Part shown: piece by piece, positions 1 through 64,000 of the stretch | Layout of the letters: every line of letters begins with the position of its first letter | Numbering within the stretch: position 1 is the stretch's first letter | DNA from: Acidimicrobiia bacterium | GTDB taxonomy: Bacteria; Actinomycetota; Acidimicrobiia; Spongiisociales; UBA5794 | DNA length: 64,000 nucleotides | Reading direction: 5' to 3' | NCBI GenBank assembly: GCA_041605955.1 | Contig: JBFIXI010000010.1 | Location: 12,653-76,652 of the forward strand | Made by a program: the position numbers and the translations under genes | The notes under the pieces: generated by a model | The model's input: the letters and a program-made list of their open reading frames with translations, nothing else | Databases searched by the model: none | Told to the model about the DNA's origin: nothing

Positions 1-25
1 GGCAGCTCGGCGACGGGCCTGGCCG

Positions 26-502
26 TCACGGCGTGTCGCCCTGCGGCCAGAGGTTGCGACGGCGCGCCTCGTCGATCAGCGCATCGTCGGCATACAGCAT
101 CAGCCCGGGTTGCCACGGCATCTCGCCGGCTTGCGGTCCGCCGTCGGCCAAGAGCTCGGCCACGCCGTCGCGCAGCGTCCGCGCCCACGCCCGGCCGCTC
201 GCCTCTTGGTGCTTCGTCAGCGTGGCGTCTCCATTGGTGACGTAGACCGCCGCCAAGGCATGCGGGTTGGCTCGAGAGCCGCGCTCGCCGTACACGAGAA
301 CCACGGCGCCGACCGGCACATCCTGGATGCCCCCAACCGAGATGAAATCACCTTCGAAGGCCCAGCCAGACGACTTCTGAGGATCGACGTTGTGGACCAC
401 CTTCGCCCAGTTCTTACGCCGCTCGTCGCCGAGCACCGGAATCTCTACAGCAACCAGAACCGGGGCGAGCGCGCCAATATCGCTCTGCTCAGCCCTGGTC
501 AT
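26..502 (-). CDS. hypothetical protein (158 aa), no recognisable family
   Basis: Intact ORF with GC3-rich codon usage typical of the window; no motif recognised. Confidence 0.35.
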   Translation of the reverse strand: MTRAEQSDIGALAPVLVAVEIPVLGDERRKNWAKVVHNVDPQKSSGWAFEGDFISVGGIQDVPVGAVVLVYGERGSRANPHALAAVYVTNGDATLTKHQEASGRAWARTLRDGVAELLADGGPQAGEMPWQPGLMLYADDALIDEARRRNLWPQGDTP

Positions 503-544
503 GGCGGCAAGCTATCAGACCGAGCACACGAATCCCAGGCATGT

Positions 545-2014
545 CTAATCGGACGCGTGGCGCTCCAGGAACTCGAAGACCTCGACCATGTCGACTCCGG
601 GGATGGTCTCGACCGGCATCGCCGCCAACAGGTGGCTGTTGGGACGCACTGCCGGCCAGGAAAAGCCCTGCCAGCGCTCGACGAGGGCCGCAGGAGGTCG
701 CAAGCAGCAGTCTCCGTCGGGGCACGCCGACACGCCGTGCCGGTCGGTGTCTCGGCCCCGGAAGAACTGGGCGTCGTCGAAGCGAGCACCGACGGTGATC
801 GCCGTCATGCGATCGGCGTCAATGTGAGTGCCACACCAGTACGTCCCCGACGGCGTGTCCGTGTACTGGTAGTGCATCGAGAACTTGTCCTCGGAGTGGA
901 AGGCCTGCCGGGCGGCCCATTCGCGACAGAGTCGCTGGCCCTCGATGGCACCAACCGAGTTCTGGGGCAACGGCAGGCCGTTGTTCTCGTAGGCCTTCCA
1001 GATGGTGCCCAATTCGTCGGATCGTATGAAGTGGACCAGCAGCCCCAGGTGCTCGGTGGCGAGGTTGGTGAAACGGTGCGCAGCCATCTCGTACGAGACG
1101 TAGAAGGCGTCACGCAGGTCCTCGATAGCGAGATCGCGCTCCTTCTTGGCGGCCAGCAGGAAATCGACTGCCACCGCCTCCGGTACCAAGACTGCGCCGG
1201 CGAAGTAGTTGGCCTCCACTTGCTGGCGCAGGAACTCGGTGAACGTCACCGGATCGCGATGGTCCAGGGCGAACCTCCCCAGGGTCTGCAGCACGACGGA
1301 ACGCGCCCCACGGGTGGACAGCAGATCCCGCTGCGGCACGTAGATGAGGCGGTTGCGCAGGTCGGTCACCGATCGAACCGCTGGCGGCACGTCCTGCGCC
1401 CGGACCAGCCCGAAGCCGAAATGCCCGGCCAGGTTCTGGATGTCGCGCTCGGTCAGGGAACCGGCACCTGCATAGTCGATCGCCCCCAGTGCCTTGGCCG
1501 CCACCTGCTCGACCTCAGCGAAGTAGTTACCCCCGGCTCGCATCTCGGCGCGCAGCTCGGAGTTGGCGATGCGTGCCTCTTCGCGGGTGACGATCGTGGG
1601 CCCGGGCGACCCCTTCACCTCGTCGAAGAGAGCCAATAGATGCTCCAAGACCAAATCGGGAACCTTCGCCGAGGCTTTCAGATGCGGCAGACCTAGGGCG
1701 GCGTACGCAGGATGTCCCTGGGCCCGTTCGAGACGTACCTCGAGATCGGCCCGCTTGGTTGGCGCTTCGGAGATGAGCAGGTCGGCGGCGCTGACGCCGA
1801 GGGCAGCCGCCACGTCGTTGATCAGCCCGATCCGGGGCTCGCGCTTGCCGTTCTCCACCAGCGACAGATAGGGCGCCGGCCGGTTGACGCGTTCGCCGAG
1901 CTGGTCGAGCGTCAGGCCGCTGCGGCGTCGAAAGTGTCTGATGCGCTGGCCTAAGACCAGCGGATCTACGTTGCCCGTTGTCACACAAACATCACAATCT
2001 CTCTGCTGGAGCAT
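545..2014 (-). CDS. XRE-family HTH transcriptional regulator with C-terminal IrrE/DUF2083-like domain (RamB / short-chain fatty acyl-CoA regulator family)
   Basis: N-terminal helix-turn-helix segment (LGQRIRHFRRRSGLTLDQLGERV) followed by a long conserved regulator domain; divergent from malate synthase and isocitrate lyase, as ramB is in Corynebacterium and Mycobacterium. True start is possibly a downstream GTG. Confidence 0.65.
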   Translation of the reverse strand: MLQQRDCDVCVTTGNVDPLVLGQRIRHFRRRSGLTLDQLGERVNRPAPYLSLVENGKREPRIGLINDVAAALGVSAADLLISEAPTKRADLEVRLERAQGHPAYAALGLPHLKASAKVPDLVLEHLLALFDEVKGSPGPTIVTREEARIANSELRAEMRAGGNYFAEVEQVAAKALGAIDYAGAGSLTERDIQNLAGHFGFGLVRAQDVPPAVRSVTDLRNRLIYVPQRDLLSTRGARSVVLQTLGRFALDHRDPVTFTEFLRQQVEANYFAGAVLVPEAVAVDFLLAAKKERDLAIEDLRDAFYVSYEMAAHRFTNLATEHLGLLVHFIRSDELGTIWKAYENNGLPLPQNSVGAIEGQRLCREWAARQAFHSEDKFSMHYQYTDTPSGTYWCGTHIDADRMTAITVGARFDDAQFFRGRDTDRHGVSACPDGDCCLRPPAALVERWQGFSWPAVRPNSHLLAAMPVETIPGVDMVEVFEFLERHASD

Positions 2015-2112
2015 AAGATCGTGCGTTCTTTAAGGCAAGACCGGTTGCAGGAGGGGGCCCTCTCGGGAAGGCTGTGTCTAGCGTGGGGAGTGGGCGTTCG
2101 AAAGGGACTCGT

Positions 2113-3720
2113 ATGGGCCGGATCGTCAGCGAAACACCAGACGAGCTGCGCGCCGCCGTCGACCTCATCCTGACCCCCGAGGCACTCGAGTTCGTCACCG
2201 AGCTGCATCGCCGGTTCAACCACACCCGCCAGGACCTGCTGCACCGCCGCCAAGCACGCCAAATCGCGATCGATGCCGGCGAGATGCCGGACTTCTTGGC
2301 AGAAACCGAGGACGTGCGGAACGGCGACTGGACAGTGGCCTCCTGTCCGGCCGACCTCGCCGACCGCAAGGTCGAGATCACCGGTCCAGTCGACCGCAAG
2401 ATGATCATCAATGCTCTCAACAGCGGGGCGCGGGTCTTCATGGCCGACTTCGAGGATGCCTCCTCGCCGACTTGGGCCAACATCGTGCAGGGCCAGGCGA
2501 ACCTGTTCGACGCCATCCGCCGCCAGATCGACTTCACCTCACCGGAGGGCAAGGACTACCGCCTCGGCGACACCGTGGCCACGCTCATGGTTCGCCCCCG
2601 CGGTTGGCACCTCGTCGACACCAACCTCGAGGTCGACGGCGAGCCGGTCTCCGGCTCCCTCCTCGACTTCGGCCTCTATTTCTTCCACAATGCCGCCGAG
2701 CTCATCGACCGCGGCAGCGGGCCGTACTTCTACCTACCCAAACTCGAGAGCCATCTCGAGGCCCGACTCTGGAACGACGTTTTCGTGTTCTCCCAGGAGC
2801 AGCTGGGGATTCCGGCGGGGACGATCCGCGCCACGGTCCTCATCGAGACCATCCTGGCTGCTTTCGAGATGGACGAGATCCTCTATGAGCTGCGGGACCA
2901 CAGTGCCGGCCTCAACGCAGGGCGCTGGGACTACATCTTCTCGATAATCAAGAAGTTCCGTAACTACTCCGAGAAGGTGCTGCCCGACCGCAGTGCCGTA
3001 ACGATGACCGTTCCGTTCATGGGGGCATACACCGACCTGCTCGTGAAGACGTGCCATCGGCGCGGCGCTCACGCTATGGGTGGCATGGCCGCCTTCATCC
3101 CCAATCGGCGCGATCCTGAGGTCACCGAGCACGCCCTCGCCCAGGTCCGGGCCGACAAGGAGCGGGAGGCCGCCATCGGCCATGACGGAACGTGGGTCGC
3201 CCATCCCGACCTCGTTCCACTGGCGCTGGAGGTGTTCACCGCCGCCATCGGCGATGCGCCCAACCAGATCGAACGGCAGCGACCCGACGTAGCCGTGACC
3301 GCGGCCGACCTGCTGGACACGACCGTGGATGGAGCGGCCATCACCGCGGCGGGAGTGCGTCAGAACGTCGACGTCGGGATTCAGTACCTGGCTTCGTGGC
3401 TGAGCGGCAACGGCGCCGCCGCCATCTACAACCTGATGGAAGACGCCGCAACCGCTGAGATCTCTCGATCCCAAATCTGGCAGTGGGCCCACGTCGGAGC
3501 CGCCACGGATTCGGGAGTCAAGGTCGACCGCGAGATGATCACCCAGATCGCCGATGCGGAGCTGGACCGGATTCGAAGCGAGCTCGGCGAGACGCAGTAC
3601 GCCGCCGGCAACTACGAACGGGCCAGGGACCTGTTCGAGACCGTGGCACTCAGCGACGAGTTCTGGGAGTTCTTGACCCTGCCCGGCTACGAGATGCTCT
3701 CCACCGAGACGACCCAATGA
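2113..3720 (+). CDS. aceB: malate synthase A
   Basis: About 535 aa with the typical malate synthase A N-terminus ([15 protein letters not shown]) and overall length/architecture; ATG 2113 is preceded by an AAAGGGA RBS; 5' end trimmed relative to the six-frame ORF. Confidence 0.9.
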
Positions 3721-3742
3721 CAGCCATCGAGACCAATGAGAC

Positions 3743-3790
3743 CAACCAGTTCAGGCAACCAGTTCAGGCAACCAGTTCAGCCAATCAGTC
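3743..3790. repeat. 13-nt tandem repeat CAACCAGTTCAGG, about 3.5 copies, in the aceB-aceA spacer
   Basis: Direct reading: caaccagttcagg caaccagttcagg caaccagttcagc caatcag. Confidence 0.8.
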
Positions 3791-3826
3791 AGAAGCGCGC
3801 GCATTACTCGCAACGGGGGTAATTGA

Positions 3827-5113
3827 ATGACAACCGAGCAAATGATGAAAGAGCGGATCGCAGCCATTCAGGCCGACTGGGACAACAACCCCCGGTGGGC
3901 CGGCGTCGAGCGTGCTTATTCGGCCGAGGACGTCGTGCGGCTTCAGGGATCCGTTCGCATCGAGCACTCCCTGGCGCGCCGGGGTGCCGAGAAGCTCTGG
4001 CAGTTGCTGCACTCCGAAGACTACGTACCGGCCCTGGGGGCAATGACGGGCGGCCAGGCCGTGCAGATGGTCAAAGCGGGCCTGAAGGCGATCTACCTCT
4101 CGGGCTGGCAGGTGGCGGGTGACGCCAACCTGGCCGAGCAGGTCTATCCCGATCAGTCGCTCTATCCGGCCAACTCCGGGCCCGCCCTAGTGCGGCGCAT
4201 CAACAACGCACTCGTCCGGGCCGATCAGATCGAGTTCGGTGAGGGCACCTTGCACCGCGACTGGTTGGTGCCGATCGTGGCCGATGCCGAGGCCGGTTTC
4301 GGGGGCGCGCTCAACTCGTTCGAGCTGACCAAGGGTTTCATCGCCGCCGGCACCGCCGGCGTCCATTTCGAAGATCAGCTGGCTGCTGAGAAGAAGTGCG
4401 GGCACATGGGCGGCAAGGTCCTCGTTCCGACCTCACAGCACGTTCGGACGTTGACGGCGGCGCGCCTGGCCGCCGATGTCATGGGCGTGCCCACCCTCGT
4501 CGTCGCCCGCACCGACTCCCTCGGCGCCAACTTGATGACCAGCGACGTCGACGAGCGCGACCAGCAGTTCATGAGCGGCGAGCGCAGCCCGGAAGGCTTC
4601 TATTACGTGAACAACGGCATGGATGCGGCCATCTCCAGAGGCTTGGCCTACGCACCGTATGCCGACCTGATCTGGTGCGAGACCAGCACACCCGATCTGG
4701 ACGATGCTGCCAAGTTCGCTGAAGCGATCCACGCCGAGTATCCGGATCAGCTGCTCGCATACAACTGCTCGCCGTCCTTCAACTGGCGCAAGCATCTCGA
4801 CGACCCGACGATCGCCACGTTCCAGAAGGAGCTCGGCGCCATGGGTTACCGCTTCCAGTTCATCACGCTGGCTGGGTTCCACGCGCTCAACGCCACGATG
4901 TTCGAGCTGGCGGATGGTTACGCCACTCGGGGTATGAGCGCGTACGTCGAGTTGCAGACCGAGGAGTTCGCGATGGAAGCGCGCGGCTACACCGCCACCC
5001 GCCATCAGCGTGAGGTCGGCGCCGGCTACTTCGACGATGTGGCCACCGTCATCAGCGGCGGACTCGCCTCCACCCTGGCGCTCGAAGGCTCCACCGAGGA
5101 AGAGCAGTTCTAA
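3827..5113 (+). CDS. aceA: isocitrate lyase
   Basis: 428 aa with the catalytic KKCGHMGGK motif ([14 protein letters not shown]) and typical ICL N-terminus; RBS GGGGGT upstream. Confidence 0.93.
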
Positions 5114-5122
5114 CGTCCTGCG

Positions 5123-5971
5123 GTGGACGTTGCGCCATTCGCTGACGAGTACGCCGCAGTAGCACCGCTGCTCGCAACGACACCTGAGTCGTTGCGAGCG
5201 CGCGATCAGGCCCGGCCGCAACCCGTGATGCGCTGGGTGGCTCGTCAAGCAGGCGAAGTCGTCGGGGTGGCAACCGCGACGCACCGGCCCGACAGCCGCC
5301 AGTTCGTGGCATTTGCCCGCTCGGCGCCGTCATCGTTGGCGGCGCTGGCGGGGGCGGCGGCCGCCAAGCTGCCGAGTGCCCGCATCCATACGATGGTCGC
5401 CGCCAACGACGCAGAGACGGTGAGAGCATTGCGCGCCGCCGGGTTCGATGTCGAAGTGGTCGTCGAGCGGTTCCGCATAGCCTTCGCCAGGGCGCTGGCC
5501 GCCCTCAGGCGTGCTTGGGTGCCGGAGGGATTTCACCTTGCCCACGTCGACGAGGTGGACGAGGCGCAGGCCCTGGAGCTGGACAACTTGCTCCGTCGAG
5601 ATGTTCCCGGCACCGATGGGTGGCAGGGGACGTTGCGGATGTGGCGTGACGAGCTGAGTGAATCGCCCCCGTTCGACCGCTCTGGATACTTGGTGGCGGT
5701 CGAACGTGTCTCCGGCGAGCCTGCGGGCTTGATTCGGTTCTGGCGTAACCCAGAAGGCCCCCGATTGGGGCTACTCGGCGTGACCCGGCGCCACCGCGGC
5801 GGCCCGCTGGCCGCTGGGCTCCTCAAATCCGGCCTGCAGGCGGCGGCCGACTGGGGACACGAGACCTTCGTAACCGAGACCAGCCCGAGCAACCGCGTCC
5901 CCTATAACGCAATGGCCCGGGTCGGAGCTCAATCGCAGGGACGGCTCCTCCAGCTCGTGCGCCCCGGCTGA
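5123..5971 (+). CDS. GNAT-family N-acetyltransferase, probably two-domain (MshD-like architecture)
   Basis: C-terminal acetyl-CoA motif (R/Q)xxGx(G/A) in LGVTRRHRGGPLAAG; an N-terminal half with a second GNAT-like fold; 282 aa. Confidence 0.5.
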   Translation: MDVAPFADEYAAVAPLLATTPESLRARDQARPQPVMRWVARQAGEVVGVATATHRPDSRQFVAFARSAPSSLAALAGAAAAKLPSARIHTMVAANDAETVRALRAAGFDVEVVVERFRIAFARALAALRRAWVPEGFHLAHVDEVDEAQALELDNLLRRDVPGTDGWQGTLRMWRDELSESPPFDRSGYLVAVERVSGEPAGLIRFWRNPEGPRLGLLGVTRRHRGGPLAAGLLKSGLQAAADWGHETFVTETSPSNRVPYNAMARVGAQSQGRLLQLVRPG

Positions 5972-6097
5972 CAGTTGGCAAAGGGTTCGGCCCCATTGGC
6001 GAAGTCTGCGGTGGCGAAGTCTGGTGCCGAGCTTTGCAGTGGCGAGGTTTGGGGGCCACTGCCATCGGGTATGTAATTCACGCCGGATCACTGCACC

Positions 6098-6574
6098 ATG
6101 CCAGAGCACACTCCACCCACGGCTGAGAGCGACGACGTCGACGATGCGTTCCGCTCGCTGCTCGAGGGATTGCGCACGTCGCTACCGGGCGTTCAGGTCT
6201 TGTTTGCGTTCCTGCTGGCTCTGCCCCTGCAGGCCTCCTTCGACGACCTGGGCAGCGCCGGCAAGACCTCCTACTTGGTCGCCTTCGTCGCGTCGGCCCT
6301 GGCCTCGGTATTGCTCATTGCCCCCAGTGCGCACCAGCGGGTTCGGGCTCCTCGCTCAGGCGTTCATCGCCGGTCACGGCGCCATCTGGCCTTTGCGGTG
6401 CGATTGACGATCGCCGGTACGGTATGTCTCGCCGTGGCGTTGGCGGCGTCGGTCTTTCTGGTCGCCGGGGCGCTGCTGCCGCCGGGTGTCGCCGCGCTCA
6501 GCGCCCTGGTGATCGCCGGTTTGGCCGCCTGGTCCTGGTTCTACGTCCCCATCGTCACGTTTCGCCGCATCTAG
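6098..6574 (+). CDS. hypothetical integral membrane protein
   Basis: Three to four hydrophobic helices after an acidic N-terminus; a small 14-nt tandem repeat (TAGGCCGCCGCATG x about 2.6) at its 3' end, 6565-6605. Confidence 0.45.
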   Translation: MPEHTPPTAESDDVDDAFRSLLEGLRTSLPGVQVLFAFLLALPLQASFDDLGSAGKTSYLVAFVASALASVLLIAPSAHQRVRAPRSGVHRRSRRHLAFAVRLTIAGTVCLAVALAASVFLVAGALLPPGVAALSALVIAGLAAWSWFYVPIVTFRRI

Positions 6575-6690
6575 GCCGCCGCATGTAGGCCGCCGCATGT
6601 GCTGTCGAGGGTTTCGCCGGATGCCGTATGGGTACACCTCCTCGACAGGGGTGATTGCCACACCCCGCTGCCAGCGACCCAGGAGAGCAC

Positions 6691-7152
6691 GTGTTGAACG
6701 AATTCCGCGAATTTGCGATCAAAGGCAACGTGGTCGACATGGCGGTGGGCATCATCATCGGCGCCGCCTTCACCGCCGTCGTGAACTCACTCGTCGGCGA
6801 CGTCCTCACGCCCGTGATCGGCAGGCTGACCGGTGATCTCGATTTCTCCGACCGCTTCGTGGTTCTCGACGCAGGGAGTCCGCCGGGACCCTATGAGACT
6901 TTGGCAGCGGCCGAATCGGCCGGGGCCAACGTTCTGGCCTATGGACGTCTGGTCAACGAGGTGGTGGGCTTCGTCATCGTGGCGTTTGCGCTCTTCGTGC
7001 TGATTCGATGGATCAATCGGCTGCGGCGCAGCGACACTCCGGCCGCACCCACCACCAAGAGCTGCCCCTATTGCATGTCTTCCATCGATGTCGACGCCAG
7101 CAAGTGCCCGCAGTGCACATCAGAGCTGGCCTCGGCACCGGCCGGTACTTGA
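6691..7152 (+). CDS. mscL: large-conductance mechanosensitive channel MscL with C-terminal CxxC...CxxC extension
   Basis: VLNEFREFAIKGNVVDMAVGIIIGAAF is the canonical MscL N-terminus/TM1; GTG 6691 preceded by an AGGAGAG RBS; C-terminal tail KSCPYCMSSIDVDASKCPQCTSEL. Confidence 0.85.
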   Translation: MLNEFREFAIKGNVVDMAVGIIIGAAFTAVVNSLVGDVLTPVIGRLTGDLDFSDRFVVLDAGSPPGPYETLAAAESAGANVLAYGRLVNEVVGFVIVAFALFVLIRWINRLRRSDTPAAPTTKSCPYCMSSIDVDASKCPQCTSELASAPAGT

Positions 7153-7197
7153 CCTCGATGCGGCCTCGGCACCGGCTGGGACTTGACCTCGATGCGG
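7130..7197. repeat. 34-nt tandem duplication spanning the mscL 3' end
   Basis: cctcggcaccggccggtacttgacctcgatgcgg and cctcggcaccggctgggacttgacctcgatgcgg, 3 mismatches. Confidence 0.75.
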
Positions 7198-7218
7198 CCG
7201 CGACAGCCGCCGCGCCGG

Positions 7219-7971
7219 CTACCCGTCCAGACGTCGCGGTAGGGCGGCAGTGTGTCCGTTCGCAATGGAGAGGTGGCGGTCGTGCTGGCGGCGCAGCTGC
7301 GCGAGTTGCAGGGGTGTGATCGGCTGGCACACGTAGTCCCAATGCAGCGCCACCACATCGCCCGGACCGACGGGCGGTGCCGGGTCGACCGGTCGCCGGA
7401 CCAATTCGATCTGCGGCCCTCCCAAGTAGAGCCGCCGGCCGTCCCACTGGAGCGGTCTCCCCTCGACGAGGAGCCGGTCGTCCACTCCACCTACGACGCG
7501 CCCCCACCGAATGCGGCATCGGTCGAGCACGAGCCGCGCTTGGTCGACGGCACCAGTGCGTAACAGACCCACCCATGGGTAGGCGCAGAAGACATGGAAG
7601 GCGTGATTGGGGACACCGCCGAGATTGACGGCAGCTTCGATGCGGTCCCACTCCAAGCCGGCGCGGGCACGGAACCGTTCATCGAGCGAGTTGCCCCATG
7701 TCAGCAGATCGATCCCCTCGACGAGGGCGTTTCCGATCCAGTAGGCCTCGACCACGGCCGGGTCGAGGGGATCACGGCCGGTGCAGTTGCCGATCAGCGC
7801 GAGATAGGGCCAGGCCCCCGCAAAAGCCGCTATGGCATGGCGGAACTCATCGTCCGGGGCGGCGCCATCGCTCACCAGCTCGCCCAGCAACGCGGTATCG
7901 GCGGGCCCGCAATACCCGAGCGAGTTGGGTGGGTACGCGAACCGGCTGAAGAGAGCCGCCCCGTTAGTCAT
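7219..7971 (-). CDS. conserved hypothetical protein (250 aa)
   Basis: Intact ORF, start overlaps the stop of the upstream DMT transporter gene (operon); no catalytic motif recognised. Confidence 0.4.
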   Translation of the reverse strand: MTNGAALFSRFAYPPNSLGYCGPADTALLGELVSDGAAPDDEFRHAIAAFAGAWPYLALIGNCTGRDPLDPAVVEAYWIGNALVEGIDLLTWGNSLDERFRARAGLEWDRIEAAVNLGGVPNHAFHVFCAYPWVGLLRTGAVDQARLVLDRCRIRWGRVVGGVDDRLLVEGRPLQWDGRRLYLGGPQIELVRRPVDPAPPVGPGDVVALHWDYVCQPITPLQLAQLRRQHDRHLSIANGHTAALPRRLDG

Positions 7972-8936
7972 GGGCCGGCGGTGCGTCCCGGCCGCAGCCA
8001 GGTTGCCACTACTGCCAACGCCACCCCGGCGAGGACGAGTCCCAGGCCGGCCACCGGCGGCGCCGCCAAGCCACGCACCCCCACGTTGAGCAAGGCAGTG
8101 ATCAGCGCCCCGCCGACCAACACCGCAGTGACGTCAACGGCTTGCGCCCGGGCCAGGGCCGCGTACCAGCTGGCCACATAGGCCGCCAGCACGATCCCAG
8201 TGGCGACCACCCACAAGAGATGCAACGTGGTGAGGCCGCTCAACTCCATGAGGGCCCCGCGCAACAGGCCGTAGCCGATCAGCAACGCAACGCCTCCCGC
8301 CATCCGGGCAACCGCCAGCGTCATGGCCGAGACGTCGGCCAACATCCGCTTGGCCACCACCACCTCGATCGACCACAACAGAGTGGCGGAGAGCATCATC
8401 CACTCCCCGGACCCCAGGGTCAGCTCGTTGAGCCCTCCGGCCAGCACCGCTTGCCCCCAGAGCAAGAGGCCGACGGCCGCCACATGGGCCCAGCCGATGC
8501 GCTCCCGCAGGAACACCACGGCCAGCAGCACCACCCAAACCACCAGTGTCTTGTGAATGAAGGCTGCCTGGCTCGAGGTGGCCTGGGAGAAGCCCTCGAA
8601 GAAGAGAGCGAAGGGGATGCTGCCCCCGACAACGGCTACGGCCACGACCCCGGCCCATTGCGCTCCGCCTGCCGGACGGGCCAGCCCTTCGGCCGAGCCG
8701 CGCCTGGTCAAAGCGGCGGCGACGACGACGAGCACGAAAGCCGCTACCAAATTCTTGAACGTGGTGTAGGTGGTGGCATCGGCGACACCCGCCCAGGCGC
8801 GCACCCCGTATCCGTTGACGAAGACGGCGAACCCGCTGATGACGGCGGTAGCCGCCGCCAATGCGACGCCGATGTGCCGCCGGCCTTCATGGCGATGAGA
8901 ACCGGCGGGGTCAACGCGCGATTCTGCGTAGCGCAC
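7968..8936 (-). CDS. DMT/EamA-family transporter
   Basis: About 10 predicted TM helices in two internally repeated halves, typical of the drug/metabolite transporter superfamily. Confidence 0.6.
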   Translation of the reverse strand: MRYAESRVDPAGSHRHEGRRHIGVALAAATAVISGFAVFVNGYGVRAWAGVADATTYTTFKNLVAAFVLVVVAAALTRRGSAEGLARPAGGAQWAGVVAVAVVGGSIPFALFFEGFSQATSSQAAFIHKTLVVWVVLLAVVFLRERIGWAHVAAVGLLLWGQAVLAGGLNELTLGSGEWMMLSATLLWSIEVVVAKRMLADVSAMTLAVARMAGGVALLIGYGLLRGALMELSGLTTLHLLWVVATGIVLAAYVASWYAALARAQAVDVTAVLVGGALITALLNVGVRGLAAPPVAGLGLVLAGVALAVVATWLRPGRTAGP

Positions 8937-9108
8937 GGGAAACCCTTCTGTCGCCGTCCTGCCCCAGATCTAGTGAGTCGCGGCCCAAGCTTGCAGGGCC
9001 GAAAGACTCTCCCGGCTCGACCCAGGTACTGCAGATACTGGCGATGACTCCGGCCCGTCCGGAGCAGTGGCGCCTGCCGTCGACCAGGGAGGACTTGGGA
9101 GGAAGAGG

Positions 9109-10224
9109 ATGAGCACGATCGTCGTCGACCGTGAGGACTTCGGGAGCCTCATCGACGTGCTGCGGGCTCGCGGCTTCACGGTGGTCGGACCGACGGTGCG
9201 CGAGCAGGCGATCGTCTATGCCGCTCTGGACTCGGTTGAAGATCTTCCTGCCGGTTGGACCGACGAGCACTCCGGGGGCGCCTATCGGCTGCAACGCCGC
9301 GACGACGAGGCGCTGTTCGGCTACGTGGTCGGACCCGAGTCCTGGAAGAAGTACTTGTTTCCGCCGCGCTCGACCCTGCTCACTGTCAGGCGAGTCGATG
9401 GCGGATTGGTTTTCGCCGAGCCGGATCCAGCGACCGTGAACTACGCCTTCATCGGGGCGCGCGCCTGTGAGCTGGCAGCGATCGCCATCCAGGACAAGGT
9501 CTTCCTGGATTCCGGCTACATAGACCGCACCTATCAAATGAAGCGGCAGGGGCTGTTCGTCGTTGGCGTCAACTGTGCGATAGCCGGCGGCAACTGCTTC
9601 TGCGTTTCCATGGGCACCGGGCCCGAGTGCACCGACGGATACGACCTCGTCGTGACCGAGATCGTGGACGATCGCCACGAGTTCGTCATCGAGTCCGGCA
9701 GCGAAGCAGGCGAAGAGGTCCTGGCCGCGTTACCGGGCCGTCCGGCCGGGCCCACCGACCACTCCCGCGTGGCGGCCATCGTCGCCGACACCGCAGCTCA
9801 CATGGGCCGCCAGCTCGATACAGCCGGCATAAAGGAGCTGTTGTACGAGAGCCGAGAACATCCCCGGTGGGATGAGGTAGCCGCCCGCTGTCTGGCCTGC
9901 ACCAATTGCACGCTGGTCTGCCCTAGCTGTTTCTGCTCGACGACCGAGGACACGGCCGACCTCGACGGAGCGGCGGCAACTCGCACCCGACGCTGGGATT
10001 CGTGCTTCACGATGGACTTCTCGGCACTCCATGGTGCGCCGGTGCGCCAGTCCACCAGGGCGCGCTACCGGCAGTGGATGACGCACAAACTGGCCAGCTG
10101 GTACGACCAATTCGACACCTCCGGTTGTGTCGGCTGCGGTCGGTGCATCACCTGGTGCCCGGTTGGCATCGATATCACGGAGGAGACGGCCGCAATCCGA
10201 GCCGGATCGGAGGTACCGGCATGA
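9109..10224 (+). CDS. [NiFe] hydrogenase group-3b-type beta subunit (4Fe-4S, AsrA/HydB-like)
   Basis: Multiple Cys clusters ([38 protein letters not shown]); first gene of a beta-gamma-delta-alpha operon; GGGAGGAAGAGG RBS before ATG 9109. Confidence 0.75.
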
Positions 10225-10679
10225 AACTGAGCGTGGCACTCGGGTCGACCGAGCTGTTTGCCCACTTGACCCCCGAAGAGATCGAGTTTCTGGAGTCGAT
10301 CGCAGTTGAGAGAGACTTTGCCGAAGGGGCGGTGCTCTTCGAGGAGGACACCGAGGCAAAGGACTTCTACATAGTGGTCGACGGCCGAGTCGGCCTCGAG
10401 CTGGTCAGCCCGCGCCGGCGTCCGATCGTGATTCAGACACTGGGTAGGGGCGATCTCGTGGGGCTCAGCTGGGTGTTCCCGCCTTATGTGTGGAGCTGGC
10501 GCGCCCGCGCCATCGATCCCACCCGAGCAATCGCCTTCGATGCCACCCAAGTCAGGGAGCGATGCGGCATCGACCAGAATCTGTCGGAGCAGATGCTACG
10601 GCTCGTCGCCCGGGAAGCGATCCGGCGGCTGCACGGCGCCCGCGCCCAGCTGCTCGACCTATACGAGTTTCCCCGGTGA
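10221..10679 (+). CDS. stand-alone cyclic-nucleotide-binding (CAP-effector-like) domain protein, no DNA-binding domain
   Basis: 152 aa; beta-roll motifs ([32 protein letters not shown]); ATGA overlap with the beta subunit stop and GTGA overlap with the gamma subunit start. Confidence 0.65.
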
Positions 10680-11524
10680 CGGTCAAGGCACCAGCCTTGG
10701 AGCTGGCAGCCGAGGAGATGCGTCCACTGCCGTTTCGAGTCGCCTCGAACCGCAGGGAAACGGCCGACACGGTCACCGTTGAGCTCGAGCCCGTCGACAA
10801 TCCCGGTGTGACCTGCGCTCCCGGCCAGTTCACGATGGTCTATGCGTATGGCGTCGGCGAGATACCGATCTCGGTTGCCGGCTACGCAGACGACACCATC
10901 GTCCACACCGTTCGCGCCGTCGGAGCGGTAACCACTGCGATCTCTCACCTCGACGTGGGAGATCACGTCGGAGTCCGCGGCCCCTACGGGGTCGGCTGGC
11001 CCATGGCGGAGGCCGCAGGCAAGGATGTCGTGGTCGCCGCCGGCGGAATCGGCCTGGCACCGTTGCGGCCCGTCGTGATGCACCTCCTGGATAACCGCGA
11101 TCGCTACGGCGCGGTTTCGCTCATCTATGGAGCCCGGACGCCTGATGACATGCTCTACATCGACGAGCTCCAGCAGTGGCGGGGGCGCTTTGACATCGAA
11201 GTCGAAGTCACGGTCGACCGGGCTGGTGACGACTGGCACGGCGACGTCGGCCTCGTTACGAACATGCTTCCTCGAATCACCTACGACCCGACCAACTCCA
11301 TCTCCATGGTCTGCGGCCCCGAGATCATGATGAAGGTCGTCGCTCGCGAGCTCGGAGCGCGGGGGCTGGGGCCCGACAACGTCTACCTCAGCATGGAGCG
11401 CAACATGAAGTGCGCCATCGGCTTCTGCGGCCACTGTCAGTACGGACCCGACTTCGTCTGCCGCGATGGGCCCATCTTCTCCTACGACTACGTCGCCGCC
11501 CGTATGAGAGTGACCGAGCTGTGA
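10676..11524 (+). CDS. [NiFe] hydrogenase gamma subunit (FAD/NAD(P)-binding, AsrB/HydG-like oxidoreductase)
   Basis: Ferredoxin-reductase-type fold (GQFTMVY; [16 protein letters not shown]) plus C-terminal CxxC cluster ([10 protein letters not shown]). Confidence 0.8.
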
Positions 11525-12294
11525 CCGCCCGACCCAAGCTCGCGGTGTGGAAGTTCGCTTCCTGCGACGGCTGCCAGCTGACCCTGCTCGACTGCGAGGA
11601 CGAGCTGCTCGCCATAGCCGGCGTCATCGAGATCGCTTATTTCCCAGAGGCCACTCGCGGTGAAGTGGCGGGTCCCTACGACCTCTCCTTGGTGGAAGGC
11701 TCGATCACTACGCCGCACGACGCCACCCGCATCCAAGAGGTGCGCCGCATCTCGAAGACCGTCGTCACGATTGGTGCCTGTGCCACCGCCGGAGGCATCC
11801 AAGCGCTGCGCAACTGGGACGACGTCGACGCCTTCCTCAGCATCGTCTACGCCCATCCCGAGTACATCGAGACGCTGGAGACATCCACGCCGATCTCCGA
11901 CCACATCGCGGTGGACTTCGAGCTACGCGGCTGCCCGATATCAAAGGCACAGTTGATCGAAGTCATCGAGGCCTTTCTCCACGGCCGCAAGCCCAACGTG
12001 CCGGGTCACAGCGTGTGCGTCGAATGCAAGCTGCGGGGCACGGCATGTGTGATGGTCGCCCATGGTGTCCCCTGCCTGGGGCCGGTGACCCAGGCCGGAT
12101 GTGGCGCCATCTGTCCGGCCTACAACCGCGGCTGCTACGGCTGCTTCGGGCCGGCAGAATCGCCGAACATGGGGGCAATGGGAGACTGGTGGAAGAGTCT
12201 CGGGGTAAGCGACGCCGACTTGGCCAGAGCGCTGCGGACCTTCAACGGATACGCACCTGAATTCAGGGAGGCCAGCGAGGCTTATGAGCAGTGA
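11521..12294 (+). CDS. [NiFe] hydrogenase small (delta) subunit
   Basis: N-terminal CDGCQ and GACATAGG motifs of NuoB/hydrogenase small subunits and distal Cys clusters; GTGA-coupled to the gamma subunit. Confidence 0.85.
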
Positions 12295-13576
12295 ACGAGA
12301 GATCGCCGTCGACTACCTGGCCCGGGTCGAAGGCGAGGGCGCCATGTATCTCCGGCTCAAGGACGACGAGGTACTGGATCTGCAGTTCAAGATCTTCGAG
12401 CCCCCTAGGTTCTTCGAAGCCTTTCTGCGTGGACGCCGCTTCCAGGAAGCGCCCGACATCACCGCCCGCATCTGTGGCATCTGCCCCGTCGCCTACCAGA
12501 CGAGCGCCTGCAACGCATTGGAGGACGCTGCGGGAGTGCAGGTGGGCGGCCAGCTGCTAGCGCTGCGCCGCATGCTCTACTGCGGCGAGTGGATCGAGAG
12601 CCACGGTCTGCACGTCTTCCTCCTCCACGCTCCCGACTTCCTCGGCTACGAGAGCGGCATCGCCATGGCCGCGGACCACTTGGAGCGCGTCGAGGCTGGA
12701 CTGCGGCTGAAGAAGACCGGCAACCACTTGATGACGGTGCTGGGCGGCCGCGAGATTCACCCAATCAACGTGCGGGTAGGCGGCTTCCATCGGGTGCCGA
12801 GCAAAGCCGAGCTGATGGAGCTCCGGTCCGACGTGGAATGGGCACTCGAGACTGCCATCGACACCGTGGACTGGGTATCGGGCTTTCCGTTTCCCGAATT
12901 CGAGCGCGACTACGAGTTCGTTGCCCTGCAGCATCCCGACAGGTACGCCATCGAGGACGGGCGTGTCGTGTCCAGCCGCGGGTTGGACATCGGCGTCACG
13001 GAGTGGAACAACCACTTCGAGGAGAGCCATGTGCCCTGGTCGAACGCGCTCCATGCCACGATCAAGGAGCGAGGCTCCTATCACGTGGGGCCGATGGCGC
13101 GCTACAGCCTCAACTTCGAGCAGCTCACGCCGGCGGCTCAGGCGGCGGCGGTCGGCGCCGGATTGGGCCCTACGTGCACAAACCCTTTCCAGAGCATCGT
13201 CGTGCGAGCGGTCGAGATGGTCTTTGCCTGCGAGGAGGTGCTGCGGTTGATCGACGCCTACACCCCTCCCCCGCAGCCGGCGCTGGAGGTCCCCGCCAAT
13301 GGGGCGACGGGGCACGGGGCCTCGGAAGCGCCCCGCGGAATCCTCTACCACCGCTATCAAGTCGACGAAGCCGGGCTGATCGCCGACGCGCAAATCGTCC
13401 CTCCCACGTCACAGAACCAGCTCAGCATCGAGGACGATCTGCGTAGCTTCGTTCCGCAGTACTCCCAGCTCGACGACGAGCAATTGCAGTGGCAACTGGA
13501 GCAGGCGATCCGCAACTATGACCCCTGCATATCTTGCGCGACGCACTTCCTGGATCTCACGGTCGAACGGGAATGA
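12284..13576 (+). CDS. [NiFe] hydrogenase large (alpha) subunit, group 3b type
   Basis: N-terminal [10 protein letters not shown] and C-terminal DPCISCATH Ni-Fe ligand motifs; 430 aa. Confidence 0.9.
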
Positions 13577-13995
13577 AACGAATGGTCATCGGCGTCGGCA
13601 ATCCTCTTCGCGGCGACGACGCTGCCGGACTCGAGGTGGCCAGTCGGCTGCAGCGAGTCACGGCCCATCAGTCCCCCCACGGTGGATTCGAGCTGATGGA
13701 CCTCTGGCTGGGCGCCGATGAGGTGGTCATCGTGGATGCAGTGCGCGCCGCAGCTCCACCGGGGACGGTCCTCCGGTTCGACCCGATTGCCGAACCTCTG
13801 CCGCAAACGATGTTCGCTTCCACCCATGATCTCGGCCTGGCCGAGACCATCGAGCTGGCTCGGCACCTCGGCCGACTGCCCGCGCGGATGGTCGTCTACG
13901 GAATCGCTGCGGAGTCGTTTGCCACCGGCACCGGCATCTCCGCCGAGGTCGCGGCGGCGATAGACCAGGTGGTCACGGAAATCGACCATGCATGA
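13573..13995 (+). CDS. hydrogenase maturation endopeptidase (HycI/HoxW family)
   Basis: MVIGVGNPLRGDDAAG N-terminus typical of hydrogenase C-terminal processing proteases; ATGA overlap with the large subunit. Confidence 0.8.
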   Translation: MKRMVIGVGNPLRGDDAAGLEVASRLQRVTAHQSPHGGFELMDLWLGADEVVIVDAVRAAAPPGTVLRFDPIAEPLPQTMFASTHDLGLAETIELARHLGRLPARMVVYGIAAESFATGTGISAEVAAAIDQVVTEIDHA

Positions 13996-14245
13996 GAGCG
14001 GGCTCGTCGCCGACCTCGTCGCTCACGCAGAGGCGATGGCGACCGACCCCAGCCTCATCACTGCGTTGCGGTTTCGGATCGGTGCAATGGCTGCGGTGAC
14101 GCCGGAGGGATTGCGCCATGGCGCCGCCGAGCTGGCCGCCGCCCGCTGGGGGCATCGGCCGACCATTGAGATCGAGCAGTCCAGCGACGTCCACGACGCA
14201 GGCGCCCTGACCGTGACCCTGACTGCGATGAGGGTTGAGGGGTAA
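13988..14245 (+). CDS. hypA: HypA-like nickel metallochaperone N-terminal domain lacking the zinc finger
   Basis: Starts MHESGLVADLV (the MHE Ni-binding N-terminus of HypA/HybF), but is only 85 aa and contains no Cys residues; overlaps the protease stop. Confidence 0.45.
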   Translation: MHESGLVADLVAHAEAMATDPSLITALRFRIGAMAAVTPEGLRHGAAELAAARWGHRPTIEIEQSSDVHDAGALTVTLTAMRVEG

Positions 14246-14248
14246 CGG

Positions 14249-14473
14249 ATGTGCGTTGCAGTCCCGGGTCGCGTCGAGTGGATCGGTCCGGCGACGGCGG
14301 AGTCGATTCCGGCCCGGATCAACATCGGCGATCGTATGCTGGACGTCGACCTGATCACGCTTCCCCAAGCGCGGATCGGTGATTTCGTTGTCGCCCACTC
14401 CGGCTACGCGGTTCGCCTCGTGTCTGCGACCGAGGCCGCGGCGACACGGCAGCTCCTGGACGGCAGCGACTGA
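14249..14473 (+). CDS. hypC: hydrogenase assembly chaperone HypC/HupF
   Basis: Canonical MC(V)A(V)PG N-terminus (MCVAVPGRV), 74 aa. Confidence 0.8.
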   Translation: MCVAVPGRVEWIGPATAESIPARINIGDRMLDVDLITLPQARIGDFVVAHSGYAVRLVSATEAAATRQLLDGSD

Positions 14474-14487
14474 TCGGAGAAGTCCCT

Positions 14488-14868
14488 ATGCAGCTGGGCC
14501 GGCACCTTCACCTTGCCGGACTCGTGGTGGGCGGAGCGGCTTCTGCGATGTGGGTGTTCGTGCTGACCGCCTCCGCCGTCTCGGAGGGCGCTGCGGCATT
14601 CGGCTTCGAGGAGGCGGTGCTGGCGGTCTTGATAGTCGTCGCCACCACGGGTGTGGCCTTCGCGCTGGCCGACGACATCTTGGGTGGATTCGTTTGCGTA
14701 CTGGGCGGCGTTGCGCTGGCCGGATTCGCCACGGTCAGCGCGGGCCGTAATGAGGGAATGTCCATTGCAGTATCTGCCGGCCCGTTCCTACTGGCCGGCG
14801 TGCTGTTCATCGGTGCTCACATCGCCACACAGCGAGCCCGTAGTCGCGAGCCCGGTTCGTCTCACTGA
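14488..14868 (+). CDS. hypothetical membrane protein
   Basis: Three hydrophobic helices; follows the hyp genes. Confidence 0.4.
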   Translation: MQLGRHLHLAGLVVGGAASAMWVFVLTASAVSEGAAAFGFEEAVLAVLIVVATTGVAFALADDILGGFVCVLGGVALAGFATVSAGRNEGMSIAVSAGPFLLAGVLFIGAHIATQRARSREPGSSH

Positions 14869-15333
14869 TCGTCGAAGCGGTTGATGGTCAGCGGATTCTG
14901 CGCTTCCATCGTGTCACGCGCCCTCTCGATCTCGGATTCGTCTCCGCTGTGCACGCCGACCACGAAGTTGCCCTCTTTCACGGCGGCGAATGTGTCCTGC
15001 CAGGCCTGGGAGTAGCCAGAAGTGGCGGTCGCCGCGACCGCAGCGCCGGCGGATGCGCCCAAGAGGGCCCACAAGCCCCCGGCGACCACCGGCCCCAGCC
15101 CGGGGATCGAGACGCTGATACCGGCGGCGGCCACCAGCCCAGCGCCCGGCCGCACCAGACGTTGCGGCCCGTCCGACCCGCCCTGCCAATGACTCGTCGG
15201 CCGCCGGCGCGATCTCATCCGGCTCATCTGTGGGGTAGGCACCTAGGAGGGAGATGTGTGACCACTCGATTCCAGCCCGTTTCAGCTTTTCGATCATCTG
15301 GCGCGCTTCAGCCAGGCCGCCTACTGCGGCCAC
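14862..15333 (-). pseudogene. DUF1269/YflT-like general stress protein gene split by a frameshift
   Basis: The N-terminal domain (MAAVGGLAEARQMIEKLKRAGIEWSHISLLG) is in the frame of ORF 14914..15333; the Gly-rich membrane segment and C-terminal NFVVGVHSGDESEIERARD are in the frame of ORF 14862..15242; the frames meet near 15180. Confidence 0.4.
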
Positions 15334-15468
15334 TACCCGGTCGCCGCGTCGCCAAAACCGGTCGTCGGGCCTCGTCGGGCATCAACGGCGTACTCATCGG
15401 CTCCGCCGGGCCGCAGGTTTCGTCACTCCTCGGGATGGGTAGAGCCTTCTCCAAAGGAAGGAACCGGA

Positions 15469-15678
15469 ATGTATTGCAGCAACCCCTCCTGCTCTTGCGA
15501 TGTGACCGCTGCCGGTGAGACGTGCTCGCCTGCCTGCGCAGCGGCGACAGTTACCGGGTGCACTTGCGGCCATGAGCTGTGCAGCCGCACCGTCGACGGC
15601 GACGCGCTCGACCCTCATACCGTCGGCGAGAGCATGACGGCTCCGGGGGCCACGGTCGAGTACGACGGACGCCCCTGA
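15469..15678 (+). CDS. small Cys-rich protein, SmtA/BmtA-like bacterial metallothionein candidate
   Basis: 69 aa with 8 Cys plus a His in the pattern CxxxxCxC...CSPAC...GCTCGHELC, resembling SmtA CxCxxCxC...CSEAC..GCGHxxC; strong RBS AAAGGAAGGAA 4 nt upstream of the ATG. Confidence 0.5.
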   Translation: MYCSNPSCSCDVTAAGETCSPACAAATVTGCTCGHELCSRTVDGDALDPHTVGESMTAPGATVEYDGRP

Positions 15679-15840
15679 ACCCCGAGTCCGACGGGCGCAG
15701 CTGAACCCCGGGTCGGACGGGCGCCCCTGAGCCCCACTGATCGACGCCCCACTGATCGACGCCCCACTGATCGACGACCCCACTGATCGACGAGCCCATT
15801 GATCGACGGCTGATCGCGGAGCCGATCCGGAGCCGACGAG
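15670..15840. repeat. complex intergenic tandem repeat block
   Basis: Two 24-mers CTGAACCCCG(A/G)GTCGGACGGGCGC, then about 5 copies of the 15-mer GCCCCACTGATCGAC, then degenerate copies. Confidence 0.85.
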
Positions 15841-15882
15841 GCCGTCGCGGCGGGGAAAACCTGTCCGGTACACTCGGGGCCC

Positions 15883-17556
15883 GTGTCAATCGCCAGGACT
15901 TCCAGACGCCGCGGTAGGGTCGCAGCAGTTGCTCTGCTGACCAGTTTGTTGACCGCCACATTGTCTGGAACCGCTTCGGGCCATCCGGACGACGATCCCG
16001 GGGCGACGGGAAAGCGCGTCCCAGTGCCCGAATCCGAGGCGGAGCGCCATTTCGCCCTCATCTCCGCAATGGAGCGACAGGGAATGCAGGCGCAGCTCCC
16101 GGCGGTCGGGCTGACTCTTTGCACCAACGGAACGGCCGCCGGCTACGCATGCGACGGTGTGGACCTGGCGGCCTCCCTGCCGCTCTCACAGCTCGGAGGT
16201 GGCGAGGGAAACGACATTTGGGGTTGGACTGATCCGGCCACGCTGCGCGAATTCGCTGTCATGGGGCGCACCGGAGGCGTCACGTTCGTCGAGATCACCA
16301 ACCCGATCAACCCCGAGGTGGTCGGCACTCTCCCCACCCACTCGGTGTCGTCGGTATGGCGCGATCTCAAGGTGTACGACTCGTACGCATTCATCGTGTC
16401 CGAGGCTCCCAACAGCGGCCTTCAGGTTTTCGACTTGCGTCAGCTGGTCTCACAGCGGCAGCGGCCTCACGTCTTCACCGAGACCGCTTGGTTGGGTGCG
16501 TTCTCCACGTCTCACAACATCGCCATCAACGAAGCCAGCGGCTACGCCTACGTCGTCGGAACCAACACCTGCAGCGGTGGCCTGCACATGGTCGATCTAC
16601 GCAACCCTGAATCTCCCCGGAGCGCCGGCTGCTACGGCGGTGACGGTTACACGCACGATTTGCAATGTGTCGACTACTCAGGGCCCGACGCGATCTATCA
16701 GGGTCGTGAGATCTGTTTTGCTGCCAACGAGGACACGTTGACCATCGTCGACGTCACCGACAAGGCAAGCCCGGCTCTGGTTTCACGAACCGGATACGTT
16801 GGCAGCGGTTACGCCCACCAGGGATGGCTCACCGACGACCATGCCTATTTCTTGCTCGGTGACGAGCTCGACGAACTGAACAACGGCGGCGCGACCAAGA
16901 CCTATGTTTGGAACGTCTCGAGCCTCGCCCGACCTACGGTCGAATTCGTCAACCGCGGCACCACCGGCGCCATTGACCACAACCAGTACGTGCGGGACGG
17001 TCGTACATATCAGTCCAACTACAAGGCTGGACTGCGCGTTCTGACCGCGGACAGCCTGGCTGCAAACTCTATGGATGAAGTGGCATTCTTCGACACCCAC
17101 CCGGAGAGCAATGGCGCTCAGTTCGACGGCACCTGGAGCAATTATCCGTACTACCGGGCCAACGTGGTCGCCGTCTCGACGATCGACCGGGGCCTGTTCA
17201 TCCTCGGCTACGAGGGCGAGGCGGGATCGCTCCATGTCGCAGACATCGACCACAAGACAGCCGTGCGCCCGGCGGGCAGGTGGCGGGCCATCAGCCAGGT
17301 GGAGGTGCACGACCGCACGGGCAGCCCGGTTGAGGACGTCGCCGTCACGGTGCGATGGTCGAACGGCCGCGTCAAGACCTGTGTCACCGGGCCCGGGGGG
17401 CGCTGCCGCACCCGCCTGCTCCGGTTCCCCAGACATGCCAAGGTCGCATTCCGGATAATCGATCTCGAGCTCGGCTCCATGTCCTACGCCTCGTGGCTGA
17501 ACGAAGACGCCGACGGCGACAGCGACGGTTTCCGCGATACGGTGCGCCGTCCCTGA
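15883..17556 (+). CDS. secreted choice-of-anchor-B / LVIVD-repeat beta-propeller protein
   Basis: Signal peptide (RRRGRVAAVALLTSLLTATLSGTASG); repeated hydrophobic-strand/Asp motifs typical of the family; 557 aa. Confidence 0.55.
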   Translation: MSIARTSRRRGRVAAVALLTSLLTATLSGTASGHPDDDPGATGKRVPVPESEAERHFALISAMERQGMQAQLPAVGLTLCTNGTAAGYACDGVDLAASLPLSQLGGGEGNDIWGWTDPATLREFAVMGRTGGVTFVEITNPINPEVVGTLPTHSVSSVWRDLKVYDSYAFIVSEAPNSGLQVFDLRQLVSQRQRPHVFTETAWLGAFSTSHNIAINEASGYAYVVGTNTCSGGLHMVDLRNPESPRSAGCYGGDGYTHDLQCVDYSGPDAIYQGREICFAANEDTLTIVDVTDKASPALVSRTGYVGSGYAHQGWLTDDHAYFLLGDELDELNNGGATKTYVWNVSSLARPTVEFVNRGTTGAIDHNQYVRDGRTYQSNYKAGLRVLTADSLAANSMDEVAFFDTHPESNGAQFDGTWSNYPYYRANVVAVSTIDRGLFILGYEGEAGSLHVADIDHKTAVRPAGRWRAISQVEVHDRTGSPVEDVAVTVRWSNGRVKTCVTGPGGRCRTRLLRFPRHAKVAFRIIDLELGSMSYASWLNEDADGDSDGFRDTVRRP

Positions 17557-17573
17557 ACCTGTCGCCAGGCGGG

Positions 17574-19025
17574 CTAAGAAGCTGTCCGGTCGAACTTCAG
17601 GTAGGTGACGACCCCTGCGGTCTCCTCGGGCGAAGGCTCCGCAGTCATCGCCGGCGACGAGGGCAGCGTGAGGCGGAAGCGACTCCAACCACCGGCGTAG
17701 TCGTAGTGGAGATCGCCGTTCATGAGCTGCGCCAGCTGGCGAGACACCGCCAGGCCTACCCCCACCGAGGCCACGGCGCCCACCGAGGTGACGGTTTGGT
17801 GGCCTCGCTCGTATAGCTCGAAGATGGACTCCCGATGCTCGGGGGGCACTCCCAATCCGTTGTCGAGCACGGTGATGTGGGTGACCGTCCCCACGTGCTC
17901 CGACTGCACTCGGATCGACTGGCCCCCGTAGCGCAGAGCGTTGGTGATGAGGTTGCGGATGATCTGTTTGAGTCGCAATGGATCGGCCCAGACCGACCCA
18001 TTGACGGCAACGGCCAGATCGCGGTGGGGTTGCTCGGTCGTGGCTACCTCAGCGACCCGCTCGATAATCGGCAGCAGGTCGGTCTGGCGGGGAGCGACGC
18101 TCACCATGCCAATCTCAGAGCGGGCCGCCACGAGAAGGTCTTCGACCATGTCGGAGAGTTCACCCGACTCGCGGGCGATGTAGCCGATCAACTCGTCCCG
18201 CAACGCTTCGTCCATAACGTCCTTCTGATCGAGCAGAGTCTCGGCACTGGCATACACCGTGGTCAACGGAGTCCGCAGCTCGTGGCTGACCGAGGCGAGG
18301 AACTCGTCCTTGCTGCGTATCAGCGCCGCCAAGCGGTCCTCGGCCTCCTTACGCTCCGTGATGTCCACGATGGCAACGGCCACGCGCGACAAGTCGCGCT
18401 TGCCGTCGACCCGCGGCGCCGACCAGTTGAGGATCCCGTACAGCGGCGACTCGTCCCAGCGCTTCCCGGCAAACTCGAACGAGGTACGCGATGCTCCGTC
18501 CCACACGGCCTGGAGTTCGGCCCGAAAAGAGTCGAGCACCGCCGGGTCGTCAACGTAGAACTCGCCGTCCATGCTCCCGACCAGGGCTTCCTTGTCCGGA
18601 GCTCGCATCAGGACCACCGCCGCTGCGTTGACATCGACGATGCGGATCATCGACACCAGCCTCTGCAACTCCGCCGGCCGCTCGTCGAGATAGCGCTGCA
18701 GATGAGTAACTCCCGAAGAACGGAGCCAGGACAGCCACGCTCCCACCTTGGAGAAGTCCTCTTCCCAGATGGCGATTGGTGACTCGTTGAACAGGTTGCG
18801 GTAGTGCGACTCCCGCAGATCACCCACGCGGCGGATCTCCTCGTTCAGGCTCTGCATCTCAGTCGACGAGATCCGCATCGACCGTTCCATCAGATAGCGA
18901 CTGCGATCGATCTCGTCGTAGTAGCTGCTCAGCCTCTCCAGAAGACGTCCCCAGGTGGCCGCGTCCGGCACCGCCCCGGCTTCGAGGCCGAGGCGACGCA
19001 GCTGCCTGGCGAGGACCTCATGCAT
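17574..19025 (-). CDS. cytoplasmic PAS-domain sensor histidine kinase
   Basis: PAS-like segment (NLFNESPIAIWEEDF), H-box SHELRTPLT, and N, G1, G2 ATPase motifs; no TM segment. Confidence 0.8.
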   Translation of the reverse strand: MHEVLARQLRRLGLEAGAVPDAATWGRLLERLSSYYDEIDRSRYLMERSMRISSTEMQSLNEEIRRVGDLRESHYRNLFNESPIAIWEEDFSKVGAWLSWLRSSGVTHLQRYLDERPAELQRLVSMIRIVDVNAAAVVLMRAPDKEALVGSMDGEFYVDDPAVLDSFRAELQAVWDGASRTSFEFAGKRWDESPLYGILNWSAPRVDGKRDLSRVAVAIVDITERKEAEDRLAALIRSKDEFLASVSHELRTPLTTVYASAETLLDQKDVMDEALRDELIGYIARESGELSDMVEDLLVAARSEIGMVSVAPRQTDLLPIIERVAEVATTEQPHRDLAVAVNGSVWADPLRLKQIIRNLITNALRYGGQSIRVQSEHVGTVTHITVLDNGLGVPPEHRESIFELYERGHQTVTSVGAVASVGVGLAVSRQLAQLMNGDLHYDYAGGWSRFRLTLPSSPAMTAEPSPEETAGVVTYLKFDRTAS

Positions 19026-19038
19026 CGTTACTACGCTC

Positions 19039-20205
19039 CTAGGCCACCATCTCGGTCAGAGTCGTGAGAGTCATCGTCTGATTGTGCAGGTCGCACGAAC
19101 CTGACGTGTAGGGAGATATCTCTCCGTACGAGTAGAAGCCCACTTGATGAGTGCCGGGCGGCAACGCTTCCAGCACGGCTTCCAATTCCTCCTCGGTGCG
19201 CTCGCCCAGCACTAGGCGCCGCCCTACACAGGACACTGCGATACACAGGGTATCGCCCACGCCGCCCAGGGCGCCATATGCCTCCGGGCCATGCCACCCG
19301 CCGGCGGCGGCGAACTCGGCGGCGGACTCGGCTCCGCCGATGATGCGCTCGAAGTTCGCCCGCATCAGCTGGGCGTGATGCCCCTCGGGGATGTCTCCGG
19401 CGAATGTGACGCTCTGGTCTTGTTCGTTGACCGCCAGAATCGTCCGCACCAGCTTGGTCTCGCCCGCCGGATCGCTGACCTCGAGCGGGAACAGCAAGCC
19501 GGTCGCCGGCAGCCCCGAAGCCAGGTCGCCGAGGTATTGCTTGTAGAGGGCCAAGGCCGGCCGCCCGTCGAGCTCGAACAGCACGCTGCCGGCCGAGCGA
19601 GTTACCACTCGCTCCGGGCCGAATATGTCCCACCCGCCTCGAGATCCGTGTCCAAACCGAAGCTGGGATCCGTAGAAACCCACAGCGGCGAGACCGTCCT
19701 GGGCCGGCTTGCCGTCGATCAGCACCCATGTGCGCTCGAAGCGATCGCCGTCGCCGGCAAGTCCGCCGGTGATTGGAACCTCCGCGCCGATGGAGTGGTT
19801 GAGGCCCGCAGCAAGCTCGCTGCCGTTGACGTCGAGGCCTGCGGAGAGCACCACGACCCCTACGAGATCGTCTCCGCCGAGCGCGGCGCCGACGGAGGAT
19901 CCCGCTTGCCGGGACGTGGCCGCCGAGATCGTGCCCGTACTGAGCCGCAGCTCGGTGGTTGCGAATCGGACGACGGCCACCGTGAGAGATTCATCCTCTA
20001 GCTGCCGACCATGGATCTCGCCCGACGTGGAACACCCTACAACGACGCTGGCCCGATAAACCTCAGCCAGCTCGCCCAGCGGCTCATGGTCGTCTAGGTA
20101 GGAGGATGCCCCGAACGCGACAACCAGCGTTCGCGGCGAGTCCCATTTGGGTAGCGTCGCCGACCAACCCCGGCCACGCGTATAAGAGAGCGTACGAACG
20201 TCCAC
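19039..20205 (-). CDS. FIST-domain signal-sensor protein (FIST_N plus FIST_C)
   Basis: 388 aa with architecture and conserved Gly-rich blocks of FIST sensors; located directly upstream of the histidine kinase on the same strand. Confidence 0.65.
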   Translation of the reverse strand: MDVRTLSYTRGRGWSATLPKWDSPRTLVVAFGASSYLDDHEPLGELAEVYRASVVVGCSTSGEIHGRQLEDESLTVAVVRFATTELRLSTGTISAATSRQAGSSVGAALGGDDLVGVVVLSAGLDVNGSELAAGLNHSIGAEVPITGGLAGDGDRFERTWVLIDGKPAQDGLAAVGFYGSQLRFGHGSRGGWDIFGPERVVTRSAGSVLFELDGRPALALYKQYLGDLASGLPATGLLFPLEVSDPAGETKLVRTILAVNEQDQSVTFAGDIPEGHHAQLMRANFERIIGGAESAAEFAAAGGWHGPEAYGALGGVGDTLCIAVSCVGRRLVLGERTEEELEAVLEALPPGTHQVGFYSYGEISPYTSGSCDLHNQTMTLTTLTEMVA

Positions 20206-20304
20206 ACCCCACTCCTCTCCGAATGGCGAACGCTAACACTTACCAATATCTGTCGGCAGCGCCGCCTTCGGAGTTGAACCTTTGACTGAAAGGGATATCC
20301 GGGA

Positions 20305-21288
20305 TCAGTCCCGGCGATTGTGCCGACCGGCGTCGAATCGCCCCGGCATGGTCGCAACCGCGCCGCCGTGGTCGACTGCCCCGACCATATCCAGGGCCGC
20401 AGTGACGACGGCGCGATGGCGCGCTTTGTCCCCCACCGGACCCACTGGCCTCCCAAACGGATGTCGAGTGACCAGCGTGCGGGGCAGTGCCATCACCTCG
20501 GCGACGTGACGAAAGGCGGCTACGTAGATACCGACTGTGCTGATGCCGGCTTGCTCGGCTGCCCTCGCGACGTGCCCGACCGACACGTGACAAACGGGTC
20601 ACACCGGCACCAGCAGCAGAGCGTCGAGCCGGTCCCCCGCCAGGGCCTCGACCCATTCCGGCAACACCTGGAGTAGCCGACCCTGCGCCGCCGCTCCCGG
20701 GAACGAATAGAGATTCTCGGCAACCTCGCCGATCCTGCCCTGTGCCGCCAGCTCGAGCAGCGCATCACGGGGAAACACCACGTTGTGGTCCTTCACCGCA
20801 CTGCGGATGTCGTATCCACCGTGACGCACCCGCAGCTCGTCCGCCGAAGTGTCACGCGGAATCGTCGACAACACAGGAGCTTCCCGCAGGAAGTCGAAGA
20901 TGCGCTCCACGGCCTCGACTTGCGTCATGTCGGCAACCCCGAATGGGGCTGGATCATCCCCAGCCACGAAATGGCCGGAGGACGTCACCATGCCGACCCG
21001 GCAATCCGCCAGCGGCCGACGCAGCGGGGTGAACGGAGCTTGCTCGTACCGATAGCTGCGCTCCGCACCCGCGTACGCAGTGATCTGCCACTCGACGATC
21101 AGATCGTGGAGCCGGGTCAGGTCGCCGGTGTCGAGGCTGGTGCCAATCTCCGACAGCATCTGGCGCAACGCTTCTGCGGCCGCATCTGGTGTCAGTCGCT
21201 TGAGGAACTTGAACGTGAGGTCGGTACGTTCACCGTAGGCAAAGGAGTCCTTGAACTCGTCGAAGGTTTCGGAATCGGCCCGATCCAT
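20305..21288 (-). CDS. GrdB-family (glycine/sarcosine/betaine reductase component B-like) protein with in-frame TGA; candidate selenoprotein, or a nonsense pseudogene
   Basis: ORFs 20599..21399 and 20305..20586 are in the same frame, separated only by TGA at 20599-20601. Read-through gives ...ALLLVPV-U-PVCHVSVGHVARAAEQAGISTVGI..., i.e. a UxxC redox motif. The upstream half carries GrdB-like CRVGMVTSSGHF. The ATG at 21288 overlaps the stop of the upstream CoA-binding gene (TGATG). Confidence 0.5.
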
Positions 21289-21728
21289 CAGCCGTGATGC
21301 CGGGCTCGCACCATGATGCAAGCGTCGATCAGCGCCTCGAACTCGTTGGCGTCGACGTAGCTCCTCACCTCGGGAGACGCGGATCCGGGCTGGAGCCAAA
21401 CGAGCTTGTGACCGAGGGCCTGGGCCTCGGCGAGCACCTGCAGGGTGACCGAAGGGGGGACAACGAAGTTGATGATGGTGGGAGCTTCTGGCAGAGAGGC
21501 CAGGTTGGGATAGGCCGGATCCCCGTCGACGGTCTCCCGGTTCGGGTTGACCGCGAACACCTGGTATCCCTTGCGCTTCAAGTCTCGATAGACGATGGAG
21601 CCATATTTGCTCGGATCATCGTTGGCGCCGACCACGGCAACCGTGGCGCCGGGTTCGAGCAGTGCGGCTGAGACCGGATCCATCTTCCTCACTCTGCGAT
21701 ATTGCGGCACCGCAACGCTAGCGGCCAC
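21288..21728 (-). CDS. CoA-binding domain protein (YccU-like)
   Basis: Rossmann-like VAVVGANDDPSKYGSIVYRDLKRKGYQVFAVNP; alternative start at MDPVSAALLEP. Confidence 0.7.
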   Translation of the reverse strand: MAASVAVPQYRRVRKMDPVSAALLEPGATVAVVGANDDPSKYGSIVYRDLKRKGYQVFAVNPNRETVDGDPAYPNLASLPEAPTIINFVVPPSVTLQVLAEAQALGHKLVWLQPGSASPEVRSYVDANEFEALIDACIMVRARHHG

Positions 21729-23598
21729 GCCAGCTGATCACGGTCAGCAGCGTGCGCAGCAGGATCGCGAGATCGGTTCGCACCGAGCGCTCAGCAACGT
21801 AGCGCGCGTCGAGATGGGAACGCTGCGCCATACTGATCTCATCCCTCCCCGACACTTGCGCCAGCCCCGTCACTCCCGGCTTCACCGTGAATCGAATATG
21901 GTCGCGGCCGACGAGGTCGGCTTCTGCAGGAACCAACGGGCGTGGCCCCACGAGGCTCATGGATCCGCGGAGCACATTCCACAGGTTGGGTAGCTCGTCG
22001 AGCGATGAGGCTCGCAGCAGGCGACCTACCCGCGTGATGCGCGGATCTTGCCGTATGCGAAGATCTCCCTCGTCGCGGCCGGCTGCGGCCAGCCCTTCGA
22101 GATGCGCCACGAACACCGCCTCGCCCTCGTCGGCGCGCATTGTGCGCAGCTTGACCATGGCGAACGGCTTGCCGTGGTGACCCACTCGCTCTTGTCGGAA
22201 GAACGCGGGGCCCCGCGAGTCCAGCTTGATCAGAATCACGGCGACCAGCAGGAACGGGGCAGACAGCACGAGGAGCACAATGGCCAACCCGATGTCCAGA
22301 GAACGTTTGGCAAACTCGAAGCGGCGCGCCGAGCCGCTCAGCCAAACCACAGCCGCAACCAATGCGCCCAGAGCGGCCGCCTCGCCGGTGAGGAACGCCA
22401 TGCTGACCCGGAAGAGCGCATCGCCACCAGTGAGCGCAATGGTGATGACGGCAACGCTGACGCCCGCCAACCACGCGGCCGCCAGGCGGATCGGCTCGCC
22501 CCGCGCCACCAAGACCTGGCCTACGAAGAGTCCGGCTCCTGCAAACACGACGCCCGCTGCGGTCAGTGCGGCCACCTGGGGCGGCGGGCGGAAGTCCGCG
22601 CCGAAGGCCGCAGCGACCAACGGGGCACCGGCCAGCCAGCCTGCGGCCGCGCCGACCGTTGCCAGCAACGCAGCAGCAATGCCGATCCCGCGACCCCAGG
22701 CACGTAGCTCCTGCCGCTCGCCCCGAGCCGCCATCTCGGTGAACGGAGGCAGGATTCTGGCCAGCAGGTTGTAGCCGAACGTGAGCGGCGCTCTCGACAG
22801 GGTGAACGTCGCAAACGCAACGCTGACGGCGACTTCTCCCCCGCCGAGACCCGCCACCATCAGCGGTCCGGCCAGCAGAAGGGCCTGCGACGCGGCCGAC
22901 GACAACACGAGCCCGGATAGCAGGCCGCGCTCGCCGAGAGCCGCCGCCTCGGCAGGACTGACCGGGCGCCGATTGGCCGGGGGTGAGCGCAATGGCCGCC
23001 AGAGGAGAATCACCAATGGACCCACCACCAGTCCCAGCGCGAACCCTGAAGCGGTGGGACGGATCATCAGCACGGCGGCCGCCACCGCCAGCCGCACCAG
23101 CGAGGCAGCACCGCTCGACGTGCCGTAGGCGCGGAAACGGCGCCATCCCGCCAAATGACCGCGACCGATCGCGAAAATGGCATGCGTTGCGATCGTGGCC
23201 GCCACGAACGCGACGAAGCGCATGTCGCCTCTCAGCAGTGAATCAACCCCCGCCCATGCATAGGTAACCGCGGCCAACCCGGCTGCGCCAGCCAACGCCC
23301 ACACCCGGGATGGCACTCCGGCTGCCGAGCGATCGAGGGTGAGGCGTCGCACCACCAGTTGCTCGATGGGCAGCAGCACCACGATGAACACGAGGAAGTG
23401 GATGGTCAGCAGCACCGACACGGGGGCGAACGCATCAGCGCCCAACGCCCGGCCGCCGACGAACTGATAGATATAAGCGGCTATCCCCGCCACCAAGCTC
23501 CCGGCCAGGATGTAACCCGTACCGTCTTCGGTCAGGTGCGCGTAGCGGGTACGCGTCGAGCTCGGATCGAAAGCGCCGGCAGGCGGCGGCTGGCTCAT
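21718..23598 (-). CDS. polysaccharide biosynthesis protein: polytopic membrane domain fused to a C-terminal polyprenyl-phosphate sugar phosphotransferase (Bac_transf)
   Basis: C-terminal about 190 aa has the WbaP/WecA-type transferase signature (LDELPNLWNVLRGSMSLVGPRP, KPGVTGLAQV); N-terminal about 430 aa has about 12 TM helices. Confidence 0.7.
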   Translation of the reverse strand: MSQPPPAGAFDPSSTRTRYAHLTEDGTGYILAGSLVAGIAAYIYQFVGGRALGADAFAPVSVLLTIHFLVFIVVLLPIEQLVVRRLTLDRSAAGVPSRVWALAGAAGLAAVTYAWAGVDSLLRGDMRFVAFVAATIATHAIFAIGRGHLAGWRRFRAYGTSSGAASLVRLAVAAAVLMIRPTASGFALGLVVGPLVILLWRPLRSPPANRRPVSPAEAAALGERGLLSGLVLSSAASQALLLAGPLMVAGLGGGEVAVSVAFATFTLSRAPLTFGYNLLARILPPFTEMAARGERQELRAWGRGIGIAAALLATVGAAAGWLAGAPLVAAAFGADFRPPPQVAALTAAGVVFAGAGLFVGQVLVARGEPIRLAAAWLAGVSVAVITIALTGGDALFRVSMAFLTGEAAALGALVAAVVWLSGSARRFEFAKRSLDIGLAIVLLVLSAPFLLVAVILIKLDSRGPAFFRQERVGHHGKPFAMVKLRTMRADEGEAVFVAHLEGLAAAGRDEGDLRIRQDPRITRVGRLLRASSLDELPNLWNVLRGSMSLVGPRPLVPAEADLVGRDHIRFTVKPGVTGLAQVSGRDEISMAQRSHLDARYVAERSVRTDLAILLRTLLTVISWRGR

Positions 23599-23607
23599 CG
23601 GGCCAGG

Positions 23608-24144
23608 CTACTGGTGGTCGGGCACTCGCGAGCTGTATCTCTGGTAGTAAGTCTCGGGGGGATTCTCGACAAGAGTATCCCGCAGATCGATCGTGACCGT
23701 CGTCAGATCGAGCTCGTCCTCTTGGTCGAGTGGATCGGTCCAATCCTCGTCGGGCTCGGCGGCCTCGGGCTGGGTGGGCTCGTCCAGCTCGGGCCGCACC
23801 GACGCCCGCGCCGTGTACTTGGAGGCCACCGGGGCTTGGTAGCCGGGAGGATCAGCATCCGGGCCGGTGGGTGGTTCGGACGCGGGTTCGGGTCGCGTCG
23901 GGAGGTCCGTCGTGTAGTAGCGGCCCTTCCGGGTGGCCGCAGTTCCGGAGCTCGAAGCACCCGGGTTGATCTCCTTGTTGGGTCGCATCGCTACCCCACT
24001 AACGCGGTGCCCGAACATCGTAGCCCCAACGTCACCGACACGTAATGGCCTAGAAGGTGTCAAAACGCGACGGCCCGGGCTGACTAGTCCCCCCGGAGCC
24101 CGCCGAAATGGCACCCCAGCATCTGGGATTCCGGGCCGATACAT
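23608..24144 (-). CDS. hypothetical Pro-rich protein
   Basis: ORF only; acidic C-terminus; weak support. Confidence 0.25.
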   Translation of the reverse strand: MYRPGIPDAGVPFRRAPGGLVSPGRRVLTPSRPLRVGDVGATMFGHRVSGVAMRPNKEINPGASSSGTAATRKGRYYTTDLPTRPEPASEPPTGPDADPPGYQAPVASKYTARASVRPELDEPTQPEAAEPDEDWTDPLDQEDELDLTTVTIDLRDTLVENPPETYYQRYSSRVPDHQ

Positions 24145-24149
24145 ATCAC

Positions 24150-25646
24150 ATGGGACCGAAGGGTGGAATCACCACGCACAGCCTGCGGCGTGGCTTGGTC
24201 GCCGTCTCCGTCGCCGGAGGCGTCGGCATGATGTTGGTCGCCTTTGCCCTGGCCTTCTCCAATGCCGCCTCGGCACGCGAGATTGCATCGAGTTCCCAGG
24301 AGCTGCAGTGGGCGAACGCTACCGCAGGTGCCAGCGCGGTAAGCCGGGCGGCGGTCAACCAGGCGCTCGTGTTCACCGTAGATCATGAGCTCGGGGTCGC
24401 CTCCGCCGACGCCGCCCAACTGGCCCGCGCCGAGGCGACGAGCAGCCTCGCTGTGCTCGAACAGTACGCGGGCGCCGCGCCTGACGACGCACGCGCTGAC
24501 GTACGGTCGATCCGAGAGGTCATTGCATTGGCGCGCACTGCACTGACCCAGATGGAGCGCGGTGACATTCGCGACGCCGATACCACCCTCACCCGAGAGT
24601 TCGAGCCGGCGTACGCCGCCGCGGCCGCGACTCTCAACAAGCAACAGCTGGCGCAGGCGGCCCGTATCGATCAGGCCGCCTCCAGCGCCGGGCGCACTGA
24701 GAACATAACCCGCCTCATCGTGACTCTGCTGATCCCCGGCGCGGCCATCATCATCCACCAGCTCATCATTCGTCGCCAGTACCGCGAGCGTGAAGTGCAC
24801 ATGAAGGCTCAGGTCGAGGCTGAGCGAGAGCTCAACCGCACGAAGGACGAGTTCATCGCCGGCATCTCTCATGAGCTGCGCACCCCGCTCACGAGCATCT
24901 ACGGCTTCAGTGAGTACTTGCTCGAAATCGGCCTGATCGATCCGACAGAGTCCCTCGAGCTGATCACCATGATCAACGACGATTCGGCCGAGCTGTCGCG
25001 TATGGTCGACGACCTGCTGGCCGCAGCCCGCATCGACGCCGAAGCAATCTCATATGAGATAGAGCCGCTCGAGGTGATGGGAGAGGTCGAGCACCTCGTC
25101 GACCAGGTCAGGCGCATGGGCTCGGCCATCGACGTTCTCGGAGCGCGCACGGTGGCGCTCGCCGATCGGTCGCGACTGCGCCAAGTGATGCGCAACCTGA
25201 TCTCCAATGCAGAGCGTCACGGTGGTGAGCACGTCGAAATCGACGTTTCGGTTCACGAAGGCAAAGCTGCGATTCGGGTCATCGATGACGGGGCCGGAGT
25301 TCCTGCCGAGATGAAGGAGCGACTGTTCAAGCGGTTCGTTCATGACCCCGACACCACGCTCACATCCGGCAGTGTCGGGCTGGGTCTGGCGATTGCCCGG
25401 CAGATCGCCCGAGACATGGGCGGCGACGTCACCTACGAGCGAACCCTTGGCCTGACGCTCTTCACGGTGCTGCTCCCCCTGGCCCCGGCCGATGCCGTTC
25501 CGCTGCCCCGAGTCGCGGTACCGGCAGCCCAGATCTACGCGCCGCCGTCCCAGAACAACGGCTCGGCCGACCATGAACCGATACTCATGATCGATTCCGA
25601 GGAACCCGACCCGGTGGCGACTGCTCCCGACAAGGTGACCTTCTGA
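24150..25646 (+). CDS. membrane sensor histidine kinase (2 TM, extracytoplasmic helical sensor domain)
   Basis: TM1 about residues 20-45 and TM2 (LIVTLLIPGAAIIIHQLII) flank a roughly 170-aa sensor domain; H-box SHELRTPLTSI; HATPase motifs. Start taken at MGPKGG; an upstream ATG at 24108 is also possible. Confidence 0.8.
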   Translation: MGPKGGITTHSLRRGLVAVSVAGGVGMMLVAFALAFSNAASAREIASSSQELQWANATAGASAVSRAAVNQALVFTVDHELGVASADAAQLARAEATSSLAVLEQYAGAAPDDARADVRSIREVIALARTALTQMERGDIRDADTTLTREFEPAYAAAAATLNKQQLAQAARIDQAASSAGRTENITRLIVTLLIPGAAIIIHQLIIRRQYREREVHMKAQVEAERELNRTKDEFIAGISHELRTPLTSIYGFSEYLLEIGLIDPTESLELITMINDDSAELSRMVDDLLAAARIDAEAISYEIEPLEVMGEVEHLVDQVRRMGSAIDVLGARTVALADRSRLRQVMRNLISNAERHGGEHVEIDVSVHEGKAAIRVIDDGAGVPAEMKERLFKRFVHDPDTTLTSGSVGLGLAIARQIARDMGGDVTYERTLGLTLFTVLLPLAPADAVPLPRVAVPAAQIYAPPSQNNGSADHEPILMIDSEEPDPVATAPDKVTF

Positions 25647-26785
25647 TGGGGCGACGCGCCGGACTGTCGGCTCTGCTCGTCGCATGGGTGGCGATCGCGC
25701 TGCTGGCTCCGACGGCCAGCGCCGCCGCCGCCGGATCCGGTTACCAGTACCGAGACCGTTTTGACTCCGGCAACTACTCGGGAAACCTCGGATCCCAGCT
25801 CTTCACCGGCGACTGGAGAGAGCACGATGATGGTGGTGGGCACGTCGGCGGGTCGATCTTCATCGAAGGAACCGACGATTGCCCGACCGAGCCCTGCGTC
25901 CTGTTCGAGATCCAAGAGCGCTTCATGACCGGCAAGGGTCTTTCCAGGGGCGCAGATATCGGCGGAGCCGCTACCGCCAGCTTCCGCTTCAGCTACACAC
26001 TCGACCTGGACGAGCCCACCCAGGGGATTCTCCAAGTGGCCGTGTACAACGGAGTGACCTGGGCACCGATCGATGCGATCCCGTTATTGGACAACGCAGC
26101 CGGGGGTCCGTACACCCGCACTTACAACGTCGTGCCACACGCTCACGCTGACTTCGCCGTCGGATTCTTCGCTCACGGTTACTGGGACGCGGCGCTGTTC
26201 GTCGACGACGTCAAGATCTGGGGCGAATGGGACGAGGGGCCGCCGCCGAGCACGACCACGACCACTCTCGTGCCGCCGGTGACGACGCTGCCGCCTCCAA
26301 CGACCAGCACGCTCCCGCCCCCACCCACGACGACAACCAAGCCGCCCCCACCAACAACCACCACGACCACCACGACGGCGCCGCCCGTCACTACCACCAC
26401 TACTACAGCGCCCAGCACCACCACCACGGCTGCGCCCCCCGCTACCACCGCTCCGCCGACCACGACGACTACGACCGTGGCCCCAGGAACGACCACTCGG
26501 CCGCCGCCGCCGGAGGCACCGCTGGTGGAAGACGAGCGCTACACCGCCAAGGACGCCCTGGCCCTGACGCTCAACGACGGCGTTATGGCGTTGCCCACCA
26601 AGCGGGACGACATCCCCGAGCCCAGCCCGGTGACACAGATCATGGCTTCGATCACCACGACGGCGATCACGGTCCGCTCCCACTTCCTGTCGGCAATGGC
26701 CCTCGGTCTGCTCATCGCAGTCGCTGCGGTCTGGGGCCTGGGCCGACGCAGCGAGCGCCCCTGGTCGGCTCCCGGCATCGACTGA
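25646..26785 (+). CDS. secreted protein with a PT-rich linker and a C-terminal membrane anchor
   Basis: Signal peptide (LLVAWVAIALLAPTASAAAAG); a roughly 190-aa globular domain; about 90 aa of Pro/Thr low-complexity sequence; C-terminal TM helix (AMALGLLIAVAAVWGL) plus basic stop-transfer residues; its ATG overlaps the kinase stop (TGATG). Confidence 0.6.
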   Translation: MGRRAGLSALLVAWVAIALLAPTASAAAAGSGYQYRDRFDSGNYSGNLGSQLFTGDWREHDDGGGHVGGSIFIEGTDDCPTEPCVLFEIQERFMTGKGLSRGADIGGAATASFRFSYTLDLDEPTQGILQVAVYNGVTWAPIDAIPLLDNAAGGPYTRTYNVVPHAHADFAVGFFAHGYWDAALFVDDVKIWGEWDEGPPPSTTTTTLVPPVTTLPPPTTSTLPPPPTTTTKPPPPTTTTTTTTAPPVTTTTTTAPSTTTTAAPPATTAPPTTTTTTVAPGTTTRPPPPEAPLVEDERYTAKDALALTLNDGVMALPTKRDDIPEPSPVTQIMASITTTAITVRSHFLSAMALGLLIAVAAVWGLGRRSERPWSAPGID

Positions 26786-26801
26786 GCGGCGCCGAACGCC
26801 C

Positions 26802-27779
26802 TCAGCCGAGGCCCAGCACGATCTTTCCCAACGCTCGGCGCGAGCTGATGGCGCCGAAGGCGCTCTCGAAATCTTCCAGGGGGTAGACGTCCATTATCTG
26901 CGGGGCGATGACGCCCCGACTCACCATCGCCAGCAACTCGCGGAAGTTCTGCAGATTGGCCGCAGGATCGCGCTCGGCCCAGCTTCCCCAGAACACGCCG
27001 ACGATGCTCAATCCCTTCAACAGTGCAAGGTTCAGCGGAATCGAAGGGATCTCCCCGGCGGCGAAGCCGATCACGAGGTAGCGCCCCTCCCACGCCGTGG
27101 CCCGCAGCGCGGGCTCGGTATAGGGACCGCCGACCGGGTCGTACACGACGTCGGCCCCGGTACCGTCGGTCGCCACTCGGATGGCGGATTTGAGATCCTC
27201 TTGCGCGTAGTTGATCGTTGCCTCGGCACCCAACAACTCGGCAAAGTCCAGCTTCTCCGCCGATCCGGCAGCAGCGATCACCGACGCCCCCATCGCCTTG
27301 CCGAGCTGAACCGCCGCGGCGCCCACGCCGCCGGCGGCCCCCAGCACCAGCAACTTCTCCCCAGACTCGAGGCGGGCACGCTGTTTGAGGGCGTAGTAAG
27401 AGGTGGCATAGGTGAGGCTGAAGGCGGCCGCTTCCTCGAAACTGTGCTCGGGCGCCTTGGGGAGCACAGCGGAGGCCGGCATTACAGCCTTGTCGGCAAA
27501 TGCGCCGGTGACCGTGATGAAGGCAACCTCGTCACCGACGCGCACGTTATCGACGCCGGGGCCGACCGCCGCCACCACGCCTGCGCCTTCGGCCCCGGGC
27601 ACGAAGGGCAACTCGGGTTGGACCTGATAGCGTCCCTGCATGACCAACAGATCCGGGAAGTTGAGGGCCGCCGCACGCACCTCGACGACGACCTGACCTG
27701 AGGCGGGCACCGGGTCCGGCAGCTCGACAACACGATGTATTTCGGGAGGGCCCAGCGCCTCAACGAGCAGCGCACGCAT
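26802..27779 (-). CDS. NADPH:quinone oxidoreductase / zinc-type alcohol dehydrogenase family (Qor)
   Basis: MDR-family N-terminus and GAAGGVG nucleotide-binding motif. Confidence 0.8.
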   Translation of the reverse strand: MRALLVEALGPPEIHRVVELPDPVPASGQVVVEVRAAALNFPDLLVMQGRYQVQPELPFVPGAEGAGVVAAVGPGVDNVRVGDEVAFITVTGAFADKAVMPASAVLPKAPEHSFEEAAAFSLTYATSYYALKQRARLESGEKLLVLGAAGGVGAAAVQLGKAMGASVIAAAGSAEKLDFAELLGAEATINYAQEDLKSAIRVATDGTGADVVYDPVGGPYTEPALRATAWEGRYLVIGFAAGEIPSIPLNLALLKGLSIVGVFWGSWAERDPAANLQNFRELLAMVSRGVIAPQIMDVYPLEDFESAFGAISSRRALGKIVLGLG

Positions 27780-27794
27780 AACGCATCCAGGCTA

Positions 27795-28976
27795 CTAGGC
27801 GACCTCGAAGAGCCCGGCTGCGCCCATACCGCCGCCGACGCACATAGTGACGACGACATAGCGCACCCCACGGCGCTTGCCCTCGATGAGAGCGTGCCCG
27901 ACCATGCGGGCTCCGGACATGCCGTAGGGATGCCCGATAGCGATCGCGCCACCATCGACGTTGTAGATCTCATTGTCGATCCCGAGCTTGTCGCGGCAAT
28001 AGAGCGCCTGGACGGCAAACGCCTCATTGAGCTCCCACAACCCAATATCGCCGAGCTGTAGCCCCGTCCTATCGAGCAGCTTGGGCACCGCATACACCGG
28101 GCCGATGCCCATCTCGTCGGGAGCCACCCCGGCAACCGCCATCGCCCGGTAGTAGCCCAGGGGCTCGAGGCCACGCCGCTCCGCTTCGGCGGCCTCCATC
28201 AGCACGGTTGCGGCCGCGCCATCGGACAGCTGGCTGGCATTGCCGGCCGTGATCGTCCCCCCTTGAAACACCGGCTCGAGCCCGGCAAGCGCCTCCAGCG
28301 TCGTGCCCGGGCGGTTGCCCTCGTCGTGGCTGAGGGTCACCTCTTCGAAGCTGACGTCGCCGCTCTCCTTGTCGGTGATCTGCTTGGTAGCCGTCACCGG
28401 CACGATCTCGGCGTCGAAGCGACCTGCCTGCTGGGCGGCGGCAGTGCGCTGCTGGCTCTGCAGGGCGTATTCGTCCTGCTGTTGGCGGGTAACGCTGTAC
28501 CGCTCGGCTACCACCTCGGCAGTCTCGAGCATCGACATGTAGGCGTCAGGATGGGAAGCCAACAGCTCCGGATCCTTCCCCCGATACGCGTTGTAGTGGT
28601 CGTTCTGCACGAGGCTGATCGATTCGACTCCGCCCGCCACGACCATCGGAGCCTTGTCGACAATGATCTGTTTGGCGGCGGTGGCGATGGCCATCAATCC
28701 GGAAGAGCACTGGCGGTCCATGGTCATCCCCGACACATCGACGGGGAGGCCGCCGGCCAACGCGGCGAGGCGACCCACGTTGTAGCCGGTGGTGCCTTGC
28801 GGCATGGCGCATCCCATGATCACATCGTCGACCTCAGCGGCTTCGATCCCGGCCCTGTCGACAGCGGCTCGGATGGCGACCGCGGCCATCGTCGGGCCCT
28901 CGAGGTTGTTCAGCGCCCCCCGGTAGGCCTTCCCGATCGGAGTACGGGCCGCGGACACAACAACTGCTTCTCGCAT
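27795..28976 (-). CDS. acetyl-CoA C-acetyltransferase (thiolase)
   Basis: [12 protein letters not shown]-terminus; active-site Cys region (MDRQCSSGL); C-terminal GGGMG. Confidence 0.9.
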
Positions 28977-28986
28977 CAGCTTCTCC

Positions 28987-29445
28987 TTAGCTCGGCGGGG
29001 CGGTGAACAAGAGGTTGAGCCAGCGGGCGACCAGCGCCGGCTTGTCCTGGCCGCGAATCTCGACGGTCACGTCATACGTGACCAGGAATTGCCCAGGATC
29101 GCGCTCGGTGACGTCGGCCACGACCAGATGGGCTCGGATCTCGGCGCCCACCGGCACCGGGGCCAGGAAGCGGATCTTGTCGAAGCCGTAGTTGAAGCCC
29201 ATGACCAGGTTGTCCGGCTGCACACTCAGCTGTGACGCCAGATGCACGAGTAGGGAGAGGGTGAGGAATCCGTGTGCGATCGGCCCGCCCAGGGGTGTGG
29301 CCGTCGCCGCCTCCGGATCGACGTGGATGAACTGGTGATCCAGCGTGACGTCGGCGAACTCGTTGACCCTGGCCTGATCGATGAGGAACCAGTCGCTGTA
29401 GCCCCGGTCGGCACCCACCATCTCGAGCAAGCCGGTTTCGCTCAT
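28987..29445 (-). CDS. MaoC-like (R)-specific enoyl-CoA hydratase/dehydratase
   Basis: Hot-dog fold motifs ([39 protein letters not shown]). Confidence 0.8.
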
Positions 29446-30128
29446 TGGCCTCCTCCCAACTCATCCGCAGCGTCCATCCGGCGGACTCCATTGGCCGCGC
29501 CGATATAGGCCATGTCTGCGATTCCGATGAACAAACCGGTTGCCAACACGCCGGGTATGTGGTGTAGCGCCCCGTCCAGTGCTCCTGGCTCCAAGACGGG
29601 ATCTACGTGGAGGTCGATCAGCCAGTTGCCGTTATCGGTCACGAATGGAACCCCCGCGTTGGTACGGAGCTGAGGCTTACCCAGGTCGCTCAGCGCATTC
29701 GACGTGATGTTGAGACCAAACCGCGCTACCTCGAGGGGAATGTCACACTTCGAACCGAGCGCGGCCACCAGCTTCGAGTCGTCCGCAATGACGACGAAGC
29801 GGCTGGCCGCCGCCGCGATCATCTTCTCGCGCAGCAGCGCCCCGCCACCGCCCTTGGTCAGTGCCAGGCGGGGGGCGATCTCGTCGGCCCCGTCGATGGC
29901 GAGGTCAACTGTGGCGCCGTCTGGTTCGATCAACGGGATCTCCAGCGAGGCGGCCAGCCGATGTGTCGCGATCGAGGTGGGAATACCCACGATGTCCTCG
30001 AGGGCGCCGGCGGCCAGAAGGCGGCCGATCTCAGCTACGGCGTGGGCCGCAGTGGTCCCGGTGCCCAGGCCGACCACCATGCCAGACTGCACCTCGTTGA
30101 CAGCGGCCTGCGCCGCCGCCAGTTTCAT
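29442..30128 (-). CDS. rpiA: ribose-5-phosphate isomerase A
   Basis: GLGTGTTAAH and DGADE active-site motifs; start trimmed to MKLAAAQ. Confidence 0.8.
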   Translation of the reverse strand: MKLAAAQAAVNEVQSGMVVGLGTGTTAAHAVAEIGRLLAAGALEDIVGIPTSIATHRLAASLEIPLIEPDGATVDLAIDGADEIAPRLALTKGGGGALLREKMIAAAASRFVVIADDSKLVAALGSKCDIPLEVARFGLNITSNALSDLGKPQLRTNAGVPFVTDNGNWLIDLHVDPVLEPGALDGALHHIPGVLATGLFIGIADMAYIGAANGVRRMDAADELGGGQ

Positions 30129-30203
30129 TGCATCCCGCTCCAATGACACCTCCGCTCGCTGCAGTCGCATGTTGCCGCATCGGCCGGCGATAGGCGAGCC
30201 GAA

Positions 30204-31025
30204 TCAGGCGGTGAGGGTGGGAGCCGCCGCCTCGAATACCGCCGCCAGGTAGTCGAGGATGCGCTTCTCCGCGGCCGGGTCACCCGCCAGCTGGTCGTAG
30301 TAGAGGATCGAGCCCTCCCAGCCATCTGTATGCCACTCTGCCCCTGAGGGCAGCTCCACCGGTAGCAGAGCATCGGCTTCGAACGGCCACGGGTTCGCGT
30401 ACAGGTAGGCGCGCCCCGCCGGGTAGAAGCCGAAATTGCACTGCGACGGGAACTGCTTCATCTCGCCGTGCTCTTCGTACTCGGCGACTCGCGTCCCGAA
30501 CCACTCGAAGGCCATGTCGAATCCGTGGGGCCAAACGTGGAGGGGGCTGACCCGACCCCCGATCCGCTCTCTGTGCAGCGAGTACACCCCGTGTGTCTCG
30601 GTCAGCACATCGAAGAAGGCGGCGGCGATCGCCGGATCGTAGTGGCGCGCCTCCGCTGACTCGAACTTCTCACGAGCGTATTCGGCTTGCAGGCCGAGCT
30701 CGGCGACCGCCCCGATGACGGCGTCACCCATCTCCGTGCCCGTCATGCCGGCGCCGAGGCTGCAACGAGCGACGCTGTCGCCGTCGGCTGAGACGACGAC
30801 TTCGTGCGTAGTCAGGTCGAGGCGGATGTTGAATCGGCCTCCCCCGGGCAGGTCCATGTCGATCGTCTCCAGGCCGCGTGGAGTCACCTGGAGCGCAACA
30901 TGCCACCACTTGTCATGCGGCTCGGCGTGGGCCCGAGGCACGGCTCCTACGGCGTTCGCATACTGATGGAGAGTGGCCCGGGTGGGCTCGAAGTCCTCGG
31001 GCAAAGGGGCGAAGGTGCGGGTCAT
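30204..31025 (-). CDS. conserved hypothetical protein (DUF5996-like)
   Basis: 273 aa, no TM, no catalytic motif recognised. Confidence 0.45.
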   Translation of the reverse strand: MTRTFAPLPEDFEPTRATLHQYANAVGAVPRAHAEPHDKWWHVALQVTPRGLETIDMDLPGGGRFNIRLDLTTHEVVVSADGDSVARCSLGAGMTGTEMGDAVIGAVAELGLQAEYAREKFESAEARHYDPAIAAAFFDVLTETHGVYSLHRERIGGRVSPLHVWPHGFDMAFEWFGTRVAEYEEHGEMKQFPSQCNFGFYPAGRAYLYANPWPFEADALLPVELPSGAEWHTDGWEGSILYYDQLAGDPAAEKRILDYLAAVFEAAAPTLTA

Positions 31026-31174
31026 TCAATCCTCCGAGATGTGCTGCTGCCGTTTCCAGCACCGTAGATCGGATAATCATTCCTTCGGCACCGAATGCCA
31101 CGGCTCCCTCACCGTGAGCCTCTACAGTTGAGTGCGCCGGGATCATCGCATCGCCGGCAACGCAGGAGCATCAA

Positions 31175-31555
31175 ATGGATCTGAGCAAGCTCAGCGTGAA
31201 CCAACAGCTCGCCGTAGGCGCCGCCTTCGCATTGGCCGTCTTCAGCTTCTTCCCTTGGTTCGGGATCCGCGGTGTGATCAGCTTCAATGCGTGGGACTCG
31301 GGATTCCCGGCCATCATTGGAGTGGTGCTCATTGTCGCCGCCGGCGTGATACTCGTCATGGAGAGCCTGGATCGGTCGCCGGTGAGCGCTACGGCCGAGA
31401 TCACTTTCTATCTGGCCGGAGTCGGCCTGGTGCTGATCCTGTGGCGCACCGTGTTCACTTGGGGGGCTCCCCGCCGCATCGGGCTCTTCCTCGCCCTGAT
31501 CGCAGCGGCGGCCGCGGCCTGGGGCGCCTACCGCAACCGGCTCGACAACACCTAG
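31175..31555 (+). CDS. hypothetical membrane protein (4 TM)
   Basis: Hydrophobicity pattern only. Confidence 0.4.
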   Translation: MDLSKLSVNQQLAVGAAFALAVFSFFPWFGIRGVISFNAWDSGFPAIIGVVLIVAAGVILVMESLDRSPVSATAEITFYLAGVGLVLILWRTVFTWGAPRRIGLFLALIAAAAAAWGAYRNRLDNT

Positions 31556-32832
31556 CCGGACATCTCGCCTGGTCGGTCGGCGATGTGGCGCGCAAGCGCG
31601 GCGCGACGAAACTGCGTGACATCCAGGACGGTGCCGGCGCGACGCGCTTCTTCGGCCGCAAACGCCAGCACATGGCTCTCCAGACTGTCGGCCGCCGAAG
31701 TGGGCGGAGCCGACGCCGTTCGCTGCGCCTCGAGGAAGGCGCCAATCGCCCCATGGTCGCCGCCGCCGTGACCGCTGGTGGCTCGTGCGATCGGAATCCG
31801 CTCGGGGGCTCCGCCGGCGTGGTCGGTAACCTCGATTACGGAATCGCGACCGAATCGGGCTCGGAGGGTGGCCCGCGATCCGTCGTAGCGCATGGTGCGG
31901 CAGTCCTCGGCGGAGTGCCCATGCATGACGAGAACGACCGATGTATCCGACTCGAGCTGCATCGAGACGACTTGGTGATCAACGACGTCCGAACCCGCCG
32001 TGTAGACACAGCGGCCCCACGGCCCGGTCCGGAGAGCCTCGAGCCGTCCTTCTCGAGTCAGATCGTCGGTGAGGACATGCACCGGCCACCCCTTCCAGTC
32101 GGGGTTGAGGTAACGCCGGGCATCGAAGGGACATCGCTCCACGGGACACGGATCTACGCAGCGGGCCGCGGCGTCGGCCGGCGCCCGCTCGGGCCGGAAG
32201 TGGATCAGAGACCCCACAGAGGAAAGAGTGGCCACCGGAGACGGCAGGTTCCACACCAAGATGTCGAAATCGTGACTGCATTTCTGAACGATCATCGGAG
32301 TCGATTCGGTGGCCCGCCCCCAGTTGCCGCGCACGAAGCTGTGCGCCATGTGGAACGCGGACACGTTCTCCCGGTGCTCCACCGTGATGAGGTCGCCGAG
32401 CCGACCGGACGTGACCACCTCGTGCAACGTCGCGAAAAACGGCGCATACCGCAGCACATGGGCCACCGCCAGAATGCGACCCGTGGATGCGGCCACTGCC
32501 GCAAGAGCTACCGCATCGTCGAGGTTTGCCGCCATCGGCTTTTCCAAGAGCACGTCGTAGCCGGCCTCGAGGGCAGGACGGGCGGCGTCGTAATGGAATC
32601 TGTCCGGAGTGGCGACGATGGCCGCATCGGCGATCCTGCCCCGTGCCAGCCAGTCGTCGACGGTGGCATACGACACCGCAGCAGGATGAGCCGACACGAA
32701 TCTGGCCCGGCGCGACTCGTCCGGATCGACTACGGCCACCAGCTCGAGCTCTTCGGGATGGTCCCGGGCGTAACCGCCGTACGTGAAGAAGCCGCGCTCT
32801 CCGGCCCCGACCACAACGGCGCTGATGCTCAT
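31552..32832 (-). CDS. Gfo/Idh/MocA-family oxidoreductase
   Basis: N-terminal Rossmann ISAVVVGAGERG; EKP motif (LLEKPMA); start trimmed to MSISA. Confidence 0.7.
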   Translation of the reverse strand: MSISAVVVGAGERGFFTYGGYARDHPEELELVAVVDPDESRRARFVSAHPAAVSYATVDDWLARGRIADAAIVATPDRFHYDAARPALEAGYDVLLEKPMAANLDDAVALAAVAASTGRILAVAHVLRYAPFFATLHEVVTSGRLGDLITVEHRENVSAFHMAHSFVRGNWGRATESTPMIVQKCSHDFDILVWNLPSPVATLSSVGSLIHFRPERAPADAAARCVDPCPVERCPFDARRYLNPDWKGWPVHVLTDDLTREGRLEALRTGPWGRCVYTAGSDVVDHQVVSMQLESDTSVVLVMHGHSAEDCRTMRYDGSRATLRARFGRDSVIEVTDHAGGAPERIPIARATSGHGGGDHGAIGAFLEAQRTASAPPTSAADSLESHVLAFAAEEARRAGTVLDVTQFRRAALARHIADRPGEMSG

Positions 32833-32834
32833 AG

Positions 32835-32855
32835 GTCGGAGCGTAACTCTCCGAC
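32835..32855. promoter_or_regulatory. perfect 7-bp inverted repeat GTCGGAG-N7-CTCCGAC in a 44-bp divergent intergenic region
   Basis: Lies between the MocA oxidoreductase start (32832) and the GHMP kinase start (32877). Confidence 0.35.
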
Positions 32856-32876
32856 TACAGGTGATAGCGTCGCCGG

Positions 32877-34067
32877 GTGAACGGAGCGACGGAACTCTAC
32901 GCAAGCCACTTCGGAGAAGACCCCGGCGTTGTTGTCCGGGCCCCGGGGCGCATCAACATCATCGGCGACCACACCGACTACTGCGGGCTGCCGGTTCTCC
33001 CGATGGCGATTGGCCAGGCGGTCTATGTCGCCGGCGGGGAGCGCTCCGCGCCCGGGTTGACTGCGATTTCCAGCCTTGACGGCGGCATTGTCGACAGCGA
33101 CGCCACCCGCGAACAGCCTCCCTGGTCGCGTTACGTCTTGGCAGTGCTCGCCGAGCTGCGGCCGCTGGCGCCCCAGCGCGGCGCCAACCTGGCGCTCGAC
33201 AGCGATCTGCCGGCGACCGGGGGGCTCAGCTCGTCCTCGGCACTCACCGTGGGATGCCTCACGGCCCTCAACGAGCTATGGGACGTGGGCCTGCCTCCCG
33301 ATGATCTCGTGGTGACCGCGCTGGCCGCCGAACGCAAGGCGGCCATCGCCGGCGGGGCGATGGATCAGACCGTGATCACATTTGCCCGACCCGGGCACGC
33401 CCTCCGCATCGACTTCGACCCTCCGCTGCGCCGCAACGTCCCCATTCCCGACGGCTTCGCGTGGATCGCCGGCTATTCCGGCACACGAGCGCCCAAAGGC
33501 GAGACGGCACTCGATTCGTACCATTCGTTCGTGCTGGCGTCGCGGGCGGCCGCGGTGCTCCTCGGTGACGACTCGGGCGCCGCCGCCCAGCTCTCGCGAG
33601 TCCGCCACGCCACCGCTGAGGAGCTGGCCGGGCTGCCGACCGTGACGGTGGCAGATGCAGCCCACCTGGCGGGAGATGACGACCTCGGCCTGCCGCTGCT
33701 GCGTCGGCTCGATCTGCGGGTCTCCGCTGAGCATGTGCTCGCCGAAGCCGAGCGAGTCGATCTTGCGGAGACTGCGCTGCGCGCCGGTGACCTGCCGGCG
33801 CTGGGTGAGCTGATGACCGAGTCGCACCACAGCCTGCGCCGGTACGGCTCGAGCACTCCTGACTTGGACAAGCTGGTCGCCGCGGCGGCAGCTGCAGATG
33901 CGGCCGGCGCCCGGGTCACCGGAGCCGGATTCGGCGGCTGGGCCATCGCGCTCAGCCGCCCCGATCTGGCCCAGCCCGTGGCCGATGCCATGGAGGCGGC
34001 TTGCGGCGGCCCCACCTTCCTCGCCACTCCGCAAGGAGGTGCGCTGTGGTCCCTACGCAGGGAGTGA
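32877..34067 (+). CDS. GHMP-family sugar 1-kinase (galactokinase-like)
   Basis: Galactokinase signature GRINIIGDHTDY and GHMP ATP motif GGLSSSSAL. Confidence 0.75.
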   Translation: MNGATELYASHFGEDPGVVVRAPGRINIIGDHTDYCGLPVLPMAIGQAVYVAGGERSAPGLTAISSLDGGIVDSDATREQPPWSRYVLAVLAELRPLAPQRGANLALDSDLPATGGLSSSSALTVGCLTALNELWDVGLPPDDLVVTALAAERKAAIAGGAMDQTVITFARPGHALRIDFDPPLRRNVPIPDGFAWIAGYSGTRAPKGETALDSYHSFVLASRAAAVLLGDDSGAAAQLSRVRHATAEELAGLPTVTVADAAHLAGDDDLGLPLLRRLDLRVSAEHVLAEAERVDLAETALRAGDLPALGELMTESHHSLRRYGSSTPDLDKLVAAAAAADAAGARVTGAGFGGWAIALSRPDLAQPVADAMEAACGGPTFLATPQGGALWSLRRE

Positions 34068-34759
34068 TTCTCGCCGCCGGCCGCGGCACGAGACTCGGCG
34101 GGCTCACTGAAACGACTCCGAAATCCATGATCGAGATCGGCGGGGTGCCCGTGATCACCCGGATCATCGAACCAATGGCCGCGAGCGGGGTGCGCCGGCT
34201 GACGATCGTCACCGGCTACCTGGCCGAGGCCGTGGAACGGCACGTGGCACTGACGAGTCCTCTCCCCGTGAGTTTCGTACGCCAGGAAGACCGCAACGGC
34301 ACGGCAGGAGCCGTTGCCGTCGTTCGAAGCGCTACGGGCGCTGAGCCGTTCATGCTGTGCTGGGGCGACATCGTGACGGCACCCGAGCATTATCAGGAAG
34401 TTGCTGCCGCGTGGCGCTCCGATCTGGCAGGAGTGATCGGGGTCACGGAGCTGCCAGACGTGAGTGCTGGATCTTCCGTTGTGTTCGGCAAGGACCACAT
34501 GATCACCGAGATGATCGAGAAGCCCGTTGGAGTCGCGCCCAGTCCTTGGAACAACGCCGGGATCATGGTCTTTGGTGCGCAGCTGTGGAATCACGTAGCG
34601 GGACTCGGACCATCGCCCCGTGGCGAGCTCGAGCTGCCCGACGCCATTGCGAGCCTGCTAGCAGCCGGGGAAAGCCTCCTGGCGCAGCCGCTGCCGGGCG
34701 ATTGGTTCGACATCGGGTCGCTGGAAGACCTGGCAGCGGCGCGGGCGAGGTTCGAGTGA
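34064..34759 (+). CDS. sugar-1-phosphate nucleotidyltransferase
   Basis: (V)ILAAGRGTRLG N-terminal pyrophosphorylase motif; GTGA overlap with the kinase stop. Confidence 0.7.
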   Translation: MILAAGRGTRLGGLTETTPKSMIEIGGVPVITRIIEPMAASGVRRLTIVTGYLAEAVERHVALTSPLPVSFVRQEDRNGTAGAVAVVRSATGAEPFMLCWGDIVTAPEHYQEVAAAWRSDLAGVIGVTELPDVSAGSSVVFGKDHMITEMIEKPVGVAPSPWNNAGIMVFGAQLWNHVAGLGPSPRGELELPDAIASLLAAGESLLAQPLPGDWFDIGSLEDLAAARARFE

Positions 34760-34814
34760 GAGGAGGCACCGTCTCGGCGCCTTCTCTCACTCGCGTCTCT
34801 TAGCGCGTATCCGG

Positions 34815-35924
34815 TTAGCTCTTCACCTCGGTGAAGGCGTCTGTGAAGTTGGTCTCGAAGTCCCCCGTATCGGCAATGAACTCGAGCCGCTCGAACACCT
34901 CGTCGGGTGGATAGATCGTTGCGTCCTCGAGTATGTCCCCATCGATGAAGGGCGTCGAGGCCGCATTGGGGCTCGCATAGAAGTTGAAGTTGGTGAGGGC
35001 AGCGCCGTTCTCCGCATCCAACATGAAGTTGATGAACGTGTGAGCCGTGCACGGCGCATCGGCCGTTACGGGGATCGCCATGGTGTCGACCCAGGCAACT
35101 GCGCCTTCCTTGGGAATCCCGTAGCCGTAGTCCTCGTATGCGTCATACGTGTCGGTTGAGGCCTCGTCGTATGCTGCAAAGAAGTCGCCGCTGAATCCAT
35201 GAGCGGCCACGGTCTCTCCGGTGACAAGCAGATCCTCGAACTGGTCGGAATCGAAGAGCTTGATTCGATCCTTGACACTCTTCAGGAGTCCCGTCGCCTC
35301 ATCGAGCTGAGCCTGATCAGTTGTGTTCAGCGAGTAGCCAAGGTACTTGAGGGCGGCGCCCATTACCTCTCGTGGATCGTTGAGCAGTGAGATCGAACCG
35401 GACACATCCGCAAATGCTGGATCGAAGAGCAGCTCCCACGACGGCTCCCAGTCCTCCGGAACCACGTCGTAGCTGTAGCCGATTCCAGTCGTACCCCATT
35501 GGTACGGCACGGAGAACTCACCCTCTGGGTCGAACGGCAGGCCGGTGAACTCAGGATCGACGTTCCCTAGATTCGTGATCACGCTCTTGTTCAGCGGAAT
35601 GATCAGGCCTTCCTCAGCCATGATCGTCACTGTGTAGTCGGACGGCACGATCACGTCATAGTCGTTACCTCCCGACTCCACCTGAGGAAGCATCGCTTCG
35701 TTCGAGTCATAAAACGTCTCATTGACCGTTACGCCGTACGCGGACTCGAACGCCTCCACCAATTCGGGAGCGATGTACTCCGACCAGTTGTGGAGATCGA
35801 GGTCCCCATCGGTCTGGTCCACTTGGCATTCCGCCGCGGCGTCCTCCAAATCACCGCTGCCGTCGTCTCCGCACGCTGTAGCAACGAGCGCCACAACCGC
35901 AAAGAACGAGACTATGCGTTTCAT
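34815..35924 (-). CDS. potD: spermidine/putrescine ABC transporter substrate-binding lipoprotein
   Basis: Lipobox LVATACGDD; PotD/PotF-family length and motifs; last gene of the potABCD operon. Confidence 0.8.
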   Translation of the reverse strand: MKRIVSFFAVVALVATACGDDGSGDLEDAAAECQVDQTDGDLDLHNWSEYIAPELVEAFESAYGVTVNETFYDSNEAMLPQVESGGNDYDVIVPSDYTVTIMAEEGLIIPLNKSVITNLGNVDPEFTGLPFDPEGEFSVPYQWGTTGIGYSYDVVPEDWEPSWELLFDPAFADVSGSISLLNDPREVMGAALKYLGYSLNTTDQAQLDEATGLLKSVKDRIKLFDSDQFEDLLVTGETVAAHGFSGDFFAAYDEASTDTYDAYEDYGYGIPKEGAVAWVDTMAIPVTADAPCTAHTFINFMLDAENGAALTNFNFYASPNAASTPFIDGDILEDATIYPPDEVFERLEFIADTGDFETNFTDAFTEVKS

Positions 35925-35957
35925 TGAGTACCTCCTCGGATATTCAGGGCAGTTTCA

Positions 35958-36758
35958 TCACTGTCTACGCTGCAAAGCAAGCGAACCCAGGACCAGGACG
36001 CCAGAGGCAGCGAGCATCAGGCTGGACACGGCGTTGATCTCAGGGGTCACGCTGCGCTTGATCAGGCCGAACACGAAGGTCGGCAGGGTGTCCGGTCCCT
36101 TGACGAACTGGGTGATGACGACATCGTCCAGCGAGAGCGTCAGGGCCAGCAGCGCCCCGCCAAGCACGCCCGGCATTATCAACGGCAGCGTTACCCGTCG
36201 GAATGCGTGCCACCGGCTTGCGTAGAGATCAGCGGCCGCCTCTTCCAGAGCTGGATCGAGATTGGCGAGGCGCGCTCGAACGACGATCGACACGAAGGAG
36301 ATGTTGAACGCGATATGGCTCAGGGCGATCGTAACCGTGCTCAGTTGCTGGCCGAGGGATGTGAAGAACACCAGCAGCATCGCTGCCATCGTCACGTCGG
36401 GGATGATCACCGGCAGATAGAGGAGCGCATCGAAAGCACGCTTACCCAACCAGCGCCGGTAGCGCTCGAGCGCCAACGCCGCCGCGGTGCCCAGCACAGT
36501 CGACACGATCGTCGAGCCGACGGCCACGACAAGCGAGATGCGCAGAGCCTGCATGAGGTTGTCGTTGGCGAACATCTGCCGGTACCACTTGAGCGAAAGC
36601 CCTTCCCAGTTTTGAAAACCGAACAGGCGGCTCTCGTTGAAAGAGAAGATGATCAGCACGAGGATCGGCAGGTAGAAGAATGCATACACCACCCAGGTAT
36701 GGCCGGCCAGCAAACGGTTGAGGCGGCGGTTGGCAGTCGTGCGCTGATTCGTGCTCAC
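35958..36758 (-). CDS. potC: spermidine/putrescine ABC transporter permease
   Basis: Six-TM permease with EAA-like loop; GTG start overlapping the potB stop; the six-frame ORF over-extends upstream in another frame. Confidence 0.8.
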   Translation of the reverse strand: MSTNQRTTANRRLNRLLAGHTWVVYAFFYLPILVLIIFSFNESRLFGFQNWEGLSLKWYRQMFANDNLMQALRISLVVAVGSTIVSTVLGTAAALALERYRRWLGKRAFDALLYLPVIIPDVTMAAMLLVFFTSLGQQLSTVTIALSHIAFNISFVSIVVRARLANLDPALEEAAADLYASRWHAFRRVTLPLIMPGVLGGALLALTLSLDDVVITQFVKGPDTLPTFVFGLIKRSVTPEINAVSSLMLAASGVLVLGSLALQRRQ

Positions 36759-37648
36759 AGCGTCCGCGCTCCGGAGCGGAAGTACCAAACCGTCGCGATC
36801 AGCATCACGATCATGATCGCCATCGACACCGATGAACCGAGGGGCCAGTTCCGTGCCGTGAGGTATTGGTTGACGATGTAGTTGCCGAGCAAGGTCGTCT
36901 TGGCGCCGCCCAGGATGTCCGGGGTGACGTACGCGCCCAGGCTGGGGATGAACACGAGAATCGAACCGGCGATGATCCCGGGCCGGGTCAGCGGCAGAGT
37001 GACGCGCAGGAACGCCCGAAAACCGGACGCATAGAGATCCCTGGCCGCCTCGACCAGCGACCAGTCGAGACGCTCGATCGACGCGTAGAGAGGGAGGACC
37101 ATGAATGGGAGGTATCCGTACACGAGGCCGATGTAGACCGCCGGCAGCGTGAACAGGGTGGCGTCCCACAGGCCCAAAGCGCGGCCAATCTCGGTGACGG
37201 GGCCATCTTCACCCAGCAGTACGCGCCATGCGTAGGTGCGCACCAGGAAGTTGGTCCAGAACGGAATCATCACTAGGACGAGGAGAAGATTGCGCACCCG
37301 CTCCGACCTCGTTGCGATGTAGTAGGCGAACGGGTAGCCGACGGCGAGGCACAGCATGGTGGTGACTAGAGCCACCACGACGGAGCGGAGGGCAATCGAT
37401 CGAATCAGCTCGTCGCCGAGAATCTTGGCCCATGAGTCGAGGTTCCAGTCCTCGAGGAGTGGCCGGCCGGTACGAGAACGGCTGGCGAACGAGTAGACGC
37501 CGATGATCACCAGTGGCGAGACGAACAGGACTATCAGATAGAGATAGGACGGCGCCGCCAATGTGAGACCACGTCGCGACTCGGCCTTTTCCGCCGCAGC
37601 TTCGAGCTGTGAGCTAGCCCGCGCTATCTCAGGTGCCTCAGCTGTCAT
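36755..37648 (-). CDS. potB: spermidine/putrescine ABC transporter permease
   Basis: Six-TM permease downstream of potA. Confidence 0.8.
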   Translation of the reverse strand: MTAEAPEIARASSQLEAAAEKAESRRGLTLAAPSYLYLIVLFVSPLVIIGVYSFASRSRTGRPLLEDWNLDSWAKILGDELIRSIALRSVVVALVTTMLCLAVGYPFAYYIATRSERVRNLLLVLVMIPFWTNFLVRTYAWRVLLGEDGPVTEIGRALGLWDATLFTLPAVYIGLVYGYLPFMVLPLYASIERLDWSLVEAARDLYASGFRAFLRVTLPLTRPGIIAGSILVFIPSLGAYVTPDILGGAKTTLLGNYIVNQYLTARNWPLGSSVSMAIMIVMLIATVWYFRSGARTL

Positions 37649-38737
37649 CTACTCGGCCACCACCGTGGTCGCCTTGACATCCCATGTCACAATGGCGGCG
37701 TCGCCAACGCCGTATAGCGAGACGCCCGGCCGGTTCTCTTCTTTGACCTCGATTGTGCCCTCCGACGTCTCCACGTCGTAGTAAAAGACGTCGCCGTGGT
37801 ACACGCGGCGAGTAATCGTGCCGGACAACCGGTTGAGCCCTTCTGGAACGCTCTCATCGACGCGGTAGAGGACGAAGCGTTCCGGTCGCACCGCGATGGT
37901 GATCGCCGTGCCGGCAGCCACCTCGGTCGAAGCGTTGATGTTGGCTCCGGCTTGCAGCTTCACGGTGGACCCGTCCACCACCGTCCCGGGAATCAGGTTG
38001 ATCTCACCGATGAAGTCGGCGACGAAGCGCGACTTGGGGTGCTCGTAGATGTCCTCCGGGGCGCCAACCTGCAGCAGCTTGCCCTGGTCCATAACCCCGA
38101 TGCGGTCGCTCATGGTCAGTGCTTCCACCTGATCGTGGGTCACGTAGACGAACGTAATGCCCACCCGCTCCTGGAGCTCCTTCAGCTCGATTTGCATCGC
38201 CTGGCGCAGCTTGAGATCGAGCGCTCCCAGCGGCTCGTCGAGCAACAAGACCTCGGGCTCGTTGACGAGCGCCCTGGCCAGTGCCACCCGCTGTTGCTGG
38301 CCGCCCGACAGCTGCGACGGCCGGGCATCGGCGCGATGAGTGAGCTGGACCATGTCGAGTGACCGCTTGACCCGAGCCGCCATGTCGCCGGCGTCGACCT
38401 TCTTCATCTGAAGTCCGAAGGCCACATTGTCTTCGACCGTCATGTGGGGAAAGAGGGCGTACGACTGAAAGACCGTGTTCACCGGGCGCTTGTTCGGCGG
38501 CTCCAGTTTCATCTCCCTGCCGTGGATCTGGATCGAGCCTGCGGTCGGGAAGTCGAAGCCAGCGATCATCCGCAATGTGGTGGTCTTCCCGCACCCCGAC
38601 GGTCCGAGCAACGAGAAGAACTCGCCGTCCGTGATCGAGAGGTCGACGTCGTCGACGGCGGTCACGTCTCCAAACAGCTTGGTGACGTTGGAGAGCTCGA
38701 CGGCAACGCTCACTCTGCGGTCTCCTCGTTCTCCCAC
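37649..38737 (-). CDS. potA: spermidine/putrescine ABC transporter ATP-binding protein
   Basis: Walker A GPSGCGKTT, signature LSGGQQQRV, Walker B LLLDEP; C-terminal TOBE domain; alternative GTG start at 38713. Confidence 0.85.
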   Translation of the reverse strand: MGERGDRRVSVAVELSNVTKLFGDVTAVDDVDLSITDGEFFSLLGPSGCGKTTTLRMIAGFDFPTAGSIQIHGREMKLEPPNKRPVNTVFQSYALFPHMTVEDNVAFGLQMKKVDAGDMAARVKRSLDMVQLTHRADARPSQLSGGQQQRVALARALVNEPEVLLLDEPLGALDLKLRQAMQIELKELQERVGITFVYVTHDQVEALTMSDRIGVMDQGKLLQVGAPEDIYEHPKSRFVADFIGEINLIPGTVVDGSTVKLQAGANINASTEVAAGTAITIAVRPERFVLYRVDESVPEGLNRLSGTITRRVYHGDVFYYDVETSEGTIEVKEENRPGVSLYGVGDAAIVTWDVKATTVVAE

Positions 38738-39354
38738 ACGATCAGGGCCGCCCAGCCCTCGTTCTCTTCGTCCTCCAGATAGTCCTCGAGGACGCCGCGC
38801 ACCTCGAAGCCGTTGCCGAGCTGGAAGGTCAGTGTGCGGTCGTAGATCTGTCCGGCCACGACCTTGTCAACGTATTCCTGGGCGGACATCTCGTGCTTGT
38901 GGTCCTTGAAGTTGGCCAGGTAACCCCCGGCGATGATGCCGCGTTTGCCGTGCCGCCTTACGAGGTCCTTGCGTAGGTCGTACAGAAGGCGCCCGATACC
39001 GCGGCGGCGGTAGTCGGGGTGAACCACGATGTCGGTGCCGTAGTACCAGTCGCCGGACGCGTCGTGGTTGCGGCACTGGTTCTCGCCGGTGATGCCCATG
39101 ATGCTGTGCTGCGGATGGTTGAAGTCGAAGTCGAGGAAGATCCCGGCCCCTTGCCCGACCACTCGGTCGCCGTCGAGGACGACAAAGAACCCCTCCGGGA
39201 ACACCTCGGCGTACGCCAACATGTCCTCCAGGGAGATGAGCTCGCTCGGGTCGGCGCTGGGGAAGGCGGCCAGTTCCAGCGCAGCACACTGCGGGGCAAG
39301 CTCCGCTGTGAGGTTGGTCACCGTGAGGCCTTCAGAGGGCGTTGCCGTCGCCAT
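38710..39354 (-). CDS. GNAT-family N-acetyltransferase (candidate polyamine acetyltransferase)
   Basis: VHPDYRRRGIGRLL acetyl-CoA binding motif; located in the pot operon. Confidence 0.65.
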   Translation of the reverse strand: MATATPSEGLTVTNLTAELAPQCAALELAAFPSADPSELISLEDMLAYAEVFPEGFFVVLDGDRVVGQGAGIFLDFDFNHPQHSIMGITGENQCRNHDASGDWYYGTDIVVHPDYRRRGIGRLLYDLRKDLVRRHGKRGIIAGGYLANFKDHKHEMSAQEYVDKVVAGQIYDRTLTFQLGNGFEVRGVLEDYLEDEENEGWAALIVWENEETAE

Positions 39355-40440
39355 TCACACTGCCGATAGCGCAAAGTGCTGATACTCGTTCATGTCGGGC
39401 CGTCCCCACACCGCCCACAGCTCCCCCGTCGCGGGGCGCATCACGATCCCGCCGCAGCTCTCGATGTGATACGGCGCCTGCGATGTCTGACAGACCGCCT
39501 CTGCATCGCGGGTCATCTCCATCACCCGCTCCGGCGTGACCGGCCCCGACCCAATGAGCTCCTGCCCTCGCTCCAAACGCCGCTGCGAACTCTCCATCAG
39601 CCCCGTTGGCCGCACTGCCTGAAAGGCGGTGGTAGCCGCCGCCAGGGTGTGGTTGGTATGCAGGAATGGACCCGTCTCGACCGGGGTGACCTGCGTGGCT
39701 TGCGGCATCGCCTCGATGTTGACCCCTCGTCCCTCACCATCGACGAGCATATAGTTGTGCGCCCCGGCCAACTCGGCCTCGAGCACACAGTCGATCGCAT
39801 CGTCGAGCGACGCCTGCTGGAGCGCGCGACGCACCACGAACGGCCAGGTCACTCCCAAAGTGCCGATCTGTGCGGCGAGGTTGTTGATTCCGATCGCCAG
39901 TCCCGCCTCGTTCATGCCCATCTGGCCAAGGCAGCCTTCAGTGGTGAACACAAGTGCCGCCGGGCCTGAGTCCGGGCGCAGATCGAGCATGAGGACGTGC
40001 CTGGTAGCGGAGTCGTGCATATCCCAGGTCTGGCCGAGGATCGCTCGACCGTCTGCGGTGGCCGGCCCGGGGGCGATAACGGCCGTGCAGTCGTCCTCCT
40101 CCGGAGGCGCCCCCAGCTGGCCGCGCACGGTGTCGACGAAGTCGGTGAAGCCGCCGACCACTATCGCCTCGCCAAGGCTGAGCCCGGCGGCATCCGCCAT
40201 CGCAGCCATCTCGGCGGTCAGCTCCTCCGAATACCCGGCGTGAGCCGGGATCATCGACTCGGCGAGCTCGCCAATGCGGTCCATGTCGATCTCCCCACCC
40301 GACCATTCACCGGCGGCGACTATTGCCAGCCGTTCGTCAGCGTATTGGCGGATCCCCGCCGCCCGTGCTGCGCCGTGGGCGGCGCCGATCGCCTCCGGAG
40401 ACCCCGCCACGACAAGAGGACGTATCGCGCCGTACTTCAC
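39355..40440 (-). CDS. C45-family peptidase / acyl-CoA:6-APA acyltransferase-like Ntn hydrolase
   Basis: 361 aa with family-typical blocks; first gene of the minus-strand operon. Confidence 0.55.
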   Translation of the reverse strand: MKYGAIRPLVVAGSPEAIGAAHGAARAAGIRQYADERLAIVAAGEWSGGEIDMDRIGELAESMIPAHAGYSEELTAEMAAMADAAGLSLGEAIVVGGFTDFVDTVRGQLGAPPEEDDCTAVIAPGPATADGRAILGQTWDMHDSATRHVLMLDLRPDSGPAALVFTTEGCLGQMGMNEAGLAIGINNLAAQIGTLGVTWPFVVRRALQQASLDDAIDCVLEAELAGAHNYMLVDGEGRGVNIEAMPQATQVTPVETGPFLHTNHTLAAATTAFQAVRPTGLMESSQRRLERGQELIGSGPVTPERVMEMTRDAEAVCQTSQAPYHIESCGGIVMRPATGELWAVWGRPDMNEYQHFALSAV

Positions 40441-40570
40441 TTCTGTCGGCCCACCCTATGCCGCTCCTTGTTCCACCGGAGTATGTTGCTCGCCCGACGC
40501 CCGTGCAACTAGGCCACGACCCCGCCTGATAGCCTGGCAAAACTGCAGATCTCACCGCGGGAGGGCCTCA

Positions 40571-41539
40571 GTGACCGATCCGTTTCAGTCTGCCAGGTCG
40601 CAGGCGTTTGCCGCCAGGGCCTCGTTCGCAGGAGTCCCCGCCCGCCCGTTAGACGACTTGGGAGATGCCGGCGTAGTGATCCTGGGCGCTCCTTTCGATT
40701 GGGGAACGACCTTTCGCGCCGGAACCCGCATGGGACCCAAGGCCATCCGGGAAACCGATTATCTCGGCTTTGACGGTTCTCGTCCCCACCTGCCCTCCGG
40801 CATCGACTCCCTCAGCGTCCTCAACGTGGTCGATGCCGGCGATCTTCTCCTCCCCGTCGGATACATCGAGGAGAGCCTTGACCTCATCGCCGCCGCAGTG
40901 GAGGGGGTGGCCCGCCACGGGGCCGTGCCGATCGTGCTCGGCGGCGACCACTCGATCACCTTCCCCAACGCCAGGGCGGTAGCCGCAGTCCACGGCGACA
41001 TTGCATTGATCCACTTCGATGCCCACGCCGACACCGGGTTGAAGGCTCCCGGAGGCGTGCTGCTCGGCCACGGCACGCCGATGCGTCGCCTCATCGAATC
41101 GGGGGCGGTCGCCGGGAGGCGCTTCGTGCAGATCGGGCTCCGGGGCTATTGGCCTGAGCCGGAAACCGTGGCCTGGATGGAAGAGCAAGGCATGCGCACG
41201 TTCCTGATGAGTGAGATCGTCGAACGCGGCATGCGTCAGGTTGTCGACGACGCCGTCGCCTACGCGGCGGAAGGCGCCGACGCCGTGTTCCTGTCCGTGG
41301 ACATCGACGTCGTCGATCCCGCCATGGCCCCCGGCACCGGCACTCCGGAACCCGGAGGGATCACGTCGCGGGAGCTCCTCGACACCTTGCGCCGGCTGTC
41401 ACGGGAGCTCGACGTGGTGGGCGCCGACATCGTCGAGGTGGCTCCCCCTTACGACGGCCCCGGTGAGATCACCGCTTTCCTCGCCAATCGCTGCGTCCTC
41501 GAGATCCTCAACGGGATGGCAGAGCGCAGACTCGTATGA
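40571..41539 (+). CDS. speB: agmatinase / ureohydrolase family
   Basis: Arginase-family Mn-binding motifs GGDHSIT, DAHADT and SVDIDVVDP; GTG start with GGGAGGG RBS; the six-frame ORF over-extends 5'. Confidence 0.8.
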   Translation: MTDPFQSARSQAFAARASFAGVPARPLDDLGDAGVVILGAPFDWGTTFRAGTRMGPKAIRETDYLGFDGSRPHLPSGIDSLSVLNVVDAGDLLLPVGYIEESLDLIAAAVEGVARHGAVPIVLGGDHSITFPNARAVAAVHGDIALIHFDAHADTGLKAPGGVLLGHGTPMRRLIESGAVAGRRFVQIGLRGYWPEPETVAWMEEQGMRTFLMSEIVERGMRQVVDDAVAYAAEGADAVFLSVDIDVVDPAMAPGTGTPEPGGITSRELLDTLRRLSRELDVVGADIVEVAPPYDGPGEITAFLANRCVLEILNGMAERRLV

Positions 41540-41567
41540 GTGACTTGTGGAGTCGAAGAACGCGGTC

Positions 41568-42149
41568 TCAGCGGGCGCACTCGGCCAGCACTGCGGCGAC
41601 GGCAGCATCGGCCGCCTGCGTCAGCCGCTCCGGGCTCCACTGCCGAGGAGCCTCCACGATCGATACGAATGCCCCCTGGGCCACCAGCACGAGCATGTCG
41701 GCGGCCCGCTCCGGGTCGGGATGGCCGCATTGGTCGACCAGCTTGGCGATCACGCCCCGCACCGCACTCGTCGACTCGACGAGATGGCGCTCTACCGCCG
41801 CGTCCCGACCCGGCACCGAGAGCACAGCTATCCAGAATTGCGACCGCATCAGCTCGTCATCGTCCCACTCGACGGCGGAGCGCATAGCCCGGCGCAGAGC
41901 CTCCGGTGGGTCGCTCCCCGCCAGCTCCGTTTCCAGCTCGGCGAGCCACGTGTCCTCGATATGGCGGAGTGCGTTCACTAACAGCGCCGATCGGGTGCCC
42001 AAGTAGTTGGTGATGAACGAGGTGGAAGCACCCAACTCCGCCGCCACGGATCGGATGGTGACGCCTCGCAGCCCATCCCTCCCGGCTACACGGAGCGTGG
42101 CCTCCGCCACCGCGGCGCGCCGCGCATCCTCGTCAACCTGGATCGGCAT
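41568..42149 (-). CDS. TetR/AcrR-family transcriptional regulator
   Basis: N-terminal HTH (GLRGVTIRSVAAELGASTSFITNYL). Confidence 0.8.
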   Translation of the reverse strand: MPIQVDEDARRAAVAEATLRVAGRDGLRGVTIRSVAAELGASTSFITNYLGTRSALLVNALRHIEDTWLAELETELAGSDPPEALRRAMRSAVEWDDDELMRSQFWIAVLSVPGRDAAVERHLVESTSAVRGVIAKLVDQCGHPDPERAADMLVLVAQGAFVSIVEAPRQWSPERLTQAADAAVAAVLAECAR

Positions 42150-43459
42150 TATCGCAGGGCCTCATCCAGTGCCTCGGCGAAGACTTGCAGCGTGGTGGCG
42201 ACGTCCTCATCGGTATGCGCCGCCGACAAGAACCACGGCTCGAGGGCGTCCGGCGACGGCAGCACGCCCCGCCGGATCATCGCCATGACCAGCTTCTCGT
42301 AGAGCCGGTCATCGTGATGGGTGCTGGCCCGGTAGTCCTGCGGCCTGTCCTCCCCGAAGTAGAAGCCGAACATGGCCGGGCGGCCGTGCACGGAGCTGGG
42401 GACGCCGCGGTCTGCCAACAACTTGGTGGTGCCCTCCATCAGCGCCGCGCCGACGCGCTCGACCTGGGCGAGCGGCTCACCGGTGAGAAGCCGCTCGATC
42501 GTGGCCTGGGCGGCAGCCGTTGAGACCGCGTTACCCGAGTATGTGCCGGCTTGGACGATCCCGCCGCGCTCCCATCCCTGCAGGACCGGCCCGCGGCCGG
42601 CGATCGCCGCCACCGGCAGCCCGTTGCCCATCGCTTTGGCGAACGTGGCCAGATCGGGAATGACGCCGTATACCTCGGCGGCGCCGCCCACCGCGATACG
42701 GAACCCGGTCTTGACCTCGTCGAAGATCAGCAAAGCCCCGTGCTCGTCGCAGATCGCGCGCAGCCCTTCGAGGAATCCGGGCGCCGGCTCGATGCCCATC
42801 GCGTTGCCGAGCATCGGCTCCACCATGAGCGCCGCCACTCGAGAGCCTTCGCTGGCGAACAGCCGTCGCACCCCTTCGAGATCGTTGAAAGCCAGCGTGC
42901 GCACCAGGCCGCCGACCATGTGCGGCATTCCGGAGCTCATCGGTACCGGTACGGGGCGAAAGGGGGAACCCAGCACATCGGCAGGGTCTCCCGGGGTCGA
43001 GTACATCACGTAGTCGTGGGCGCCGTGGTAAGTGCCCTCGAACTTGACTACGACGTCCCGCCCGGTGAAGCCGCGGGCGAGCCGCACCGCATGCATGGTC
43101 GCCTCGGTGCCCGTGTTGGTGAAGCGGAGGCGCTCCACCCAGGAGACGGCCTGCTTCACAGCCTCGGCGGCCGTGACCTCCTGCTCTTGCGTGAAAGCGA
43201 ACGTCGTGCCATTGGCCACTGCCTGCGCCACGGCGGCGCCGACATGGGGATCGGCATGGCCCAGGATGATGGGGCCGAATCCCATGTGATAGTCGATGTA
43301 CCGGGTGCCGTCGGCGTCGAAGACATGGCTGCCTTGACCGCCGGCCAGGACGATCGTGTCGTCTGCTCCCCAGTATCGCCAGCCGCTGGAGACTCCGTTG
43401 ACCAGCGCAGCGCGGGCGCGGGTGAATAGCTCGGCGGTCTTGGGTCCTTGGATGCTCAT
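42149..43459 (-). CDS. class-III (GSA-aminomutase-like) PLP aminotransferase
   Basis: Fold-type I class III motifs, including the PLP-lysine region IFDEVKTGFR. Confidence 0.8.
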   Translation of the reverse strand: MSIQGPKTAELFTRARAALVNGVSSGWRYWGADDTIVLAGGQGSHVFDADGTRYIDYHMGFGPIILGHADPHVGAAVAQAVANGTTFAFTQEQEVTAAEAVKQAVSWVERLRFTNTGTEATMHAVRLARGFTGRDVVVKFEGTYHGAHDYVMYSTPGDPADVLGSPFRPVPVPMSSGMPHMVGGLVRTLAFNDLEGVRRLFASEGSRVAALMVEPMLGNAMGIEPAPGFLEGLRAICDEHGALLIFDEVKTGFRIAVGGAAEVYGVIPDLATFAKAMGNGLPVAAIAGRGPVLQGWERGGIVQAGTYSGNAVSTAAAQATIERLLTGEPLAQVERVGAALMEGTTKLLADRGVPSSVHGRPAMFGFYFGEDRPQDYRASTHHDDRLYEKLVMAMIRRGVLPSPDALEPWFLSAAHTDEDVATTLQVFAEALDEALR

Positions 43460-43483
43460 TCGAGTCCTCTCGTCAACTTCGTA

Positions 43484-44875
43484 TCAGATCTTGACCAGGC
43501 GCCACAGCCATTCGGCGATGCGTGCCGGGCGGTGCTTCCTCGATTCCGTTTCATCGGCGTATTGCATGACGCGCAGCGCGGCGTTGATACCGAGCCAGCG
43601 CAGCGGCTCCGGCTCCCACCTGCGGACTCGGTGGTTCACCCACGGAAGGCGGGTGAGGCGGGTGTCGGTTCCGGTTATCAGATCGGCCAAGGTGCGGCCG
43701 GCGAGGTGGGCGGCGGTGATCCCTGCACCCACGTATCCGCCCCCCCACGCGATTCCGGTCTCCGGATCCAAGCCGACGGTCGGCATCCAGCGTCGGCTGA
43801 CGCCGAGCACGCCGCCCCAGCGATGGGTGATCTTGGTGTCCTGCAGCTGCGGGAAGAGCTCGAGCAGCGCCCCGCGCACCGGCACGAATGCCCTTGCGGA
43901 GAAGTCGGCGTTGCGGCGCACCTGCGACCCGTAGTCGTAAGGTGCCCCCCGACCCCCAAACGCGATCCGCCCGTCGGCGGTGCGCTGGCCATAGACCACG
44001 AGATGGCGCAGATCACCAAACGCCTCCCGATTGGCCAGACCGATCGAATCCCATAGGTCTTCGCTGAGCGGCTCGGTAGCGATCATCAGTGAATACAGCG
44101 GTGCCAGCGTCCGTTTGTGACCGGCCAGCTCGGCGGTATACCCCTCGGTGGCGCGCACCACGATCGGCGCCCGGATCGTGCCCCCCGGGGTCACGATCCG
44201 CCCCGGCACCAGCGAGCTGACCGCGGTTCCTTCATAGATGGCGGCCCCACGATCCTCGACGACCCGGGCCAGCCCATGGACCAGCTTCGCCGGATGGATC
44301 GGCGCCGTCAGCGCCGACCACAGGCCTGCCCGCACGTTGGCGGCTCGGCCCACTTCGCGGGCTTCCGCAGCCGACAGCATGCGCAGCTGGGCCTCGGACC
44401 AGCCGTACCGGCGGGCCCGAGCCACGTCGTCGCGGGCGCGTGCCTCCTGGCCGCCGTTGACCAGAAACTCGATGGTGCCGCTCTTCTCGAAATCGCAGTC
44501 GATGGCGTGATCCTCGATGACTTGACCGATGTCGTCTACGGCGTGGCGCAAGGTCGCCGACCAGGCGCGGGCGGTGTCCAGATCGGACATCGCTTCGATA
44601 CGGTGCGGGCCGGCGGCAAACCCGTCGTAGCAGTAACCACCGTTGCGGCCGGAGGCGCCGAAGCCGACATGCTCCCTGTCAACAAGTGCGATGCGCAGCG
44701 AGCGGTCGGCGGCCTGCAGGAAATAAGCGGTCCACAGCCCGGTGTAGCCGGCACCCACGATGACCACGTCGACGTCGCGATCTTGCGACAGAGCGGGCCG
44801 AATCGCGATAACGTCGTCCACAGCCTCCCACCACAGAGGGCGGGGTGTTGCCGTAGCAAGAGATGAGGCATCCAC
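43484..44875 (-). CDS. FAD-dependent oxidoreductase (DAO family, PuuB-like)
   Basis: DVVIVGAGYTGLWTA dinucleotide-binding motif; start set at a GTG because the ATG of the full six-frame ORF (45124) would overlap the divergent ALDH gene; start uncertain. Confidence 0.6.
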   Translation of the reverse strand: MDASSLATATPRPLWWEAVDDVIAIRPALSQDRDVDVVIVGAGYTGLWTAYFLQAADRSLRIALVDREHVGFGASGRNGGYCYDGFAAGPHRIEAMSDLDTARAWSATLRHAVDDIGQVIEDHAIDCDFEKSGTIEFLVNGGQEARARDDVARARRYGWSEAQLRMLSAAEAREVGRAANVRAGLWSALTAPIHPAKLVHGLARVVEDRGAAIYEGTAVSSLVPGRIVTPGGTIRAPIVVRATEGYTAELAGHKRTLAPLYSLMIATEPLSEDLWDSIGLANREAFGDLRHLVVYGQRTADGRIAFGGRGAPYDYGSQVRRNADFSARAFVPVRGALLELFPQLQDTKITHRWGGVLGVSRRWMPTVGLDPETGIAWGGGYVGAGITAAHLAGRTLADLITGTDTRLTRLPWVNHRVRRWEPEPLRWLGINAALRVMQYADETESRKHRPARIAEWLWRLVKI

Positions 44876-44887
44876 CGCACGTAATAT

Positions 44888-44909
44888 AACACCGTGATGT
44901 AACGGTGTT
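44888..44909. promoter_or_regulatory. perfect palindrome AACACCGT-N6-ACGGTGTT in a divergent promoter region
   Basis: Lies between the FAD oxidoreductase/aminotransferase/TetR operon (minus strand) and the ALDH gene (plus strand). Confidence 0.4.
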
Positions 44910-44944
44910 GCAGCAAATCCGCTGGCACGAAAGGGCGCCCAGGC

Positions 44945-46381
44945 ATGGTCGAGACCGTGAAGCTCTACATCGCAGGAGAGTGGACCGAAGGAACGGGCCA
45001 AGGAGCATACGAGCTCCGCTCCCCCGCCACCGGCGAGCACATCGCCGATATACCGATCGCCAGCCGGGACGACATCGATCGGGCGGTTGCCGCCGCCCGC
45101 ACCGCCCACGACGAGATTCGCCACTGGTCCGCATTCGAGCGGGCCGAGCTATGCAATCGCATCGCAGCCGAGGTGGAACCGCTGGTCGAGGAGATCGCCC
45201 GGATCCAGACTCTCGAGCAGGGCAAGCCCTATCACGCCGAGTCGCTGGAAGACATCGAAGAAGCCAATGAGTACTTCCTCAACGCCGCCGAAGACGTCAA
45301 ACGCCTCAGCGGCGACGTCATCCCCACCTCGGATCGCAACAAGCGGATGTTCACGTTTCACCGCCCGGTCGGGGTGTGGGCGGCAATCACGCCGTGGAAC
45401 TTCCCGGTGACCATCCCCCTGGAGTACATCGGTCCCGGCTTGGCGACCGGGAATGCCATCATCGCCAAACCTCCGCTGTTCACCTCCTGGGCATTGCTCA
45501 AATTGGCCGAAGCGTTCGATGCGGCCGGGGTCCCCAAAGGAGCGATATCGGTGATTCCCGGCGCCGGCGACATCGGCGAGCTGCTGGTCACCCACGATGG
45601 CATCGATGCAATCGGCTTCACCGGATCCTCGGAGACCGGGCGCCGCATCATCTCCCAGATGGGCATCAAGCGATCGATCATGGAGATGTCGGGCAACGGG
45701 CCCACCATCGTCACCTCCGACGCCAACGTGCAGGCCGCCGCCGAAGCCGCGGTCTACGGCGCCTACTACAACGCCGGCCAGGTGTGTTGCGCAACCGAGC
45801 GGGTGATCGTGCTCGACGAAGTCCACGAGGAGTTCGTGGGGCACGCGCTCAAAGCGGCCGAGGCCGTCCATCTGGGCGACCCGTTCGCCGCCGAGACCAA
45901 CATGGGCCCGCTCAACAACGAGCCCACCGCGGCCAAGATGGACCGCCATCTCGCCGACGCCCGTGAGCGGGGGGCCGAGATCTTGGTAGGCGGGAGCCGC
46001 GCCCCCGGCTTCCCCACCGACCTGTACTACGACTTCACCGTGATCGACCGCGTGCCGGAGGACTCGGTCGTAGCCCGCGAGGAAACGTTTGGCCCGGTGC
46101 TGCCAATCCTGACGGCACCCGACGACGAGGAGGCGGTCGGCATGGCCAACCGCACCCACTTAGGGCTGCAGGCAGCGGTGTTCACCTCGAGCCTGCAGAA
46201 AGCGTTCTGGTACGCCGATCGCATCCGCACCGGCACCGTGGTGGTCAACGACTCCACGGACTTCTGGGAGACGTTCCAACCGTTTGGCGGAGCGGCCGGC
46301 ACCGACACCGGCTGGGGTCGCGGCAAGCTGGAGGAGTTCACCGACCTGCAGACGTTGGTCATCGACCTCAGAAACGCCTGA
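44945..46381 (+). CDS. NAD(P)-dependent aldehyde dehydrogenase
   Basis: ALDH family; catalytic Cys region (NAGQVCCATER) and Glu motif. Confidence 0.85.
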   Translation: MVETVKLYIAGEWTEGTGQGAYELRSPATGEHIADIPIASRDDIDRAVAAARTAHDEIRHWSAFERAELCNRIAAEVEPLVEEIARIQTLEQGKPYHAESLEDIEEANEYFLNAAEDVKRLSGDVIPTSDRNKRMFTFHRPVGVWAAITPWNFPVTIPLEYIGPGLATGNAIIAKPPLFTSWALLKLAEAFDAAGVPKGAISVIPGAGDIGELLVTHDGIDAIGFTGSSETGRRIISQMGIKRSIMEMSGNGPTIVTSDANVQAAAEAAVYGAYYNAGQVCCATERVIVLDEVHEEFVGHALKAAEAVHLGDPFAAETNMGPLNNEPTAAKMDRHLADARERGAEILVGGSRAPGFPTDLYYDFTVIDRVPEDSVVAREETFGPVLPILTAPDDEEAVGMANRTHLGLQAAVFTSSLQKAFWYADRIRTGTVVVNDSTDFWETFQPFGGAAGTDTGWGRGKLEEFTDLQTLVIDLRNA

Positions 46382-46387
46382 GCTGTC

Positions 46388-47845
46388 TCAATGTTCGGAT
46401 TTCGCGGCCAGGTGCGCGCCCAACCGGTACGCCAGAGCTGCGATCGTCAGGGTTGGATTGGCCGCCCCGCCGGACGTGAAGCTGGCGCTCCCACAGACAT
46501 AGACGTTTTCCATGTTGTGAACTCGTAGATCAGGACCGATGACGCCGTCGCGATCGTCCTCGGTCATCCGTGCTGTACACATCGGATGGGCGTGGACGTA
46601 GTTCCGCCGAAAGGCGACCCCCAGTTGCATCTGCGTCGCAAACGATTCGAGCTGCGCCTCGACCGCCCTTGTCCGCTTCGCTTGTATCTCCCCATCGTTG
46701 TAGTCGATGACCGGCCGAGGGGTGCCGAAACGAGTCTTCCCCGCCCCTGGGGAGACGGTATTGCCGTCTTCGGGCGACTGTTCCAGCATTGCGTTCACGA
46801 ACAGCAAACCTGACGGCGCCGGCCGCCACAGCAAGATGTACTTCCCCGAACGCTGATCACGCTCCGTATCGAATCGTCGAGTGGCAGCCGTCGGCCCAAT
46901 GGGCCCGTTGAGCGGGCGATAACCACGCGGCCTTCCTCCTAGGGCGATACCGGTGTGAGATATGAGATGTCGACCCAGATGACCACTGTGATTTCCCAAC
47001 CCTTCGGGCCACCATTGGTTAGCCGATTGCCGCAGCAGATTTGGGGTTTCAATGCCCCCCGCGCACACCACGATCGTGTCGGCCGCAACAGTTAGCGTCG
47101 TGTCCGCGGCCACATTGCGGCTCTGTACACCGCTGGCGCGCCACTTCGATGAGCACAGTATCCGGTCGACAACGGACCCGGTGATCAATCTGAAGCGAGG
47201 GGCCTTTTCCAGGCGGTCGATCAGCTCGTCTGCAGTGAACGCCCCGCCGTCGGGGGCGAGGGAGATGTTGTGATGCATGAGCGGCCAGTCGTGGTCCGAC
47301 AGGAGGTCGACGAACGGCCGATCACGTTCGTGGAAGGGCCTAGCCGGCTGCGGAAACGGCGTGCTCCGAGGCGGATGGCCCTCATCGGTGTGATCGCCCG
47401 CTACCCGCAGTGCCTGCTCGCCCCGGACGTAATACGGCTCTAGTTCGTCGTAGCTCAGGGGCCAGTCGAGGCCTTGCCCCGTCACACTCGCAAGTTTGAA
47501 GTCCTCTGGACGAAGCCGATAGGCGTCGCCGCTCCACCCCAGCGTCGACCCGCCGCGAGCGACCAGCGCCACCCCGGAGAGAGAGTACGTACGATTCCCG
47601 ATGGTCTCGTAATCGGTCTTGAGGTATCGCGCTCTGCGATGCCAGATACGCATCCGCGGGATTCTGTAATCCCGGATCACCTTCTCGCCTATCCGGAGAA
47701 GACGGGCGCGCCCACTTGCGCGGCTCCCGGCTTCGAGCATTACGACATCGCGCCCGGCATTCACGCACTCGCTGGCAATGATCGCACCGGCAACACCAGA
47801 ACCGATGATGCAGACATCCGCGTCTATCTGCCTCACGCCGGTCAT
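46388..47845 (-). CDS. GMC-family oxidoreductase
   Basis: N-terminal FAD motif DVCIIGSGVAGA; GMC C-terminal region with active-site His. Confidence 0.75.
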   Translation of the reverse strand: MTGVRQIDADVCIIGSGVAGAIIASECVNAGRDVVMLEAGSRASGRARLLRIGEKVIRDYRIPRMRIWHRRARYLKTDYETIGNRTYSLSGVALVARGGSTLGWSGDAYRLRPEDFKLASVTGQGLDWPLSYDELEPYYVRGEQALRVAGDHTDEGHPPRSTPFPQPARPFHERDRPFVDLLSDHDWPLMHHNISLAPDGGAFTADELIDRLEKAPRFRLITGSVVDRILCSSKWRASGVQSRNVAADTTLTVAADTIVVCAGGIETPNLLRQSANQWWPEGLGNHSGHLGRHLISHTGIALGGRPRGYRPLNGPIGPTAATRRFDTERDQRSGKYILLWRPAPSGLLFVNAMLEQSPEDGNTVSPGAGKTRFGTPRPVIDYNDGEIQAKRTRAVEAQLESFATQMQLGVAFRRNYVHAHPMCTARMTEDDRDGVIGPDLRVHNMENVYVCGSASFTSGGAANPTLTIAALAYRLGAHLAAKSEH

Positions 47846-47878
47846 GCGTACCAGTTCACATCCTGTGGGGTGCGGGCT

Positions 47879-48928
47879 TCATCCGAGCGACGCGTCCCTG
47901 TCTTCCCACACGCGTTCCAGGATCGCAACGGTTCGAGTCGCGGTAGAGGCACTCACAACGAGGTCTTGCGTGCCCGCAATCGCCCCATAGAAGTTCTCAA
48001 TCAGGCCGGCGATGCCGCGATGACGTTGCCAACTCCTTCCGACCCGCTTCACGGCGTTCCGAAGGGATCCGCGCCCGAAATCCCAGCCGAGCCTCATTCC
48101 CGACAGCAGCTTCCTTGAGAACTTGTCCGGGCCCCTCCCCTCGAGGTAGCTGAGTAGCTGCCTGCGGAGGTCGACGACGACCGTGCCGGCCTCCAGGAAG
48201 TAATGGGCCGCCGCGTACGTGTTGCCATGACCAAAGGAAACGCTCAAGGAACCAATTTGATCGCGGGTGCTGAGGCCAACTTGAACCAAGTCGGGACTGT
48301 TAGCCGGCAGCTCATTGCGCCGGACGAACAGCGCCTTGTGGTGCTCGACCTCGCCTAGTGCATCGACGACCAGACTCATGGGATGGTCGATGAGGTTTTG
48401 CAGGATCCCTCCCTTCATCGAGTACGCCCAGTGATGTGAACTGCCGTAGGGAATGGACTCACCGGAGGCGGTCCAGTTGAAGTCGCAGTGGACGGTGATC
48501 AGTCGCCCGAACCGCTCCGATGCGATGAGGGCTTTGGCTTGCTGCACAACGGGGATTCCCAGCGTGCTGTAACCGGCGCACAAGAGCTTGAGGTTGCTCT
48601 CGGCTAGTGACAACAGTTCGGTGAACTCCGCCGCGGTTTCCGTGATCGGCTTCTCGATGTAGACATGGGCCCCCGCAGCGAGCGCCGCCCCAGCCAGAGT
48701 TGCGTGGCTCGGGAGTTGGGTGAGGACATGAACTGAATCAGGTCTCTCCTCGGCGAGCAGTTGGTTTGCATCGTCGTATGGGGTGCGCCCCGAGAACTCT
48801 GCGGCGAGTGCAGCTGCCTTGTGCAGGTTGCGATCACAGAACACCAGCGTGGAGTCATCGATCCGACTCTCCAGTACTTCCGCGTGGGCGCGTGCAATCT
48901 TGCCGCAGCCGATGACGGCGATCTTCAT
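47879..48928 (-). CDS. Gfo/Idh/MocA-family oxidoreductase
   Basis: MKIAVIGCGKIARAH Rossmann motif; EKP motif. Confidence 0.75.
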   Translation of the reverse strand: MKIAVIGCGKIARAHAEVLESRIDDSTLVFCDRNLHKAAALAAEFSGRTPYDDANQLLAEERPDSVHVLTQLPSHATLAGAALAAGAHVYIEKPITETAAEFTELLSLAESNLKLLCAGYSTLGIPVVQQAKALIASERFGRLITVHCDFNWTASGESIPYGSSHHWAYSMKGGILQNLIDHPMSLVVDALGEVEHHKALFVRRNELPANSPDLVQVGLSTRDQIGSLSVSFGHGNTYAAAHYFLEAGTVVVDLRRQLLSYLEGRGPDKFSRKLLSGMRLGWDFGRGSLRNAVKRVGRSWQRHRGIAGLIENFYGAIAGTQDLVVSASTATRTVAILERVWEDRDASLG

Positions 48929-49049
48929 GAAAGCAAACTATCCAAAGGGGACCCTCCGGCGGTTCTTTCCCGATTCTTGCCGGGCATGCCAACCCAGCGG
49001 CAGCTTTAACGACGTGGCTTTACCCCCGGTCACGGCAGAGTGCGCGGTG

Positions 49050-49802
49050 TCATCGGGTCAAACTGAGCCGTCGCTGCGGCAGCAGCTTGAAGAGTGCGAA
49101 GTTGAACAAGGCTACGCCGTACATCTCACCCGCCTCTTCCACAATCGATCGCGCGTCGAGTATTGCGTCGCCTTCGGCCGTGTCTCCTCGCAACAACGCC
49201 AGCTCCACCAGCTCCATACCGAGTGCCCCTCCGACAAACAGCCCCCCGGCGCCGAGGAACAAGACGAGAGTCTTGCGATCGAGTTGCCGCAGGAGAGGGA
49301 TCAAAACGACGAACACAACGAGAGCGAACAAACCAGTGACGACATAGTCGGGGTTGAAGTCGTCGGCAGAAGTGAAGAGCCCCCGCTCCGCAAGCAGGTT
49401 GCCGGCCCGTTCGTGCACCTGGGCTACCTCGTCGACAGACAGGGCGAGGAACACGACGCTGAGGATGAGCCAGTACCTGGACCCGGGCTCATGCCGCGTC
49501 TTGGCATTGAGATAGATGACGAACAGCAGCGAAGACGCAATCAGCAAGTTCAGCATCGAGAAGACCGTCGTGATGCTCGCCTCATCGACAGGGTCGAAGA
49601 CGGCCGTGAGCGAGTTGAGCAGGCCCTCTCCGAAGACACGGTGGATGAGGACATGAACTATCGCCAACACGACTAGCGCGCTAACCGCTCCGAATTGAAA
49701 GCGATTGAAGGCCCTATCGGTCAGTCGCAGTGTGATGGCAGAATCTGGCGCGGGCTTGGAGTCCCGCAACCGCTCCTGCGGCTTGGCAACGCTCTTGCGC
49801 AT
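49050..49802 (-). CDS. hypothetical integral membrane protein
   Basis: Five to six TM helices. Confidence 0.45.
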   Translation of the reverse strand: MRKSVAKPQERLRDSKPAPDSAITLRLTDRAFNRFQFGAVSALVVLAIVHVLIHRVFGEGLLNSLTAVFDPVDEASITTVFSMLNLLIASSLLFVIYLNAKTRHEPGSRYWLILSVVFLALSVDEVAQVHERAGNLLAERGLFTSADDFNPDYVVTGLFALVVFVVLIPLLRQLDRKTLVLFLGAGGLFVGGALGMELVELALLRGDTAEGDAILDARSIVEEAGEMYGVALFNFALFKLLPQRRLSLTR

Positions 49803-49935
49803 CGGCCCCCTCGTCTCTGCTCGCCCAATGCTCTACCTAGACAGATCGATGTAACCCTACGCGAGCGGCCGCGTCGATGCTGGCGCGGTGGCGGAACCGG
49901 GTGAGACGTTCGGGAGGCGCTAGCTTGCACGAACC

Positions 49936-51282
49936 ATGACGGCGTTGGTTTGGTTCCGCCGCGACCTGCGACTGCAGAACAACCCGGCTTGGGCTGCGGC
50001 CACCCGGGGACACGATCACGTCACGGCCCTGTTCGTATTGGACCCACGGCTGTGGCAAGCCGCCGGGCCGGTCCGCGGACCCCAGCTGGCGGCGCATCTG
50101 GTTGCTCTGGACGAAGAGCTCGGTCGCGCCGGGGGGAGGCTCCGGGTGGTTCCCGGGGACCCGGTCAGCGTGGTCGGCCGATGCGATGCCGATCAGGTCT
50201 TCTGGAACGACGACTACACCCCATATGCCCAGCACCGAGACGGCGCAGTGGCCGCGGCCCTGGGCCCGCGGGCGCAGCGCTTTCACGGCAGCGTGGTGCA
50301 CGCTCCGGGAAGTCTGCTGACCAAGACCGGCTCGCCGTATCGCGTCTTCACCCCTTTCTCCCGAGCTTGGGCGCAGCGCAGGCTTCCCGAGGCGAGCATG
50401 CCGGGGGCGACAACGATCTCCATCGACGTCGGTGGCGGCATCCCGGAGGCGGGGCCGCCCCTGATGGCCGGTGGCGAGAGGGCGGCCGCCGATCGCCTGT
50501 CTGAGTTCCTCGACGTCGTCGACGACTACGTCGAACTGCGCGACCGCCCCGACGTCGCCGGCACCTCCCGCCTGTCCGCCGATCTCAAATTCGGCACCAT
50601 CTCCCCGCTCGACGTGATTGCCGCGGTCGGCGAGGCCACCCCGGGCCGGGCCGCCGTCGTCCGCCAAATCTGCTGGCGCGACTTCTGGGCCCAAGTGATG
50701 TATCACCTCCCGGCCACGGTCGAGCATCCCATGAGGCCCGAGTACGAGTCGATGGAGTGGCGCAACGACCGCGACGAGTTCCGCGCTTGGTGCCGCGGCC
50801 TTACCGGATATCCCATCGTCGACGCCGGAATGCGGCAGCTGCTGGCCGAGGGTTGGATGCACAACCGCGTCCGGATGATCACGGCTTCGTTCCTGGCGAA
50901 AGACCTCCTCGTGGACTGGCGGTGGGGAGAGCGATTCTTCCGTCGTTACTTAGTGGACGGCGACCTCGCACAGAACGTCGGCAATTGGCAGTGGGTTGCC
51001 GGCACGGGCGCCGACGCCGCGCCCTACTTCCGGGTCTTCAACCCCGTCACCCAGGGTCGCAAGTTCGATCCGGACGGCAGTTACGTGCGCCGTTACGTCC
51101 CCGAGCTGAGGCAGCTCGCCACCAAGCTCATCCATGCGCCGTGGGAGGCGACGCCGCTCGAGCTGCTTGGTGCCGGGATCACGCTGGGCGATACCTATCC
51201 CGCGCCCCTCGTAGACCACTCCGAGGCCCGGGAACGGGCGCTGGAGACTTACCAGGCGGCCCGCAGCCGCGGTTCCGCCTGA
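49936..51282 (+). CDS. phrB: deoxyribodipyrimidine photolyase (CPD class I)
   Basis: LVWFRRDLRLQNNPAW N-terminus; FAD-binding domain motifs (WREF, NWQWVAGTG). Confidence 0.85.
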   Translation: MTALVWFRRDLRLQNNPAWAAATRGHDHVTALFVLDPRLWQAAGPVRGPQLAAHLVALDEELGRAGGRLRVVPGDPVSVVGRCDADQVFWNDDYTPYAQHRDGAVAAALGPRAQRFHGSVVHAPGSLLTKTGSPYRVFTPFSRAWAQRRLPEASMPGATTISIDVGGGIPEAGPPLMAGGERAAADRLSEFLDVVDDYVELRDRPDVAGTSRLSADLKFGTISPLDVIAAVGEATPGRAAVVRQICWRDFWAQVMYHLPATVEHPMRPEYESMEWRNDRDEFRAWCRGLTGYPIVDAGMRQLLAEGWMHNRVRMITASFLAKDLLVDWRWGERFFRRYLVDGDLAQNVGNWQWVAGTGADAAPYFRVFNPVTQGRKFDPDGSYVRRYVPELRQLATKLIHAPWEATPLELLGAGITLGDTYPAPLVDHSEARERALETYQAARSRGSA

Positions 51283-51339
51283 CTCCGCGATCAACCAGGT
51301 CACCGGCGGGTGCAACCCCTTCCGATATCCTCAGTCGCC

Positions 51340-52344
51340 ATGACGAAGCTGGACCGGACCCGCGTTCTCGCCTACCGCTATCAGGTAAACGGCCTCGACA
51401 CCCGACTTCCGGCCGGGGAGTTGGTCGCGGCGAGCCGATCCGGACTTCAGGACAGTGCTCCCCGCGCTGCGGTGCTCTCGCTCCATGCCAGGGTCGAGGG
51501 GGTGCAGCCCGATGACTGGAGCAATCGCAGCCTCACCCAAGTGTGGGGACCGCGCGGCGCCATCTACCTGATACCCAAAGAAGATCTGGGAGTCTTCACT
51601 CTGGGCATGTTGCCGCGCGACGAAGAACGGCTCGACGAGCTGCAACGCCAGGCGCGCCGTGTGCTCCGGGCCCTCGATGGGCGCCCCCAGCGACCCGGCT
51701 CCATCCTCGATGCCGTGTCCCCGATCCGCGACTTGCGCGAGCTGCGGTGGGTCTCGGCTACGGGCTGGTTCCTCCCGATCTGGGACGGCAGCAGCACCGC
51801 GGTCTACCCCGCCGAGCCGGCGGAGACGGACGTCGAGGAGAGCCGCCTCGAGCTGGCTCGCCGCTTCCTCCACTATCTGGGGCCATCCACCACCAAGGGC
51901 TTCCAGTGGTGGAGCGGCGCCGGCGGCGAGGACGCAACCAAGACGATGAGCGCGCTCGGGCCCGAGTTGGCAACCGTGGACGTGGACGGCGAGGAGGTGC
52001 TCATGCTCGCCGCAGACGTCGCGCAGGCCAGAACCGCCCCTCAGCCGGCCGGGCTGCACTTGCTCCCACCCGACGACGTGTACATCAGCCGGCTATGCGG
52101 GCCACTTCTCCTAAACGATGCCGAGCTGAACGCCCGCCTCTACCCGCAGGCTCCGCTGCCCGGAGCGCTGGTACACGACGGGGAGGTGGTCGCCACTTGG
52201 CGGCGGCGGGGGCGGCGGCTGACGATCAACCCCTTTCCCGGGCTCGACGTTGCGACCGTGGCCGATGCGGTGAAGGAAGCCGCCGGCCGGCTGCCCATTG
52301 CTGATGTCGATACCGGCCCGAGCGTCGACTGGTACGACGACTGA
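51340..52344 (+). CDS. winged-helix DNA glycosylase, AlkZ/YcaQ (DUF1006) family
   Basis: Family-typical length and blocks (LAYRYQVNGL, QVWGPRGAIYLIP). Confidence 0.55.
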   Translation: MTKLDRTRVLAYRYQVNGLDTRLPAGELVAASRSGLQDSAPRAAVLSLHARVEGVQPDDWSNRSLTQVWGPRGAIYLIPKEDLGVFTLGMLPRDEERLDELQRQARRVLRALDGRPQRPGSILDAVSPIRDLRELRWVSATGWFLPIWDGSSTAVYPAEPAETDVEESRLELARRFLHYLGPSTTKGFQWWSGAGGEDATKTMSALGPELATVDVDGEEVLMLAADVAQARTAPQPAGLHLLPPDDVYISRLCGPLLLNDAELNARLYPQAPLPGALVHDGEVVATWRRRGRRLTINPFPGLDVATVADAVKEAAGRLPIADVDTGPSVDWYDD

Positions 52345-52386
52345 GCACCGATCCGGCGGCCGGCGGGGCCCTAGGATCGCGATGCC

Positions 52387-53940
52387 ATGAAGACCCGCAC
52401 TCCGAACATTCTCATCGTGATGGCCGACCAGTTGGCCCCGCACGCCACCGGCACCTACGGGCACCCTCTGGTGCGCACTCCCCACATGGATGCGCTCGCG
52501 GCGAGCGGGGTCCGCTTCGATGCGACCTATGCCCATTCACCGCTTTGTGCGCCCGCCCGGTTCTCGTTTCTGTCCGGTCAGACAATCACGAAGATCGGCG
52601 CCTACGACAACGCCGCCGAGTTTCCGGCCTCGATCCCGACTCTGGCCCACTACATGCGCCTCATGGGTTACCGCACCTGCCTGTCCGGCAAGATGCACTT
52701 TGTGGGGCCAGACCAGCTGCACGGCTTCGACGAGCGGTTGACCACCGACATCTACCCGGCCGACTTCGCGTGGACGCCCAACTGGGACGAACCGGAGCGC
52801 CGGATTGGGAAGTGGTATCACAACATGGACAGCCTCCACGAAGCCGGCCAAGCGACGATGACCTATCAAATCGAGTACGACGAAGAGGTCGGCTTCGCCG
52901 CCAAACGCCGGATCTACGACTACGCCCGCGACTCCGACGAGCAGCCCTGGATGCTGGTGGCCTCATTCATCCATCCCCACGATCCCTACGTCGCCCGGCC
53001 GGAGTGGTGGGACCTCTACGACCACGACGCCATCGATCTGCCCACCACGGTCGACTTGGAGGGACTCGACCCCCACTCCAAGCGCATCCGGGCCGGCATC
53101 GAGTACGACACGGTGGGCGCCACCGAAGAGCACGTCCGCGCGGCGCGCCACGGTTACTACGCCAACACCAGCTACTTCGATCACTGGCTGGGAGAGCTCA
53201 TCGCGACCGTTAGCGAGACCCGGCAAGATGACAACACGCTCGTGTTCCTCACGGCCGACCACGGCGACATGCTCGGCGAGCGCGGCCAGTGGTTCAAGAT
53301 GTCGATGTTCGAGCGCTCCGCGCGGGTGCCTTTCATCATGGCCGGGCCGGGAATCCGACCGGGCACTGTGCCCAATGTGTGTTCCCATCTCGACTTCCTT
53401 CCCACGTTGCTCGATGTCGCTTCAGGAGACGGGCGCAGGTGGCCGGAGCTCGGGCAGCCGCTGGCGGGACGCAGCCTGTGGCCCTTGGCGACCGGCGGCA
53501 CAGACGGCATCGACGAGACCATCGGCGAATACTGCGCCGAGATGACGTCGTATCCGATCTTCATGATTCGCCGGGGCCGCCACAAGTACATTCACTGCGA
53601 GACCGATCCCCCGTTGTTGTATGACGTCGTAGCCGATCCTGACGAGACGACCAATCTGGCGAATCACCCTGATTACCCACAGATGGCCGCTGCCTTTGCC
53701 GCCGAAGTGGCGCAACGCTGGGACGCGGAGGCGATTCGAGAGGATGTGCTCGCGTCCCAACGCGCCCGGCGCACCCTGCACGCTGCGATGATGGGAGCTC
53801 CGGTGTCGTGGGACTACCAGCCGGTGCGTGATGCCGCCAACGAGTACGTGCGCAACCACATGGACTGGGCCGAAGCCGGAGCCCGCACCCGCTTTCCCCG
53901 CTTCGAGGCGGTCAGCGAGCTCTCCGAGCGCGACGGCTGA
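52387..53940 (+). CDS. sulfatase (choline-sulfatase-like)
   Basis: Formylglycine motif SPLCAPARFS after ILIVMADQL; choline-sulfatase-type length. Confidence 0.8.
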   Translation: MKTRTPNILIVMADQLAPHATGTYGHPLVRTPHMDALAASGVRFDATYAHSPLCAPARFSFLSGQTITKIGAYDNAAEFPASIPTLAHYMRLMGYRTCLSGKMHFVGPDQLHGFDERLTTDIYPADFAWTPNWDEPERRIGKWYHNMDSLHEAGQATMTYQIEYDEEVGFAAKRRIYDYARDSDEQPWMLVASFIHPHDPYVARPEWWDLYDHDAIDLPTTVDLEGLDPHSKRIRAGIEYDTVGATEEHVRAARHGYYANTSYFDHWLGELIATVSETRQDDNTLVFLTADHGDMLGERGQWFKMSMFERSARVPFIMAGPGIRPGTVPNVCSHLDFLPTLLDVASGDGRRWPELGQPLAGRSLWPLATGGTDGIDETIGEYCAEMTSYPIFMIRRGRHKYIHCETDPPLLYDVVADPDETTNLANHPDYPQMAAAFAAEVAQRWDAEAIREDVLASQRARRTLHAAMMGAPVSWDYQPVRDAANEYVRNHMDWAEAGARTRFPRFEAVSELSERDG

Positions 53941-53950
53941 GGCAGCGCCA

Positions 53951-54565
53951 CTACGGCGGCATCGATTCGAGCAGGCGCTCCGCATGCCAGACGGGGTTGT
54001 CTTGATAGTCCCAGTACTTGACGACGCGTAGCCGGAGATGCTCGGAGCATCCCAAGCCGTACGGTATCGATCCGTTGTAGATGCGCACCGAGGTGTAGAA
54101 CTGCGGGGCAACCTGGGTGGCGGCCGGAACGTGGTCCGGCAGGTCGCGCCACTGTTCGATGCCCACGTCGGCGGCCAGGGCGACCAGGTTGGCATAGTTG
54201 AAGCCGTCGTCGAGGAGGCGCGACACGTAGCCCAGCAGCAGCGGGAATTCCTCGAATCTGGAGACCATGCGGGCGTTCATAGTCTCGACCTCGTACGCAA
54301 TCTCTTGGGCCGCTTCACTCCGTCGCTCGCCGAAGAAGCCGACAATCGTCACTGCGGCATCGCCGTGCACTCGGCCCGCCCTGGTGACGATGAGGCGGTC
54401 CCGGCCCATGGCGGGCGGGGCAAGTCGCGACCGGGCGGTTCGCGACGCATGTAGGTCGCGGATCATGCCGAGCATGATCTCGCAATCGCGAGTGACCAGC
54501 GCAGGATCCGTGAAGGGCCGATGGGCCGGCCACTCATCGGGCGCCAGTCGGATCATCCGGCCCAT
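53951..54565 (-). CDS. hypothetical protein
   Basis: ORF only. Confidence 0.4.
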   Translation of the reverse strand: MGRMIRLAPDEWPAHRPFTDPALVTRDCEIMLGMIRDLHASRTARSRLAPPAMGRDRLIVTRAGRVHGDAAVTIVGFFGERRSEAAQEIAYEVETMNARMVSRFEEFPLLLGYVSRLLDDGFNYANLVALAADVGIEQWRDLPDHVPAATQVAPQFYTSVRIYNGSIPYGLGCSEHLRLRVVKYWDYQDNPVWHAERLLESMPP

Positions 54566-54580
54566 CGGCGGCCCCTAAGT

Positions 54581-54625
54581 GGATCGAGCCTGCGCGAATC
54601 GAGCCTGCGCGAATCGAGCCTGCGC
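54581..54625. repeat. 15-nt direct repeat G(G/A)ATCGAGCCTGCGC x3 immediately upstream of the 53951..54565 gene start
   Basis: Direct reading; position is consistent with a promoter-proximal direct-repeat regulator site. Confidence 0.7.
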
Positions 54626-54916
54626 CGGCATAGAGCCGGCCGTTGCGACCGGATGCGTAGTCAGCGACCCTCGGCGAAGATGGAGCCCCGCCGAGGGTAT
54701 CCGTGGCGGCAGTGGCGCGTGGAGCGAACGGTGGGAGGCCTGGCATGACGCACCGGCTGGAGGCCGTGGTTCATCTCTCTCTCCGATTTGGTCGTTGGCC
54801 ACTGCGCAGGCGGCGTCCTTGGGCGCCGCACTAGCAATCCTATTGATTCATCGGCTCGAAAGACGTGCATTGTTGAGGCCGAAGATCTTGGCGATGGCGC
54901 GCGGTACCCTGCAGGC

Positions 54917-55480
54917 ATGGAGTCGACGCTCGCGATGACTCGAATTGGGAACACCAACGTGATCGCCGTTCGCGGCGACTTGACGCGTCAACCGGTCGAC
55001 GCGGTGGTCAACGCGGCGAACGAGAGCCTGCAGCACGGTGGCGGCGTCGCGCAAGCCATCGTTCGAACAGGGGGCCGGGTCATCCAAGAAGAGTCCGATG
55101 CCTGGATTCGCGAACACGGGCCGGTGGGCCGCGGCGAGGCCGCAGTCACCACCGGAGGCATGCTGGTCGCATCCCATGTCATCCATGTCGTGGGGCCTCG
55201 CTTTCGGGAGGGCCAGGACAATGCCGGAATCCTCCGTGATGCGACGTTCGCCGCACTCGACGCCGCCGCCGAGCATGGCCTGAAGTCGGTGGCCTTCCCG
55301 GCGATCTCCGCCGGGATCTTCGGTTATCCCCCCGAGGAAGCCACCCAGGTCCTTACTCGTGCGGTGAGCGCCTGGCTGGAATCGACTCCCAACGACCTGG
55401 TCGAGATCCGCCTGGTGGGCTTCAGCGAAGAGCTCGCCAAGCTCTTCGCCAAGGCACTGTCGACCACCAAGGCTGCCTGA
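54917..55480 (+). CDS. macro-domain protein (ADP-ribose / O-acetyl-ADP-ribose hydrolase family)
   Basis: VVNAANESLQHGGGVAQAI and GIFGYP macro-domain motifs. Confidence 0.8.
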   Translation: MESTLAMTRIGNTNVIAVRGDLTRQPVDAVVNAANESLQHGGGVAQAIVRTGGRVIQEESDAWIREHGPVGRGEAAVTTGGMLVASHVIHVVGPRFREGQDNAGILRDATFAALDAAAEHGLKSVAFPAISAGIFGYPPEEATQVLTRAVSAWLESTPNDLVEIRLVGFSEELAKLFAKALSTTKAA

Positions 55481-55490
55481 CGCCGCACGC

Positions 55491-55997
55491 TCAGCGTCGC
55501 GGCACGTAGCCGGTCTTTCCGTCGATCAGCTCCCGAATGATGTCGGCGTGACCGGCGTGGCGGGCGGTCTCCTCGAGCATGTGATTCAGCACCCATCGCA
55601 GCGAACGAGGCTTGCCGCCCGACGCTCCAGTGACCTCGAGATCTGCGGCGGCATCGATCACTGCGTTAGCCTCACCCACTGCGGTTGCGTACAACTCCGA
55701 GATCGATTCGATCGTCTCGTCCGGCTCGATGCGCCAATCAGCATCGGGGTCGTCGTCGCTCCACGGATATTCCGGCTTGTCTCCACCGATGAAGTCCACG
55801 AACCACCAGCGCTCCACCCAGGCGAGGTGCTTCACCAGGCCGAGCATGCTGGTTCCCGACGGGACCAGGGGGCGGCGGGCGTCCTCCTCACTGAGGCCCT
55901 TGAGCTTCCACAGCATGATGGCCCGGTTCTGGTTGAGGAATGCCACGAGCGACGCACGCTCGTCTCCGGTGTACGGGGTCTTCTGATATGGCAGCAT
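55491..55997 (-). CDS. DinB/DUF664-family protein
   Basis: Family-typical HxxxE-type motif (NHMLEETARHAGHADIIRE). Confidence 0.7.
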   Translation of the reverse strand: MLPYQKTPYTGDERASLVAFLNQNRAIMLWKLKGLSEEDARRPLVPSGTSMLGLVKHLAWVERWWFVDFIGGDKPEYPWSDDDPDADWRIEPDETIESISELYATAVGEANAVIDAAADLEVTGASGGKPRSLRWVLNHMLEETARHAGHADIIRELIDGKTGYVPRR

Positions 55998-56108
55998 GAT
56001 TCGAGCCTACCGAGCGGACCAGCCGCCCCGTCTCGACCCAGGTTCTGGCATCGGACAGTATCGATGGAATAGCCTAGAGTCGCCGTTACGTGACTCGAGG
56101 GGAGAGCG

Positions 56109-57035
56109 GTGACGACCGTTGCTGAGCGTCCGGCCACCAAGCCGCGAAGGCGGCGACGCTATCGGCGCGGTTCCTCCAAGGCATACCTCTTCTTGCTGCC
56201 GACGTTCGTGATCTTGTTCGTCTTCGTTTACTACCCGATCATCGAGTCCTTCCGGCTGAGCCGAAACCGGGTAGCGCCGTTCGGTAGCCAAGAAATCGAG
56301 GTCGGCTTCGAGAACTACACCCGGCTGTTGCAGAGCGAGGACTTCTGGAACACGGTCGAGGTTTCCTTGTGGTTCATGGTCGGTGCCGTACCGATCGGAA
56401 TCTCCCTGGCGGTCGTCATCGCTCTGTTGTTGTCGTACCCGCTGCGGCACCTGAACTGGTTCTATCGGACGTTGATCTTCGTGCCGGTAGTCATCTCGGG
56501 GGCGATCGCCGGCGCCCTCTTCCGCCTGCTCTACAACCCGGTTGTCGGATTCTTCAACCACTGGCTCAGCTTGATCGGAGTCGACGGTCCCAACTGGCTG
56601 AATGAGCAGACCTGGGCACTGGTCGCCGTCACGATCACAGTGGTCTGGAGGCAGCTCGGCTTCAACGTGATCATCGCTCTGGCGGGGATACAGAACATCG
56701 ACGAGCAGCTGTACGAGGCGGCCAAGATCGATGGCGCCGGTGTCTTTGCGAGGATTCGCTATATAACTCTCCCCCAGCTGACCCCGACGCTCTTCTTCTT
56801 GGCGGTCGTCAACGTGATCATCAGTCTGCAGGCCTTTGCTGAGATCAACATCATGACCGATGGTGGGCCGGGCCGCGCCACCACGAATCTGGTCTATCAA
56901 GTGTTCGTCGACGGCTTCGTGGGCACCAGGTTCCTCGGCCGGGCTTCGGCCCAAGCGTTCCTGCTGGCGCTCCTGATCATCGCGGTATCGATCATCCAGT
57001 TCGGCGGCTTCGGCAAGAGAGTGCATTACCAATGA
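56109..57035 (+). CDS. ugpA: carbohydrate ABC transporter permease (UgpA-like)
   Basis: Six TM plus EAA loop (EAAKIDGAGVFARIRYITLP). Confidence 0.8.
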   Translation: MTTVAERPATKPRRRRRYRRGSSKAYLFLLPTFVILFVFVYYPIIESFRLSRNRVAPFGSQEIEVGFENYTRLLQSEDFWNTVEVSLWFMVGAVPIGISLAVVIALLLSYPLRHLNWFYRTLIFVPVVISGAIAGALFRLLYNPVVGFFNHWLSLIGVDGPNWLNEQTWALVAVTITVVWRQLGFNVIIALAGIQNIDEQLYEAAKIDGAGVFARIRYITLPQLTPTLFFLAVVNVIISLQAFAEINIMTDGGPGRATTNLVYQVFVDGFVGTRFLGRASAQAFLLALLIIAVSIIQFGGFGKRVHYQ

Positions 57036-57916
57036 CGACTGAGGCGATAGCTCGACCAAGCGCGGTGACCCGCGAACGTCGCAGTTGGCGGCGCAACCTG
57101 GGCGACTTGCCAATCCACGTCGTCCTCTTGGTTATCGGGATCATCATCGCCATGCCGATCGTCATCGCCTTCTCGATGAGCTTCACGCCGCTGCGCGAGA
57201 TCCTGGGGCGGGCCGATCCCGAGATCATTCCCAACAGCCTCACGCTGAAGAACTACGACACGGCGTGGAACGCGTCGCCGTTCCCGCGCTACATGCTGAA
57301 CAGCTTCATTCAGACCGGAATCATCACCGTGGCGCAGGTGGTGTTCAGCGTGTTGGCCGGCTTCGCCTTCGCCATGTTCGAGTTCCGCTTCAAGAGCCTG
57401 CTGTTCGCGCTGGTCATCGGCAGCCTGATCGTCCCCTTCGAGCTCACCTTCATTCCCAACTTCGTGCTGATCAGCGACCTGGGGTGGGCCAACACGTATC
57501 AAGGATTGACGGTTCCGTTCCTCGCCAGCGCGTTCGGAGTCTTCATGATGCGACAGTTCTTCTTGACAATTCCGCGCGACCTGTACGACGCGGCGAAGAT
57601 CGACGGTGCCAGCGACTGGTTCTACCTGTGGCGGGTGATGGTGCCTCTCAGCAAAGGAGCCATCAGCGCCTTCACCATCTTCGCTTTCCTCAGCGCATGG
57701 AACCAGTATCTGTGGCCGTTGGTCATCACCAACGAGGAGTCCATGCGCACCGCCCAGATCGGCATTCGGTTTTTCTTGGTCAACCAGGAGCGCGCCACGG
57801 ATTGGGGCGCAATCATGGCCGGGACCGTCATCGTGATGATCCCGACACTGGTCATCTTCCTGGTGGCCCAAAAGCAGCTCGTCAAGGGGATCGCAGCCAG
57901 CGGCCTCAAGGGCTGA
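57032..57916 (+). CDS. ugpE: carbohydrate ABC transporter permease (UgpE-like)
   Basis: EAA loop DAAKIDGASDWFYLWRVMVP. Confidence 0.8.
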   Translation: MTTEAIARPSAVTRERRSWRRNLGDLPIHVVLLVIGIIIAMPIVIAFSMSFTPLREILGRADPEIIPNSLTLKNYDTAWNASPFPRYMLNSFIQTGIITVAQVVFSVLAGFAFAMFEFRFKSLLFALVIGSLIVPFELTFIPNFVLISDLGWANTYQGLTVPFLASAFGVFMMRQFFLTIPRDLYDAAKIDGASDWFYLWRVMVPLSKGAISAFTIFAFLSAWNQYLWPLVITNEESMRTAQIGIRFFLVNQERATDWGAIMAGTVIVMIPTLVIFLVAQKQLVKGIAASGLKG

Positions 57917-57945
57917 TCAAACGACGGAGAGAAGGAAGGGAAAAG

Positions 57946-59382
57946 ATGAGACGAATGACGAGGCTGTCTGCCTTGCTTGCGGTCTTCGCCTTGGTGGCGG
58001 CCGCGTGCGGCGACAGCGCCGACGACACGACAACGGCCGCTCCGGGTACGACGGAAGGGACCACGGCCGCTCCCACAACCACTGCGGCGCCGACCACGAC
58101 GGAAGGCACCACTCTGCCGCCGGTCACCGAGGAGGTGACGATCGAGTTCTGGCACGCGATGGCCGATGACCTAGGCGCAGTCGTCGACGAGCTGGTCCAG
58201 CGGTACAACGACAGCCAGGACCTGGTCACGGTCAACGCAACGTTCCAGGGCAGCTACGACGACACCTACAACGCGCTGCTGGCTTCGTTCGAGGCGGGAA
58301 CCGCCCCGAACATCACCCAGAACTTCGACCTGGCTGCCCAGACGATGTTCGACACGGGCCGCCTCCTGGAAGCATGGAAGCTGATGGAGCCGGGCGAATC
58401 GGACACCTTCCTCCCCGCTGTACGGGACTATTACTCGGACGAGAACGGGATGGTGGCGATGGCGTTCAACTCGAGCACCCCCATCGTCTACTACAACACA
58501 GAGATGTTCGAGGCGGCGAACCTCGACGCCCCCGAGCCCGACTGGAACTTCAGCGACTTTCTCGCAACCTGTGAGGCGCTGGAAGCCTCCGGGGTGGAGT
58601 TCTGCGTCACGTTCGGCCAGGTGGGCTGGTATTTCGAGCAGATCCTGGCCAACAGCGGCGGGTTGTACTTCAACGAGAACAACGGCCGGACCGGCCGGGC
58701 GACCGAGGTCATGTTCAACCAGGGACAGGGTGTCGAGGTCTTCGACTTCCTGACCGGGCTGATCGTCGATGAACATGCCCCCAACCTGGGTGCTACGTGG
58801 ACGGACACGGATGCCGTGTTCTTCGCCGAACAAGCGGCGATGATCTTCGACTCGACGGCCGGCGCCCGCGGCTTCCAGGACAACGCCAACTTCGAAGTGA
58901 AGACGGCTTTCATCCCGCACAGCGACTCGAGTGAGCGCAACGGAGTCGTGATCGGCGGGGCCGCCCTGTGGCTGATCGACTCAGGCGATGCCGAGGTGAA
59001 CTCAGCCGCCTGGGACTTCATGCGCTTCATGGCGGCAGCCGACCAACAGGTGACGTGGCACACGGGTACGGGTTACTTCCCGGTCCGGGCCGATCTGCAA
59101 GGCAATCCCCCGCCGGATCTGGCGACGTTCTGGGCTGATAACCCGAACTTCGTCACTGCGATCGATCAGTTGGCAACCACCAAGACGGTGAACGACGACG
59201 GGTCGGTCAACTACGCGGTGCTCGGGGGACGAGCCGGTCCTTTCCCGGAGATTCGCCGCATCATCGTCGAGGCCTACAGCGCCGTTCTCGGCGAGGGCAA
59301 GACCGCCCAGGAGGCGCTTGACGAGGCGGCCGTCAAGGCCAACCAGGCATTGGCGGACTACAACGCGTTCTTCGCCGGATAG
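57946..59382 (+). CDS. ugpB: ABC transporter substrate-binding lipoprotein (UgpB-like, glycerol-3-phosphate/glycerophosphodiester)
   Basis: Lipobox LVAAACGD, TA-rich linker, SBP family-1 fold; strong RBS GAAGGAAGGGAAAAG; the six-frame ORF 57085..59382 is an over-extension. Confidence 0.75.
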   Translation: MRRMTRLSALLAVFALVAAACGDSADDTTTAAPGTTEGTTAAPTTTAAPTTTEGTTLPPVTEEVTIEFWHAMADDLGAVVDELVQRYNDSQDLVTVNATFQGSYDDTYNALLASFEAGTAPNITQNFDLAAQTMFDTGRLLEAWKLMEPGESDTFLPAVRDYYSDENGMVAMAFNSSTPIVYYNTEMFEAANLDAPEPDWNFSDFLATCEALEASGVEFCVTFGQVGWYFEQILANSGGLYFNENNGRTGRATEVMFNQGQGVEVFDFLTGLIVDEHAPNLGATWTDTDAVFFAEQAAMIFDSTAGARGFQDNANFEVKTAFIPHSDSSERNGVVIGGAALWLIDSGDAEVNSAAWDFMRFMAAADQQVTWHTGTGYFPVRADLQGNPPPDLATFWADNPNFVTAIDQLATTKTVNDDGSVNYAVLGGRAGPFPEIRRIIVEAYSAVLGEGKTAQEALDEAAVKANQALADYNAFFAG

Positions 59383-59393
59383 ACGGCGAATCG

Positions 59394-60518
59394 ATGCAGT
59401 TGAGAGCGGCTGGCGGACTCGATCCGCCAGCCGCTCCGCCGCGTCTGCGCCGGCCGTGGCTCGGGATCGCAATAGTCCTGCTGGCAGTCGCTTGTGGCGA
59501 CGGGGCCGAGCCCTCCACCACCGCCACCACCGGCATCAGCCTCGCCACGACCACGACGGCCCGAGCCGACCTCAGCACCACCACGACCACCTCGGCCGCG
59601 GCGACGACACAATCCGGTGCTTCATTCGACGTCCAAGGCCACCGCGGGGCGCGTGGTCTGCAGCCGGAGAACACGCTGCCGGCGTTCGAGGCCGCGCTCG
59701 ACCTCGGCGTGGACACTTTGGAGCTCGATCTCCACTTCACCGCCGACGGGGAGGTCGTCGTCTGGCACGACCCGATCGTCTCCCCCGACAAATGTCGGTT
59801 CGACGCCACCCGCTCAATTGCCGGTCCCGATCTCGAGGAAGCCAACGACGCGGACATCGCTGTCGCCGGCTTCACCCGCCAACAGCTGCGGGCATATCGC
59901 TGCGACCGCAATCCCGATGAACGCCGCTTTCCCGACCAGCGCGCCGAGCCGACCGGGTTGGCGGGCGACAACTACGAGATAGTGACGCTCGGCGAGTTGT
60001 TCGATTTCGTCGCCGCTTATGCTGCTGCGCCGGCAAAGAGCGCCGAGCAGCGAAACCGAGCGGCCGCAGTGAGATTCAACGTGGAGACGAAGCGAGTCCC
60101 GGATCGTCCCGAGACCATCAACGACGGCTTCGACGGCGTCGACCCGGGACCGTTCGAGCTGGCGCTGCTCGAAGTGATCGACGCGTACGAGATAGCCGAC
60201 CGGGTGACCGTGCAGTCGTTCGACCTCCGCTCCCTGAGGGCGATTCGCTCCGTCGATGACGAGATCGAGCTGGCGGCGCTGACCCGCCTCAACGAGCCGT
60301 TCCCTGCCGACACCGCCCAATACGCCAACGTGTGGTCGCCCGACTATCGGTCGCTGTCGGCCGCCGCAATTGACGCGGCTCATGCCGCCGGCATGCAGGT
60401 GATTCCCTGGACGGTGAACGAGACCGCGGACATGGCTCGCCTCATCGGCTTCGGCGTCGACGGGTTGATCACCGATCGACCCGACCTGTTGCTGGCAGTG
60501 CTGGCGGAGGAGTCGTGA
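59394..60518 (+). CDS. glycerophosphodiester phosphodiesterase lipoprotein (GlpQ-like)
   Basis: GDPD motifs HRGARGLQPENTLPAFEAA and ELDLHFTADGEVVVWHD; lipobox LLAVACGDG. Confidence 0.8.
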   Translation: MQLRAAGGLDPPAAPPRLRRPWLGIAIVLLAVACGDGAEPSTTATTGISLATTTTARADLSTTTTTSAAATTQSGASFDVQGHRGARGLQPENTLPAFEAALDLGVDTLELDLHFTADGEVVVWHDPIVSPDKCRFDATRSIAGPDLEEANDADIAVAGFTRQQLRAYRCDRNPDERRFPDQRAEPTGLAGDNYEIVTLGELFDFVAAYAAAPAKSAEQRNRAAAVRFNVETKRVPDRPETINDGFDGVDPGPFELALLEVIDAYEIADRVTVQSFDLRSLRAIRSVDDEIELAALTRLNEPFPADTAQYANVWSPDYRSLSAAAIDAAHAAGMQVIPWTVNETADMARLIGFGVDGLITDRPDLLLAVLAEES

Positions 60519-63172
60519 GACGGCGCCGGGCGGCGACGGCCCCGCGACTGGCGTTGCTAACGGCAACCGTAGCGACCGTCATCGCCGCCTCCTGCTCCGC
60601 GGCAGAGTCACCGCAACCCTCGCCGCAATCGCCTCCCGTCGTTGCCGTAGCCGCCGAAGGGTTGGTGAACCCGCTCGGCTTGGCCGCCCTCCCCGACGGC
60701 GCCATCCTGATCGCGGAGGAGGGTACGGGCAACGACGACTCATCCGCCGGAATGAGCGTGCTCACGACCGACGGCCGGGTCGGTCGCGTCGTCGACGGGT
60801 TGCCCAGCGGCCGCGATGCCGGTGACCTGTCGGGAGCGCCGTTGGCGGGCGTCTCCCCCGATGGAACCACTGCATACGTCGCCCACTTCGGCTCGGGCGC
60901 CCTCTTGTCTTATCCGGTGCCCGCCGCCGGTGTGGAACCTGCCACCAAGGCCGAGCCCGCCCGCCTCCCCGCAGACCTGGTATCGCTGATGACCCCGCTG
61001 AACCGGGTCTCTTTGGTCAATCCGTTCGATATCACGTTCGATGCGTCCGGGGTACCCGTGGTGACCGATGCCAGTGAGAACGGCATCGCAACGCTCAACT
61101 CCGATGGCAAGGCAGTGTTCATTCACCGCTTCGGCGAGCTGACGGACCCCGCCAACCCCTCGTTGAAGATCGACCCGGTACCCACCGGCATAACCCGAGT
61201 CGGCGAGGAGTTCTACGTGACCCTGACGGGCGGTTGTCCCTACCCGGCGGGTTCCGGCGCCGTCGTCGCCGTTGGTGCCGACCGCACCGAGCGCACGATT
61301 GCCACCGGGCTGAACATGCCGATCGACGTCGAGCTGGGGCCCAGCGAAACCGTCTGGCTGCTGGAATTCGCCGAGTTCGATCCTGCGGCCTCGTGCTTCA
61401 GCGGCGAGGGCTATCGACCCGGAACGGGGCGGCTCAGCCGGCTGGCGGAAGACGGCACGGTGGCGGAGGTCCTCGACGGCCTCGACTTTCCTGGAGCCGT
61501 TCTCGAGATGCCGGACGGCACGGTGTACATAACCGAAGTCTTCTCAGGCCGCGTCCTGCGCCTCACATGGGAGGACACCGGGGCGGCCCCGACGCCATCG
61601 ACCAAGGCACCTCCGGAACCGTGGCGATTCGCCGATGTCGCAGCAGAGGTCGGCCTCGATTTCCAGCACGGCGCTTTCGCCACCGGACTGTTCGCAGACC
61701 CGGTCGCCATGATGGGAGCCGGTCTGTGTTGGATCGACTACGACAACGACGGATGGCTGGATCTGTACCTGGTCAACAGCCATGCCAGCGCCGAAGTCGA
61801 CTATTGGGAAGCCGCCGGGGGGCTGCCGCGTAACGAGCTATATCGCAACGACCGCGGACGCTTTCTGCCCGTCGGCGAGTCGGCCGGGGTGGCCATGGCA
61901 CACCGCGGCAACGGCTGCGTCGCCGCCGACTTCGACGGTGACGGCGCCACCGACCTGTTCGTGACGGCCGACGGGCCCAATGTGCTCTTCAGAAACCTGG
62001 GCGACGGAACCTTTGCCGACGTGGCGACGGCGGCCGGCGTCGCCACTCCGGAATGGAACACGGCCGCTGTGGTAGGCGACCTCAACGGCGACGGACGGCC
62101 CGATCTCTATGTTGGCGCCTACATCGACCTCGATCGCAAGATCGACAAGCCATCCGGCGCCTTCCCCCAGGACTACATCGGCCTACCCGACAGGCTGTTC
62201 GTCAACACGAGCGGGCCAGGCTCGATCACGTTTCGCGACGTCGCCTCCGTCTCGGGTCTGGAACGCGGAGAACGGGCTCTCGGAGCGCTGCTCAGCGACT
62301 TCGACCTCGACCACGACCTCGATCTCTACGTTGCCAACGACGGGCAGCCGAACCGCCTGTATCGCAACGACACTGCGGCCGGCTCGGCACAGATCACGCT
62401 CGTGGACATCACCGGGACGGCCGGCGGCGGCGACCCGGGCAGCGGCATGGGAGTAGCCGGAGGCGACTACGACGGCAACGGCGCCTTCGACCTCCTGGTG
62501 ACCAACTGGGAGACCGAGCTGAACGCGCTCTACGCCAACGAGTCGACTCCCGCGGGAATGGTGCTCACCAATCGCACCCAGCGCATCGGCTTGGCCGGCC
62601 TGGGCAACAACAAGACAGGATGGGGGGTGTCGTGGGCCGACCTCGACCACGACACCGACCTAGACATGCTCATAGTGCACGGCCGCGTACCGGTTACCGA
62701 TCGCCAAAACGATCCCGAGCTGGCTCGCCTGTATGGCAACCTGCTCGCGGAGGGCAGCCCGGGGCAATTCAGGGACTGGACCGCCACCGCCGGCCTGGAG
62801 AGGGTAGGCCCACTGCTGGCACGGGGCAGCGCGCTGGCCGACTTCGACAACGATGGCGATCTCGATATCGCCATCAACACCATTGCCGGCCGCGCCGCAC
62901 TGCTGCGCAACGAGTCGCCGCCCGGCCATTGGATTCAGATTGCCCTCGACGGCTTCCACCCCGGCGCCGTTGTCACGGTCCGCCTCGACGATGGCACGGC
63001 AATGGTGCGCGAGCTCCATGCGGGGTCGAGCTACTTGGCTTCGGAGGATCCGCGCCTCCACTTCGGCCTGGGCAGTTCGACGGCTCCGGTGACAGTGACG
63101 GTTCGTTGGCCGGACGGTTCCGAGGAGACCTATTCCGATCTGGATGTAGACCGGACCCACACCCTCCGATAG
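60515..63172 (+). CDS. large secreted lipoprotein: N-terminal NHL/ScyD-ScyE-like beta-propeller fused to CRTAC1-family FG-GAP repeats and a UnbV/ASPIC C-terminal domain
   Basis: Lipobox IAASCSAA; repeated DxDGDG Ca-binding/FG-GAP motifs (DYDNDGWLD, DFDGDGATD, DLNGDGRPD, DFDNDGDLD); C-terminal ASPIC-like block. Confidence 0.65.
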   Translation: MRRRRAATAPRLALLTATVATVIAASCSAAESPQPSPQSPPVVAVAAEGLVNPLGLAALPDGAILIAEEGTGNDDSSAGMSVLTTDGRVGRVVDGLPSGRDAGDLSGAPLAGVSPDGTTAYVAHFGSGALLSYPVPAAGVEPATKAEPARLPADLVSLMTPLNRVSLVNPFDITFDASGVPVVTDASENGIATLNSDGKAVFIHRFGELTDPANPSLKIDPVPTGITRVGEEFYVTLTGGCPYPAGSGAVVAVGADRTERTIATGLNMPIDVELGPSETVWLLEFAEFDPAASCFSGEGYRPGTGRLSRLAEDGTVAEVLDGLDFPGAVLEMPDGTVYITEVFSGRVLRLTWEDTGAAPTPSTKAPPEPWRFADVAAEVGLDFQHGAFATGLFADPVAMMGAGLCWIDYDNDGWLDLYLVNSHASAEVDYWEAAGGLPRNELYRNDRGRFLPVGESAGVAMAHRGNGCVAADFDGDGATDLFVTADGPNVLFRNLGDGTFADVATAAGVATPEWNTAAVVGDLNGDGRPDLYVGAYIDLDRKIDKPSGAFPQDYIGLPDRLFVNTSGPGSITFRDVASVSGLERGERALGALLSDFDLDHDLDLYVANDGQPNRLYRNDTAAGSAQITLVDITGTAGGGDPGSGMGVAGGDYDGNGAFDLLVTNWETELNALYANESTPAGMVLTNRTQRIGLAGLGNNKTGWGVSWADLDHDTDLDMLIVHGRVPVTDRQNDPELARLYGNLLAEGSPGQFRDWTATAGLERVGPLLARGSALADFDNDGDLDIAINTIAGRAALLRNESPPGHWIQIALDGFHPGAVVTVRLDDGTAMVRELHAGSSYLASEDPRLHFGLGSSTAPVTVTVRWPDGSEETYSDLDVDRTHTLR

Positions 63173-63175
63173 CGC

Positions 63176-63213
63176 GTCGCCACATCTGCGTCGACCACCG
63201 CAGATGTGGCGAC
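63176..63213. terminator. perfect 15-bp-stem hairpin (bidirectional terminator candidate) between convergent genes
   Basis: GTCGCCACATCTGCG-tcgaccac-CGCAGATGTGGCGAC, beginning 4 nt after the stop of the 885-aa gene. Confidence 0.6.
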
Positions 63214-63250
63214 CGATGCTCAGCTCGAGCGGGATCGACGCCCGCCACGC

Positions 63251-64000
63251 TCATGTGTGCTCGCCGTGGACCTCCGTGGGCGAGGACTCGGCATGAATCG
63301 ATCGTTCGCGGTGGACGTGCCGGCCGGGAACCTCGAGGTGGGCGGGATCGTCGAGGAAGATCCGCCCCTCATCGGAATGGAGCAACGCAGGTCCGTAAGC
63401 CGCCTCCAGATTCGCCTCCGTCAACACCTCCTCGGGAGCACCGGAGGCGACCACCCGACCCGATAGCAGCAACACGTGGTCGGCCACTCGCGCCTCGGCA
63501 AGATCGTGCGTGGTGATGATCACCGTGCAGCCGCGAGCTCGCTCGTCGCGGATCACTTCGTCGAGGGCGTGGGCGGTCGGCAGGTCGATTGCCGTCAGCG
63601 GCTCGTCGAGGAGCAGCACATCGTGATCCTGGGCGAGGCCCTGAGCGACGAACACTCGCTGCCGTTGACCCCCAGATAGCTCGTTGAGGTGCTTTCCCGA
63701 CACGACATTGAGACCGGTCCGCCGCATCGCATTGCTGATGGCCTCCCGGTCCTGCCGGCTCAGCGGCCCGTAGGCGCCGGTCTGGGCGTAGCGGCCCATC
63801 GCCACCAGCTCACCCACGGTGATCGGCAGCGCTTCGTTGACTTTTGTCGTTTGCAGCACGTAGGCGATCCGTCCCGCGCCCTTGAGACGGGCGGGCACTG
63901 CGATCGTGCCCGCCGTCGGTTCCATCAATCCGGCGATGGCATTGAGCAGCGTCGACTTGCCCGATCCGTTGGGCCCAATGATGGCCGTGACCGCTCCGGC
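63251..64000 (-). CDS. metal-type ABC transporter ATP-binding protein (partial; 5' end beyond the window)
   Basis: Walker A GPNGSGKST near the window edge, signature LSGGQRQRV, Walker B LLLDEP, His-rich C-terminal tail. Confidence 0.8.
   Translation of the reverse strand, partial: AGAVTAIIGPNGSGKSTLLNAIAGLMEPTAGTIAVPARLKGAGRIAYVLQTTKVNEALPITVGELVAMGRYAQTGAYGPLSRQDREAISNAMRRTGLNVVSGKHLNELSGGQRQRVFVAQGLAQDHDVLLLDEPLTAIDLPTAHALDEVIRDERARGCTVIITTHDLAEARVADHVLLLSGRVVASGAPEEVLTEANLEAAYGPALLHSDEGRIFLDDPAHLEVPGRHVHRERSIHAESSPTEVHGEHT

Follow-up and report, generated by a model that had tools for sequence, protein, structure and literature searches.

The window (the whole 64-kb stretch of DNA that was analysed) carries on its minus strand a single reading frame that frame translation follows from an ATG at 21288–21286 to a final TGA at 20307–20305, and whose sole interruption is a TGA at 20601–20599 (codon 230), with 229 sense codons before it and 97 after it in the same frame. 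The two minus-strand ORFs that a preliminary description of this DNA had proposed to join are thus one gene (Table 1); the shared frame that it reported stands, whereas its start at position 21399 belongs to a longer TTG-initiated ORF and has to be moved to 21288, the start at MDRADSETF being the one found in homologues and in independent gene calls (P0001, 229 aa). This ATG shares a base with the TGA that ends the upstream CoA_binding_2 gene (TGATG), bearing out the translational coupling that had been proposed. Across the in-frame TGA the peptide reads LLLVPV, the stop codon and then PVCHVSVGHVARAAEQAGISTVGIYVAAFRH, with the described UxxC arrangement falling at codons 230–233 (U230-P-V-C233); the predicted selenocysteine-spanning peptide is ...DALLLVPV-U-PVCHVSVGHVAR, and the tail (the part beyond the UGA) includes the peptide AAEQAGISTVGIYVAAFR. 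Cys233 is kept in most distant family members aligned, and several have Ser or Asn at this position. Neighbouring genes in the window encode, besides the CoA_binding_2 protein, a FIST protein, histidine kinases, a sugar transferase and others; a promoter and terminator scan of positions 17000–24200 returned nothing above shuffled expectation.

Table 1. Features of the selenoprotein locus (window coordinates).
Feature	Position	Strand	Basis and remarks
Complete selenoprotein gene, PrdB/GrdB superfamily	20305..21288	-	327 codons (326 sense and the putative UGA-Sec), then TGA stop
In-frame UGA, codon 230, predicted to be read as Sec	20599..20601	-	TGA in 81/81; TGC/Cys in full-length homologues
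Cys233 codon UGU, presumed resolving Cys	20590..20592	-	T and G invariant in the alignment; role putative
SECIS-like hairpin	20570..20588	-	RNAalifold consensus, compensatory changes, frozen synonymous sites
Extended lower stem around hairpin	20562..20598	-	MFE fold; partly conserved in relatives
N-terminal 229 codons	20602..21288	-	Given by gene callers as the whole protein (P0001; NCBI, Logan)
C-terminal 97 codons and stop	20305..20598	-	Translated only with UGA recoding; protein-level conservation
Upstream CoA_binding_2 gene	21288..21683	-	PF13380, E = 3.7e-32; 131-aa gene call; stop TGA 21290–21288

The protein is a member of the PF07355 superfamily and, by the NCBIfam cut-offs, is neither a true GrdB nor a true PrdB. 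Membership of the GrdB family, as first suggested from the upstream half, is upheld by a Pfam GRDB (PF07355) match above threshold (32.6 bits against a cut-off of 22, residues 148–226), a match that most homologues carry in precomputed form, and by the NCBIfam PrdB model TIGR04483, whose alignment (E = 1.2e-28, residues 84–317) crosses the UGA. The latter score (100.2 bits) lies below the equivalog cut-off of 300, as do those for GrdB (TIGR01917, 40.9 bits, cut-off 602) and for the TIGR01918 subfamily (40.1 bits, cut-off 65.45) below theirs. Residues 1–85 constitute a family-specific N-terminal extension beyond the PrdB model; an AlphaFold model of the Cys-containing homologue P0002 (pLDDT 82.5) places helices across residues 11–74, and residue 230 between a strand (225–229) and a helix (235–248). 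Neither a single-sequence nor a profile search of PDB sequences found a relative.

To follow codon 230 through the family we collected 80 related loci, using peptide patterns that exclude the selenocysteine site itself. All 80 have TGA at this position, never TAA or TAG (81/81 with the window gene), followed by 83–102 more conserved codons, and their hosts span Acidimicrobiia, Gemmatimonadota, Chloroflexota, Deltaproteobacteria, Spirochaetales, Acidobacteriota and others. At their actual ends these orthologous genes (n = 79) use mixed stop codons: 47 TGA, 21 TAG and 11 TAA. Five full-length homologues (P0002, P0004, P0005, P0006, P0023) read LVP[VG]-C-PVCHVS[VI]GHVAR, contiguous across the site and with Cys at the aligned position, as brought out by the alignment to homologues that had been proposed; the codon there is TGC in the four for which DNA was compared (P0006 excluded). 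More distant full-length relatives mostly have CPxCH at the same place. The prediction that automated annotation would split or truncate the gene also proved correct: about 115 of the best 120 database matches are 224–251 aa long and end at ...LVPV, many cluster representatives in a wider homologue search stop at query position 229–231, and in some assemblies the tail is called separately as a 93-aa ORF.

The tail evolves as protein. Over codons 13–60 after the TGA the median dN/dS is 0.275 (56 usable pairs), indicative of purifying selection, and its GC content by codon position (0.78/0.54/0.74) resembles that of the N-terminal part. The corresponding calculation for the upstream part, made under an ungapped assumption, gave a dN of 1.68 that indels had rendered meaningless and was discarded, leaving the ungapped downstream block as the one used. 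In a scan of the window for TGA read-through candidates, this gene alone looks coding past its TGA; the other long TGA extensions simply run into the following gene, which shares the frame.

Just past the UGA lies a hairpin of the kind sought by the SECIS prediction that had been proposed. Its 5′ arm (20588–20582, ACGUGUC) and 3′ arm (20576–20570, GGCACGU) form a 7-bp stem that begins 10 nt past the UGA and is closed by a 5-nt apical loop (20581–20577, GGUCG) of the form NGUNG; the distance from UGA to loop is 17 nt. RNAalifold recovers the same 7-bp stem and 5-nt loop in all 81 sequences, with G invariant at loop position 2 and also found first in 47/81. Paired changes within the stem (CG to UA eight times, GC to AU three times) accompany replacement of Val by Ile or Met (Fisher p = 4.5e-7 and 2.3e-4). 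Five of the seven pairs are dictated by conserved amino acids and only two hinge on synonymous choice, and both of these are frozen in 81/81: the Val wobble in the stem is G throughout, against 40% GUG elsewhere in the same genes, and the Gly wobble is A or G throughout, against 42%. Two of the four TGC homologues break exactly these two synonymous-dependent pairs, the Cys forms otherwise retaining most of the hairpin. The stem and loop are built from the codons of the peptide C-H-V-S-V-G-H-V, and peptide and RNA have therefore co-evolved.

Around this element a lower stem can be drawn, pairing 20593–20590 with 20568–20565 and CCC (20598–20596) with GGG (20564–20562); among the 81 sequences its pair 24-52 is kept in 28, and pairs 25-51, 26-50 and 27-49 in 60–79. 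Folding energy relative to shuffled sequences is unexceptional for GC-rich sequence (z = −1.4 over 91 nt, −1.0 over 42 nt) and is not significant alone, so the case rests on the comparative data, within which overall covariation statistics are modest (81 related, non-independent sequences). No Rfam family matched anywhere in the window at gathering thresholds, an uninformative result since Rfam holds no general bacterial SECIS model.

Genes for selenocysteine synthesis and insertion (selA, selB, selD and tRNA-Sec) are absent from the 64-kb window, and a search for tRNA-Sec found none in the window or in loci L007–L066. When E. coli SelA (C-terminal 380 aa), SelB and SelD were compared by tblastn with the window and 86 loci, the only match was a selD in locus L066, whose active site likewise has an in-frame TGA and which lies ~6 kb from the selenoprotein homologue. 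Actinomarinales, also of the class Acidimicrobiia, all possess selA, selB, selC and selD (bioRxiv 10.64898/2026.04.03.716425). UGA is in ordinary use as a stop in the window, where it terminates 38 of 59 ORFs picked as probable genes.

The preliminary description had further placed the gene in an unusual regulatory context, with a CoA-binding protein, a FIST sensor and a PAS histidine kinase, and as a property of the family this does not hold. The CoA-binding gene lies directly upstream in 6/80 related loci, all from closer actinobacterial (Acidimicrobiia-type) relatives; with adjacency so restricted we reject it as a family-wide partner, and it is a lineage-specific one. Homologues of FIST or of the adjacent kinase are absent from all 80 related loci, and for this reason a functional tie between the FIST/PAS-kinase pair and the selenoprotein is rejected. 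Nor did the neighbourhoods supply a reductase partner: no PrdA/GrdE-type, GrdA or PrdC-type gene lies in the window, and none recurs in the surroundings of the 80 loci. The Chloroflexota homologues have a Pyr_redox_2 flavoprotein gene beside them.

We considered three ways in which codon 230 might be something other than selenocysteine. Gene callers treat the TGA as a genuine stop, producing a 229-aa protein alone or together with a separate 93-aa protein started from GTG 20586 (the earliest possible start for the downstream piece, four codons past the TGA), so that the locus would be a split gene or pseudogene; the genes of the window moreover include none of the selenocysteine machinery. Such a reading is extremely unlikely: no decaying or split gene would keep this codon as TGA, and as no other stop, in all 81 sequences from different phyla, the four codons between TGA and GTG (P-V-C-H) are among the best conserved of the family, the tail is under purifying selection, the Cys homologues are contiguous, and an RNA signal is indicated by the two frozen wobble positions. 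It is conceivable that sequencing or assembly went wrong, or that a TGC/TGT Cys codon suffered a nonsense mutation in one strain, in that TGA is one base away from either codon and Cys forms of the family exist; we accord this next to no probability. The same 229-aa product, with the same neighbours, occurs in 45 blocks of independent SRA assemblies and in an NCBI contig (23/23 contigs read encode it identically), and it is because this truncated product recurs in so many independent assemblies that the TGA is not a sequencing error; the TGA of all 80 related loci, from other species, argues likewise against a strain-specific mutation. Decoding of UGA as another residue, by near-cognate read-through (Trp, Cys or Arg) or by a lineage-wide reassignment, might be entertained given that the evidence for selenium here is indirect and that the window carries none of the selenocysteine machinery. 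We judge it most unlikely, however: UGA is an ordinary stop both in the window and at the true ends of 47/79 orthologues of this very gene, in homologues a catalytic Cys occupies the aligned site, a hairpin follows at SECIS distance, and one relative has the Sec-type selD described above nearby.

A different question is whether the gene encodes an authentic PrdB of D-proline reductase (or GrdB of glycine/sarcosine/betaine reductase) engaged in Stickland-type amino-acid reduction. PrdB is its best NCBIfam match, the UxxC motif is the same (PMC2398784 Table 2; PMC13188914), JGI labels some homologues “D-proline reductase (dithiol) PrdB” and surveys class such genes as “proline reductase” (PMC1088965). 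This assignment is very unlikely nonetheless, being opposed by scores far under the curated cut-offs (PrdB 100 against 300, GrdB 41 against 602, TIGR01918 40 against 65), by the extra 85-residue N-terminal domain, by a UxxCxxS rather than UxxCxxC motif in the case of GrdB, by the missing partner genes in the window and among the 80 loci, and by hosts that are mostly Acidimicrobiia, Chloroflexota and Gemmatimonadota, not Stickland fermenters.

Read from sequence, the in-frame TGA is almost certainly the selenocysteine codon of a 327-residue PrdB/GrdB-like redox protein; those outcomes named in the preliminary description as telling against selenocysteine, insofar as they were looked into, each came out in its favor. 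We hold it highly probable that a single gene here encodes a 327-residue selenoprotein of the PF07355 superfamily, stand-alone and PrdB-like, whose UGA is recoded via a SECIS within the gene. In the source organism SelB and Sec-tRNA(Sec), recruited by the coding-sequence SECIS (7-bp stem, loop GGUCG, invariant GU), would decode codon 230 as selenocysteine. The protein is predicted to adopt a Rossmann-like α/β fold in which Sec230 and Cys233 sit where a β-strand ends and a helix begins, and where they would make up a U-x-x-C selenol/thiol redox center. For the chemistry and the reductant we argue by analogy with PrdB and from weak, non-universal gene neighborhoods: the selenolate may attack the substrate as in PrdB, Cys233 may resolve the adduct to leave a selenenylsulfide, and a cellular dithiol or NADPH–disulfide-reductase system may then re-reduce the center. 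The protein very probably does not serve as subunit B of a D-proline or glycine reductase.

The proteins of the clade to which the gene belongs are ~327 aa long, begin with a helical extension and share the motif U-P-V-C-H-V-S-V-G-H, in which Sec is nearly always present; no PrdA partner is found in their gene neighbourhoods, and the clade is spread over Acidimicrobiia, Chloroflexota, Gemmatimonadota, Deltaproteobacteria and others. Whether it represents a distinct, uncharacterised selenoenzyme that is not a proline reductase, acts by itself or together with an NADPH-linked flavoprotein disulfide reductase and has its SECIS locked into the active-site peptide, seems to us evenly poised. Were this so, Val to Ile or Met changes would have to be compensated at the RNA level, because of that locking; the alignment offers a clean example of a SECIS that lies within the codons of an active-site motif and co-evolves with them. 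There is a practical consequence as well: for almost the whole family the gene calls of NCBI, JGI, ENA and Logan give the 229-aa stub, and database domain, length and active-site data are therefore wrong for hundreds of entries.

Among characterised systems, PrdB of Clostridium sticklandii and Clostridioides difficile is the best-scoring curated family and shares both the Pfam superfamily PF07355 and the U-x-x-C motif with the protein described here (PMC2398784 Table 2; PMC13188914). Selenocysteine is the catalytic nucleophile of PrdB (U151), and a U151C variant is inactive (PMC11229817); by coordinate arithmetic on the model alignment, the UGA of the present gene would fall within a few positions of that residue. 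PrdB has ~241 aa, whereas the present protein has 327 aa, with a helical N-terminal extension of ~85 residues. In contrast to PrdB, none of prdA (pyruvoyl proprotein), prdC, prdH and prdR lies near it, no partner is conserved among the 80 loci, and its hosts are not Stickland fermenters. GrdB, GrdF and GrdH (TIGR01917, NF040794, NF040795, TIGR01918) also match Pfam GRDB and carry Sec at the homologous position, but against GrdB-type models the present protein scores 40–46 bits where cut-offs are 65–800; GrdB is ~430 aa long with UxxCxxC (PMC13188914) where we find U-P-V-C-H-V-S, and the grdA, grdC, grdD and grdE neighbors of GrdB systems are absent here.

The closest precedent comes from environmental surveys, in which “proline reductase (PrdB/PR)” selenoproteins were reported from the Sargasso Sea, GOS, the Olavius delta-1 symbiont, Anaeromyxobacter and Geobacter; they belong to pfam07355, contain UxxC and come from bacteria that are non-clostridial and often aerobic or marine, with Sec forms outnumbering Cys forms by 42 to 1 in the Sargasso Sea and 235 to 110 in GOS, and with five “PR” selenoprotein genes in the Olavius Delta 1 organism (PMC1088965, PMC2398784, PMC1976440, PMC1794560). 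PrdB UxxC selenoproteins rank with the most abundant families of the Sargasso Sea and GOS surveys, and these abundant ocean-metagenome proteins are still named “proline reductase” by homology, a label on which the PrdA-free neighborhoods and failed PrdB/GrdB cut-offs of the present gene and its 80 relatives bear. One of our loci (L043) comes from the Olavius-associated Delta 1 organism, and its gene is most probably of the same kind as the “PR” selenoprotein genes reported there; the survey entries and the present subfamily (N-terminal extension, U-P-V-C-H-V-S-V-G-H) are likened by family and motif. The surveys gave no account of SECIS/peptide co-evolution or of the missing PrdA partner. At the level of the family there is no novelty, PrdB-like UxxC selenoproteins having been on record since 2005: the locus is a real, mis-annotated selenoprotein gene of a kind known from environmental bacteria since then.

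On the minus strand, the window gene opens with an ATG, runs for 229 sense codons to a TGA at codon 230 and carries on past it, frame unchanged, through 97 further codons before a second TGA. Frame translation bears out the preliminary description, which had joined two ORFs across this TGA; the peptide around the in-frame stop is LLLVPV-*-PVCHVSVGHVARAAEQAGISTVGIYVAAFRH, and translation of the downstream piece by itself could begin no earlier than a GTG, a mere four codons past the TGA. We place the start at 21288 rather than at the TTG of the ORF beginning at 21399, since homologues and independent gene calls open with MDRADSETF. The ATG so defined shares bases with the TGA that ends the CoA-binding gene upstream (TGATG), the translational coupling that had been proposed.

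Features of the locus and its surroundings (window coordinates)
Feature	Position	Strand	Remarks
[NiFe]-hydrogenase large-subunit-like protein, 430 aa	12284-13576	+	PF00374
PAS/HisKA/HATPase_c kinase	17574-19025	-	13-nt gap after FIST gene
FIST_N/FIST_C protein	19039-20205	-	99-nt gap after selenoprotein gene
Predicted selenoprotein gene	20305-21288	-	ATG 21288-21286; in-frame TGA 20601-20599; terminal TGA 20307-20305
SECIS-like hairpin	5' arm 20588-20582 ACGUGUC; loop 20581-20577 GGUCG; 3' arm 20576-20570 GGCACGU	-	RNAalifold
Lower stem	20593-20590 with 20568-20565	-	CCC with GGG; conserved only in part
CoA_binding_2 protein	start ~21683; stop overlaps selenoprotein ATG	-	upstream neighbour
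Bac_transf protein, 626 aa	21718-23598	-	C-terminal sugar transferase domain, long hydrophobic N-terminal region
HisKA/HATPase_c kinase	24108-25646	+	
379-aa ORF	25646-26785	+	Thr/Pro-rich

Both halves of the frame read as one protein. The NCBIfam PrdB model (TIGR04483) spans residues 84–317, through the stop (E = 1.2e-28), and Pfam GRDB (PF07355) covers residues 148–226 with a score above its gathering threshold. Among the 120 best matches in a 5.8-billion-protein database, some 115 are 224–251 aa long and terminate exactly at ...LVPV; the other five are full length (328–478 aa), contiguous across the site, and read LVP[VG]-C-PVCHVS[VI]GHVAR, with Cys opposite the stop. An exhaustive HMMER search with one full-length Cys homologue (P0002) likewise returned many cluster representatives that stop at query position 229–231. 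Among full-length relatives at greater distance, C-P-x-C-H prevails at the site, and a few have D, S, E or G instead. The expectation that automated annotation would truncate or split the gene is thus realized in most of the best database matches, and four Logan contigs list the 93-aa tail as an ORF of its own. Sequencing error as the origin of the TGA is ruled out by the identical 229-aa product in independent assemblies (45 blocks) and in NCBI; all 23 contigs that we read encode this product, with the same neighbours at the six places shown.

To sample relatives, one genome per species (GTDB) was searched with the patterns RVRH[GA]GYD[IV] and FK[ND]SF[SAY]YGxR, which exclude the Sec site. 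The 80 confirmed loci were kept as the top 80 out of 180 matches, a sample biased toward near relatives of the window gene, with Cys forms lying farther out; their hosts include Acidimicrobiia, other Actinomycetota, Gemmatimonadota, Chloroflexota/Anaerolineae, Deltaproteobacteria/Desulfobacterales, Spirochaetales and Acidobacteriota. Within this set plus the window gene, TGA occupies the codon-230 position in 81 of 81 sequences, and every one continues with P-[VMI]-C-[HY]-x-S-V-G-H, followed in the related loci by 83–102 further codons. The true terminal stops of these genes are mixed (TGA 47, TAG 21, TAA 11), so exclusive use of TGA is specific to the codon-230 position. The tail has the marks of coding sequence: median dN/dS against the window sequence over codons 13–60 after the TGA is 0.275 (56 usable pairs, dS near saturation), and codon-position GC (0.78/0.54/0.74) matches that of the N-terminal part (0.71/0.45/0.77).

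Downstream of the UGA, an ungapped alignment of the 81 sequences (93 columns) yields an RNAalifold consensus with a 7-bp stem (columns 29–35 with 41–47) closing a 5-nt loop, the kind of SECIS-like hairpin that a Sec reading calls for. The window stem starts 10 nt past the UGA, giving a UGA-to-loop spacing of 17 nt; loop variants across the set are GGUCG (47), CGUGG (30), CGUCG (3) and UGUAG (1), all four sharing a central GU. Because the hairpin is encoded in C-H-V-S-V-G-H-V codons, the amino-acid sequence by itself dictates five of its seven pairs. Just two pairs hinge on synonymous choice, and both are fixed: all 81 sequences have G at the Val wobble (column 33), against 40% GUG in the rest of these genes, and A or G at the Gly wobble (column 42), against 42% in the rest. 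The hairpin Ser codon is always UCN (72% elsewhere in the same genes). Amino-acid replacements in the hairpin peptide are compensated at the RNA level. A Val-to-Ile change (column 46, G to A) comes with U at the paired His wobble in 8 of 10 sequences, compared with 3 of 64 in its absence (Fisher p = 4.5e-7), and a Val-to-Met change (column 31) comes with CAU as the paired His codon in all three cases (p = 2.3e-4); these p-values overstate independence, as the sequences are related. Over the whole structure covariation is modest, and the folding energy is unexceptional for GC-rich RNA (z = -1.0 to -1.4). Four Cys-form genes (TGC; L089–L092) keep 6–7 of the seven pairs as a "fossil" SECIS, and two of them break exactly the two synonymous-dependent pairs (one GUC, one GGC), which would fit either a conversion of Sec to Cys or a loosening of the constraint on the RNA.

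UGA otherwise serves as an ordinary stop in the source organism, ending 38 of the 59 window ORFs selected as likely genes, and no other read-through candidate was found among window genes. The 64-kb window holds no tRNA gene of any kind, and no match to SelA, SelB or SelD (tblastn, E. coli queries). Relatives lend indirect support: within the same class, Acidimicrobiia, selA, selB, selC and selD are reported in 84/84 complete Actinomarinales genomes (preprint 2026, bioRxiv 10.64898/2026.04.03.716425). At L066, an Anaerolineaceae locus, selD (13504–14532, minus strand) lies ~6 kb from the PrdB-like homologue and carries an in-frame TGA (14487–14485) at the active-site position (KCAG-U-ASK), and its product is a predicted Sec-containing SelD. 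L066 and a further locus, L071, come from one MAG (isolate JTS-AC169; JBGSJZ010000004 and JBGSJZ010000050), which therefore has two paralogous Sec copies of the PrdB-like gene. We regard the in-frame UGA of the window gene as very probably a selenocysteine codon, a strongly supported prediction.

The genes Bac_transf, CoA_binding_2, selenoprotein, FIST and PAS kinase follow one another on the same strand, and their co-transcription is possible; consensus scans for promoters and terminators over 17000–24200 gave no signal above that of shuffled sequence. The unusual regulatory context once suggested for the gene does not extend to the family: among the 80 loci (the best of 180 matches), a CoA-binding gene is directly upstream in only six, all closer actinobacterial relatives, no FIST homologue occurs, and kinase matches are not adjacent to the selenoprotein gene. 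It thus reflects how genes happen to be arranged at this one locus. Two other neighbours recur, each only in a subset and on the same strand within ~110 nt: a SAM methyltransferase (Methyltransf_31/11) directly upstream in about five loci (L034, L035, L037, L077, L029), and an adjoining class-I pyridine-nucleotide disulfide oxidoreductase in 3–4 Chloroflexota/Spirochaete loci (L059, L082, L085). G6PD and 6PGDH-like genes lie near Chloroflexota loci, and CMD/AhpD-like genes recur in a subset. Such neighbours are suggestive, weakly and not universally, of an NADPH-linked redox function.

Several further features of the window may be recorded. The Bac_transf gene, just upstream of the CoA-binding gene, is syntenic in the relatives L007 and L009 (70–72% identity). 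The two kinases lie on either side of the locus, less than 7 kb away, the plus-strand one having a close homologue in L007; the ORFs scanned yielded no response regulator. The hydrogenase-like protein ends in DPCISCATH, the Cys rather than the [NiFeSe] Sec form, and the 379-aa ORF combines a long low-complexity stretch (TTTTTLVPPVTTLPPPTTSTLPPPPTTTTKPPPP...) with a predicted C-terminal hydrophobic segment and has no Pfam match.

The GrdB-like label holds at the level of the Pfam superfamily and fails for GrdB proper: by NCBIfam cut-offs the predicted protein is neither PrdB (100 vs 300 bits), GrdB (41 vs 602) nor the TIGR01918 subfamily (40 vs 65), and ~85 extra N-terminal residues lie outside the PrdB model. 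An AlphaFold2 model of the Cys form P0002 (53–54% identity to the window protein) is confident (pLDDT 82.5, pTM 0.75) and positions residue 230 between a strand (225–229) and a helix (235–248), preceded by a four-helix N-terminal region. The UxxC arrangement proposed earlier is confirmed as U-P-V-C; we suggest that this pair would be the redox-active site of a reductase working on its own, cycling via a selenenylsulfide and regenerated by thiols or by an NADPH-dependent system.

Authentic PrdB works with PrdA, its Sec (U151) attacking the alpha-carbon of D-proline held on the PrdA pyruvoyl group, and the U151C variant is inactive (PMC11229817); no PrdA-type gene, in contrast, occurs in the window or recurs in the neighbourhoods of the 80 loci, and the function of the window protein and its stand-alone clade is probably not proline reduction. 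GrdB carries UxxCxxC (PMC13188914), where the window protein instead has U-P-V-C-H-V-S. PrdB-like selenoproteins have a long record: "proline reductase PrdB" (pfam07355, UxxC) ranked third by abundance among known selenoprotein families in the Sargasso Sea (42 Sec, 1 Cys; PMC1088965) and among the top families in GOS (235 Sec, 110 Cys; PMC2398784), "PR" selenoproteins are on record from Anaeromyxobacter and Geobacter (PMC1794560) and, as five copies, from the Olavius delta-1 symbiont (PMC1976440), and the family is listed in reviews from 2022 (PMC9312934) and 2026 (PMC13188914). By description these survey entries fall in the same family and may belong to the subfamily of the window gene; one of our loci (L043) comes from the Olavius-associated Delta 1 organism. 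The general finding is thus known, and the window gene is a new, routinely mis-annotated member of a known selenoprotein family, of value as an annotation correction and as an example of SECIS/peptide co-evolution.
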